From: Octopus sinensis
Lineage: Eukaryota
Assembly: GCF_006345805.1 (NCBI RefSeq)
Contig: NC_043005.1
Span: 53,568,001-53,632,000 of the forward strand
Reading direction: 5' to 3'
DNA: 64,000 nucleotides
A program made the translations under genes and the position numbers. Positions 1-64,000 of this stretch are shown here, in pieces (positions within the stretch are counted from its first letter, which is position 1; each line of letters opens with the position of its first letter). The notes under the pieces were generated by a model. The model was given only the letters and a program-made list of their open reading frames with translations, had not been told where the DNA came from and did no database searches.

Positions 1-716
1 AAGAAACCATAAGAAAAATATGTGTTTGTTTTAAAATTTGAGATTACATAGTATTTTACGGAGGATATGGGCAGTTCCCATGGGCACTATCTTTTGAATT
101 TCTGCAATTTTGGGGTTTCCTGGTATCTGAGCTAGGTAGCAATCATCCCCTTTTGCTATCATTCCTAGGGCACCTATGACAACAGGTATTGTTTTAGTCT
201 TCAGATTCCACATTTTGCTAATTTCTGTTTCAAGATCTTTATTCTTGCTCAGTTTTTGGTAGGTCTTGACAAATACGTTTATATCGATTGGGACAGTCAT
301 ATCAATAAGGAGGCATAATTTTTGTTTGAAGTCTTTCAATATGATGTCTGACTTATTTGCATCTATCTTTCTGTCAGTTTGAATGGTGAAGTTCCAGAGG
401 AGTGAAACGTGATCATTTCAAGCACTGGGGGGGGGGGGGGTCACACCAGTTATTATCATGAGGTAAGTCCAGGTTTTTGCAAATTTCCCAGTGAATATAT
501 TGTGCAGCTCTATTATGCCTGTTGAGATACTCTGAAGGCGCAAGAAGACTGCACTTGGAGACATCATGATAAATGGTCTCATTTTGTTGTTGACATACAC
601 GACATTTTGTGGAGCTGCCGTTCTTTAATATATTGGCCTGGTAGTTCCTTGTAGGTTGGGATTGATCTCGGGTTGCTATGATATACACTTCTGTTTCTGA
701 TTTTAAGCTAGAAGCC

Positions 717-720
<4 letters not shown>
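1..720 (-). mobile_element. Dong/R4-clade (RLE) non-LTR retrotransposon, frameshifted 3' fragment
   Basis: ORF 413-718 has the CCHC knuckle CRVC..ETIYHDVSKC and RHN motif. ORF 31-339 has the RLE C-terminus IDMTVP..DLETEISKMW..IPVVIGALG..GTAHILRK. Abuts a (TAA)n tract on its sense strand. Same family as 22070-23712. Confidence 0.85.

Positions 721-722
<2 letters not shown>

Positions 723-808
<86 letters not shown>
723..808. repeat. (TAT/TAA)n microsatellite
   Basis: Seen directly. Confidence 0.98.
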
Positions 809-810
<2 letters not shown>

Positions 811-887
811 ATGTTAATTATAACGTTAGAATTATCAACAACACATATATACATGCACACACTTATGTGTACACTGAGAGAGATAAC

Positions 888-919
888 TAGATAGATAGAT
901 ATATAGATAGCTAGCTAGC

Positions 920-985
<66 letters not shown>

Positions 986-1004
986 TAGATAGATAGATAG
1001 ATAG
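888..1004. repeat. (GATA)n microsatellite
   Basis: Seen directly. Confidence 0.97.
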
Positions 1005-1377
1005 AGATATATAAAAACAAACTAATGGCTAGAACTATAAATACATTGTCCCATATACAGACAATAATATGGAGCTAAATTGCACACATGTTAAAATAAG
1101 TGGGAAAATAACGTAGATGTATATAGAGAGACCTAATAGTAAACGGATATATATATACATATGGGCAGACTGATTGACAGAATTGCAGACAAATACGTAA
1201 ACCGATAAATTCCAAACGTGTGTACAAATGTGTAGGTGTTGTGTTTGTATGTGCGTGTGTGTATTTTTGTGCATGAATGCGTGTATATAAATTTACATAC
1301 ACACACATATGCATGTTTGTGTTTGAGTATATGGATGCGGTTCTTTGTGTGTGTGCTTGTGTGTGTGTGTGTGTGTA

Positions 1378-1420
<43 letters not shown>

Positions 1421-1969
1421 AGAAGACAGATGCATAAATAATAGACAGCTTAGCAAATACTGAGTCACAACCGAGCGATACAACCCGTAAATGTAAAAGC
1501 ATGCATCTCAGCAAGCAAAAAATGAATTGTGATGTATTTGTCTCTTCAACGTGTGTTCTTTCTTCCTTTTCTTCTCTTTCTTTTTGTTTTCTCATTTGCC
1601 CGTAAGGTCAATGAAGGGTACTTGTTCTTTTTATAGAAATCACCAGTTGTCTGTCGAACATACGGTGCCACAAATAAAGTTCATTAATTGTTGTCGTCCA
1701 TCAGGTGGTTTACATCCGAATCTACAAGTTTGAGAAGGAGGGAGAAAGAAGAATTGATCTCAGTACTTAATTGGCATTTTATTGATTAAACAAAAAAGCA
1801 GAATGCAAACCTTGCTGTCGGTGACATTTGAACTCACTGTGTAGAGAACCGGAAGAAGCATCACCATACCTGCCCTTGGATGCTTGAACACCTCAGTTAT
1901 TTCGCCACTAAATGTATGTTTGTGATTATGTATACATACTTAACATTTTTAACTTTGGTTTAATACTCA

Positions 1970-2330
1970 TCTATTATATAAAATCCATTCTGTATGTGCG
2001 TATGTGTGTGTCTTTTAGGATCTCGGGCATCCTCCATCCGATTGCGCTCAAATTTGATATGTAGATACCGACGGTATCAGGGCGTGTATAAGTCTTGAAA
2101 AAATTACAAAAATCGATTATAGGTGAGAATGCAATAGATAAAGTGAATAAAATCGTTTTTCTTTGGAATAGAAAAACAAATCTTTATTTCTTCTTTTGCT
2201 GGCGTCTCAAATTTAGGTTAAATCAGTGTTTCTCAAAGGGGAGGCCTATGGGACGGTCGGACAAGTTGTTTTGAGAAAATTTGGTTTAAATGTTTGACAA
2301 CTCAGCACCGTCCTTTGGACGGGGGGCGTC
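1970..2330 (+). mobile_element. Non-autonomous Helitron-like element
   Basis: Starts A|TCTATTATATAAAA followed by a (TG)-rich tract; GC hairpin CCGTCC-TTT-GGACGG at 2308-2322; no clean CTAG end. Confidence 0.4.
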
Positions 2331-3122
2331 TGGCTCATATCTATATATTAGTATATCTAAGTATACGTATGTGTGTGTGTGCGTACACACACACACACAC
2401 ATATATATATATACACGTCTCTATGCTTATATGTGCATTTGTATTAATGTATAAATATATGTACTTATATATGTATATACACACACACATATATATATAT
2501 ACACACGCATATATATACATATATATACATACATTACATACATATATGTATACATACATACACAGGCACGCATACACAGGCACACGTACACACACACACA
2601 CATATTTGTGGTTTTGTTGTCTATTTCTTGTTTTAAGATACCATTATAGATTTTGTATTACGTAGTTAACCTGCGCAACATTGAAAACATATACTGCTAA
2701 CACATGAATTATCCAGAAAGTCAAAATTGATATTAACTTTTAATTTGAATTGAAAGCATTTTGTGCTTATTGATGACTTCTTGTTCGTTAAATGACAGTC
2801 AGCTCTCCTTTTTCTATTGATAAACTTGATAAGCACGATGTTCTGCGGTGGAAAACAGATATGTTTATTAAAGTCTTAGATGTATTATTTTCATATATTT
2901 GTCTTGTATCTAAGTTGTAGTTACTAGTCTTGTTTAAGCTCCAAACTATACTTTTTAAGTAGGGCTGTGATCAATGCTTTCCTATCATTATTATTCCGTC
3001 TTCTGTTTATATCACGAACAGACTTTTTGAATGTCTCATTCTTATTCTAAAGTGTAGAGTTTATACTAGTATTTGAAAGAATTTGATTTCTATTTTACGT
3101 CTTGCCTATCTCTGACTTAACT

Positions 3123-3149
3123 TTAGGCCGTTTCTATATGCAAGCATTT
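3123..3149 (-). CDS. Candidate terminal coding exon (KCLHIETA*) of a small secreted peptide
   Basis: Acceptor TTTTTTACTAAT..CATTTCAAG|, phase 0 matches the upstream candidate exon; AATAAA on minus at 2864-2869. Confidence 0.35.
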   Translation of the reverse strand, partial: KCLHIETA

Positions 3150-3295
3150 CTTGAAATGGTAGATGCAGATGGTAATATTAGTAAAAAAAAAGCTCCAATT
3201 CGAAAATCACAAATTCATATGATATATCGAAAATAAATCTGCTTGTGTACCTCAAAACCTTTGCCAAGCTATATTTATGAACAAGATAAACATAC

Positions 3296-3423
3296 CTCTG
3301 CAAGGTTTGCAAGATCCGATCTATTACATAGTATTTTCACGTTATTACATTGATGCATAGCTTTTATATATTTCGTATCCAAAGCCATGTGCACCCGTCT
3401 GCTCGGAACTGTATAATTCTGTG
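3296..3423 (-). CDS. Candidate internal exon xQNYTVPSRRVHMALDTKYIKAMHQCNNVKILCNRSDLANLAE
   Basis: Acceptor TTTTCACATCCTGTTCTTAG|, donor GAG|GTATGT, 128 bp, open only in the phase 1 to 0 frame. Confidence 0.45.
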
Positions 3424-3796
3424 CTAAGAACAGGATGTGAAAATTGGGACGGATGCGGAAAGCAATCCGATATCTTTGGGGCACAACTGGTTCAACCGAT
3501 TCATTGAAAACACTAATGCAATAAATATCAATAATTGCTGAAAATTAACAAAGGAATTGCTTTGAATATTCATGAGGAAATATTGTGTTGTATTAGCAGA
3601 ATTCTCAATGCGTTCTAAGAAACTCCTTATATTATTAATTCGGAGCTCTTTAAATTCTGAGTTTAAATCTATTTTTGGTCAACTGTGACATTCTTCCTTC
3701 CAGGTTTAATAACATAAAGCACCAGAACTGATGTGAAGTACTCTCCTTTGCTCCCACTAAAATGCGATATTACATCATATCTGCATTCATAAATAC

Positions 3797-3878
3797 AAAG
3801 GGCAATGGGTAGCAATACAACTAGCAGAGCGCAGGACAAATACAATTTTACATTCTCACTAGACGTTCCGTATTTCAT
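3797..3878 (-). CDS. Candidate first coding exon, signal-peptide-like MKYGTSSENVKLYLSCALLVVLLPIAL
   Basis: Acceptor at 3884-3885, ATG at 3878, hydrophobic core; phase-1 donor is weak (T|GTATTT; alternative A|GTGGGA at 3757). Confidence 0.35.
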
Positions 3879-4474
3879 AGTTTCTGGTCGGATGAAATAA
3901 TACATTAAGTATTATGATGTATAAAATCAGCTACCCACGCACAGTGAACAAAAAAAAAACAGTGTTGCCTTCAATCTGAACTGAATATGAATATTAACGG
4001 CAGAATCCGTTCTTGCTCGGCTTCACAGAAACTATAAGAAGATTGACAAATAACAGTAACTTACTCCTTGAAAGGATGTGCCCCTATTCAAATTTTTATA
4101 TATTTTTGTGCAAAATTGTAACCTGTGATGAGGAGCGTATATATCTTCATTTTGTGTTATTAAAATTCATATAGATGCAGAGTAGTGAATAGCCAAATTG
4201 TAGGAGTACCAAATGTAATAACTTTTAGTATTCGTTTCCATATATTTTATGGCCTGTGTTTAAGTATAATTAATGGTATATTTTTCCATATACTACAGAA
4301 TTGATTAAATCAACCAAACTCTTCCTCTATATATATAAGTATTCGTGGAGAAAGTATCTGATCAACACTAAGGAGCAGAATGTGAATAAAATATTCAAAA
4401 TCCAGGTAGTCAGAATATATAGGAATCTAATCGTTTCAACGAGAAGCAGGACAATTTCAAAATTTAATTTATTC

Positions 4475-4759
4475 AGGCGTGGCTCTGTGGTAAGAAGTTT
4501 GCTTCCCAATCACATGGTTCCAGTTTCAGTCTCACTGCGTGGCACTTTGGGCAAGTGTCTTCTACTACAGCCTCTGTTTGTGTCTGTGTTTGTTACCCCA
4601 TCACCGCTTGACAAGCGTTTCGGCAAAAGAGACATATAGAATAGATACTAGGCTTAAGAAATAAGACCCAGGGTCCATTTATTTGACTTAAATCCTTCAA
4701 GGCAGTGCTCCAGCATGGCCTCATTCAAATGACTGAAACAAGTAAAAGAAGAGAAGAAT
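4475..4759 (+). mobile_element. tRNA-derived SINE type B (CORE-like), internally deleted
   Basis: Head GTGGTAAGAAGTTTGCTTCCCAATCACATGGTTCC, GGCACTTTGGGCAAGTGTCTT motif, tail CTCCAGCATGGCC..GACTGAAACAAGTAAAAGA. Confidence 0.85.
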
Positions 4760-5552
4760 GAAAAAAAATGTCATCAGAGTGGCGATGCATAAACTGCGTG
4801 CAGATAATTTTTTAGGCAAATTATAGTGTGGCTTACAATGCATTGCTTAGCCATGTTTTTTAATTGAACCGAATTAATTAATTTTTTAAGTATCCCCATC
4901 ATAGGTATTTATACTCTGTGATATTAAGAAATCAACTCGTAAATAAACGAAAACCTCGAATCCATCAGTGTACACATACACACGCACTGAGTCGCATGTA
5001 TGCGTGTGTTTGCATGTATGTTTGTGTGTGAGTATATGCGTGTTTGTCCCCCACCACTGCTTGACAATTGGCGTTGGTTTGTTTACTTCCTCTAACATAG
5101 TGATTCTGCAAAACGAGACCCACAGAACAAGAACCAGGCTTGAAATAAATTATGTAGTGAAGTCGATGCTCCAGCATCGCCATAGTCTAATGTCTGAAGC
5201 AAGTAACAGATAAGGGATAAATATATTCCAAACTAATACAAGAAACGTAGAATAAGAAGTAACTTCTACGAAATAGATATGAAATGCATTGAAAAATATG
5301 TTCATAAAAAAACATCATCAAAACATATTCAAAATGCAATTGAAATCATTGCTTTTCACTGTAACAGAACAAACTAGATTAACCATGCATCTGTGTAGCT
5401 GAGAATTAAGTGGATTTGTTATTGATTTAAGAAACTATCTGAAAACTATGATTGAGCCCAGGTGCTTTATGACACCTTGTAGCTGAACCAAGGACTAGAA
5501 TCTTCACAAGCCCCTAAAGAGAAGAATGTTTATAAAAAAAAAATGAACAGTC

Positions 5553-5926
5553 AGGCGCAGGAGTGGCTGTGTGGTAAGTAGTTTGCTAACCAACCACACG
5601 GTTGCGGGTTCAGTCCCACTGCGTGGCATCTTGGGCAAGTGTCTTCTGCTATAGCCCCGGGCCGACCAATGCCTTGTGAGTGGATTTGGTAGACGGAAAC
5701 TGAAAGAAGCCTGTCGTATATATGTATATATATGTATATGTGTGTGTGTTTGTGTGTCTGTGTTTGTCCCCCTAGCATTGCTTGACAACCGATGCTGGTG
5801 TGTTTACGTCCCCGTCACTTAGCGGTTCGGCAAAAAGAGACCGATAGAATAAGTACTAAAAGGTGGTGCTCCAGCATGGCCGCAGTCAAATGACTGAAAC
5901 AACTAAAAGAGTAAAAGAGTAAGAGA
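5553..5926 (+). mobile_element. tRNA-derived SINE type B, near complete
   Basis: A/B-box-like head, CORE-like CTTGGGCAAGTGTCTT, internal TA/TG tract, (AAAAGAGT)n tail; homologous to 4475, 13646, 35911, 47101, 61542. Confidence 0.9.
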
Positions 5927-6135
5927 GTCAGTTAGAGGCAACAGACAAATCAATAAACCAGTACGGAATACCAGAGATATTGAAATATAAAATAGCAAAC
6001 ACAATCCTGGTTGTAGTATGTTTTATTGACAGTCATGCATTAAATAGATATCTTAATATATTTTAGTACATGTTGATACACATACGCACACAACTACACA
6101 AATATGTATGTACACATTTGTGCGCATTTGTTTAA

Positions 6136-6169
<34 letters not shown>

Positions 6170-6172
<3 letters not shown>

Positions 6173-6830
6173 TAATTTTTCTTTTTTCTTTATTCTCTTT
6201 ATTCATATCTTCAGTGTTTTTATTCTTTATTTTTTATTTTTTTATTATTTTGTTATTTTTACTAATCTTCTCTCTCCTTTCTCTTTCATTCTTTCTTTCT
6301 CTCCTCTTTTTCACTTTTTTTTCTCTCTTTATTTCATTCCTCTCTTCCTGTTTTCAATTTAACCTTACTAATACACTCCTTATTTCTAAGTCATTTTAAA
6401 TACAAACCTTGACTCTGCAACACTATATAAATTCCCTACTGGGAATGACCAAGTTTAAAAATCTGCTGGATCTCACTCATAAGATAATCTTACATTGCTT
6501 ATAAACTCTATATTTGGAAGGACTCATATTTAACTCTGTTGGACTTTTGGATTTTACTCAAAGGATATTGAAATATTGCATATATAACATTATGCCTATA
6601 AAATGGATTTAGAAATTCAATAGCCATACATATCTTACATCTATTTTCTTTCCTCCACCTCACTCTCTATTTGTATCACATCGAAACTAACTATGACTTA
6701 ATTTTTCCTCTCACACCGTCTCCGATTAAGGGATATTATTAATTAATATCCTAGAAACAGCTGTAAGACCTTCTATCTATAAATCCTCTAATATCTATAC
6801 AGCCTTGGTTTTTTTATCTTATTACCCAAA
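6170..6830 (+). mobile_element. Penelope-like terminal repeat remnant with degenerate hammerhead (6718-6769)
   Basis: CT-rich tract, then GTCT-ccgatta-AG-GGATATT..AATATCC-TA-GAAAC-AGCT-GTA-AGAC, then TATAAAT..ACAGCCTTGG shared with 8600-9275. Confidence 0.55.
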
Positions 6831-6845
6831 AACTTCTTATATACA

Positions 6846-6897
<52 letters not shown>

Positions 6898-7500
6898 TAG
6901 CTATAATGTACTCTTCCGTGATAGAAGTTTCATCAAGAAAGTACTCCATCTAGCGAGATGTAGTGTATCCTTTGAATAAATAATATTATAATATATATAT
7001 GTGTGTTTGTGTCTGTATATGTACACATATACATGCATACATACACTTTTATCAATGTTTGTCTAAATGTGTTAATGATTGCATACATAGGTACGTGTGA
7101 AGGTGTGCCTGTGCGTGTGTGTGCGTGTGTGCTTACATCCATCCATACATCCATCCATACATACATACATAAATGCATACATACATATATATATACATAT
7201 ATATAAACACATGTATGCGTGCGTGTGTAAAGACATTGCATAAATAAAAAGTTGTAAAGATGAATATATGCAGACAAAAACTTTAGACAAATTGACGCAC
7301 ACGCGCACATATTCAAACTTACAGAGATATGCATATACATATGTAGATATGTGTGTGTAAACTTGCATGTGCGTGTAACATATATAAACACACATATATA
7401 TGTATGTGCGTATGTATATATATATGTATATATATATGTATACATGTGTGTGTATATATATATATGTTTATATGAATTATATACCTACATATATCTATCT

Positions 7501-7599
<99 letters not shown>

Positions 7600-7616
7600 G
7601 CATATATATATATGCT

Positions 7617-7816
7617 AAAACCCCCTTCGGTCATGAGTGACCATGGGATTGCACCTAGAAAGTTAGCCTCCCGGACACAAGTCCGGGCAATAATGTTTAT
7701 GGAAGACCAGCAGTCGCCCATGCATAGCGGCCTCCCCTCTCCGCGCCACCAGTGTTATATAAAGGAAAGGCAAAGGCCGATACAGCTTGGCACCTGTGAC
7801 GTCGCAACTCATTTCA
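7617..7816 (-). mobile_element. SINE type D 3' half
   Basis: Reverse complement matches 47700-47900 and 27925-28120 (GCAAGCTGTAT..GACCGAAGGGGGT). Confidence 0.85.
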
Positions 7817-7831
7817 AGTCTGTTTAAGCAT

Positions 7832-8252
7832 TTTATCTGATCAAATTCATCCCTTGGTTCCAGAACTGTTTCTGGAGGGAAACGTAATATTTCAGGATGA
7901 TAATGCACCAATTTACACGGCTAAAGTTGTTACTGTATGGCACGAGGAATATTCTAGGGAATTTGAACATCTTATCTGGTCACCACGTTGCCCAGATCTC
8001 AATATTATCGAACATCTATGGTGCATTTTAGAAAAACAAGTTAGGAGTCGATATCCTCCACCATCATCACTACAAGAACTGGAGGCTGTTTTAGCTGAAG
8101 ACTGGACAAAAATTGGAAACAAATCAAACTTTGTACGAGTCCATGCCTCGTAGAATTCAAGCTGTAATTACTGCCAAAGGTGGTCCTACTCCATATGAAA
8201 ATAAGTTTGCTTGAAATTTTAAGGTGTTGTCATCATTTTATCCAACCCCTAT
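7832..8252 (+). mobile_element. Tc1-family transposase C-terminal fragment with probable 3' TIR
   Basis: ORF 7854-8153 FQDDNAP..WSPRCPDLNIIEHLW (DD34E-type second D and E), ends CATTTTATCCAACCCC-TA. Confidence 0.88.
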
Positions 8253-8308
8253 ATATACACGGACACACACACACACAAGCACACATATACATACATACTA
8301 ACATACAT

Positions 8309-8349
<41 letters not shown>

Positions 8350-8599
8350 CATACATACATATGTATGTATGTATGTATGTATATATAAGTAATTTGCACA
8401 TAGAGCTAACAATAATCAACAGTTCTTATAAGACTATTTCTTCACTACAGTACTTGTGAAATGTCGGAGTGAAGAAAAGCTTGATTACTCTTGTAAGAGT
8501 CGATATTACTTAAATAAGATGAGAATGAATTGTGTTGAGTAAACTAGCTTTTTTGTTTTATTTTTACACAGAGACGAGTGTGAGTTTTGTATATGTATG

Positions 8600-9275
8600 T
8601 ACACATTCTTATATATACATTCTTTTACTCCTTACCTTCCCATCTCTTTTTAACCCTCCCCCACAACTCTTCCATCGTCCCATCATATTATCTTGACCAC
8701 CAACAAACACGCCCTTTCTCACTTCTTTCACTCTTTCTTCTCTTTACTTTTCACTCTTTGTTTTTTCTCTCTCCCTTTTTTTCTTTTTTTTCTTTTTTCT
8801 CTCATTTTCTCTTCCTCTTTTAAATTTGACCTCTCTCCTCTTCCTAATCATGCACATTTCCACCCCCACCCCTCATTATCCACAAATACTAAAAATACAT
8901 TCTCAAATTTTTATTCACACCACAAAACACTTTAGAATTAGCAACATTGATTCCACGGCTCCATACTTTGAAATGATTAAACATGAACCGCTATTAGATT
9001 TTACATACCATGTATAGGAAACTTTTTTTACCACTTCTATACATCATTTTCCTCGAACTGCATCTACAATATTTTTATATATCTTATTTCTACTTTAAGT
9101 CTCTTATTTCCCTCTATATTCCCTATCTCCTCCTTTTCCACAATAATTCGAACTCAAATATTTTCCCACATCGTCTCTGATGAAGGAATATCCATAATAT
9201 CTCAGAAACAACGGTAAAACTATTTCATTATAAATGTCCAGAAAACTACTCACAGCCTTGGGTGTGTTATCACAT
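8600..9275 (+). mobile_element. Penelope-like terminal repeat remnant with hammerhead-like motif (9173-9220)
   Basis: CT-rich tract, GTCT-CTGATGA-A-stem-GAAAC-AACG-GTA-AAAC, same downstream motifs as 6170-6830, followed by (TA)n. Confidence 0.55.
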
Positions 9276-9279
9276 ACTG

Positions 9280-9347
<68 letters not shown>

Positions 9348-10021
9348 TAATGCAAGACTCACATTAGACTCCTCAATTGCATCATTATCGAACGAAGAGT
9401 TTAACTACGGTCTAACCTTAGCATGCAGAAGATAATGCAAATCTTGCAAACTTGGTTTCCTACACAACTTGATCCTTGATGTCAATGAACATGATTAAAT
9501 TCCCCTTGAAAATACACCACGTTTTCCCTCTAGTCTATTTGCCAACACAATTTCTCTCAATTTAAGAGATTTCTGTTTGATCAAAGTTTCCTCGATTGTA
9601 CAAAGGTTTTTTGTTCTTCTATGCTGTGTCTAGCACTATTGAATAATCTTAACACGTTTGACCTTGTACTTGCGTCGAGGATGGAAATATTGCAAATTTT
9701 GCATTAAATGTTTTTGGCTGACATGGCTTCGTTTAACAGAGCTCTGCTACAAACAACACGTTTAGCTTTTCCATAACTTTGATGATGATAAATTGGAATG
9801 CATACCTTGTGAAACACCGGAACCAGCCTACATGTTAACATAGAAGGAAATATATATTTTTATGTAGCGATACAACAGAAAAACCAGGTAGTACTCACTT
9901 CTGTTAAAAAACAATTCTATTTTACCCGCTATCATTTAAACTTTCTATTCCATTCCTTCATAAAGTCCCTTCGTGTTAGAGCCAATGATGAATTAGTTCT
10001 ATTTCTATTTTAATACTTCAG

Positions 10022-10135
10022 AAACGGGACTGTTACGTGAATGCCTTGTATTTCGTTGCTCAGAGAGGTTTTCAGTGTGCCAAATGGGGTGTGGAGTTTG
10101 TAATAGGTGCAGCAAGGAAGAACTGGAGGTTTTAT
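10022..10135 (+). CDS. Candidate exon, Cys-rich frame xTGLLRECLVFRCSERFSVCQMGCGVCNRCSKEELEVL
   Basis: Acceptor TTCTATTTTAATACTTCAG|, donor TAT|GTAAGA, 114 bp, GC-richer than flanks; a second frame (KRDCYVNALYF..) is also open. Confidence 0.45.
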
Positions 10136-11087
10136 GTAAGATAAGTAAAGATGTACCTCTGTAAGTTCTATTATATTTATGATTGTACCCAAGCTACAGG
10201 GAATTACACCTTATTGAATATTAGTCATGAAAACCTTCCGAAACCTTAACATTCTTGCCTTCCAGAAGTGTTTCTCGCCCTTGTTAAGAACCGGAGATTT
10301 AAGTGGCCACTCATTAACTAGAAATTGCAGCTAAATATTAACCAAATCAAATCCTATTTCGAAAACAAAATGAACATTATATAAATACAGCTCTATTTGG
10401 AAAATACGTGACTGTTAAGGCAGGAATACTTTCAAAAACAGGATTTCTTCGTCATGCTCACGTCGAAATCAAACGACAGCAACAGGCTTTGTTGTTATGA
10501 ATAACATCATCCTCATGACTGCCAATATCACCATCAGCATAACATAAACTACATAAGCATTGGTTCATTTGTCTAAATATTCTGTAGGAACCATCATAAT
10601 GGAATCTTCATATTTGTTGATGAGGTTAGTTTTGCTCATTATTTTTCAATTTAGATTGAGTCAAACATGAAGTACATGAAAATAATATATTTCCCACGGT
10701 AAGAGAATGTTTATTTCCGTATTTTTTTTATGACGTTCTTTCCCAACTGCATTCAAGTGAAACACTGTAAGCATTGGCTACGTGCTGTATTTTGATTAGT
10801 TTTCTTCGTTATGTTCTGTGCTGCGTAATGCTGTTATTTTCTGTTCGATATACGTATGAGTAATTTGCGCAATTTTTGGCAATTGCTGTTTTCTGAATTT
10901 TTTTTGTCTTTTTCTACGTTATAAGTTCAAATCTCGCAAAGCCAACTTGATGCTTCAGCATTCTAAGGCCAATAGTATCTTCAATTCTCACCTTCTGATT
11001 ATCTATAGTTTTAGATATTTACCTTTCGGTAATTTCATCTTTTATTTCATCTTTCATTGTTTTATCTTAAAAATGATATTTTCACAG

Positions 11088-11170
11088 TCAGAATACACGT
11101 TTGTATTTATCCCCGAGAATACTATGGCCTTTATCAAGAAAGTTTCCAGAAATTTTGTCGACACGCTGAT
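11088..11170 (+). CDS. Candidate exon (F)RIHVCIYPREYYGLYQESFQKFCRHAD
   Basis: Acceptor ATTTTCACAG|, donor GAT|GTAAGA; joins 10022-10135 without a stop; low GC3 (7/27) in this frame. Confidence 0.42.
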
Positions 11171-12479
11171 GTAAGAAACAAAGTTGTCAGATTGAGGGGA
11201 CAATCTGAAGTGGGCATCTAAGATTGATTTCGGAAGGTGCGGGGGCCAAACTGTTTTACTACTTCAGAATCTGTTGCACTATCAGAAGAAACTCAGGTTA
11301 GTGTTGCTGAGATTATGTTAGTGAGTTGGCAGACATTCACTTATTTATATCTTTTTATGTAGAAGAACTGCATCACTCACATATGTGGCCTATACACAAA
11401 TTTAGAATTGACATGCCCTGTAAACGAACAGCAAGTATTCGGAACTAAATGTGTGGTATTCTTCGATGAATAGCTTTAGCGTTTGGATACTATTTTGATT
11501 ATGGTAAATATGTAGTATGTCCATGAAAGATTGTAGAGAGTTTGAAAGCTTTTGTGGCGTGCTGTTCATTATGCATTACGCTTCTCACGGCATGAAATTG
11601 AATTTGTTTTTTGTGACTACTAATGTTATGTTCATATAATGTTATGTCAAGCAATAAATAGCAAAAGCTCCTAATGAGACATGTAAAATATTCATACTTA
11701 TTTAAAACAACAAAGATAATATTACTGGCCTTATGAATGAAATATTTCATGCATTTAGGACTTCTGTTCCTTAGGGATTGTCGTTAATGTAGACTGAAAG
11801 CTAGAGTTATTGGGAATGACTTAAAGAACTATACCAGAAATGATATATAGGAATACTTGTAATAACTGCAATAAAATTATTGGGAGAAAGATAACATTCT
11901 TTACTGCGACGTAACCCTTAGAGACTGCTTTGCAATGAAAATTCAGTGAAAGAGCGAATATTTTTATCTAGGTCTATTAGTTTTGCAGTAACTGTATTTG
12001 CATTTCCTAACTATGAAACAATAAGTCTGTATGTACAAGAAACTTGAAGCGATACATACAAAAGTACACACGTGAACACACATACACACATGCGTGCACA
12101 CATACAAATCAAATATACATATAATGAAATATCATTTTACTGTTATTTCACAACAATGATGCAGATATATTTGGTAAATGAAATGCCGACATCTTGTTTG
12201 GGGATTTCAACAGTTTAAGACATTTGAGAAAAGCTTGTGGAAGAATTGTCTGTGTTTCAATTTACTTTGTAGAATGAAAGCTATAATTTATATGAAATAA
12301 TGAAGATTCATTCCATCACATATTCCATCAATAACCACAGCTAACATTAATGGAAATGGAAACAAAAGAAAACTGATATTATGTGATTTCAGCTCGGTTC
12401 ACTCCCAAGTCAATTGTTATTCCTCAAGAGGCATACAGTGGCATTTTGTCAATAAACTTCTTCCCTTTCGTGTCATTAG

Positions 12480-12529
12480 AAGTTAGTAGACATTGTGTTT
12501 TCCAGTTCTAACAAATCTGAAGGGATAGG
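12480..12529 (+). CDS. Candidate exon KLVDIVFSSSNKSEGI(G)
   Basis: Acceptor CTTCTTCCCTTTCGTGTCATTAG|, donor AGG|GTAAGT, phase 0 continues the 11088 exon. Confidence 0.3.
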
Positions 12530-13645
12530 GTAAGTGACAGAAGTTCGAAGAATACTGATAATATCCTGCCAATTCATCTGGCTTTGCTCCGAGACAATAG
12601 AGCTTATGTGAAAATCCTCAATACTGCAATACAGATGTTGTGGCAAACATAATTTTGAACTGATCAAAATGAATCAGCAATCATGGACAAAAGTTCTTGA
12701 TAGCATTTTCGAGTAAATACGCCCGTATATTTGATAAGAACCCATTTATTAATCAATATAGATTGAATTTACTGCATGTAATAAAGAAGTAGGAAGATCT
12801 AAGTTTTCAAGGAAAAGGCAAGTAAAAGACGAATGCTAGGAAAATCACTGTAGAAATGAAGTACTGCTAGAAGATTCTGTGGCAAAATGCCAAAATATTA
12901 TTGCAATAAATATACAAAAACATGTATTCTGATTAAAGTAATACGTAGTTTGAAAGAAATATTGCAACATTATTTACTATTCTCATTCAATTTCTCTTGG
13001 GATATAATGCAAGGTGTAAAAGACTTACATTTTTTTTTTGTCATGTTCGCATTGATAGAAAAATATTGTCTTCTTTATGGAGATGGGAAATAGTAATATA
13101 TTAAGGTAAATTACTTTAGAGATAGAAACTCTAATTTGATTCCAACCAACTCCTTAAGTTTTCATTTATATATCTTAAGCTATACAGAGAGAACTGTTTT
13201 CAGAAAATTCAAAATGACTTATCAAGGGCGAGAAACAAAACTGTGATTAACTGAAAGCTGTATTCAATATGTTCCTTATTTACAAAAGTGGTAGAATGTA
13301 TTTCAAAATAAGCATTTCTAGACAGACCAAACTCCTGTTCCAGTATGTTTCTCAGTGTCATTTATTGAATAATATTCATACACAAACTATTCTAGGTACG
13401 TTTCAATATTTAATAACTTTCTTAATGTATTATTTCTAAGATAATTATTTCGGCCTGTATGCTTATACATATAAATAACAACAACAAGAAAAGGAAAAAG
13501 AAGAAGAAGAAGAAGAAGAACAACAACAACAACAACAACAAAAACAACAACAATAATAATAATAATGATAATAATATTTCCTTCTACTATAGGCACAAGA
13601 CCAGTGCTAAATAATGATAATGACGATGATGACGACGATGATGAT

Positions 13646-14038
13646 AGGTGTGTAGTACGAAGCTTGCTTCCCAACGGCATGGTTCTGGGTTCGGTCTCAC
13701 TGCGTGGCACTTTGGGCAAGTATCTTTTCCTCTTCCTTCCAGCCGACCAAAGCCTTATCAGTGGATTTGGTAGACGGAAAATGAAAGAAGCCCGTCGTAT
13801 ACACTCACACATACTACAGAAACGTTAGCACGCCAGGCGAAATGCGTAGCCGTATTTCGTCTGTCGTTACGTTGTGAGTTCAAATTCCGCCGAGGTCGAC
13901 TTTGCCTTTCATCCCTTCGGGGTCGATAAATAAAGTACCAGTTACGCACTGGGGTCGATTTAATCGACTTAATCCCTTTGTCCGTCCTTGTTTGTCCCCT
14001 CTATGTTTAGCCCCTTGTGGGCAATAAAGAAATATATA

Positions 14039-14069
<31 letters not shown>

Positions 14070-14310
14070 ATGCATGTGTGTGTACCCTTGTGTTTGAGTT
14101 TGTCCACAGCTTGAAAACCGGTGTTGGTGTGTGTGCATTCCCGTAACTTAGCGCTTTGGCAAAAGAGACCGTTAGAGTAAGTACCAGACTTATTCTAACT
14201 ATTTTTACTAGTAATTGACTCTAGTAAAAATCAATCACTAGAGTCGATTCATTCATTCGACTAAAACCTCAAGGTGATGTTCCAGCATGCCCACGTCTAA
14301 TGGCTGGAAA
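13646..14310 (+). mobile_element. SINE type B interrupted by a type A SINE
   Basis: Head at 13646-13810 and tail at 14035-14310 flank a different SINE. Confidence 0.85.
13817..14034 (+). mobile_element. tRNA-derived SINE type A, nested in type B
   Basis: CAGAAACGTTAGCACGCC..GAGTTCAAATTCCGCCGAGGTCGAC..GCAATAAAGAAATA, matches 29619-29848. Confidence 0.92.
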
Positions 14311-14808
14311 ATATCGTCGATCATTTACCACTGGAGTAAGAAACTGCATTCAAAGGAGGCTTATAAATACAGACCAGTACTTAACCTCCCTGAATATGAC
14401 GATGATGATGATGATGAAGATGATGATGATGATGATGATGATGATGACGACGACGACTACGACGACGACGATGATGATGATGATGATGAAGATGATGATA
14501 CACCACCGACTAAGGCAGCAGAAGTGCGAAACAAAAATCAAGCAGGAATGCTTGAAGGAAATATCAAGGTTGTGGAAAGAAAAAAAAACCCCATTTCAGG
14601 GGCGATACTCCAAACATGCTGGGAGGGGGGGAAGCTGAAGTAGATGTAAGAAGTTGCCATCAGTGACTGCAAGAGAGTCATAGAATATCAATGGTAGGCA
14701 TATCAAGCAGAAACACAAAAAAGGAACCATTGCCACTATCACCTTTGCTGCCGCTGCTGCTGCTACTACTGCTAGTACTGCTGCTGCTACAACTACTACT
14801 ACTGCTGA

Positions 14809-14865
<57 letters not shown>

Positions 14866-14984
14866 GAAAACAAGTTTGAATAGAAGAGTGACGTATTAAA
14901 TAACCCAACCCCGCAACCGCAGGGCATTGCTGTTGTTGTTGTCGTCATCATCATCATCATCGTCATTATTATTATTATTATTAT

Positions 14985-15218
14985 TCAGTAGTTTTATTTT
15001 TATAGCGTGCTTTCACTTCACTACCGAGCGCAGCTCTGTGTGCCTTGGGTATGTGCTGTGATTTGTTGTGATGCTCTGATGGTTATTGTATGGAAAGTGT
15101 TCTGCGTAGGATGTGTGCAGTGCCTAGTAGGGCAATTTTCTGTATGTTATATGTGTTTGTAAGTCCTGGTGTTTTTGTTATGTATTTGAATATTTTTTTA
15201 TCATGCCTAATGCACCTA
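14985..15218 (-). mobile_element. Dong/R4-type LINE 3' end
   Basis: NIQKIALLGTAHILRRTLSIQ* plus 3'UTR, (TAA)n on both sides. Confidence 0.8.
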
Positions 15219-15219
15219 C

Positions 15220-15265
<46 letters not shown>

Positions 15266-15975
15266 CATTATTATTATTATTATTATTATGATTATTATCA
15301 TTATTATTATAAAGACGATAAAACGTTTGAAATCTGTAATCGACGTAATCAACTTACCCTCGCCCCCGAAATCGCAGGTCAAACTTTGAAACTATTACTT
15401 TCATAAAAAGCGGCGAGCAGGCGGAATCGTTATGTACGCCAAAAACAAATAAAATGCTTAGTGTATTCCATCCAGCTTTACGTTCTGAGTTTAAATTCCA
15501 TGAAGGTCAGTTTTGCTTTTCATCCAATCTGCAATTCCAACACCATATCTGATTACCATTACTGATCTTGCATTTATTGTTTCAATGACGTATTTCAACT
15601 TAGTAATATTTTTCTCACTCTCCTTGTATACTCTCTGCAGGCAATTTGCTTCATCTCTTCATATTTTATTTCATCCGCCTCCAGTATTCCCAAATACTTA
15701 AATCACTTTCCTTTCTCAACTGCTTTCATTGTTTGCCCATTTGGTATTTCAATTACCTGTCTTCCTTCCAGTTTTCTCCTTTTCCTTATCAATATAGCGC
15801 ACTTTTCAATCCCAAGCTCTATATGCACATCATTTGAGAAACTGCGAACATTATGTACAAGTTTTATCTTGTTTTACATTAAGCTTCATGTCATCCATAA
15901 AAAGGAGATCATTTATCTGACTGTATCCTTTTCCAAAATCTTAGGCTATTTTACTTTCTCGTAATATGAAACTGT

Positions 15976-16355
15976 GGAGGCGCAATGGCCCAGTGGTTAT
16001 GGCAGCGGACTCGCGGTCGTAGGATCGCGGTTTCGATTCCAAGACCGGGCGTTGTGAGTGTTTATTGAGCGAAAACACCTGAAGCTCCACGAGGCTCCGG
16101 CAGGGATTGTGGTGATTCCTGCTGTACTCTTTCACCACAACTTTCTCTCACTCTGACTTCCTGTTTCTGTTGTACCTGTATTTCAAAGGGCCGGCCTTGT
16201 CCCTCTCTGTGTCACGCTGAATATCCCCGAGAACTACGTTAAGGGTACACGTGTCTGTGGAGTGCTCAGCCACTTACACGTTAATTTCACGAGCAGGCTG
16301 TTCTGTTGATCGGATCAACCTGAACCCTCGTCGTCGTAACCGACGGAGTGCTTCC
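15976..16355 (+). mobile_element. tRNA-like-head SINE type C
   Basis: GGCCCAGTGGTTATGGCAGCGGACTCGCGG..GGTTTCGATTCC A/B boxes; head shared with 45060; tail shared with 33060-33390. Confidence 0.88.
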
Positions 16356-16379
16356 AAGAATATGAAACTGAGCGATAAT

Positions 16380-17100
16380 GTGGCTAATACAAATAGTAAT
16401 AGAGATAAGCTATCACTTCGCAATGTTTTCTGATTTGTGATCCCTACTCATTATCCTTTTCCAAATGTCCCAGTCCTTTCCATGTCTCTTCCTCCAGTTT
16501 GGCTATTTTTATTTATTACCCATCTTTTCTTCATCAGTCATCCACATGTATCCTATTATGTCAGCTACAACATTAATAGCAGCTATGATTAGCCGGTTTG
16601 TTTCGCTAATGTTTTCTGTTCTAACAAAGCCAAGAAGGCCATTTACTTTGTCTGTGACTCTCCTTACTTTTCCTCTATCCATATACCTTACATTTGGTCG
16701 CACTTCATTGCACACAGCACACATTTTACTTCTCAGCATTTCTAGAATCTCTTCATCGTTCAACACTTGTGCAATATTTACTGTCCCTTGTCCAACTAGA
16801 TCACGTTCACTATTTACTTCGTCAGCAAAATCAGGCACATAGTGATTTCTTCTCTTTTCATCTTCTGCATCTCTTACTCCTTCATGACCACATTCTGCTA
16901 CTGTTGTTTCCCCCCACCCACTCAGTTTTATTCTTCACCTAACTTCTTCAACCACAAATCATGTAATCGAATCATTTATACGAATTGCTCTTGCCTGGTT
17001 TCTCAATCGTCGGGTGGAAGCTCTTTTTTTTATCCCATGTTCTCTTCATTTGTTTCATGAAATCTCTTTTAATTAACTCATTTCTCAGCAACATTCAATC
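16380..17100 (-). mobile_element. Dong/R4-type LINE N-terminal ORF fragment
   Basis: ORF 16509-16838 ..RYMDRGKVRRVTDKVN..ISETNRLIIAAINVV.. followed by PNWRR, typical of the pre-RT region of this clade. Confidence 0.65.
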
Positions 17101-17332
17101 AGAACCTTGTATACCTCGTATGTCACTTCGTTTTGAGTTCAAATTCCGCTGAGATCGACTTTGTCTTTCATCCTTTCGGGAACCATAAATGAAGTACCAG
17201 TGAAACACTGGAGTCGATGTAATCGACTAGCCCCCTCCCCAGAAAATTTAAGGGCTTGTGGCTATAGTAGAAAGAACGATTCTTCTTTTTCTTCTTCTTC
17301 TTCTTCTTCTTCTTCTTCTTCTTCTTCTTCTT

Positions 17333-17425
<93 letters not shown>

Positions 17426-17875
17426 TTACAACAAACGTAGTACATCTTCAGTTCTTGACCAATTAAAACATTCCATCTCATAGTAACATTTGAACTGTGT
17501 TGTGTTACTGATATTAGAGAAAGTTTACAGTAGAAAAAAAGCATTAACGTTTCTTAGCATTAACCATAACCTACAACCTTTGGATATTTCATAGATTCTA
17601 AGTACTTAATAATAAAATATCTTCCCTATGTCATGCATACACAATCAAGTTATCAATTATTCATGTTCCTCTTAAAATGTGGGTCTGGAGAAGAAGGAAA
17701 TGCAATTGAATATATGCTGCTCTTACCAAAGCTAACGAATCACGCACAAGAAATTGTGTTTTGTCTATGCTTCGGTGTGAATATATATTTATGTATATGT
17801 GTATGTGTGTATGTGTGGGTGTATTGTATGAATGTTTATATTTTTCTATATGCGTATGCCGTGAATTGCATGAGT

Positions 17876-18293
<418 letters not shown>

Positions 18294-18654
18294 AATGATT
18301 TTTTGCCAACCTAATGTGGCAGTCCCATTTTGGGGCGAATGCCACTGTTGTTTAGCCGCAGGAGACAGGGCAGGTTAGCACCACCACCCAGCACAAAGAA
18401 GTATCTATGGACCGTATGGTTTCAGGGTTATTTTCCTTCGTCACCACAGAATAACGGTCCACAGATACTGATTTATCTATTCTACATTTATAAAACGACT
18501 ACTTATTCTTCTTTTGTATTCTATTCAATTGCGGCATGCAGATGGGATATGTTAATTTCTTCAATGATAATATAAAAATACGTGATTTTTTAGGACTTTA
18601 ATTTCAAACGTGTAAAATATGCAGAAAGCAGGAAAGTATTAATGCAGTTAAATA

Positions 18655-19076
18655 TTTATTTCTTTATTGCCCACAGGGGGTCTAAACATAGAGGGGACAA
18701 ACAAGAACAGACACAGGCATTAGGTTAGTTACATCGACCCCAGTGCGTAACTGGTACTTTATTTATGGACCCCGAAAAGGATGATAGGTAAAGCCGACCT
18801 CGGAGGAATTTGAACTCAGAACGTAACGGCGGATTAAATACCTATTTCTTTACAACCCACAAGGATCTAAACACAGAGGAGACTAACAAGGACAGCCAAA
18901 CGGATTAAGTCGATTATATCGACTCCAGTGCGCAACTGGTACTTAATTTATCGACCCCGAAAGGATAAAAGGCAAAGTCGACCCTCGATGGAATTTGAAC
19001 TCAGAACGTAGCGGCAGACGAAATACCGCTAAGCATTTCGCCCGGCGTGCTAACGTTTCTGCCAGCTGGCCGCCTT
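18655..19076 (-). mobile_element. SINE type A dimer (full unit plus head-less unit) with 13-bp TSD
   Basis: ATGCAGTTAAATA at 18642-18654 and 19077-19089 flanks both units. Confidence 0.92.
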
Positions 19077-19854
19077 ATGCAGTTAAATAATAATGAATAA
19101 CTGTATAGGATTTTTCTGTTTATTTAATTTTTCCCTTTCTCAAGAATAATATTTTAGATTGCGATTAATTTTTTTCGTGGAATGTAGCAATAAGTGGAAT
19201 GTCGCAATATGATGATTATTTCCCGAAAGATCATTTTAACATTGACATATCTTTTGAGAATTTATTGTTAATGGTTTTATCTGGACGGAAAGAACTATAC
19301 CCATGTTTTTTTTTTATATTTTTGTTTTTGCAGGCCGAGACCTGTTTTTTCATATTTTTTACTTGCTTGTTTTGTGTGGAAGAACTGGCAATGTTCGTGA
19401 AATTTGCAGGCCCTACAAGTCCATCGAACTTGATGCCATTAATGTTCAGTTTCAAAAGTGACAGGTGTTTAAATAAAAAAGAAAAAAAAACGTGAGCAGT
19501 GAGAAAATTCCAGAAGGCTAAAAGATTTTGAGAGGAAAGGTTTAGACATAGTGCTTAATTCAGGGCGAGGAAGGAGCGGAAAGCAACATTGATGACGTGA
19601 GATGAATACAGACTATTTAGGTTGGAGCAGTAGAGGACGTATAAGACCAGCCAACTAGGAGTATTAGGTGTTGTTAATGAGAAAACTCAGTGAATTGCTC
19701 GAAAGACAATTTATATATGTCTAGACAATATTACTCTGATCATGCCAATATTCAGCGTAAAATTATAAAGTAACATAAAAGAAATTTATACCTCCATAAA
19801 TGTTTCTGTAATGTGTCTATAATTTAAACAGTACAATAATAATTATTATTATTG

Positions 19855-20262
19855 TAATGGCAGAAACGTTAGCACGCTGGACGAAATGCTTAGCAGTATT
19901 TCGTCTGTCTTTACGTTCTGAGTTCAAATTCCGCTAAGGTCGACTTTGCCTTTCATCCATCCGGGGTCGATTAAATAAGTAACAGTTACGCACTGGGATC
20001 GATATAATCGAATTAATCCGCTTGTCAGTCCTTGTTTATCCCCTCTGTGTGTAGCCCCTTGTGGGCAGTAAAGAAATAAGAAATGTTTGCACGCTGGGCG
20101 AAACGTTTGGCAGTGTTTCGTCTGTTTTACGTTCTCAGTTCAAATTCCGCAGAGGTCGGCTGAACTTTATATCCTTTCGGGGTCGATAAATTACTGGGAT
20201 CGATTTGATCGTCTGGCCCCCTCCCCTAAAATTTCGGGCTTTGTGCCTAGAGCTGAAAAGAA
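19855..20262 (+). mobile_element. SINE type A tandem copy
   Basis: Two consecutive GTTCAAATTCCGC bodies. Confidence 0.85.
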
Positions 20263-20504
20263 TAATCATAATGAAGGTTTCAGAACAGTTTCATGTTTTA
20301 CAAACTATGAATAATGAAGGTATTAATAATAATGATGATAATCATTTCTACTGGAGGTACAAGGCCTCAGATTTGGGAGAAGGGGACTAGTCGATTACAT
20401 CGACCCCAGTGTTTCACTAGTACTTAATTTATTGACCCCGAAAGGATGAAAGAGAAATTCGACCCCGGTGGAATTTCAACCCAGAACGTAGCGACGGATG
20501 GCTC

Positions 20505-21030
20505 TCATCGTTTCTGATCTTAACTGATTGGAAGTGTTATCATGTACATTGTTTTGTCTTGGTATAAAAGATGGGCTACAGCAAATATTCTGCTCAATAC
20601 CACAGGTTTGCTTGTCAGTTGTTTGACCATAACCAGTTGACCATGTCCCTTAGTGGCTGACGATATGTGAATCTCTGATAACGAGCAGAAGTAGTGGGGG
20701 TGCATCATAGCCGTGTGTTGAAAGGAATTCTTAGAGGTTTGGATAATTAACCTTTGGAAACATGGGTGGTTCGTTCAACATCCTTAAACAATCCTTATTC
20801 ATGAACCTTTTGAGTGGGATGGGCTACTCGATCAGAAGAAAATTCTAACTAGGCCCCACCTGCAAGGTCATGCACTGTTTATCTTGATATGAGATCACCA
20901 TGTCGCGCACATATGGTTGTGATGCATGTGCTTGGTGTACCTTTATCAGACGGGTAGTCATGATGGGTATACTGGGCTTCGTATATTTTACCCCAGTGTC
21001 ACTTTGATGGCATGCACTGCTCTCTCACTC
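20505..21030 (+). mobile_element. Retroposon 3' region ending in an (AAT)n tail, family unassigned
   Basis: Non-coding GC-richer block ending GCACTGCTCTCTCACTC-(AAT)n. Confidence 0.5.
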
Positions 21031-21422
<392 letters not shown>

Positions 21423-21462
21423 AATAATAATAATAATAATAACAATAATAATCATAATGATG

Positions 21463-21532
<70 letters not shown>

Positions 21533-21659
21533 GGTGTCTCGGCAAGTGACTGTAACAAACATGCAGATTAAAAGTAAAGATGACAATAATGACAATAATG
21601 ATAATAATAATGATATTGCTGATGTTGCTGCTGCTGCTGATGATGATGATGATTGTGAT

Positions 21660-22015
21660 GATAAAAGTACAAACTCCTAAAAGTCGAAATTCCAAGAATG
21701 TGTCCTATGAGGAGACTGCCTGTCATTCCAGTAGCTGTAGGGGCGCTGGGGGCATTAACAACTAAGTTTGAGAAATACGTCAGAGAAATCGGAATTGATA
21801 TGAGAGCAGAGCAAGCCTAAGGAATTGCGCTGCTGGGGACAGCTAGGATTTTGAGATTGGTACTTGGCGGTTGAATGTCTCTCACGATTATTAACAACCA
21901 AGTATCAAAGCTTATAATGTGCTGAAAGAGACCCTTTGAGATCTCTGACAGCAGGCTGCTGTCCGCTCTCATAGAATCAACCAAAGCAAACAAGATCGAG
22001 CGCTCTGAGAAGTAA
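21660..22015 (+). mobile_element. Dong/R4-type LINE 3' end, second subfamily
   Basis: KYKLLKVEIPRM..VIPVAVGALG..ALLGTARILRLVL; different 3'UTR; AAC/AAT tail. Confidence 0.8.
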
Positions 22016-22069
22016 AACAACAACAACAACAATAATAATAATAATAATGATAGTAATAACAACAACAAC

Positions 22070-23712
22070 ATGGATCAGCTACACCGGGCTCTCCATACAA
22101 AAACAAATCTAATCGATTAACATCGGTGGAATGGAATAAAAGAACCTGTGGATGACTTGAAGGAAGCGGCCTTTTAGCAAGAATAATCACGAAAAGAAAA
22201 TTTTACTGCCATACAAAACACAGTTTCTCCCATGCACGATGCCTCAGTGAAACCTGTACGAAAGACAAATGCAAAATCAACATCGGAATGTTTACAAATT
22301 GTAAAATATAGGTGGAACAAAACAGTAAGTACGTCAATTGATTAATTACGCATACACTCGAATGTCTATACAATCATAAATACATTTTAATCCCAATGTT
22401 TACACAACAACGTGAAATTTACAGGACACACATACACGCATGTGAAAGCTAGTGCCATAAACGATGCAAAACATAACAAAACAATTTTTTTCGAACTAAT
22501 ATAGGACAGAAGGAACAATTCATAAGTTTAAAAACACCACAAAAAAACTATGCCCGGAGATAAATCTGTCGACAAAAAATGCAAGACAAATACAGATCTG
22601 TTAGCCTTAAGAAGCTATGTTACCAGCAATGTTTTCATTCAGAGAACTCGGAGTCGGTGCTGTCTCAAAATGTTAACCTTAAACAGACAGATCCGTCCTC
22701 TTATGTCAACGTCCAAACTAGTCATGCCTCAATGATAACAAAGTAAAATACACACCGAATCAGCCATCATCAGGATGAAAAAAGGGCCGCGCACCCCTGT
22801 GAGGAACCAGGGTGGGTACGAAAAATCAGCTACTGGTTCAAAGCTTTCCAAAACACAGGAGCTGGGATTACCCAACGACTGGAATATTCCAGCAGATGGC
22901 CATCCACGCTTGTGGGCAGAAGAAAAACACACACAATAAAAATGTCCCTTCGACTGATAGAATATCTACTGACTTGGACTCCTTAGAAGAGCAAAAGTGG
23001 GAGGATATCAAGGTAGAGGATGTATGATAAGCTCTCGGAAAGTCAAGCAAATAGAATGCCTAACTTCTGGTTGAATGCCTCACGAGAGAGTCATGAACTG
23101 ATAACAAAACGTTACAACAATGTTTTGCAACCTTCAAGGAGCTACCAGTTTAACATATTAAAAGACGGTTGTAGCACAACATATCGTGTATGTAAACAAC
23201 AAAATGAAACTATTGATCACGTTGTCTCCATGTGCAGTCTTCTTGCACTTATAGAGTATCTCAACAGCCATGCTAGAGCAACACAATATATTCACTGGAT
23301 AATTTTAAAAAACCTGGACCTACCCTCGACCTATGTTGAAATAGCAATTGGCAAAATGTGGAACATCATGATTAAACAATACCTGTTGAAATAGGTGCCC
23401 TAGTAATGTTAGCGAAAGGGGCTGTCTTCTACTTTACTCAGATACCAGAAAACCCCAAAATGGCAGAAATTCAAAAGAATGCTCATGGGAACTGCTCTTA
23501 TCCTACGTAAAATAATGTCTATGTAATCTCAAATTTTAAAACAAACTCATAATTTTATGCTTTCTTAAACATTCTCTAGAACAATGCCTTGTGCAAAACC
23601 AAATATTTGGCACCCTAGGCATATCACCAACTTGAACATTTAATTTGTCCCTTGAGGCCTCTGGGTGAGACTTGGAGTCAACTTATACAAATACAAAGCA
23701 AAAGTGAAACAT
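22070..23712 (+). mobile_element. Internally deleted Dong/R4-type LINE
   Basis: Putative 5' ORF remnants, PNFWLN start of RT region, jump to the knuckle (ETIDHVVSMC), RLE end and 3'UTR matching 1-720, (AAT)n tail. Confidence 0.8.
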
Positions 23713-24161
<449 letters not shown>

Positions 24162-24679
24162 TAGTGTCTGAGGTGCTTGTTGTGACTTGACAAACAGTAC
24201 AAACCTCCTGTAGTCACATTATTGTCAATCAATAACCTCATGATATAGTATACCGTGCGACGTCTCTAGCAACAAAAATAATGATAATCTTTTCAACTCT
24301 AGGCACAAGGCCCGAAATTTTGGGGAAGGGGGCCAGTTGATTACATCGACCACAGTACGCAACTGGTACTTAATTTATAGACCACCGAAAGGACGAACGG
24401 CAAAGTCGATCTCGGCGGAATTTGAACTAAGAACCTAAAGATAGACGAAATATGCTAAGCACTTCGCCCGGCTTACAAACGTTTCTGCCAGAGAACACTA
24501 AAAATGAACCCGACTGCTCTCAAAAATAAAAAAATAAAACAGGAAAAATAATCCAGAATCCTTGTCCGGTACCAGATCGATCACCAAATTTAATCAGTTC
24601 GTGCCAGCCTCTAACCTAAACATCCCTGAAAGTTTCATCCGAATCTATCCAGCGGTTCTTGAGATATCTTGTCCAAGGA

Positions 24680-26185
24680 GTGGTGATGTTCCGGAGTGAA
24701 TTGTAGAGGAAACGACAACATTGTTCATGAAAGATTGGTCAAAGGGCAATGAGGTTGGCAATTACCGACCTATTACTTGTCTTAACCTCTTATGGAAAGT
24801 GTTAACAGGCATCCTCGCAGGGGAAAATATACATGTTTCTTGCAGAAAATAATGTACTACCATTAGAACAAAAGGGATGCCGAAAAGGATCCAAGGGCAT
24901 CAAGGACCACCTTGTGATAGACAATGTTGTAATGAAGAATTGCAAACGGTACCAAAACAATTTATGCATGGCCTGGATAGACTTTAAAAAAGCTTACGAC
25001 ATGTTGCCGCCTTTGTGGATTTTGGAAACACTCGATATGTGTGGAATAGCTGAGATCGTGTGTATACGGATTAAGAAAAGCATGCCTAGTTGGAAAACAC
25101 GTCTTTTTCTATAACAACCAGCATTTAGCCGAGGTAAATATCAAAAGAGGTATCTTCCAAGGAGACTTTTGTTCACCTTTGTTATTAGTTATAGCCTTGA
25201 TCCCACTTATTGTAGTCCTACGCAAAGTCAACGCGCTCGATGAACTGAAAAAGAATGGATCTCGTTTCAACCACCTTCGCTTCCTGGATGATTTAATACT
25301 GTTAGCACAAACAAAGCTTGAAATAGAGAGGCTGGCTGACACCGGGATGGAATTCGGTATCTCAAAAGGTGCGGTGCTCAGTTTGAAACGGAGAAAAAGA
25401 GCAGATTGTAGGGGCATAGAATTGCCAAACGGATAGAGAACGGAAGACTCGGATGATAATATGTTCAAGTACCTTGGGATCCGGGAGCTGGACAATATCT
25501 TGCACAGAGAAATGAAAGACAAGGTCATCACAGCATATTTGAAGCGCCTCAAACTTCTCTGAAACTAAAACTGAATTCAAGGAACTTTGTGAATGCCATC
25601 AACATATGGGCTGTTGCTGTAGTCCGCTATAGTGCACTCATCATGAAAAGGACACAAGCGGAGATTAACCAACTCGATCGCACTACCCGAAAGACAATGA
25701 CAATGCATGGTGCCCTTCACCCTAAGGCGAACGTACACCGGCTCTACATGAGGAGAGGTAAGGGTGGACGTGGGCTGATTAGCGTACGGGAGTGCATCAA
25801 GAAACAACAGAATATTTGGTAAACTGCAAACAAGACCTGCTACAGTATGCTGCTAATGCAGAAGGATTTATCAAAAATGGACTTGGAGACCTGAGAATTA
25901 AGATCGCCAATATGTGGCAGCGACGAGAGTCAAACATAAAGGCTGTGCCTATTGTCATTGCAGCATTGGGTTCAATGCCACCCAACCTGAAAACACATCT
26001 TGAGATACCCTACAATTTAAGTGTATTGCAAACATCGGCATTACTTGGAACTGTGCGCATATGGCATAAAGTACTGTCTGTCCGAGGTCCTTGTTGTGAC
26101 TTGACAGACAGTACAAACACCCGGTAGACACAATATCTTCAATGAACAACATTACGATATTGGATGCTGTGCAACATCTTAAATG
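24680..26185 (+). mobile_element. Dong/R4-type LINE reverse transcriptase to 3' end, degenerate
   Basis: EQKGCRKG, AWIDFKKAYD, RGIFQGD, HLRFLDDL, KYLGI, RLYMRRGKGGRGL, VPIVIAALG; (TAA)n tail; short extra 3' end at 24165-24290. Confidence 0.93.
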
Positions 26186-26590
26186 ATAATAATAATAATT
26201 TATGATATTGGGGGTGAAATGTCTCTGTGGAAAGATCTGTTGACTCTAGGGCTCAACCAATACATATTTTATCGACCGCGAAAGGAGGAAAAGCAAGTTC
26301 GACCTCGACAGAATTTGATCTCAGAAGGTAAAGACAGGCGAAATGCCGCTAAGCATTTTGCCCTGCGGTAACGATTCTGTCAGCTCATCGCTTTAATAGC
26401 AACAACAACAACAACAACAACAACGATTATAGCAAGGCAACTGAAACCAAAGAAATGGAATTATTCAATAATTATATTTTGCTTACATTAGCCTACCACA
26501 CCTCCAATGACACATTAAAACCGCTTGGTGACAATTTGAGACATTAATCCAGCTTAGAAAGGCCAGACAAGTTTTCCATTTAATCTACAG

Positions 26591-26670
26591 AAGATATTAA
26601 TAAAAACTGTGTTGCTGATGTTTGCTTATTAGAAGAAGAAAACTCAGTTGTTGAAAGGTTCACTAAATGA
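26591..26670 (+). CDS. Candidate exon xDINKNCVADVCLLEEENSVVERFTK*
   Basis: Acceptor GTTTTCCATTTAATCTACAG|, AT3-rich open frame; no partner exon identified. Confidence 0.25.
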
Positions 26671-26964
26671 AAAGTTTATCATGTTATGTATACATTACAT
26701 TATACTACATAATTTAAATATAATCCATTTTGTGGATGTCAATGTAATCGATGTTATGTGATGTAAAACTTTTGTTGGGGTTAAAACATTATTTGGAAAT
26801 ACTGTTAGCGGCTACTGGAATGTGGTTTCAATTCTATTATGAGTGTCTTCTGAATATGTCGACTCTAGTACTTGACTGGCATTGATTTTATTGTCCCGTC
26901 AGAAGTCGACCTCGATGAGATTGGAACTCGGAATTCAAAGCGCAAAGGACCTCAAGTAAACCGC

Positions 26965-27165
26965 TAAGCATCCAGCCCAAATATTTTAAATTTTTATGTT
27001 AAAACTGACCAGACCCAACCTCTCATACCTAAGCTCCAATGTCATTCTAAAAGTATAGAAACACACCATGGCAACCTTGAAGATACAAGATGAGTGATTA
27101 ATTCAAAACAAAATGAATAAACAAGCAGTACATTTGATAAAGCATTCTGAATGCTAAAGGGTTAA
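26965..27165 (+). mobile_element. piggyBac-like MITE remnant (one end)
   Basis: Ends TGCTAAAGGG-TTAA; the other TIR is not found. Confidence 0.4.
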
Positions 27166-27924
27166 CAATTCGAGGTTTTTATTCAAATCTTTGTCAATAT
27201 TGATTTCAAATGTTGACTGAAGGCCGGCGATTTGGGGGAGGGGATGAGTCGATTACATTGACACCAGTGTTTAACTGGTACTTATTTTTATCGATGAAAG
27301 GCTAAGTCAACCTCCACAGAAGAAACGCCTCTAAAGATCCTGCCAGCTGCTCGTTGGTTTTATTCACCCGGTTATATTATATGTTACTGATATGAGGCTG
27401 GCTTAAGGTGGCGAGCTGGAAGAATCGTAAACGCAAAATGTTTAGTGGAATTTCATTTGTCTAAACGTTCTGAGTTCAAATACTAGAGGAGTCGATTTTT
27501 GCCTTTTGGAATTACTAAAGTACCAGCTAAATACTGGGGTAGATACACGTTTTTTTAGTAAGTTATAAAAAGAACGAATTTGGCTCATTGTCTTAATTCA
27601 GTTAAAATGATTTCATCAATCAGCCTGTTGGTTGGGATTCATTTTACTTTTATGCGTTTATATAATTCCTTATCACTTAGAATATGTGGCTTCCTATTTA
27701 TTGATGATTAAAGGATTTCAGTGAGTTTATAATTAGAAAGCCTTTCTTTCATTTCTTTCTATATGCACACTAAACTATTTTTTGCCGTTTTCTGTTAAAG
27801 TATTCCGCTGCAAGTACACGAGCATTAACAGTTTTCGTGCCTTGGTTTGTCTGTTTAAACAGGTATATCTGTTTAAACATAAATAATATCTTAGCTTCTG
27901 TATTAAATTTAAAAGGGTAAAGAA

Positions 27925-28215
27925 GGATAAAGACCCCCTTCGGTCACAAATGACCATGGGATTTCACCTAGAAAGTCCCCATCTTGCGCACAAGTTGTTT
28001 GTGGAAGACCAGCAGTCGCCCATACATACCAGTCTCCCAACTCCACAACACTGATGCTGTCCAATGGAAAGGCAAAGGCCGATACAGCTTGGTAGCAGTG
28101 ACGTTGCAACTCGTTTCTACATCTGAGTAACTGGAACGATGTGAAATAAAGTCAGGGAATCGAACTCATTACCTCATGATTGCGAGCCTGACACTATAAC
28201 CACTGAGCCAGAAGG
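27925..28215 (-). mobile_element. SINE type D
   Basis: Matches 47561-47900 in reverse complement. Confidence 0.82.
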
Positions 28216-28315
28216 TCTCGAAGTAAATTCGTTATTTTCATTATATATATGTGTGTGTATGTGTGTGTGTGTGTGCGTGTGTGGGTGTATACATATATAT
28301 ATATATATATGTATG

Positions 28316-28590
<275 letters not shown>

Positions 28591-29618
28591 CAGACACACA
28601 TATGTATGTGTGAGTTTGTGTGTGTGTCTGTTTGTATATAAGTACATTTGTTGTACCACAAACACAGCTGAACCAAAGTCTTGTGATAGTAAAATAATAA
28701 GATGGAAACTATATGGTACCCTTGATGTCGTTAGGAGAACCCATTGTATTTTAAGAGCGGTGCATTTGATCTGCCACCCATATTAACTCATTCGGGTGGA
28801 CTTATAGTGCCGTTGGCGGTGTGCGATGCGTCAGAAAAATTTGTGTCATGTCTTTGGCTCTAGACGTAACTTCATCCCTTCCTCATATTAGTCTTTAAAA
28901 CACAGAAAAATATTTACGAGGTCGACATCCCCACCCTAATAAATAAAAAGAAATGGTTATGCATGGATATCTTTTCCGAAATCTTTCAACAGGTTCCACT
29001 GTTCATGAGAAGTGAAACGACCTCTTGTATTCGGAGTGGTTACACCACGTCAACTTTTTGATTATTTTCATAACCACCAATATGTGTGAGAAATTGTATT
29101 GCTTTAGTGCCAAAATATTTCTGTTGCGTTTAGGCTTTTTCACATATCTGTATTTTTGTGTATGAAAGAGACAGAGAAACACAGAGAAAGAAAGAGAGAG
29201 AGAGAGAAAGGGAAGGAGAGAAAGAGGTAGAGAGATTCTATGCATGTGTGTTTAAATATCATTATGTTTATGTACGATTGAGGTTTTAGAGTAACCAGTT
29301 ATTTTCTTAGTATATCACATTTTGAGTACATCTGTGTCGCATAATGAACATAAAAATGAATATCAAGATTATTTTCGAAATAAATAAAAATCAACTGTTT
29401 GGAACTTTAGAAAAAATATGTTAATTTTCTTTGATATGAAAAACAAGAAATACCTGATATAATATTAGCGTCACCTCAATGTGAAGCTTGGTGAGAAGAA
29501 TAATGATAACAGTGCTTAGTATCTTTTACGACTCATATTCGACAATTTTACTCTGGCTTCATAGTTCTTCACAACGTACAACTACTACACGGTGTCCTTA
29601 AATTACCTTAAATTAAAA

Positions 29619-29848
29619 GGCGGCGAGCTGGCAGAAACGTTAGCACGCCGGGCGAAATGCTTAGCGGTATTTCGTCTGCGTTACGTTGTGAGTTCAAATT
29701 CCGCCGAGGTCGACTTTGCCTTTCATCCTTTCGGGGTCGATAAATTAAGTACCAGTTACGCACTTTTGTTTATGTAATCGACTTAATACCTATGTCTGTC
29801 CTTGTTTGTCCCCTCTGTGTTTAGCCCCTTGTGGGTAATAAAGAAATA
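29619..29848 (+). mobile_element. SINE type A monomer, probably young, 19-bp TSD
   Basis: GGTGTCCTTAAATTACCTT at 29591-29609 and 29849-29867. Confidence 0.95.
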
Positions 29849-30203
29849 GGTGTCCTTAAATTACCTTTATAATTTGAAAAATTCAAATAGAAATTAAAAA
29901 TAAGGGTAACTCAGCAGAGTTTACTGGAAAACAGTCAAGCAAATAACGTTTTACTGGAAACATCAGAACATTGCCCCCTGGGCTCGTCTTATTGCACATA
30001 ATACATCTTGAGGATAAATTGTGGAAGTCGTAAAGGTAATTTATAGGAAAATTCCTAGTAGATAAGTCTGGAATGTGCTGACTGTAAGATAAACAGCGTC
30101 TGTCACAACCCTAGTGAACAGTATTGATCCTTGAGTCACTAACTCCACACACACACACACACACACACACACATGCCACACCTACACACGCATGCACCCC
30201 TGC

Positions 30204-30263
<60 letters not shown>

Positions 30264-30468
30264 GTGTGTGTGTATGTATATATATATATATATATAGATA
30301 AATAGATGCGTGTATTTTCCCTTGTTTTCAGTTAACACGGAAAAAATAGATAAATAGTTACCAAGGTAGCAAAAAATCACACCAGTAAAAAAGCGAAATT
30401 CCTTGTTTTTAAAGGTAGAAAATCCGGGTTTACGTGAAATATTTTGTATAATATAAATAAATAAATAA

Positions 30469-30651
30469 ATAAATGGAGTTAAACGCAGTTGTAATTCAAA
30501 TTGTTTTACTTTCGACACATGTTTCGAAGATATCATTGGTATTATTCCAAATGAATAAAATTGTGTAAAACAATGTAATCTTCTCTTCAGGGAAATGAAG
30601 AAATATACCGTCGGAGGTAAAAGAATTTGAATTGCACCTGCGTTTAACTCC

Positions 30652-30657
<6 letters not shown>
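30469..30657. mobile_element. Mini-element with 48-bp inverted arms enclosing a hammerhead-like motif
   Basis: Arms 30469-30516 and 30610-30657 are inverted with about 6 mismatches. Confidence 0.8.
30509..30595 (-). ncRNA. Type I hammerhead ribozyme candidate, core intact
   Basis: Minus strand TTTCC-CTGAAGA-GAAGAT..ATCTTC-GAAAC-ATGT-GTC-GAAAG; 6-bp stem II, GUC cleavage triplet, one stem I mismatch. Confidence 0.55.
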
Positions 30658-30683
<26 letters not shown>

Positions 30684-30687
<4 letters not shown>

Positions 30688-31205
30688 TAGCTTAAGGTGA
30701 CCCGCTCTACGCGCGGGTTTGGGTTTGGTTGTTACTTTCTGTTGCTTCCTTTCTGTTTCTTATCGCCACATTCTCCCTCTTTGTTTCTCTCTCCTTTCTC
30801 TCTCACTTTCCCACTCTCTTACTCTTCCTTTCTCTCGGACTTTTCCTCGCTTTCTTTTTCTCTCAATCTTTCTCTATCTCCCTCTCCCATTTATAAAAAA
30901 AACAAAAGACCTTGAGTAAGTTGAGAAAGGAAATATTTTGAAAGATCAATCATAAATAAAGGATTTCTTTGTTAAATTTAGTACTTATTTTGGGAATTTA
31001 TCGACGATTGGCCATGCAAATGAAAGCTCCAAACACGGGCTACATGCAGCTGTAACTTTCTTTCAGAAAAAATTAAAACTGTAAACAATAAAAAATAAAA
31101 GGTAAAAATACGTAAAAATACGTAAAAAAGCGTTCCCATCCCAAAATGAGACAAATAACCAAGAAATCAAACAACATTTTCGCATTTCACCTTTATAGAT
31201 AGTGA
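30684..31205 (+). mobile_element. Helentron/DINE-like element
   Basis: Starts ACTAGC..GACCCGCTCTACGCGCGGG, CT-rich interior, ends CTTTATAGATAG. Confidence 0.5.
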
Positions 31206-31667
31206 TTACCGTCACTAATGTTTAGGGATTGATGATAATATATTTAGATTGATTAGTGGGAACGTTTAAACTTTTGCGGGTGTCAACGCTTTCTCTCTAT
31301 ATAGATACAGACAGACGTACAGTGAGAGAGGTGGTGGGAGAAAGCGTGACAGAGAGACGAAGCTGTCAAACGTCGTTATAGAGAGAAAGGGGAGAGAAGG
31401 AAGGAAAGAGAGAGACGGAGGAAGAGAGGGTGATATGCGAAAGAGAGAAAGGACAAACACTTGTCAAAGTGTGGGTATTGTTGTCCTAGAAACCATAGAT
31501 TTTGAGATAGGGGTTTCTACCATAGTCCGCTCAATTCCTCGACTCTTTTTACATGTCCATGTAAATTTTGGAGTCAATCCGACCCCATCTAGTGCCCCTT
31601 AACCCGTTCCAATCCGAAAATGAAACAAACCTTTTGCATTTCAGCTTTATATATATAATATATATAT

Positions 31668-31703
<36 letters not shown>

Positions 31704-31744
31704 TATATGTATATACATATATATATATAGATAGATATATAGAT

Positions 31745-32250
31745 ATTCGAGATTGGGGTTTTCCACTGCAAAGACTGAGCCTTTGTTTCGGGGTCATTGC
31801 CATAGACCCACGATACATTGCCCGTTATGACCGGTTTCAAAACGTTTTCATCGTTCTTAACACAAGCAAGATCTTGTGCAATTGTAACCCAGTGTCTTTT
31901 TGGTCAGCTGAAAGCAGTTTTGGCACAAATTTGGTAGACATGATTCTTATACTCAAATCTCCAGTGATAATCGACTGAACTAATCTACACACCTTCTGAT
32001 GACTCACGAATAGTGATTCGAAGAATCCCCCTCACAGCTGCACGCATATCCGTGATGTTTTCCTCAATTATTCTGGTTGCGGCCTCCCTGTACGTCGATA
32101 TTGACTCGATTTATATCGATATTTTTTTCGGCTACCTTGGAAACGTCTAAACCACTCGTACTCTTTTGCGAACCTTATACCCTCCTCTCCATATACTTTC
32201 TGTAACATTTCGTAGGATTCTGGGCAGTTATTGCTATGACAACTTTCTCT
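31745..32250 (-). pseudogene. mariner transposase N-terminal half, frameshifted (not in ORF track)
   Basis: Manual translation ESYEMLQKVYGEE..YEWFRRF..RTGRP..ITIRE..KFVPKLL..VITGNVSWVYGNDPETKAQS (WVP-like and first catalytic D regions, mutated). Confidence 0.88.
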
Positions 32251-33059
32251 GTTATAGTCAATGCCACGATCACATGATTATAAAAGTCACCCAGCTACTA
32301 TGACCACTAATACTACAGTTAGTTACTCATCCCCTCTTACTTCTAACATCATTTGCCTCAATATTTCATACTTAGAACATCCACTACTAAGACATTCAAC
32401 ATCATAACTAAAACTATTTAACAAACTCTTGCTGACTAAATGTCAGAACAAGCAACATAATTATTGCAAACATAATTCTTTCTGCTATAGCTGCAAGGCC
32501 TGAAATTGTATGTGAGGTTCAGTTTCGATAGTCGACTAAATCGGTTCCAGTGCTCTACTCGAATGTGTTTCGTCGCTTCCGAAATGATGAATGGCAAACT
32601 CAACCAAAACCTACGACCATCATTAATTATTTCTAACAAAGGCAGTTGGGCACATAAACATGAGAACAAGACTATAATGGATGTGATCAACTAAATCTAT
32701 TGATTGGTACTTTTTGTTAACACTAGAAGGACGGAAAGTAAAAATTGAACTGAGAACATAAAGAGGCGTAACAAGTATTGCAAGGCGCATTGATCCTTAT
32801 TACATTTAATACCACAAATAACACTAACATATACAGAGGGTACATCAACGGAATAACTCTATTTGCTGGAAATACTAAGTAAATCTCACTGAAGTCTCAC
32901 CCTATATTTAGAAGGAAAGACGTCTTTAAATTGCACAACCCTGAATGCAATCCATCTTTAAAAATCGACATGGGCATGGGGTGCCTTTGATATAAATTTG
33001 TTCGGTTGTAGATGAAATAAGGCTAATAAAAACAGTTACAACAAGAATAAGTGATGCAG

Positions 33060-33390
33060 CCTCTACGCGTTGCTTGGCTTGCTATAGCTGGGCACTCCGT
33101 CGGTTACGATGGCGTGCGTTCCAGTTGATTCGATTAATAGAACAGTCTGCATGTACAGTTAACGTGAACGTGGTTGAGCACTCCATAGGTACGCGTCATT
33201 GTTGGGGAGCTTCAGCATAACACACAGAATGTGTCAAGGTTAGCCCTTTGAATTACAGGTTCGACTTATTTTTGCCAGCTGGAGATTGGAGCAACCTGAT
33301 ATAAAATGTCTTGCTCAAGGACACAATGTGCCACTCTAAATCAAATTCATGACCTTACGATCGTGAACTGAACACCCCAACCACGAGCCT
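33060..33390 (-). mobile_element. Chimeric SINE: type D-like head with type C tail
   Basis: Head TGTGTCCTTGAGCAAGACA, tail ACCGACGGAGTGCC as in 15976-16355. Confidence 0.7.
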
Positions 33391-33889
33391 TCACTGACTT
33401 GCCATAGATAACAGCCAAATTTTGCTCAAGAGAAATCCTTTTGTCTTACAAACGAAGAAAGACCCATTTGATATTGCATTCTTAAATAAACGTATCACAC
33501 TGAAAAGTAAACTATAGTAGGATTTCGGGTGGAATATCTTTAATCTAGATCAACACGGTCAGAGCTGAAGGACAGAAGTAAACAACAGCAAGAAAAACAG
33601 CGTCAGCAAATGAAAAGCGTCTATATGGTCCTTCGACCAATTAAAAAACAAATTTTTTAAAAACCTTCAAATAACCCTCAAACCACACCGTAGAAGCCTA
33701 TAAACGGAGACACTATTTCGGGCAGTCCTCCTAGAAAACCACTTCCTGAAAAATAAGAGAACAGTTGATCACGGTTTGAATCTCAACTCTATCAGAGGTG
33801 CGTAGAGCTTAATTAACAAGAGGAACAAAGACAATACAGTCACGATTAAGTGAAATTGGTCGGGTGTCTATAACCATGTCACAGTAAGT

Positions 33890-33950
<61 letters not shown>

Positions 33951-34673
33951 CAATAATGACTTTTTAATGGACTGAAGATGTTTAAATCCTGAGTTATATA
34001 ATTCTTTATTAGGTGTCCTGTGACACAGAAAACTGTTTAACTTTGCGTTGTTGATTGTAATCTATTGATCAAAAGTATCTGGGGGAAATGCAAACAGACG
34101 AAGACAGAACTGTCAGCTACATTGTTCGGTGTTCAGAATTTACAATAGAAACTTTCCCTTATTTTAAATTCCAACTGTCTACTGCCGAGAGATGACCACT
34201 CAATTCCCATGTCGTTGTTTCAATAGAATCTTCTTCCTTGCTGATCTTCGCCAACATTAAGGAGACATTATAGACTTCTGGAACACATAAGCCGTCTGTG
34301 TTTGACAGCTCTCTTACTCTCAGTGTATCTCTTCCAATTTCTGCTTCCTTGCTCTACCCCATCGTCCTCACCCACCTCATCTGTTCGTCATTCCTTCCCT
34401 CATCCTTTACCTCCTCTCTTCTCTCTGCCCATCGCTTTCTCTATCTCTCTCGTTCTCTCTCTCTCTCTCTCACACATACACACAAACACACACACACACA
34501 CAAACACACACACACTAAAAATTCTTACTGTTTCACAGAGGAGTACGAATGTTTGAGCAGGGATTTTACTTCCACCTAATGTCATACGTACATATATATA
34601 TAATATATATGTACACATACATATACACAGATTTATGTATATATATATATATTTAATATATACATAGATACAG

Positions 34674-34719
<46 letters not shown>

Positions 34720-35054
34720 ATACATATATATACATACATATATGCACTATATAAACACATGCATTTTACAAATAATGGATATGTAGTATGTGTGTGTGTA
34801 GACATTCATTAGTGTGTGCATGTCTGTAAACTTATGCACAAATAATGTATGTATGTATGTATGTATGTATTTATGTATGTATGCATATATGTATTACTGT
34901 AAAGAAAGAATCTCATTAGGAAGTTGGCAACTTTTGTTTCTGTGTTTTGCTTTCCTCCTAATGTCGATAGTAGTAACGATGTTGATAGAGTGTCAGGTTT
35001 AAAGATTTATAATTGATAAAGTATTCACTCTGGCACTTTTAATAGTAATGACGA

Positions 35055-35128
<74 letters not shown>

Positions 35129-35394
35129 TAGTAGTAGTAGTAGTAGTAGTAGTGCTGCTGGTGCTGGTAGTGGTGGTGGGGAATATTCAGTGGCGGCAAT
35201 TATAATATTGTATGAAGTTGCCACAATTCGCATGGCGTTGGTTTTCGCTTTGACATGTATAGTAATTCTGGACGTACTTGCAATGCTGTATTTTGTTATT
35301 GTAGTTGTTTTGATCGCCAGACAGGGAAAAGACTGAGCAGGCACGTAATGAAAGGTGCTTCCTCTATGGCTATTCCACACTTTCTCTAAGTATT

Positions 35395-35818
35395 AGTTTC
35401 AAATTTTGACTCTTTACTACATCACAAGGGGCTAAACACAAAGAGGGCGAACAAGGACGGACAAACGGATTAAGTCGATTATATCGACCACAGTGCGCAA
35501 CTGGTACTTATTTAATCGACCCCGAATGGATGTAAGGCAAAGTCGACCTCGGCGGAATATGAACTTAGAACGTAGTGGCAGACGAAATACCTATTTCTTT
35601 ATTACCCAAAAGGGGCTAAACATAGAAGGAACAAACAAGGACAGACATAGGTATTAAGTCGATTACATCGACCCCAGTACGTAGCTGGTACTTAATTTAT
35701 CGACCCCGAAAGGATGAAAGGCAAAGTCGACCTCGGCGGAATTTGAACAACGTAACGCAGACGAAATACCGCTAAGCATCTCGCCCGCCGTGCTAACGTT
35801 TCTGCCACCTCGCCGCCT
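35395..35818 (-). mobile_element. SINE type A dimer with 13-bp TSD
   Basis: TTCTCTAAGTATT at 35382-35394 and 35824-35836; same internal junction as 18655-19076. Confidence 0.9.
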
Positions 35819-35910
35819 TATACTTCTCTAAGTATTGACTATCTAAATAGATCATGTGATCACATACGGAATTCTTCATTTCTTGTCGTTATTGTTTTCG
35901 CGTATGTCTT

Positions 35911-36124
35911 AAGCGCAGACGTAGCTGTGTGGGAAGACGCTTGCTTCCTAACCACATAGTTCTGGGTTCAGTCCCACCGTATGGCACCTTGGGTAAGTAT
36001 ATTCTACTATAGCCTAGCAGTAATCAAAGCTTTGCGTGTGGATTTGGTTGATGGAAAACTGAAAGACATCCGTCGTATATATCGTGTGTGTGTGTTTGTG
36101 TGTGTGTGTGCGTGTGTGTGCGTG

Positions 36125-36160
<36 letters not shown>

Positions 36161-36610
36161 TGTGTGCTTGTGTGTGTGCGAGTGCGTGTGTTTCCTGTCA
36201 AGGAGATCTTCTGATGTAATAATTACTCAACGGAGGTGCCCAGCTAGTTACTCATCAGGCCGAAGATGTATGTATCTATGTATGTATGTATGTATGTATG
36301 CATGCATGCATGTATGTATGTATGTGTGTATGTGTGTGTGTGTGTATGTATGTATGTATAAATATATAAACAGATAAATATACATGTCCGTGTGCATGTG
36401 TGTGTCTGTGTGTCTTTGCGTCTGTGTTTGTTCCCATCACCGCTTGGCAACTGGTATTGGTTTGTTAACGTCCCCGGAACATAGCAGTTCGGCAAAAGCG
36501 ACCGATAAGATACGTACCAGAGTTTTAAAAAAGTACTGGGATTGATTCGTTGGACTAAAAGTTAATCAAGCCAGTACCCCAGTATGGCCGCAATCTAATA
36601 AATAAAACAG
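35911..36610 (+). mobile_element. SINE type B with expanded internal microsatellite
   Basis: Head and tail match 5553-5926. Confidence 0.82.
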
Positions 36611-36833
36611 GAAAAAGATAAAAATAATTTAATAAGTGTTCCGACCGTGCCCATCGTATTATTTTATTTATCTACTTAATTATTTTCGTCCGGTAAAAAG
36701 TGTTCGTAGTAATACATTATTTATCTTATCCATTATGTTTTAAGGTTACTATTATTACGGAGATGTACTTGCATAGCAAGTGACTTGATCTGGGATCGTG
36801 TCCTAAAACAAAAACAATTGCAGCGTGGAAGAT

Positions 36834-37067
36834 GTTTGCAAGCCATTCAAGAACACACAAAAACCGTTATTTTCACTCCTACGTTGAAATTTCATTTGTG
36901 TCAAAATATTTTCCTTAATCTGTTCACTGACTAAAGTTCGTGTTGCTCGAAGTTTTATCAGTGAACGGGTCACGGTTTCAAAGCGACGAAAATATTTTGA
37001 CACAAATGAACTTTAAATGTTGAAGTGAAACTAACGGTTTCTGTGTGTTTTTGAATGGCTTACAAAC
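36834..37067. repeat. Palindromic MITE-like element
   Basis: 80-bp inverted arms 36834-36913 and 36988-37067, plus inner stem GTTCACTGA/TCAGTGAAC. Confidence 0.85.
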
Positions 37068-37219
37068 AAGATTATTATTGCTTGAAGAAAATGTGGACCA
37101 ATTGTAACAGCCTTAGAGAAATTGCTGTGTGATATTTGGTCAGCCTCGCTATTATCTGGTTTCAAATCTGGTTGAGGTCAATCAGAACGCTAGATATGTA
37201 GCATCTCTTTCAACTGCAG

Positions 37220-37306
37220 CGTCCTGAAACTTATGCTTACAATGAAACTTGGTGCCAAGATGTACTGGCCCAAGTTGGCCGCCATTACTTTGGACAGAAA
37301 TTGACG
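37220..37306 (+). CDS. Candidate exon RPETYAYNETWCQDVLAQVGRHYFGQKLT
   Basis: Acceptor TCTCTTTCAACTGCAG|, donor ACG|GTGAGG, 87 bp phase 0-0; partly duplicated at about 37642-37720. Confidence 0.25.
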
Positions 37307-38593
37307 GTGAGGAAAGAGGGGATTTGCATGCAAGGGTAACTGCTAGACTTGTCCCCAAAATGTTCCCATGCCCGCACATACATGTATAGATGCATATGCT
37401 TATTGTTTTTCTTTTACTTGTTTCAGCCATTGGGTTGTGGTCATTCTGGAGCATCACCTAGAAACATTTTTGCTCAATCATATAGACTCCAATATTTATT
37501 TGAACTCACTTTATTTGTCTCTTATTGTTGAACCGTTAAGTTACGGTAACACAAACTACCGTCTGATGTCAAGCAATAAGAGATAAATGTGAATCAGTAC
37601 TCCACAACATATTTTTCGCTTGCGGTTCACTTATATTCATTTCAAGATGTACTGGTCCAAGTTGGCACCCTTTCTTTGGACAAACATCGATGGCTAGAAA
37701 AGAGGGGATTTACATGCACTAAATATATAACTAAAAGTATAGCATCGTCTCGTGGCACACCAGTGTGCCGCAGCATACCACTTGCGAAGCACTGATATAA
37801 ATAGACACAAGCATGAACACATAGACCATAAGAATATATATAAATATACTTATACACACGTTCATGCACATATAAATGCACGCGCACACATGTGCGCACA
37901 CACACATACATACAAACACACAAACACACAAACAAGCATACAAATATACACATATACATAAATACAATCGCGCGTGCGCATACACTCATATATTTATCTA
38001 TTATCTATCTATAAATATATATACACACACACACAAGCACACACAAACATATATATACATATATATACATACATATATGCATATATATATATATATATAT
38101 GAAAAAATGTTTGAAAATGCAATTTAAACGATGTTTATTTACTTAACCGGTTTCACTCTTTGGTAAAAGATTGTCAAAAGTAACATTGAATATTATGGGT
38201 TCAAAAAAAAGTTTTTTACATAATTGTCACATTGAATATTATGAATTCAAAAATGTTTGTTTATACATAATTGTCACATTACATGTATAAATATAGTATA
38301 AAAAAGTTCAATAGTGTGATGAGAATATTTGGAAAAATTGGCAGAAAAGAATAAAACAAATATATTATTGGAAATTTGGTTGCGTTAATTATTGGTTGTC
38401 GCAAATTGTCACATTACATGTATATATATACAGTCTTTGGTAGAAAGGACATGTTAAAGACATAAGGAAGTGTAATAGTTTGGTGAGAAAGCTTGTAATA
38501 TTGACAGAGAAAATTAAAATGGATATTTTAGACATCTCAGAATATTTTGAATCGAAGGCGAGAATTTGTTTTTTACTGACCTGTTTGTTTTAG

Positions 38594-38684
38594 CAGAAAA
38601 GTTGAATTGAGAGAAAAAAAGATATGTACCCAGTTTCGTTTATACTTCCCCTTCAAGCATCAGTGATTTTGGGGTTATTGGGAG
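38594..38684 (+). other. Exon-like cassette in left arm (ATG 38624, MYPVSFILPLQASVILGLLG, phase-1 donor)
   Basis: TACTGAC..TTTGTTTTAG|CAG acceptor, in-frame TGA 21 nt before ATG, GAG|GTGAGT donor. Confidence 0.4.
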
Positions 38685-39398
38685 GTGAGTATGCGGGTGT
38701 GAATAGATGTGTCCGTGTGCCTGCTGGTCAGACAGCGTCTGTTTGTCACACACATATATACACACACACACAACAACAATACACACACACACATAGTATA
38801 CACACACACACCACATACACACAACACACACACACAGAACACACACACACACAAGGCACCCACATATATAATATATACACACAGCACATGTATATGTGGT
38901 ATATCTATGTATGTGTATGTAAACACTATTTATATGTATATATGTATATATGTATATGCATTGTCTATATATATTATATGTATGTATTGCGTATGTATAT
39001 TGCATGCATATATTGTGTATGTGTATTATATACATGCTGTGTATGTGTATTGTATGTGTATATATATGCTAGGTGTATTTGTGTGATATTTATATTATGT
39101 ATATATGTGTGCGTGTGTTGTGTGTGTGTGTGTGTTGTGTGTGTATGTGTTATATATGTGTGTATATTATATATAAATACATGTTATATTTGTGTGCTGT
39201 GTGTATATATTATATATGTGGGTGCGTTGTGTGTGTGTGTGTTCTGTGTGTGTGTGTGTTGTGTGTATGTGGTGTGTGTGTGTATACTATGTGTGTGTGT
39301 GTATTGTTGTTGTGTGTGTGTGTATATATGTGTGTGACAAACAGACGCAGTCTGACCAGCAGGCACACGGACACATCTATTCACACCCGCATACTCAC

Positions 39399-39489
39399 CT
39401 CCCAATAACCCCAAAATCACTGATGCATGAAGGGGAAGTATAAACCAAACTGGGTACATATCTTTTTTTCTCTCAATTCAACTTTTCTG
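39399..39489 (-). other. Mirror exon-like cassette in right arm (ATG 39459, MYPVWFILPLHASVILGLLG)
   Basis: Same splice signals; two amino-acid differences from the left copy. Confidence 0.4.
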
Positions 39490-40018
39490 CTAAAACAAAC
39501 AGGTCAGTAAAAAACAAATTCTCGCCTTCGATTCAAAATATTCTGAGATGTCTAAAATATCCATTTTAATTTTCTCTGTCAATATTACAAGCTTTCTCAC
39601 CAAACTATTACACTTCCTTATGTCTTAACATGTCCTTTCTACCAAAGACTGTATATATATACATGTAATGTGACAATTTGCGACAACCAATAATTAACGC
39701 AACCAAATTTCCAATAATATATTTGTTTTATTCTTTTCTGCCAATTTTTCCAAATATTCTCATCACACTATTGAACTTTTTTATACTATATTTATACATG
39801 TAATGTGACAATTATGTATAAAAAAACATTTTTGAATTCATAATATTCAATGTGACAATTATGTAAAAAACTTTTTTTTGAACCCATAATATTCAATGTT
39901 ACTTTTGACAATCTTTTACCAAAGAGTGAAACCGGTTAAGTAAATAAACATCGTTTAAATTGCATTTTCAAACCTTTTTTCATATATAATCCCACTCGTG
40001 CGATACCCCACAACTCAA

Positions 40019-40050
<32 letters not shown>

Positions 40051-40478
40051 AGTGTGTGTGTGTGTGTGTTTGTGTATCTTACGATAAGTGTTTTCTTTTA
40101 CACAGTTTCCTTCACTAATTTCCTGTTTGAGGCATTATTCGTTCAGGGACTACAGTAGAGGACACTTACTCAAAGTACCACGCACTGATACCGAACTCAA
40201 AACTATGTGGTTGTGAGCCGACCTTATTATCTACGCAACCACGAACGACGGAAGCCCTATTATCTTCAACGATCTACCAGTCTACCAGTCTACCAGTCTA
40301 CCATTCCTCTTCATTGCCCATATTAATCTCTTCTTCGTTAAAATATGGAGGAAGTCTCACATCCTTGAATATTAATTTCTTGGACTGAGTACGAGGCGAT
40401 TCGATCCGCTATTCCAGAGAGTTGAACGTTGGAGTATTTTGCTGTTGTTTATACATCTGGTGTTCTCTTTTATTTTGT

Positions 40479-40519
40479 ACTAGCATTATGACCCGGCGTT
40501 GCCGGGTCATAATGCTAGT
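40479..40519. repeat. Perfect 19-bp-stem palindrome
   Basis: ACTAGCATTATGACCCGGC-GTT-GCCGGGTCATAATGCTAGT. Confidence 0.97.
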
Positions 40520-40644
40520 TTGGTATAAACTTGTTAAATTTGTCGTAATAAAACATACAATGACATATTAAAAAGACGAATTAAAATTCCAGAGAAAAAT
40601 ACATAGAAGATAAATATACAAATTTACAAAAATACATAAAAGTT

Positions 40645-40726
40645 CATCTACAGGCCGTTTTGGAGATGCATCAATTAATATGAAACATATTATATATTTA
40701 AAATTGACACTCCCCTCGTCAGGATG
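40645..40726 (-). ncRNA. Degenerate hammerhead motif (G12 apparently mutated)
   Basis: CATC-CTGACGA-stem II-AAAAC-GGCCT-GTA-GATG with a perfect 4-bp stem I. Confidence 0.4.
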
Positions 40727-41460
40727 TTTTTTACACACAACACATAGTACACGGAAACAAATGCACAATTACCTGCTACAAACGAAAGACCAGACATTAC
40801 GTACTCCCAAAAATTTTCCTATATACTGAATGCTACTTTATAAGCATATAATTCAATCTAGCAGCTATAGTAAATGGTATGAGCACATGTCCATCTGGAC
40901 TAATTCACTTCTGCACTCAATTAAATTTTTCATCTTTTAATTTCTCCCATTCATGCAAAGCCACATATTCGAGTTCAAGTCCTTGATACATTTTATACTA
41001 ATTGCTATTTTTTCTTTTAATTGTTATATAACGATTTAATTACCATTTTAATAAAATAAAATATATTTAATTACTACTTACTATATTTACTGTGTAACTC
41101 AATTGTTATTATTACCTCTAACTTTTATTGCAATTTTTATTTCTAAATTTCTTATGGAACGTCGAGTGGATCTTATGCATACAATATATTTTTTATATGA
41201 TGTTTATATATTTATATATTACTATATATTTCTAAACGTCGGGATTTATGTCTGTTCTGTAGATATAAATGAATATATGAATATATGTATGTGTTTGATC
41301 TTTCTGTGGATTTTGTAGTGCTTTTGTAGTTGCTGCTCGCATTGCCTCCCCTCGGATTAAAAAGTGTATACAGCTCATTTGAGCACTACTGTTCCAGTAT
41401 GTTATATATTTTGAGCGTTGTTGTCACTAACCATTTCAAAATATAACTTTATATTTTGTA

Positions 41461-41553
<93 letters not shown>

Positions 41554-41579
41554 TACATCCATATACATACAATAGAGAG

Positions 41580-41805
41580 ATGTTTTTGTTTCGCTTTTAA
41601 CACGTAATACTGAAATAGTGGAGAAGATATGATACTGCTGTGGGCTCGCTCTAGGCAAGAAGTTAAACATTTTTTTGCCCATGATACTACATGGACCCGA
41701 AGTAAGGCATGTGTAAAATTTGAATGAAACTGGTTCTGTAGCTATCAAGTTTTAGGGAAACATACAGACAGACAGACACACATTCTCGGTTTTATATATA
41801 GAGAT
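41580..41805 (+). mobile_element. Helentron/DINE-like 3' region
   Basis: AAATTTGAATGAAACTGG..(CAGA)n..TTTTATATATAGAGAT end. Confidence 0.45.
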
Positions 41806-43772
41806 ATTTCCAGTTTTCAGGTTATGAAGACTTTAAATCGTCCTTAAGACTTTCTACCCTACACCGGTCGTTTCTGTTCCTTGCAGCAGTGAACAATGCC
41901 TAATCGTAGTTCATATGAAAATTTAAGTGAGCTGTATCATCGGGATATATATATGTGTGTGCCTTTGTGCGTGTGTGTGTGTGAGAGAGAGTGCGTGTGT
42001 GTTTGTGTGAGTGCGTTTGTGTGAGTGCGTGCGAGCGTATGTGTGTGTGTGTGTGTGTTTGTCCAAGTATTAATACTGGTGACTTGTTGCGATAGACACT
42101 GTTTACCCATAACAGTCAACACATTACAGACTTGTCATCTAAGGGTTTTCTAAGTTATGACTTCGACCATAATTATTATGGTGTGAATAATGATGATATG
42201 AATAATAACTACATCATCGGCAGGAAAGGTAACATACTGACAATAAAGAACATAACTCTTGAAAGCTTCAGTCATTTTGAGAATAACTTGTAAAAGTGAA
42301 AATCGCGAAATAAAAAATTTTGTTTGTCCATGAAAAATAAAAACAAGCAAAACTATGCAAAAGACACTCGTAAAAATTCTATCAAGACATTCTAGCTCTT
42401 CAGCTATTCTGTAGAATCGAGGGGAAGGGAGACAGAGAGGCGGGTAGAGACGAGAGATCTTGAGTATAACAAAAAAAGAAAAAGAAAGAAATTATAAAAA
42501 ACACAACTTCAACGAAAGATAATACAAAACATTGGGTCAAAACAGTAAATACATTCTGGAAACGTAACTTTTTTACGGCTGCAAGCATTTAGGCTTTCTT
42601 CAAGATATAACTGTGGTGTTAGTGGTGGTAATGAAGATTATGATGATGAAGACGACGACAGCGATAACGACGATAATACAAAATACACACCCATACACAT
42701 AAATACGTACATATATATATGTATGCCTATATATATTATACATACAAACACTCATACATATATATACATATGTATATATATATATATATATGAACACAAA
42801 CGAAGAAACTACGTATTCTTTTGTTTGGGTGTTATCCTTCATTATCAAAGACTATTCAAAGTTTACAACAATAATAAGTCTTCCCTTAAATCAATCATAC
42901 TTTATCAAGATTTGCCTGATACATGTAAATAATATTTGTATTTATACGCTGAGTTTTCTACTACGCTAAACTTGATTATAAATTCTAGGCATAATCTGCA
43001 AATATGTCTTCCATCTAAATACAGAGACGTTATACCAAATAACATTGGTATTTTGAACAGTTGTTGATAATCTTGACGCGAATATTCTAAGCAGAATTTT
43101 CATTATTTATTTGTGAATATGTTTTACTTATATATTTTTGTTGATATTATTTTATTAATTTTTATTCAGTAGTTTTCTTTTTTGCTTCCTTGTTGTTTGA
43201 TCTTATTCTTCAATTGTTATTTATAATCTTATTTATCAATGAGATTTCTTTGTAACACAATCATTCATTAAATCTGATGAAGATTTACCATTTTTAAATA
43301 TACTCCAATGGATCTTTCTGGAACCTACAACTTCCTTAAGGAAGAAAGCAACAAAGATGTTCAGGCGCCATTTATATTTCTGTTTTGATTTGTTTTTAAA
43401 GTTTATTAACTTATATAAGGTTGGTGATTCAGCAAAATCCTTTACACTCTCTGTAAAAAGTGCTTTGCAGTATTTGTTCCGGTTCTTTTCATTCTGAGTT
43501 CAAATCACTCCAAGGTCAACATTGCTTTTCATCCGTCCAGGGTCAATAAAATAAAGTATCAGTCAAAGTACTGTGGTCGCTATTATCGGCTAACCTGTTC
43601 CATCTAAAAATTGCTGACCTTGTGCATAAATCAGAAACACTTATTAACTAATTGCGTCTATTATATCACTGCACTATCCATTATTCATCTATGTTCGTAT
43701 CTTTCTAACATATACCCTTCTATTTATCCGTCTGAATATCAATTTAATTTATCTCTCTACATTTCTTCATAT

Positions 43773-43921
43773 CATCATCATCATCGTTTAACGTCCCTTT
43801 TCCATGCTAGCATGGGTTGGAAGGTTCGACGGGGGTCTGGGAATCCAGGAGGCTGCACCAGGCTCCAGTCTGATCTGGCAGTGTTTCTACAGCTGGATGT
43901 CCTTCCTAACGCCAACTCTCC
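43773..43921 (-). mobile_element. RTE-related retroposon 3' end with (GAT)n tail
   Basis: Plus strand (CAT)n-CGTTTAACGTCC..CCTTCCTAACGCCAAC. Confidence 0.6.
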
Positions 43922-43980
<59 letters not shown>

Positions 43981-43981
43981 A

Positions 43982-44034
<53 letters not shown>

Positions 44035-44334
44035 TGCATGTACATATATATTATATATATTTATACACATGCATACATGCATACACACATTTATGTCTAA
44101 GGGTGTGTTTTGGTAAATAAGGTTCATCCTAATACCTACAAACTTTGCATTTAACTAACGTCAACAATTATATTGTCAGTAAGTTTGAAATATGTATTTC
44201 ATATTCCTCATTGTATCTCTCTTTGTCTCTCCCTCTCTCTCTACCTATCTATCTCTCTATCTATCTCAGTCTGAATTTCTACTAGTCTATGTGTATGTAT
44301 GTATGTATGTTTGTATGTATGTATGTATGTGTCT

Positions 44335-44690
44335 GTGTCTGGGCAGTGTCTGTGCAAGACCCTGCCTCAGTAAAGCTGGACTCAAGAGTCATCTTCGTAG
44401 TCATAAAGCGAGACAGATGAGTGACAACCTGGCCACTAGTGGTGGTGTTACACATCATACTAATCATATCTGCCAGGCACGTGGAAGAGAGTGTAATTCG
44501 ACATGCAAAGGTACATGAAGCCCAGTTACAACTACAGCCGGCTATTACCGGTAAAGGTTTTAGCTGCCAATTATGTACAAGACATTGTAGATCTTTAGCT
44601 GGGCTAAAAAGTCACATTCGATCACAGCACCAATAACAGTTAAGCTTCGTGCAATGTCCATGCTCGATAACGAGGGGGCAGCCATCATCT
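44335..44690 (+). mobile_element. RTE-type LINE 3' end encoding tandem C2H2 fingers
   Basis: VCARPCLSKAGLKSHLRSH and CQLCTRHCRSLAGLKSHIRSQH, frameshift between them, short 3'UTR ending GCAGCCATCATC. Confidence 0.7.
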
Positions 44691-44691
44691 A

Positions 44692-44872
44692 TGCATGTAT
44701 GCAGATAGACAGACAGACAGGTAGGTAGGTAGACAGGTAGGTAGGTACCGACAGAATAACGAAGGCAAGTGTAATATTGTAACCATAGAAATCTAACAGA
44801 TTAAAGTGTTTATGCTATGTCAAAAATCTTTGGGGGCATTGATCTAATGTGCCTAGCTAACATTGGGGAAAG
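44692..44872. repeat. About 185-bp repeat, inverted copy at 48006-48195
   Basis: Core CCCAATGTTAGCTAGGCACATTAGATCAATGCCC.. matches in reverse complement, about 9 differences in about 125 bp. Confidence 0.92.
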
Positions 44873-45059
44873 GCGAGCGTCATGAATATAATAATAGTGT
44901 AATATTTCACTGTTTTTGATTACTCTTCAGATTGATGTATGATGTACTTCCATTCTTATTTAAGTTTCACTTAACATCTCTTAGATATGGAATCTACACA
45001 TTGTAGATTCCACATCCAGTTAAGACACAGTCAGAGCTAAGGGACAGAAGTGAACAGCA

Positions 45060-45437
45060 GTGGCTCAGTGGTTAGGGCAGCGGACTCGCGGTCGGAAGAT
45101 CGCGGTTTCGATTCCCAGACCGGGCGTTGTGTGTGTTTATTGAGCGAAAACACCTAAAGCTCCACGTGGCTCCGGCAGGGGTGTGGTGGCGACCCCTGTT
45201 GTACTCTTTCGCTCCAACATTCTCTCACTCTTTCTTCCTGTTTCTTATACCCGACTTCCTACGCAACCGCTGAGCCTGGATGCACATTCATCCATCCGTC
45301 GATGCTCTCGGTGTCGGGGGGGTTGACCTGCTTTCTCTTCTGCGGGTCTTACGAATAGCAAAGGGCCACGTTTCGGTCTTCTCCCACTCTGGGACGAAGA
45401 CCGCTTCGCTCAATAAACAAACAAACAAACAAACAGC
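45060..45437 (+). mobile_element. SINE type C head with an alternative tail ending (CAAA)n
   Basis: Head as 15976; tail hairpin CGGTCTTC-TCCCA-CTC-TGGGA-C-GAAGACCG. Confidence 0.85.
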
Positions 45438-46896
45438 AGCAACAATAACTGCATCAGCAAATAAAAAGCATCTCTCTGGTCCTTCAGCCTGCATGTTCTA
45501 ACAAATTGTGAATTCAAGGAAAATATTCTTGGTTGCCTATCCATAATTTTAGCATATTTACTAAGGCATATTTACAGATATAGTCATGCTCCATCATCAA
45601 TATTAGCAGAACTTAGGTCACGATGAACTTGCTTATTTTCCGCAAGATAACAGAAGATATTACAGTATCTTAATTAAAAGAAAGCCATGCTTAAGATACC
45701 TTAATGAAATAAATAATAAAAAGAGTGTATTCACTCTCGCAAACGGCAATACAATAATAAGGCCATGTCTAAGGTTATTGCTATAGCTTCATATGAAAAA
45801 ATAGATTCTTCTCATCCATTTAACTGTGCTACAGAGAAACGAATGTGAAGTTGTCAGATAAAAACTTTATTTCTAAAATCTGGAAGAATTCGATGTCGTT
45901 TGAAAAATGAATATGGTGGTGTACATAGTTACAGGGAACATGGAATGTTGCGTGTCTGTAGGTAGTTCTATAATATCCTATCTAGCTAACATTAGACCTG
46001 AAAAAGAAAGACAATATCTCAATGATTAGCGAAAAGCAGAGAGTGCGCCGACATGGGAATATCAGATGCATGTGACTAACACAATGGATGACGAAGCTCT
46101 GAGAAAAAATCATTTGTATGAAGCTGTAGAATGGTATAGCTTCTAGGCATTAAAACATAATAACATATCATATATTATCTCCTGACAGGTTCAAAATTCC
46201 GCTATCCATTAATAATCTAAAAACTTTTGTCAGCTTTGTATGGTAGAGAAAATATTTATGCCCATGTACAAAGAAATAATTTCATGTAAACACAGTAAGT
46301 TAATTTCTTTATGTCCATAGGAGAAGACTTGTTTTATAATATATTAACCTATCGCAAGAATAATATCTTCATTTTTATCGATAAACATATTCTTTCTTCA
46401 TTATTTCATTCATTCATCACAATTTATTCACAATATAGGTTAAAGTGATATCCATTTGGCATTCTTTCTTCGACACTTTTATAAAATTTTATATTTAATC
46501 TTTTCTCCTGATATATAAGCAACAAACTATTTATTTTTAATGAAATTTATCTTTAGGGCCCTTTAAATTCAAGTGCTTCACACCTTTCATATTCAACTTT
46601 TGATATCAGTATCCATTAAGCCTTCCACTCACAAAAATTCACATTCCGCTACTCTGTATTATGATAATCAAATATGATGAATGTTTATGATGTATTTATA
46701 CATAGTTACATAAACTTCAACGTTATTATAATATCACAAAATTTTAAAGGATATTTTTCAACATTCTCCGCACTACCAATGGTTAGTTTCTGAGCTGTAG
46801 TATCTTGTTTGAGTATTTCAAAATGTAACCACATGTGGATCGTTGGCGATTTTTCTCCTCCGTCTTCCTTTCCGCTGGGACTTTCCTCCGTCTCCT

Positions 46897-46929
46897 GTTT
46901 CTGATGAAGAGCTTTGCTCGAAACGTAAA
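46897..46929 (+). ncRNA. Minimal type I hammerhead candidate within a Penelope-like repeat (about 46825-47030)
   Basis: GTTT-CTGATGA-A-GAGC-TTT-GCTC-GAAAC-GTA-AA; intact core, 4-bp stem II, ACGT palindromic stem III. Confidence 0.6.
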
Positions 46930-47031
46930 TGCACCTTTCTTTCCTTCCCTGAGAGTCTACTTATACTTTGCATGTACCACGTTCTCACGCTGTTTTTTTC
47001 TTTGTGCTTGTTCTTCATTTCTTGGGATTTC

Positions 47032-47100
<69 letters not shown>

Positions 47101-47104
<4 letters not shown>

Positions 47105-47485
47105 CAGGAGTGGCTATGTTGTAAGGAGCTTGCTTACCAACCACATGGTCCCGGGTTCAGTCCTACTGCGTGGAAACTTGGGAAGGTGTCTTCTGCTATA
47201 GTCTTGGGCCGACCAAAGCCTTGTGAGTAGGTTTGGTACATAGAAACTAAAAGAAGCCTGTCGTATGTGTGTGTGTATATCTGTGTGTCTGTGTTTGTCC
47301 TCCAACCATCGTTTGACAGCTGATGCTGGTGTGTTTACGTCCCCGTAACTTAGCAGTTCGGCAAAAGAGAACCGATAGAATAAGTACGACTTACAAACAA
47401 TAAGTCTTGGGGGTGATTTGATCGATTAATAGCGGTGCTCCAGCATGGTCGCAGTTAAATGAATGAAATAAATAAAGAATAAAAG
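47101..47485 (+). mobile_element. SINE type B
   Basis: Matches 5553-5926. Confidence 0.9.
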
Positions 47486-47560
47486 TATATATATATCTAT
47501 ATATATATATATATATATATAAAGATATATACACACAGACACACGCATACACATTTATGT

Positions 47561-47900
47561 AGCGCATGACTCAGTGGCTAGAGGGTCGCACTCACAATCA
47601 CAAAGCCTTAATGAGTTCCATTCCCGGACCGGTCTGTGTTGTTTTCTTGAGCATGATACTTTATTTCACCTTCCTCCAGTTCACTCAGCTGTAAAAATGT
47701 GTTGCAACGTCACTGGTGGCAAGCTGTATTGGCGTTTGCCTTTCCCTTGGATAACATCAGTGGCTTGGAATTGGGAGACTGGTATGCATGGGCGATTGAT
47801 GATCTTCCTTAAACAACCTTCACTGGACTTGTGCTTCGGAGGGGAACTTCCTAGGTACAAATCCATAGTCTTTCATGACCGAAGGGGGTCTTTTACCTAT
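47561..47900 (+). mobile_element. SINE type D, full length
   Basis: tRNA-like head, TTCTTGAGCATGATACTTTATTTCAC, tail GACCGAAGGGGGTCTTTTACC. Confidence 0.85.
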
Positions 47901-47962
47901 ATATTACACACATACATATACATACATACATACAAATACACATACATACATGCATACATACA

Positions 47963-47997
<35 letters not shown>

Positions 47998-49214
47998 GAT
48001 TTTCACCTTTACCCAATGTTAGCTAGGCACATTAGATCAATGCCCTCAAAGATTTTTGACATTGCACAAACACTTTGGTCTGTTAGATTTCTCTGGTTAC
48101 AATATCACACTTGCCCTCGTTATTCTGTCGGTACCTATCTACCTACCTACCTAACTACCTGCTTGCTTGTCTGTCTGTCTATCTGCATACATGCATACAG
48201 GCATGCACATAGGCTAGTAGAAAATCAGTAGAAAATATATACCGAAGGGGGTCTTTTACCTATATATTACAAACATATACATATATACATACACACACAC
48301 ACACGCGCGCGCACACACATATTACTTATCCTACAATCTAATAAGTATTGAGTCCTATTTTGTAGTATGATATATTTAAACTTCATTTCAATGTGCGATA
48401 ATTGTGTATCTATTGTATGTATGAGTGAGTACAAATCCTAGTTTATACTCAAATGAAGAAAATATAAATTTGCATGAATATATACACACAAATATAAGTA
48501 CAAAGCATATACGCCAGGGCTAATACATGCATATTGTTTGTTTTTTAAATATATATGTATTGATTTGATTTTTTGTTTAGATCCTTAGATTAGGTTATTT
48601 CATTATATCGTTCTGGATTCCGTATAATAAATATATATTTCAAATTTGTATTACATTCTATAGTTTCGTGTTCTATTTAAACAATAATTATAATTTTATA
48701 CATACATACACATATACACACACATATACGCACACACACACACATACATCATACATACATATGCAAGTGAAGTTCATGAATTTCGGTACATTTTTATACT
48801 TTTATAGGTATTAACCACCGCGTAACGCCTCCAGTTTGTTAAGACTATGATTATACAGGCATAGACACATACATATATACGTATACAGACATAAGTAATA
48901 TACATATATATGAAACAGCGAATGTTTATTTACATATGTATGCATTATATATATATATAAAGCGAGAGAGCGAGAAATTGACAGACAGACAGATAATAGG
49001 TAGCTAGATAGATTCACTTTATATTCTTTGTCTCAAATTAAAAATTGGAAGTTCAATATTTAACACATATTGCTATATGAGAGCATGCGTAGGCGTGTAT
49101 CTGAGCTTAAACTTGTGAGTGTATATATCTATGCATAAATACATGCGTGTATGTATGCTTATGTAGGCTTCTATGCTTGTATATATTTGTCCCTGCATAT
49201 ATATATATATATAT

Positions 49215-49249
<35 letters not shown>

Positions 49250-49255
<6 letters not shown>

Positions 49256-50029
49256 CATTTATACTCGTATATGCATACATTTATATATATATTCATATTT
49301 GCATTTATATTCACATATACACATACTTATATAAGAGTGATGAATTCTGAATGAAAATTTTGAAAATAATGTATTTTACAATAATGGTTATTTAAAAGTT
49401 ATTTACAGCCAATATATATGTGTGAGAGAGAGCGTTTGTGCGTCTGTTTCTGTGGAAATAAATGTGTTTTAGAAGTATCAGCTTTATAAATGAAAGAGAT
49501 ATTTTGTATATAATGTGAATATGAATTTTTATAGTTGATAAAATACACTCGATTTTCTTTGTATCCAATTCAAATGTAAAGTTCAATATTTAATACTCAA
49601 TTCAATATCCGATATGTGTTTGTGCCTGCCTGTGTGAGAGAGTGTGTGGAAGAAAATGTATATTATATTGCAGTTATTTTGTAGTGTTAAACAAATACGT
49701 ATTACAAGTTACCGAAATTTATTTTATATGTGAAGAGGAGCGACAACACAAAATATTTTTTATTCGCAACAAATATGAAATTTACGGGGAAGCATGACAT
49801 AAGATTTTTATTATGAACAATGAAAAACATTCGAATAATATTTCTATACATTAGGCATGTTTTCATGTTTTATTAGTATTTAGATTAATTTCGCGCTTTC
49901 TAATACCAGAAATATGAAAACATATAAAACTGCATAACAGTTACTTTTCTCTTCTCCCTCCTTGTCTCTCAATCTCTGTCTCTCTCTCACGTAAACACAC
50001 ATACATACATACATACCTACATACATACA

Positions 50030-50061
<32 letters not shown>

Positions 50062-50146
50062 CACACACACACACATATGTATAAGTATATATATTCTTTA
50101 TTTTTATTCTTTTATTCATTCCAGCCATGTAACTGCGCTCATGTAG

Positions 50147-50209
<63 letters not shown>

Positions 50210-50988
50210 CATTTATACTCGTATATGCATACATTTATATATATATTCATATTTGCATTTATATTCACATATACACATACTTATATAAGAGTGATGAATT
50301 CTGAATGAAAATTTTGAAAATAATGTATTTTACAATAATGGTTATTTAAAAGTTATTTACAGCCAATATATATGTGTGAGAGAGAGCGTTTGTGCGTCTG
50401 TTTCTGTGGAAATAAATGTGTTTTAGAAGTATCAGCTTTATAAATGAAAGAGATATTTTGTATATAATGTGAATATGAATTTTTATAGTTGATAAAATAC
50501 ACTCGATTTTCTTTGTATCCAATTCAAATGTAAAGTTCAATATTTAATACTCAATTCAATATCCGATATGTGTTTGTGCCTGCCTGTGTGAGAGAGTGTG
50601 TGGAAGAAAATGTATATTATATTGCAGTTATTTTGTAGTGTTAAACAAATACGTATTACAAGTTACCGAAATTTATTTTATATGTGAAGAGGAGCGACAA
50701 CACAAAATATTTTTTATTCGCAACAAATATGAAATTTACGGGGAAGCATGACATAAGATTTTTATTATGAACAATGAAAAACATTCGAATAATATTTCTA
50801 TACATTAGGCATGTTTTCAATGTTTTATTAGTATTTAGATTAATTTCGCGCTTTCTAATACCAGAAATATGAAAACATATAAAACTGCATAACAGTTACT
50901 TTTCTCTTTCTCCCTCCTTGTCTCTCAATCTCTGTCTCTCTCTCACGTAAACACACATACATACATACATACATAATACATACATACA

Positions 50989-51020
<32 letters not shown>

Positions 51021-51104
51021 CACACACACACATATGTATAAGTATATATATTCTTTATTTTTATTCTTTTATTCATTCCAGCCATGTAACTGCGCTCATG
51101 TAGC
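49250..51104 (+). repeat. Tandem duplication, about 954-bp period, junctions in (TA)n
   Basis: 49250-50147 repeats at 50204-51104; identical ORFs 49392-49586 and 50346-50540. Confidence 0.97.
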
Positions 51105-51105
51105 A

Positions 51106-51180
<75 letters not shown>

Positions 51181-51839
51181 TATAAGGAATAGGAGGTCCC
51201 TGGTACAGTAATATATATTTGAAAACATGACTAGAACTGGTTTTTCAGATAATTTTTCTTTAATAATAATTATATGTATAGGTTATTAGGTAAACAATTA
51301 ATAACTTATAAGCATTCATTTAGCAGAAAAGCCATTTCTATTCATCTTACAAATATATATATACACACATACACACACACATACATTTAAATATGAAATT
51401 GAAGCTGCACTAGAATTACTAACGTTATCAACCTCATATACTTAACATAAAATACCAGTGTATTTGCTGGTAGGCTGCTCATGGGATGGTGGTGAATACT
51501 CTCTCAAAGCGTTGAGGTGAGATGAGTGAGTTATCTCAATCCCATTTAGGAGTGATGGACTGCGATGTGTCGCCCTTTTTATGACTCGTCAACATCACGT
51601 CCCCGACCATGATTGGAGATGAATCACTTCACCAGTCCATAACTTATATGATCGATGCATGCATGCAAAACCTCGTGCGCATATGCCCGGACAATGCTTG
51701 TGTAAAAATAAATTCAAATATGAAATAGAAGCAGGACAAGAGCGATAAACATTATCAACCACATATACTTAACGTACATACTACGAGTATTTGCAGTTAA
51801 GCTGTTCTGGCGTGGTGGAGAATACTCTCTCAAAGGTGA

Positions 51840-53615
51840 CAGTGCAAGCATCTTGGTTTACTTGATGTTTACTTTAATGCCAAATCGATGGTAGGTCATA
51901 GCAAAGTTCTTCACAAATTGTTTTTCTTTTAATGACTGCTTTATCGCCAGCATATTTACGTTCTGAAATGCGTTGCATCTATATAAGACGTTTGATGGAA
52001 GTCTACTTAGATTGAAAAGTCCACCATACCTATATCTTATGATAACTATTAGGTTGTCCGGAAAGTTCGTGCCCATTTTTAAAGGAAAGAAAAATGTCAA
52101 TAAATACTTGCCATTACATTTTTAATCAACTAAATACGAACCATTTTGTTGCACAATGCGCCTCCATCATTCCTTTAAAGGTAAAAATACCCTCTTCCCA
52201 GAATTGAGGTTGTTTCATGGCAAATAATTCATCAAGGTATCTTTTTACGTTATCCAAGGAATTGAAATGTTTACCATTAAGACTATTGTGCAGAGACCTG
52301 AATAAGTGGAAATCCGAAGGAGCAATATCTGGTGAATATGGAGGGTGGGGTAACACATCCCAGCCGAGCTGCAGCAATTTTTGTCTCGTTCCCAAAGCAT
52401 CAAGTGCCGAAAATGAGCTTTCTTACCTTCCATTTTAAACGGTTACATAATTAACACAGGTTATAGTAATATAAACCTTCTTCCACGAAAAGATAACTTA
52501 AACTCTGCTCTAAATGGAGGTGTAGTCAAATCCTATTTTATGGGCTCAGCCATGTTCTAAAATAAGTCGAAATTTAAGCTACTATAAACCGGCATGAACT
52601 TTTCGGAAAACCCAATAGATTGTCTGGAGAAATTCCGTGTAGTATTACAGTCAGATACAAGGAAAATAGCGTAGGTGCCAAGACGCATCCTTGTTTTAGT
52701 CCGCTCGTGGCTGGAAATTATTCTAGCGGCATGTTTTGTGTGAATACACGTTTAGATATTGTCATGATTTGTTTGCACCAGAGAGATAAAGTGGTCGGGA
52801 CATCCGAAACAATAAAGAACCTTTCAGCTGTTGAGACGCTATCAAATGGCGTTTCTAAGTCACAGAAAGCAAGGAAGAGAGGCGGTTTTGTTGTTTCTTG
52901 TTTTTCTCTTAGAGTTGTCTTACACAAAAAATCATACCGATTGTGCCACAAAAGGCATGGAATCTACATTGAGATTCTAGTAAGATCTTTTCGGCGATGA
53001 TCTGGAGCCGAATATTGGCAAAGACCTTTCCAGTGTTGGAGGGTAATAATGTTCCTTTATAGTTTTCACAAGATTTGCGTCACCTTTTTTCAAGTTTGTT
53101 ATAATGACTGCATCTTTCAGTTCTTTAGGAACTTGTTGGGATTCCCATATCTTCAGAATGAGGGTGAAAATGTGTGTTTGCAAGAGTAAGCCTCCATGTT
53201 TGATCAGTTCAAAAGGGATGTTATCTTGTCTTAAAGATTTCTTTGATCTCATTTGCTTCATAGCTTACTTGAATTCTTGAAAAATGGACCCACAACTAAA
53301 GAGGGGAATTTAGAACGTTTCTAAGGAAGTCCTCAGCTGTGTTCGAGTTTCTGTCGAGGAGGGTGGAAAAATGTTCCTTCCAGCGTGTTGTGGATTGGTC
53401 AGGATGTTTATGTTGTCAGTTGCTTGAAGGGATGTAGTTGATGTTTGTATCGGTCCAACTAGTTGTTTCGTTAGAACATAGAAATTTCTGAAATTAAGTG
53501 CATCTGCTTTTTGTTGCACCAAATGTTCTGAAGTTCCTTAATTTTGTTCGACACTCCTGTTTTAGCTGCTGGAATTGCTTCATTTCGATTCGGTGTTATG
53601 TGATGGTCTTACATG
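51840..53615 (-). mobile_element. RTE-clade LINE RT region, interrupted by mariner
   Basis: DNIPFELIKHGG..VPKELKDAVII..KKGD, PLFLAFCDLETPFDSV, GLKQGCVLAPTLF, IRYRYGGLFNLSRL, FGIKVNIK. Confidence 0.92.
52047..52617 (-). mobile_element. Internally deleted mariner (mellifera-like) with both TIRs and TA TSD
   Basis: TA-TTAGGTTGTCCGGAAAGTTCGTGCC ... GGCATGAACTTTTCGGAAAACCCAA-TA; MEGKKAHFRHLMLW fused to LGWDVLPHPPYSPDIAPSDFHLFRSL. Confidence 0.95.
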
Positions 53616-53661
53616 ATATATCATGTTTGTCCGTGTGTGTGTGTGTGTGTGTATGTGTGTG

Positions 53662-53720
<59 letters not shown>

Positions 53721-54649
53721 TGTGTGTGTGTGCATCCACAAAACAAGAAATCCCTCCTAAGATATATATGCAAGAATAAGATACTTAGCCATAAAAAATT
53801 TCTGGAATTAATGTTTTGGAGTCGTGACTACTTTCTTAACGTTGCGGTGGATTTGATGAAGGGGTAACTATCGAACAAAATGCATTATTTTATTCAGTTA
53901 GAGTGATTCAAAGCTATTTACAAAAATTTTGAATTTCTCTATTTACATAGATGTGGAATCTTAAAAACTACTCCACTCTGAAAAGTACGTTCCGTGACTC
54001 AACATTTGTCGTAACACCACGGATCTCCTGCCTTAAATTTCCTATCCGCGTTACAAGTCTGGAGAAGGTCTCTTTTTAATATACATCAACAATTGTCCCC
54101 TCTGAATTCCAACGATGTTGCCCGAGTGTAATACAAGAACCGTCATAGCTTGGTACTAATACTATTGTAAGTATACCGCAAGCATACAAGCCGGAATGAA
54201 ATCATATACTTCCTTGTCCGACGTCCTGAAATCTGCCAATCCACTACGCTGAACTGACTTATTTTATTTATCGATTTTGAAAGGTTGAAGAGTAACGTTG
54301 ACCATGGTGGGTTTTGAATTTAAAACGGAAATAACAAGGAGAACACAAAAAATAACCATTTTCTGACTCTGGCCACTCTGGCAATGTCTCCTTATAGTGA
54401 TTAACAGTCGAAAAAATAATAAGTTTTAATAGCGTATCTCAGGCACTTTTTTGAATTAAGTAAATGTAACTCATAAAAAGCAAAAACTGAGAGTATCGGG
54501 TTAGTTATTGCAATCTATTTCTATGAGAGAATGTTCACAAAATACTACGTCCTATATAAAGTGACACTTGCTGAAACAATATGGAATAAAATAAGAAAGA
54601 TAGCCATAACAATAACTGATAAAAAAATGAACAGACCAACTCTGATCGA

Positions 54650-54830
54650 CCACAAGAATATTGGTGAAGCTTGAAATAATATCAGCTTACAAATCAAGCA
54701 CAACCGCCTTGATATCGTTATCTGGAACCACAAAATATAATCATATTTGGTCACCGATATCAGCTGCACACTCGAAAGCAATACCAGTAAAAAATTATAC
54801 CGGAGAAAAAGATAACTATTAAACATCGAT
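54650..54830 (+). mobile_element. RLE endonuclease fragment of a non-LTR element
   Basis: Manual translation KHNRLDIVIWNHK..VTDISCTLESN..EKDNY resembles the (P)D..D..K restriction-like motif. Confidence 0.6.
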
Positions 54831-55457
54831 CATTGATAACGTATTTATAAATTCATTTCCCAAAATTTTCGTTCAGCATCGTCCAAAAAATCATTAAAGT
54901 AATGTGACTTATGTAAATCTACCTTATACAAATTCAAAATATGTCGAATATTCAGTCATTGGAGAAAATACGTAAGTTTATAATTCACATACTGCTATAT
55001 AGGATAACTATTTTCATTGCTTAGTCAGCGAACACTCAGACTGGAAACCCAACTCGAATACTTGCAACGAAGTGGACTCTGCTAAAGGCACCCAACGTAA
55101 CGGAAGGTGGTGTTATTTCGAACCACGGAAAAAGTGCACCACTAAACTGCCCCATGCTTAACTGAAGTCAGAACACAGAATGGTGGGACAAATGCATCTA
55201 GGTATCTCGTCCAATGCTCCAACTCCAACAGCCTTGAATTGGTTCTTTAAATATGGAGCCGAAAGAATGAAAAGCATGGTTCACCTCGGTGAGATTTTTA
55301 ACTCAGAATGCAAAGAGTGAAAATAAATAGAGCAACGCATTTTGTCAAACCTCTAAAGCATGCGGCCAACTTTATCGAACTTAAAATTCTAAACGCAGAT
55401 CTATATATATCTATATATACATCAGTCTATGTACATATGTATGTGTATGTATGCATG

Positions 55458-55504
<47 letters not shown>

Positions 55505-57596
55505 TATATATATATAATATATATATATTATATATATATATATATATATAATATATTATATATATATACATTTACACACATTATATGTATGTATATACTG
55601 CATATATATGTGTATGTGCGTACGCGTATGTGTATGTAAGTAAATAAACGGAATCTAGGGAAACTTATTGTTACTTGTTGCTGCAAAATTGATATAAATT
55701 TTTATGAACTGTAAAGTTTGTTATAGTCATCTACCGTTTTTATGGCAAATTTGAATAATAATTCTTCACATAAATTACAATTCCATGCTAATAGTTTAGA
55801 AAATCAAAACACATTTTTCAATTCACAGCATTTCAAGATATCGTATCTTTATGCCTGAAATATATTTAATGTAAAAGTCAGTACTAGAATCATTCATATT
55901 GATAGAATATGCAATATAAATGATGGGAAAGAAATTGCCCCAGCATGGCTGCAGTCTATGACTGAAACATGTAAAAGCTAAAAATAAAGTTATATATTTA
56001 TGATCCATTTCTGCTTTACTTTTATTTTTTATCCCTAAGCCTCTTTTCTTGAAGTCCATTTCTCAATAAAATCCAAGTGCAAATACTAAAATGTCAAAAG
56101 AAAAACATGTAATGAAGTTTGTATGGATTGTTGATTGAATGTGTTTTAGCTAATTGACTTGACTGAAGTATCGTATCTTACCTGAACGTGCAATTTCTTT
56201 ATTTATATCCCTCAAATCTTATTAATTTCAACCAGCACAATATATCCTTTACATTTCATAAAATGAAGAAAAAGCTCAGGATAACTACACTAAAATATAA
56301 GAAAATCACTATCAAACATAACAAATGTCTATTACCATCATCATTTGCCAAACAAATATCACTATAGTTTCGACACCTGCCTAATATCATTCAATCCATC
56401 GGTGTCAACAGCATTAAAAATATGAACCTTGGTTGGTTACCCACCAACTTATTACTACAAGTAACACTAACAAAGTAAACAAATAGTAACTTATAGTTAC
56501 AAAATAGTCCTTATAGAACAACAAACTTATCTCAATTAAGAACATTCAGAAAACAAAAGGAGAACATGTGAGTATGTGTGTTTGTGTGTGTGTATGTGCG
56601 TGCACATATACGTGTACATATTGAAGACTGCTTCAGAGAGTTGTTTCAGTAAATACTGAAGTACTAGAACTACTGTTATTATTGTTATAAAGTAAAGTAG
56701 TGTACTGTTTGGTAGAATCATTAGGGCATCAGACAAAATACGATGCCGTGTTTGTTCCAAGCCTCACTTTCGGAGCTACGTTCCACTTGGCATTTTGTAC
56801 TTCTTGAATCGATACGTTAAAATGCCAGTCAAGTACTGTGATGGATTTCATGAACATCATCCTTCATATTTCCGACCTTATATCTATCCTGATCGTAATT
56901 ATCATAATATAACCTTACACATGCTTTTAAACTAAATAAAGAACATTTAGGCAAATAATGTTGTATTTTACAGAGAGAATATATATAATAGTATGTTATA
57001 CAAAACAAAATTTATATTATTGGCTTCATGCTTGATGTTTGATTCGGATTCTGTGCTACTTCAAGTTTCGCAATCACCTATCGGAGCCTATCTCCTAAGG
57101 CTGGTGAAAGATCCGAAACATGTATGTGTGTATGTGCGTGTGTTTGTGTGTGAGTGTGTGTGTGTGTATGATGAATGCACATACAAACACACATGCACAT
57201 ACACACACACTCACGTACATGCACACAAATACAAAATGGCTGACGGTTAGTAAGGAGAGACACAAATAAGTGAGAAGAAAACAAAGGACCACTGATGCGG
57301 TCACAGGAGGGTGACGAAAGAACTCTGGCCGAAATAAGATTAAGATTAATGTAAAAAATAAATAACACTGAAGCAAAGTAACACCAAATATATAGTGCGT
57401 GTGTTTTTATTGGCTAAACTGGCAAAATGACCATTCCGAAATATAACAATATCTGTTTCAACACACGACTTCACATAAAAAATCTTGCACAACAAATATT
57501 TAAACGTATTTATATATATACATATATATATATACACACATAATATTTACACCTATATACATGTGTATACATACATACATACATATATATATATAT

Positions 57597-57636
<40 letters not shown>

Positions 57637-57638
57637 TC

Positions 57639-57887
57639 AAGAAGTGGAGAGTGTGAACACAGAAAAAATCAATTTATTTATATAATAGTCAGTTTCATGT
57701 AGCCTACGCACGTTTCAATTTTCACCTTCATTCATATTTTACAAATTACATAAAGAATTTAAAAGGTAAAATCTCTTAATTGTAATATGTGAATGAAGGT
57801 GGGAATTGAAACGTGCGTAGGCAACATGAATTTGGCTATTATCTAAATTATTTGATTTTTTCTGTGTCCACAGTTTCCATATTCTTT
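57639..57887. repeat. About 110-bp imperfect hairpin containing hammerhead half-motifs
   Basis: Arms 57639-57748 and 57777-57887; each carries GAAAC-GTGC-GTA-GGC. Confidence 0.9.
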
Positions 57888-58130
57888 ATATTATATTATT
57901 GAATTTTAATCTCCTATATCGGATATATGAAATTATCTATAACGACAACTGGAACTAAGAGTTAAGCAATAATGTCGAAGAATCATCAATAAACACCAAT
58001 ACTAACACAAATTAACAAATTCCAGGAAAATTAATCGATAAGGAGATATACCGGTGTACATTTGGGTGAAATACATCCCTGTGAGAGAGCAACCTCTTTC
58101 CATTCGAAACTTCATAAACATTCGGTATAT

Positions 58131-58179
<49 letters not shown>

Positions 58180-58219
58180 ATATATATAAATATACATACA
58201 TATATATACATATATATGC

Positions 58220-58281
<62 letters not shown>

Positions 58282-58304
58282 CATATATACATACATACAC
58301 ACAT

Positions 58305-58356
<52 letters not shown>

Positions 58357-59138
58357 TCCTACATACATACATACATACATACACACATACATACATACAT
58401 ATAAAACAGAAGTGCTAATCTAAATTCTTTTAGAATTTATAAACTTCTATAGAAATGATAAGTAGCCACTAAAATGAAAAGCTTCCACGTGCATACAGAT
58501 TTTATGGTTAGATCTATACCATTATTCTGCTTGTCAACACATGGAACTTTTAATTTTAGAACAAAATCAATAATACGCACAGCATATTATTCATATTATT
58601 CGTAAGGTAACGTTCTGGAAATAAATATCATATATATATATATACATACATACAAACATACATACACACACATATGTATATGCATATATATATATATAGA
58701 TAGATAGATAGATAGACAGATAGATACATTCACACACTCATACATATATGTCTATGTATTATATATCATATATACACACACACTTATATATATGTATGTA
58801 TATATACATTATATGTAATATATAGATGTATATGTATGTATGTATGAATGTATATGTATATGTATGTATAATTGTATGTATGTATATGTTATTCTTTAAA
58901 ACGACCAGTATAGACTGTGACTTCGAAGTTTTGAGCTGCTAAGTGATCATCAAACTATGAGATATTTGAGTTCATCTTGATTTTAAGCAGTCTCTATTAT
59001 GTTACAAGTTTCTCAGGTACATTGAGTCCTGTTCAATGCTAATAAGACTTTATGGTAGATAATGAAGGCAAGTTATGGAGAATTTTATTTGTTGAATTTG
59101 GGCATGTGCTACTGTTCACAACAAATTCATGCGTGTAA

Positions 59139-59525
59139 GGCGGCGAGCTGGCAGAATCGTTAGCATACCGGGCGAAATGCTTAGCGGTATTTCGTCTGCC
59201 GTTACGTTCTGTGTTCAAATTCCGCCGAAGTCGACTTTGCCTTTCATCCTTTCGAGGTCGATAAATTAAGTACCTCTTACGCACTGGGGTCGATGTAATC
59301 GACTTACTCCCTTTGTCTGTCCTTGTTTGTCCTCTCTGTGTTTAGTCCCTTGTGGGTAGAAAAAGAAATAGAAATAGATATTTCGTGTGTTTTTACGTTC
59401 TGAGTCCAAATTCCGCCGAGGTGTACTTTGCTTGTCATTCTTTGCCAGTTGCGTACTGGGGTCGATCTAATTGACCGGCCCACTTCCCAAAATTTTCGGG
59501 TCTTGTCCCTAGAGTAAAAAAGAAT
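59139..59525 (+). mobile_element. SINE type A tandem copy
   Basis: Full unit followed by a head-less unit. Confidence 0.88.
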
Positions 59526-59791
59526 ATATTCATACGTGTTATCATGTGTGCACATTTAAGTGTGCCATCTTCAAGTCATAATGATTCTAAAAAAAGGAAA
59601 ATGGGTCAGCAAATGTCTTACATAGTTTAGTTGTTTTGGTTTTATTTGGATATTAATGGGATTATCTGACCATTTGTTCTGAGTATAGAATTATAAATTT
59701 ATACACTACCAAATATATTAAATAGTACATCAATTTGAAGTAGATTTGTCTTTATTAAAATAAAATAACAGGTGTATATATATATAGAGAG

Positions 59792-59877
<86 letters not shown>

Positions 59878-60163
59878 GATTCGATATTTTTTTTAGAACA
59901 ACCTGCTCAGTTAATTTCCTATACTCTTAATGAAATCAGTATTTTTCGAATGTCAGTGAACGCAGGTGACTTGAAATGAAAGGTTTTGCTCAACAGTACA
60001 ATGCACCGTCCAGTCTATGAGTCTATGCCCTCTCTTCTGTTCGTGCATGCAACATTCTAACCACTATGTCATGCACCGTTAGTCATACATACATATGTGC
60101 ATACATGCATATACATATACACACATATAGAAACTTACAAATATCTATCTATCTATCTATCTA

Positions 60164-60203
<40 letters not shown>

Positions 60204-60244
60204 CCAAAATGTATTAGTTTTATATATCGAATCACGGCTGATCC

Positions 60245-60503
60245 TACCAATTGATTTAGCGCAAGGGATACCATAGAGTGTTAGATGACAATCCGATTAT
60301 ATAACCTTACGCTCATCAGAGTTACCCGATATGGAAGGGGATGTGGTTACTGCTCTCTATTGTCGGTAGTATTAATCCACCTCCGACAATAGAGAGCAGT
60401 CGCCTTATTGCCTTTCACATCGGCTAACTCTGATGAGCGTAAGGTTATATAATCGGATTGTTATCTAACACTCCATTGTATCCCTTGCGTTAAACCGATT
60501 GTC
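60245..60503. repeat. About 118-bp-arm hairpin made of two inverted hammerhead-like units
   Basis: Arms 60248-60366 and 60383-60501, 16-nt loop; CTGATGA at 60430-60436 (plus) and 60313-60319 (minus). Confidence 0.92.
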
Positions 60504-60657
60504 TTCTTCTTTTTCTTCTTCTTCTTCTTCATCTTCTTTTTCTTCTCCTTCTTCTGCTTCTTCTTCTTCTTCTTCTTCTTCTTTTTCTTCTTCTTCTTCT
60601 TCTTCTTCTTCTTCTTCTTCTTCTTCTTCTTCTTCTTCTTCTTCTTCTTCTTCTTCT
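60504..60657. repeat. (CTT)n microsatellite
   Basis: Seen directly. Confidence 0.97.
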
Positions 60658-61006
60658 CTACCAAGAATTCAGAACGACATCGACCCCACAAGCGTAAACA
60701 AGAGAGACAGAGACAGGCAGAAACAAGGAAAATGCCTCTTGTATTTGAATACTATGCAAATATTCTTTTAAAATACTTTTCATTTAAGTTTTCCAAAATT
60801 TAATTGTTTTCTATACTTACAGCTGAAAAAGTTTCAATGACTAAAAGCGGTACTGAAATGTTTTTTATAAAATTATTTTCGCATTTACTACCTTGACTTT
60901 TTCCATATATATATCAACTCTTGTGTTCCTTTTCAACCTTCTACACACACACACACACACACACATACATATATATATATATGCTTGTATGTATGTATGT
61001 ATGTAC

Positions 61007-61078
<72 letters not shown>

Positions 61079-61264
61079 ATTTGATTTGAAAACCCCACTA
61101 GATTGGGAGAAAGCGCTAACAATCCGAATGATATGATCTGAATGATATGATATATATGTAAAAAATGTAATATATAAATAAATATCTACAAATATGAACC
61201 ATCCGATCTGATTACCTCATTTTTTCTAATATATAATACCTGTACATCATCTCCAAACCTTCCA

Positions 61265-61365
<101 letters not shown>

Positions 61366-61463
61366 TTACGTGCATGAGTTGTCTAACAGACTATAAGTCA
61401 GGAAAAATATGCACTCGCATATTTGTCAATGGAGTGGGTGTATTATCTGAAATATATAGTATA

Positions 61464-61513
<50 letters not shown>

Positions 61514-61541
61514 ATGTGTGTGCTTATGTGTGTGCATATAT

Positions 61542-61693
61542 AGGCGCAGGAGTGGGTGTGTGTTAAGCAGCTTGCTCACCACAGTTCCGGTGTGTGACAC
61601 CTTGAGCAAGTGTCTTCCGCTATAGCCTCTGGCCGACCAAAGCCTTGTGAGTAGATTTGGTAGACGTAAACTGAAAGAAGCCCCTCGTATGTC

Positions 61694-61726
<33 letters not shown>

Positions 61727-61934
61727 TTGTGTGTCTTTGTCCCCCACCATCACTTGACAACACCGATACTGTTGTGTTCACGTCCCCGTAGCCTAGAGGT
61801 TCGGCAAAAAGGACCGACAAAATAAGCACTTAGCTTACAAAGAATGAGTCCTGGGGTTGATTTATTCAACTAAAGGCGGTTATCCAGCATGGCCGCAGTC
61901 AAACTACTGAAACAAATAAAGGAGTAAAAGAGTA
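61542..61934 (+). mobile_element. SINE type B
   Basis: Matches 5553-5926. Confidence 0.88.
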
Positions 61935-62139
61935 AATACATGGAAATTTTGTGACTTCGCTATTTACATTAACCTTAACCTTAAGGAATTGCTGTCAATG
62001 CAAGACTTGAAATCTGAGTCGAAAACCTAACACTAAAGAAGCGATGCCTCAAGTTTACTGATTCCAAGAAAATTACTTTAAACACAACTTTTCCATAAGA
62101 CTTATCAACTCATAACACAAAATAATATCAAGAGCAGCC

Positions 62140-62600
62140 AATAAAGCGGTGAGGTAGAAGAATCGTTAGCAAACCAGCCAAACTGCTTGGCGGTATTTCA
62201 TCCGTCTTTACGTACGGTGTTCAAATTCCTCTGTGGTCGCCTTTGCCTTTCGTCCTTTCGGGGTAGATGAAATAAGTTCTTATGAAGCACTGAGATCAAT
62301 GTTTTCGACTTACATCCTCCGTCCAAATTGCTGGCCTTGTGACAAAATTGGAAACCAATATTATTAGCAACCACAAGACGGCTAACTGGCAGAAGAGTCC
62401 TTAGCAGGCCGTTCAAAATATTAAGAGGTATTTCGTCTGTCTTTACGTTCAAAGTTCAAATTCCACCGAGGTCAACTTTGCTTTTCATCCTTTCGGGGTC
62501 AATTGAAATAAGTAACAGTTCAGCACTGGGATCGATGTAATCGATTAGTCTCCTCCCCCGAAGAATTATGGCCTTGTGGCAAAACTTGAAGCCGATATTA
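62140..62600 (+). mobile_element. Two degenerate SINE type A copies in tandem
   Basis: Two heads and bodies with GTTCAAATTCC B boxes. Confidence 0.8.
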
Positions 62601-64000
62601 TTAGTGAGTATATTCTAGTCTGTATAATTACTAAATTCTATTCAACTCTCTATTCAACTCTGGAGAATAGTGTTAACTCTTTCATAGTTTGGTCTTAATC
62701 ACTGATTACGGGTTCAGAAAATTCGGTCATTCAAATGCCGCCAAACTTCTTTTGGATTCACTGAATCTTGGAAAGCAACTTTTACCAATTCCAGTTTCTG
62801 CGATCTATATCATATTCTCAGTTAGAAAGCAATCTTATTTCATAATAACTTCAATTTAGATAAAGACGAATATTCTAGTTTACATGTCGACATCTGTATA
62901 GGATCAATCCAAGGAGGATAGTAACATACTTATCCTCCAAAATGCTAATCCAGTCAAAATTAGTTTCGTCATGTCATCGCAAGAGATTTTAATCTCTTAA
63001 ACTTTAGAAACATTTTACTCGCCCAAATAAGGTTTTGCTGCCCAAGAGGCTTCCAACCTTCTCGAAATATCCGTGTTCGCACACTTTAAATCAAATTAAG
63101 AAATAATTTGGAGTCATTTTTCAATTAATTTATTTTAGCATTCTTTTCTTTATTTTATGTTTTTGAGCATTTTCTTCATAATATAACATGAATGTTACCA
63201 TTTGATTACCGAAATCTCAATTTCTTCAACTTTTTGCTGTCAGCATTCAGATTCATTCGTTTGTAAACAACAAACTGTTAGCTCAGTAATATCTATCTCA
63301 ACTATATTTTCATGCATTTTATTCTTTGTTTCATAGATTTTCAACTTTTCTCCTAACTTTTCTTTTCTCCTTGCTATTTGAACTCTCAAGGTTTTAAAAA
63401 TCCATTCTATTTTCTAATCAGTCAAAGAATATTATTTCTCTTTATTGGGCAATTTTGGCAAGACCACAATTCACTATAATATGCAATTATTGTTATTCAG
63501 CTGCATATATTTCAAGTCATTGTAAATATCTATCATGTGGGCAGCGGTGTCAAACTCTTTCCTACTACGAAATGGGCCAGCAATCAGGGCAAAATCACAC
63601 ACAGGAGTGGTGATGTGAAACCCCACGACACTGAAGAAATCAACCAAAGAGGAATCATACACAAAAGTGCAAAATCACGGTGGGGCTCCAGCATGACCGC
63701 ACCCGCATAGCTGAAACAAATAAAAGAATAAAAGAATGAAAGAATGTGTATAGCAAATACATCTCCCTATAATTAGTGTGTAATGATAGATTTTGTGTTT
63801 CATTAACTTTCCACGTCCCTTCTAGCTTCCTTTCCATCTTATTTTCCATAATTTGATAGGAAAAATACATAGAGTAAAACGACACTTGCTCCAAAATATA
63901 TCAGGAAAATTTATACAATCTAAAGAACTTGAAAAACGATATGGGTAACACATCCATAAAGAGGTAAGAACATAACAGCTAAGTTAAAACCAGAGCTCCC

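What the first reader, a model, noticed from the sequence alone, without database searches (positions are those of the whole stretch)
38094..39988. 1.9-kb fold-back: 795-bp near-identical inverted arms each carrying a start-codon exon cassette
Seen: the arms differ at only about 7 positions. Each contains a branch-like TACTGAC, pyrimidine tract, TAG/CAG acceptor, 30-nt leader with an in-frame stop, ATG, 20 mostly hydrophobic codons and a GAG|GTGAGT phase-1 donor; the two cassettes point toward each other. The TG-rich spacer is compositionally continuous with the right arm and switches abruptly at the left arm. This suggests one 1.1-kb unit of which 795 bp was recently duplicated in inverted form, rather than a typical MITE. 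No transposase is present and only TA lies at the ends. Inference: any read-through transcript would fold into about 795 bp of dsRNA burying the exon and its splice sites, giving exon skipping, ADAR hyper-editing or endo-siRNAs. Alternatively it is a Foldback-like element carrying a signal-peptide exon that could be donated to genes on either strand.
Basis: partly seen in the sequence, partly recalled or inferred. Interest (0 to 1): 0.75.

Follow-up and report, generated by a model that had tools for sequence, protein, structure and literature searches.

The report
Octopus 1.9-kb fold-back repeat, probably transposon-derived
A real 1.9-kb hairpin-forming inverted repeat sits in transposon-rich octopus DNA; it most likely is a non-coding "foldback" mobile element (or a local inverted duplication), and its exon look-alike has no support as a real exon.

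Summary
Arms 38094-38888 and 39193-39988 (795 nt) differ by 6 substitutions and 2 small indels. They flank a 304-nt TG/TA-rich spacer that continues the right arm's composition and switches abruptly at the left arm.

Such a cassette is expected 0.03-0.13 times per 64 kb by chance. Its peptide has no relative in 5.8 billion proteins, including Octopus bimaculoides. Its hydrophobicity is ordinary, and both differences inside it change the amino acid.

The window is octopus DNA full of decayed SINE, LINE and Tc1/mariner copies, with no host domain detected.

Two findings favour an inserted foldback-type non-autonomous transposon:
- The arm is the only place in the window where a non-microsatellite 12-mer occurs three times.
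- The flanks read as two halves of a (CA)n(TA)n(TG)n microsatellite of a kind seen intact elsewhere in the window.

A local fold-back or template-switch duplication and an assembly artefact remain live, because no octopus genome could be searched for further copies. Read-through RNA would form about 790 bp of dsRNA, a plausible ADAR substrate, but this is untested. Ordinary kind; low to moderate interest.

The parts
38094..38888 (+). Left arm of the fold-back (795 nt). The outer 7-8 nt are TA repeat, and the unique sequence starts at about 38101 (GAAAAAATGTTTG...).
38889..39192 (.). Spacer or loop of 304 nt. It is TG/TA-rich imperfect microsatellite (C 0.04), continuous in composition with the inner right arm and discontinuous with the left arm.
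39193..39988 (-). Right arm, the reverse complement of the left arm. It differs by 6 transversions, a 1-nt indel and a 2-nt indel.
38183..38280 (+). 46-bp tandem repeat (2.1 copies) in the subterminal part of the left arm. Its mirror lies at 39802-39899.
38222..38415 (+). Three copies of the 12-mer AATTGTCACATT (38222, 38269, 38404). The mirror copies are at 39667, 39802 and 39849 on the minus strand. This motif occurs nowhere else in the window.
38101..38113 (+). Terminal motif GAAAAAATGTTTG. It recurs 146 nt further in (38240-38259, 80% over 20 nt), and a degenerate inverted copy ends the 36-nt unique stretch at 40013-40024.
   Evidence: read from the sequence
38745..38888 (+). Inner, imperfect (CA)n domain of the left arm. 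Its mirror (TG)n domain is at 39193-39340.
38574..38690 (+). Exon-like cassette, left copy: TACTGAC, pyrimidine tract, TAG/CAG, 30-nt leader, ATG 38624, 20 codons (MYPVSFILPLQASVILGLLG), GAG|GTGAGT.
39393..39509 (-). Exon-like cassette, right copy (MYPVWFILPLHASVILGLLG), pointing towards the left copy.
37870..38100 (.). Left flank: a CA/TA compound microsatellite ending in (TA)n directly against the arm.
39989..40024 (.). 36-nt unique stretch (ATCCCACTCGTGCGATACCCCACAACTCAACTTTTTT) between the right arm and the right-flank (TA)13. It is unexplained and may be the element's original right end.
40025..40077 (.). Right flank: (TA)13 GAG (TG)9. It mirrors the left flank's (CA)n(TA)n.

Best explanation
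The unit is a non-autonomous, Foldback-type (long terminal inverted repeat) DNA transposon, or the relic of one. It consists of two inverted copies of one transposon end joined by a microsatellite-like middle, and it sits in the (TA)n core of a (CA)n(TA)n(TG)n compound microsatellite in a transposon-rich, gene-poor stretch of an octopus genome.

Each arm has the layout of a transposon end:
- a terminal motif that recurs subterminally;
- a 46-bp tandem repeat and three copies of a 12-mer, which could serve as transposase-binding sites;
- an inner repetitive (CA)n domain.

The unit encodes nothing and would have to be moved in trans. The exon look-alike is either fortuitous or a relic of the parent element's leader and first exon that was drawn into the extended inverted repeat, as happens in Galileo '2RT' copies. 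It is not a working host exon.

Shown: the structure, the arm-specific repeats, the flank symmetry, and the lack of coding capacity and of protein relatives.
Inferred: mobility, family membership, insertion rather than in-situ duplication, and the fate of any read-through RNA (about 790 bp of dsRNA that ADAR and/or Dicer could act on).
For: 1. 795-nt arms at 99.2% identity around a short non-coding middle. This is the architecture of Galileo 2T/2RT copies, whose two TIRs are 98-100% identical, carry tandem repeats and can be extended by recruiting internal sequence (PMC3573991). It is also the architecture of the MuTAnT foldback MULEs, which lie in TA microsatellites and have ambiguous TSDs (PMC4486113).

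2. The arm is the only place in 64 kb where a non-microsatellite 12-mer occurs three times within 650 nt. AATTGTCACATT gives 6 matches, all in the arms, and 0 of 100 shuffles reach that number. There is also a 46-bp tandem repeat, weaker ~140-nt internal periodicity and a recurring terminal motif. A randomly chosen duplicated segment would have this property about 1-2% of the time.

3. The flanks are (CA)n(TA)n on the left and (TA)n(TG)n on the right. Intact (CA)n(TA)n(TG)n tracts exist at 30170-30290 and 60950-61050. I estimate a roughly 2% chance of a matching tract lying there in that orientation by accident. This is what an insertion into the TA core would leave.

4. Mobile elements dominate the window. 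The only Pfam domains found among 133 ORFs are RVT_1, DDE_3, HTH_48 and zf-RVT. Several SINE copies and at least three unrelated MITE-like palindromes are present.
Against: No second copy of the arm was found: none in the window and none in the metagenome, prokaryote-genome or viral collections, which were never expected to hold octopus DNA. Multi-copy status, the defining property of a transposon, is therefore untested.

No transposase is linked to the unit. The decayed Tc1/mariner fragments in the window share no terminal similarity with it.

The target-site duplication is undecidable, and the termini match no superfamily signature that I know.

A 36-nt unique stretch (39989-40024) interrupts the otherwise neat 'split microsatellite' picture.

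A 954-bp tandem duplication of similar age, bounded by (TA)n, lies 10 kb away. Non-transposon, TA-tract-mediated duplication therefore operates locally.

All six arm differences are transversions (p about 0.01 against the window's own spectrum). Simple neutral divergence of a transposon's two ends does not predict that.
Confidence: 0.45

Rival explanations
1. A single-locus inverted duplication that is not a transposon. A break or stalled fork in the microsatellite led a 3' end to fold back or switch strands. It copied about 795 nt of the neighbouring sequence in reverse, with the right arm plus spacer as the original. It then rejoined through the self-complementary (TA)n tract.
For: The spacer continues the right arm's composition, and the only abrupt switch is at the left-arm/spacer junction 38888|38889. 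The outer junction carries 7 nt of TATATAT shared with the right arm's flank. Both junctions lie in microsatellites. A 954-bp tandem duplication bounded by (TA)n with 0.5% divergence lies 10 kb away. Human inverted duplications have exactly this form, with arms, a single-copy spacer and 2-8 nt of inverted microhomology (PMC3907307). An all-transversion difference spectrum could reflect error-prone repair synthesis at the time of duplication; this last point is my inference.
Against: This reading does not explain why the duplicated piece is the one segment in the window with triple subterminal motifs. It also does not explain why mirror-image compound microsatellites flank the whole unit. Earlier TA runs inside the arm did not end the copying. 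Known fold-back duplications are much larger.
Confidence: 0.28
2. An assembly artefact: a chimeric or palindromic long read, or a haplotype joined in inverted orientation next to a hard-to-sequence microsatellite. In that case only one arm exists in the animal.
For: The arm divergence of 0.75% plus two slippage-type indels is in the range of heterozygosity or residual consensus error. Both near-identical ~1-kb duplications in the window abut (TA)n tracts, which are difficult to sequence. An all-transversion spectrum is odd for natural divergence.
Against: There are no Ns in the window. The structure is internal to 64 kb of contiguous unique sequence. It has a 304-nt asymmetric spacer rather than a zero-spacer palindrome. 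The flanks are different on each side and are sensible.
Confidence: 0.12
3. A functional element. Either a real 5' coding exon (signal-peptide-like) present in two convergent copies, or a hairpin-RNA locus kept for siRNA production or as an ADAR substrate.
For: All three splice signals sit at full consensus with an ATG-open frame. This is the best exon-like candidate in the window: it is the only one of 21 loose candidates with a TACTRAC motif, and it is expected only 0.003-0.13 times per window. It has perfect dsRNA potential. Octopus has very high hyper-editing (PMC5625713).
Against: No protein among 5.8 billion shares three 5-residue words with the peptide, and the four profile-free hits are artefacts of internally repeated proteins. 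No Rfam family reaches threshold. Two of two substitutions in the frame are non-synonymous. The hydrophobicity is ordinary. The acceptor belongs to an internal repeat. No host coding exon was detected anywhere in the window.
Confidence: 0.05
4. Two independent insertions of one retroposon-like element, tail to tail, each ending in a (CA)n tail.
For: Each arm ends internally in a CA-rich tail. A TATATG hexamer lies both just before the left arm (38096-38101) and 2 nt after it (38891-38896), read from the sequence.
Against: The 140-nt imperfect tail is 99% identical between the arms, which independent retrotranspositions would not give. The homology runs 7-8 nt into the outer flanks. No matching duplication was found around the right copy. 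There is no third copy in 64 kb.
Confidence: 0.05

Closest known systems
Galileo '2T' and '2RT' non-autonomous copies (P superfamily, Drosophila); PMC3573991
   Same: Two long TIRs (up to about 1.26 kb) that are 98-100% identical within a copy, around a short non-coding middle. Tandem repeats lie a few hundred nt from the TIR end. TIRs can be extended by recruiting internal sequence next to one end, which could carry a leader or first exon into both arms.
   Different: Galileo has defined 7-bp TSDs, a known transposase and many copies. None of these could be shown here, and there is no sequence similarity.
MuTAnT foldback MULEs that target (TA)n microsatellites (Medicago); PMC4486113
   Same: A foldback element with near-identical modular TIRs, flanked by TA repeats, whose TSD is hard to read because the flanks are repetitive.
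   Different: MuTAnTs are plant elements, mostly 200-300 bp, with GGGG/CCCC termini, 9-nt TSDs, 218 copies and an identified mudrA-like autonomous partner. Here the unit is 1.9 kb, from an animal, with no partner and unknown copy number.
Drosophila FB elements and C. elegans Tc4, the classic fold-back transposons. The Tc4 figures (about 1.6 kb, about 774-bp arms, short loop) are from my own memory of Yuan et al. 1991; that paper is not held.
   Same: Overall size, arm length, a short loop and no coding capacity in the common form.
   Different: No sequence relationship was tested. The target sites differ: Tc4 duplicates TNA and FB duplicates 9 bp.
Non-recurrent inverted duplications formed by fold-back or template switching; PMC3907307
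   Same: Inverted arms separated by a single-copy spacer, with junctions at short inverted or self-complementary sequences.
   Different: The human cases are kilobases to megabases long and end in terminal deletions or translocations. Here 795 nt were copied interstitially.
Palindromic repeats as ADAR hyper-editing substrates, such as the frog Harbinger MITE; PMC5625713
   Same: One element can form tight dsRNA on its own, and octopus is among the most hyper-edited animals studied.
   Different: Editing of this locus has not been observed. It is a prediction only.

Membership tests
Foldback-type / long-TIR non-autonomous DNA transposon | Long, near-identical terminal inverted repeats around a short non-coding middle | tested here: met
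   795-nt arms at 99.2% identity, a 304-nt spacer, and only low-complexity ORFs.
Foldback-type / long-TIR non-autonomous DNA transposon | Subterminal or internal direct repeats within the TIRs | tested here: met
   A 46-bp tandem repeat, a 12-mer present three times per arm and unique to the arms, and a recurring terminal motif.
Foldback-type / long-TIR non-autonomous DNA transposon | Target-site duplication of fixed length flanking the ends | tested here: inconclusive
   With ends read as TG...CA, the flanks allow TA, TATA or TATATA. The ends lie in a TA repeat.
Foldback-type / long-TIR non-autonomous DNA transposon | Several genomic copies with the same ends and different flanks | not testable with these tools
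   No octopus genome is held. There is no second copy in the window. The metagenome, prokaryote and viral scans gave only chance hits or none.
Foldback-type / long-TIR non-autonomous DNA transposon | A related autonomous element or transposase that shares the termini | tested here: inconclusive
   The window's Tc1/mariner fragments (DDE_3 at 7800-8150; HTH_48) show no terminal similarity above the shuffled-sequence score. A partner need not lie nearby.
MITE | Small size (under about 0.8 kb) and high copy number | tested here: not met
   The unit is 1,895 nt. The window's MITE-like palindromes are 234-263 nt with 69-85% arm identity.
Fold-back / template-switch inverted duplication (not a transposon) | Inverted arms with a single-copy spacer and microhomology at the junctions | tested here: inconclusive
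   The spacer is present. The outer junction shares TATATAT. Any microhomology at the inner junction would be hidden inside the arms.
Fold-back / template-switch inverted duplication (not a transposon) | A unique locus, with an ancestral allele carrying one arm plus the spacer | not testable with these tools
   This needs the source genome, sister species or population reads.
Real protein-coding 5' exon | Splice signals and an open frame beyond what chance gives | tested here: inconclusive
   Expected 0.13, 0.03 or 0.003 per window by increasing strictness. The donor octamer occurs at chance frequency.
Real protein-coding 5' exon | The encoded peptide occurs in a known or predicted protein | tested here: not met
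   No candidate was found among 5.8 billion proteins, which include O. bimaculoides UniRef entries. The hits among 1.84 billion representatives are artefacts of internally repeated proteins.
Real protein-coding 5' exon | Transcript and splice-junction evidence | not testable with these tools
   No RNA data are available.
Hairpin-RNA / ADAR-substrate locus | Ability to form long, near-perfect dsRNA | tested here: met
   MFE -1438 kcal/mol, with 787 of 795 arm bases paired.
Hairpin-RNA / ADAR-substrate locus | Transcription through both arms; editing or small RNAs observed | not testable with these tools
   No RNA data. No Rfam family reaches threshold.

The most novel reading that the evidence does not exclude
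The unit is a copy of a still-mobile Foldback-type family in octopus that targets (TA)n tracts. It carries a splice-competent ATG exon in both orientations, so an insertion in an intron can donate a new hydrophobic N-terminus on either strand. Alternatively, when read through, it makes an ~790-bp hairpin that feeds the unusually active cephalopod ADAR or siRNA machinery.
Probability: 0.06. Interest if true: 0.6.

Novelty: new member of a known kind. Interest (0 to 1): 0.25.

Why it matters
If this is a transposon, it would add a long-TIR, TA-microsatellite-targeting foldback family to the cephalopod repeat catalogue. Long near-perfect inverted repeats are the main source of the dsRNA that ADAR hyper-edits, and octopus is among the most hyper-edited animals known (PMC5625713). 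A catalogue of such units would therefore help explain where that signal comes from.

If it is instead a local duplication, it is a clean small-scale example of microsatellite-mediated inverted duplication. If it is an artefact, it marks a weak spot of the assembly.

None of these outcomes would overturn current understanding.

Tried and rejected
- **Looking up window ORFs in public assemblies** to find the same locus elsewhere: nothing on record for three ORFs.
- **Protein search with the exon peptide plus intron read-through:** no candidate. The profile-free search returned four hits. The two sequences inspected (P0121, P0123) are internally repeated proteins that accumulate weak scores, so the hits are rejected.
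- **Metagenome scan for the paired 12-mer:** 69 loci, none with extended similarity to the arm, so these are chance matches.
- **Prokaryote-genome and viral scans:** zero matches.
- **Full-text search for the motifs in papers:** two unrelated hits.
- **Rfam:** nothing at gathering scores. At relaxed thresholds there are only far-sub-threshold matches to microsatellite-derived miRNA families. No tRNA was found.
- **Pfam on 133 ORFs:** only transposon domains, so no host gene context could be established.
- **Terminal similarity to the window's Tc1/mariner fragments:** at the level of shuffled sequence.
- **Reconstructing an empty site from a split, reversed SINE** (halves at 37405-37590 and 40088-40260): suggestive but too decayed and microsatellite-ridden to fix the insertion boundaries.
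- **Two independent tail-to-tail insertions:** rejected as the main reading, because the imperfect (CA)n tail is 99% identical in both arms.
- **The last homologue search was left unused.** One search showed that the only octopus proteins in that database are UniRef gene models, so it could not reveal further copies.
Full report
**1. The observation**

The repeat finder and a gapped alignment agree on the structure.
- 38094-38888 pairs with the reverse complement of 39193-39988.
- The arms differ by six substitutions, a 1-nt indel (an A run at 38456) and a 2-nt indel in a CA run.
- The 304 nt between the arms (38889-39192) are an imperfect TG/TA microsatellite.

| Segment | C | G |
|---|---|---|
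| Inner left arm | 0.36 | 0.04 |
| Spacer | 0.04 | 0.21 |
| Inner right arm | 0.03 | 0.36 |

The only abrupt switch is therefore at 38888|38889.

Folded as one RNA strand, the unit reaches -1438 kcal/mol with 787 of 795 arm bases paired arm to arm. Three shuffles gave about -405 kcal/mol.

All the splice-like motifs, the in-frame TGA in the leader, the 20-codon frame and the phase-1 GAG|GTGAGT are at the stated coordinates in both arms. The window has no Ns.

**2. Where this is**

A LINE-type ORF at the window's start is 76-88% identical to many Octopus bimaculoides UniRef proteins and only about 60% identical to anything else. The window is therefore octopus or closely related octopod DNA.

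Of 133 non-low-complexity ORFs, the only Pfam matches are RVT_1, DDE_3, HTH_48 and zf-RVT. Several copies of a SINE with an internal microsatellite, other repeat families and at least three unrelated 234-263-nt palindromic MITE-like elements are present. I found no host coding exon. Whether the fold-back lies in an intron or between genes is unknown.

**3. Is the exon cassette real?**

The motifs are present, but the supporting tests come out negative or neutral.
- The donor octamer AGGTRAGT occurs three times in both strands of the window against 3.03 expected. Two of the three are the two arm copies.
- Among 177 looser GTRAG sites, 21 have an upstream ATG-open frame of at least 10 codons and a pyrimidine-tract acceptor. 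Six of those also have a YTRAY motif. Only the arm pair has TACTRAC.
- Block shuffles give 0.13 strict cassettes per window, 0.033 with YTRAY and 0.0033 with TACTRAC. This is the best exon look-alike in the window. In a genome of gigabase size (from my own knowledge), on the order of a thousand or more such cassettes would arise by chance.
- 15% of open 20-codon ATG frames in the window are as hydrophobic, as expected in T-rich DNA.
- The 'acceptor' TTAGCAGAAAAG is the third copy of an internal 12-mer, after TTGGCAGAAAAG and TTGGTAGAAAGG.
- The donor lies in a TG-rich stretch (GGTGAGTATGCGGGTGTGAATAGATGTGTCCGTGTG). GTGAGT is one change away from GTGTGT. This is read from the sequence.
- The peptide, with or without read-through, has no relative. 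No protein among 5.8 billion shares three 5-residue words with it. The four hits of a search without a word index are internally repeated proteins that add up weak scores.
- Two of the six arm differences fall in the 61 coding nt, and both change the residue (S5W, Q11H).

I conclude that a working exon is unsupported but not excluded. Only RNA data can settle it.

**4. What the arms look like**

The unique part of the arm (38101-38744) is internally repetitive in a way seen nowhere else in the window.
- It holds a 46-bp tandem repeat of 2.1 copies.
- The 12-mer AATTGTCACATT occurs at 38222, 38269 and 38404. The six matches in the window are all in the arms, and 0 of 100 shuffles reach six.
- A sliding scan shows the arm is the only place in 64 kb where any non-microsatellite 12-mer occurs three times within 650 nt.
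- The terminal motif GAAAAAATGTTTG recurs 146 nt further in.
- Thirds of the arm align weakly to each other, with z about 3.6-5.6.
- The inner 140 nt are an imperfect (CA)n domain.

A terminal motif, subterminal direct repeats, an inner repetitive domain and a variable middle together form the textbook layout of Foldback-like and other long-TIR transposon ends. Galileo is a close parallel: its TIRs reach about 1.26 kb, carry tandem repeats 264-467 nt from the end, are 98-100% identical within a copy, and can be extended by recruiting adjacent internal sequence (PMC3573991).

**5. The flanks**

BLAST extends the inverted alignment beyond the arms, to 38021-38888 against 39193-40077. The extension is (CA)n(TA)n on the left and (TA)13 GAG (TG)9 on the right. 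The right side is interrupted by a 36-nt unique stretch at 39989-40024.

Comparable compound tracts occur about eight times per strand in the window. One lying against the arm in the matching orientation has roughly a 2% chance by my estimate.

Intact (CA)n(TA)n(TG)n tracts exist at 30170-30290 and 60950-61050. The simplest reading is that about 1.9 kb was inserted into the TA core of such a tract.

Foldback elements that target TA microsatellites are known. In MuTAnT the TSDs were likewise hard to read because of the repetitive flanks (PMC4486113).

The 36-nt stretch ends in CAACTTTTTT, a degenerate inverted copy of the left terminus. It may be the element's original right end, left outside when the left end was copied inward. 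That is speculation.

**6. The main rival**

An in-situ fold-back or template-switch duplication, with the right arm plus spacer as the original, explains several things neatly:
- the one-sided composition switch;
- the TATATAT shared at the outer junction;
- the placement of both junctions in microsatellites.

Human inverted duplications have the same form, with arms, a spacer and microhomology (PMC3907307).

The window also holds a 954-bp tandem duplication (49197-51175) bounded by (TA)n on all three sides, with 5 mismatches in 1020 aligned positions. TA-tract-mediated duplication of about the same age has therefore happened 10 kb away.

This rival does not explain why the copied piece is the one segment with transposon-end architecture, nor the mirrored flanks.

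**7. An oddity**

All six substitutions between the arms are transversions. Among older repeat pairs in the same window, 54% of 518 differences are transitions, which gives p of about 0.01.

Possible causes are error-prone synthesis when the second arm was made, biased mismatch repair during arm-to-arm gene conversion, consensus errors in the assembly, or chance. I could not distinguish among them.

**8. Artefact**

An internal position, distinct flanks, an asymmetric spacer and non-identical arms all argue against a simple palindromic-read artefact. However, 0.75% divergence is within plausible heterozygosity, and both young duplications abut TA tracts that are hard to sequence. Only spanning reads can exclude an artefact.

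**9. Verdict**

I put the readings at these probabilities:
- Foldback-type non-autonomous transposon, or its relic: about 0.45.
- Local inverted duplication: about 0.28.
- Assembly artefact: about 0.12.
- Two independent tail-to-tail insertions of one retroposon-like element: about 0.05.
- Functional exon or hairpin-RNA locus: about 0.05.

Whatever its origin, read-through transcription would give about 790 bp of near-perfect dsRNA. Across animals this is the kind of substrate in which ADAR hyper-editing is found, and octopus has one of the two strongest hyper-editing signals among the species compared (PMC5625713). That consequence is inferred, not observed.

The structure belongs to known kinds, and its interest is low to moderate. 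The decisive test, a copy search in octopus genomes, could not be run with the collections available here.

Noticed in passing
window 49197-51175: A tandem duplication of a 954-bp unit (2.07 copies, 5 mismatches and 5 small indels in 1020 aligned nt) bounded by (TA)n on the left, in the middle and on the right. With the fold-back, it is one of only two repeat pairs above 98% identity in the window.
   Followed up: partly
window 38108, 38259, 38637, 38656, 38734, 38855 (left-arm coordinates): All six substitutions between the arms are transversions. Older repeat pairs in the same window show 54% transitions (280 of 518), giving p of about 0.01. The cause is unknown.
   Followed up: partly
window 36833-37068, 57631-57893, 60248-60501, 30447-30680: Four 234-263-nt self-complementary, MITE-like elements with 69-85% arm identity and no similarity to one another. 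The first is flanked by AGA on both sides.
   Followed up: partly
window 37405-37590 and 40088-40260: The 3' half and the 5' half of an old SINE, both in reverse orientation, bracket the fold-back and its microsatellites. They may be one SINE copy split through its internal microsatellite.
   Followed up: partly
window 5555-5856, 13645-13801, 35913-36560, 47103-47387, 61536-61941: Copies of a SINE with an internal (TA)n(TG)n microsatellite. ARAGORN calls no tRNA in them and Rfam gives no match. The copy at 35913-36560 has extra sequence inside its microsatellite.
   Followed up: no
window 30170-30290 and 60950-61050: Palindromic compound microsatellites of the form (CA)n(TA)n(TG)n. The same arrangement seems to have been split by the fold-back.
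   Followed up: partly
window 7800-8150 (+), 24806-25433 (+), 416-718 (-), 34-417 (-): Decayed transposon coding fragments: Tc1-like DDE_3, LINE RVT_1, zf-RVT, and a LINE C-terminal ORF 76-88% identical to O. bimaculoides proteins. A mariner-like C-terminal fragment at 52129-52422 (-) was recognised by eye only.
   Followed up: partly
window 37256-37332 and 37643-37718: A 77-nt direct repeat (83% identical, 386 nt apart) on either side of the reversed SINE 3' half. It is not conserved at the protein level.
   Followed up: no
protein P0003: A UniRef entry labelled 'hypothetical protein, Escherichia coli' is 79% identical to the octopus LINE ORF. It is most likely a contaminated or mislabelled record.
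   Followed up: no
window 39989-40024: A 36-nt stretch, unique in the window, lies between the right arm and the right-flank (TA)13. It ends in CAACTTTTTT, which resembles the arm terminus in inverted orientation. Its origin is unexplained.
   Followed up: partly
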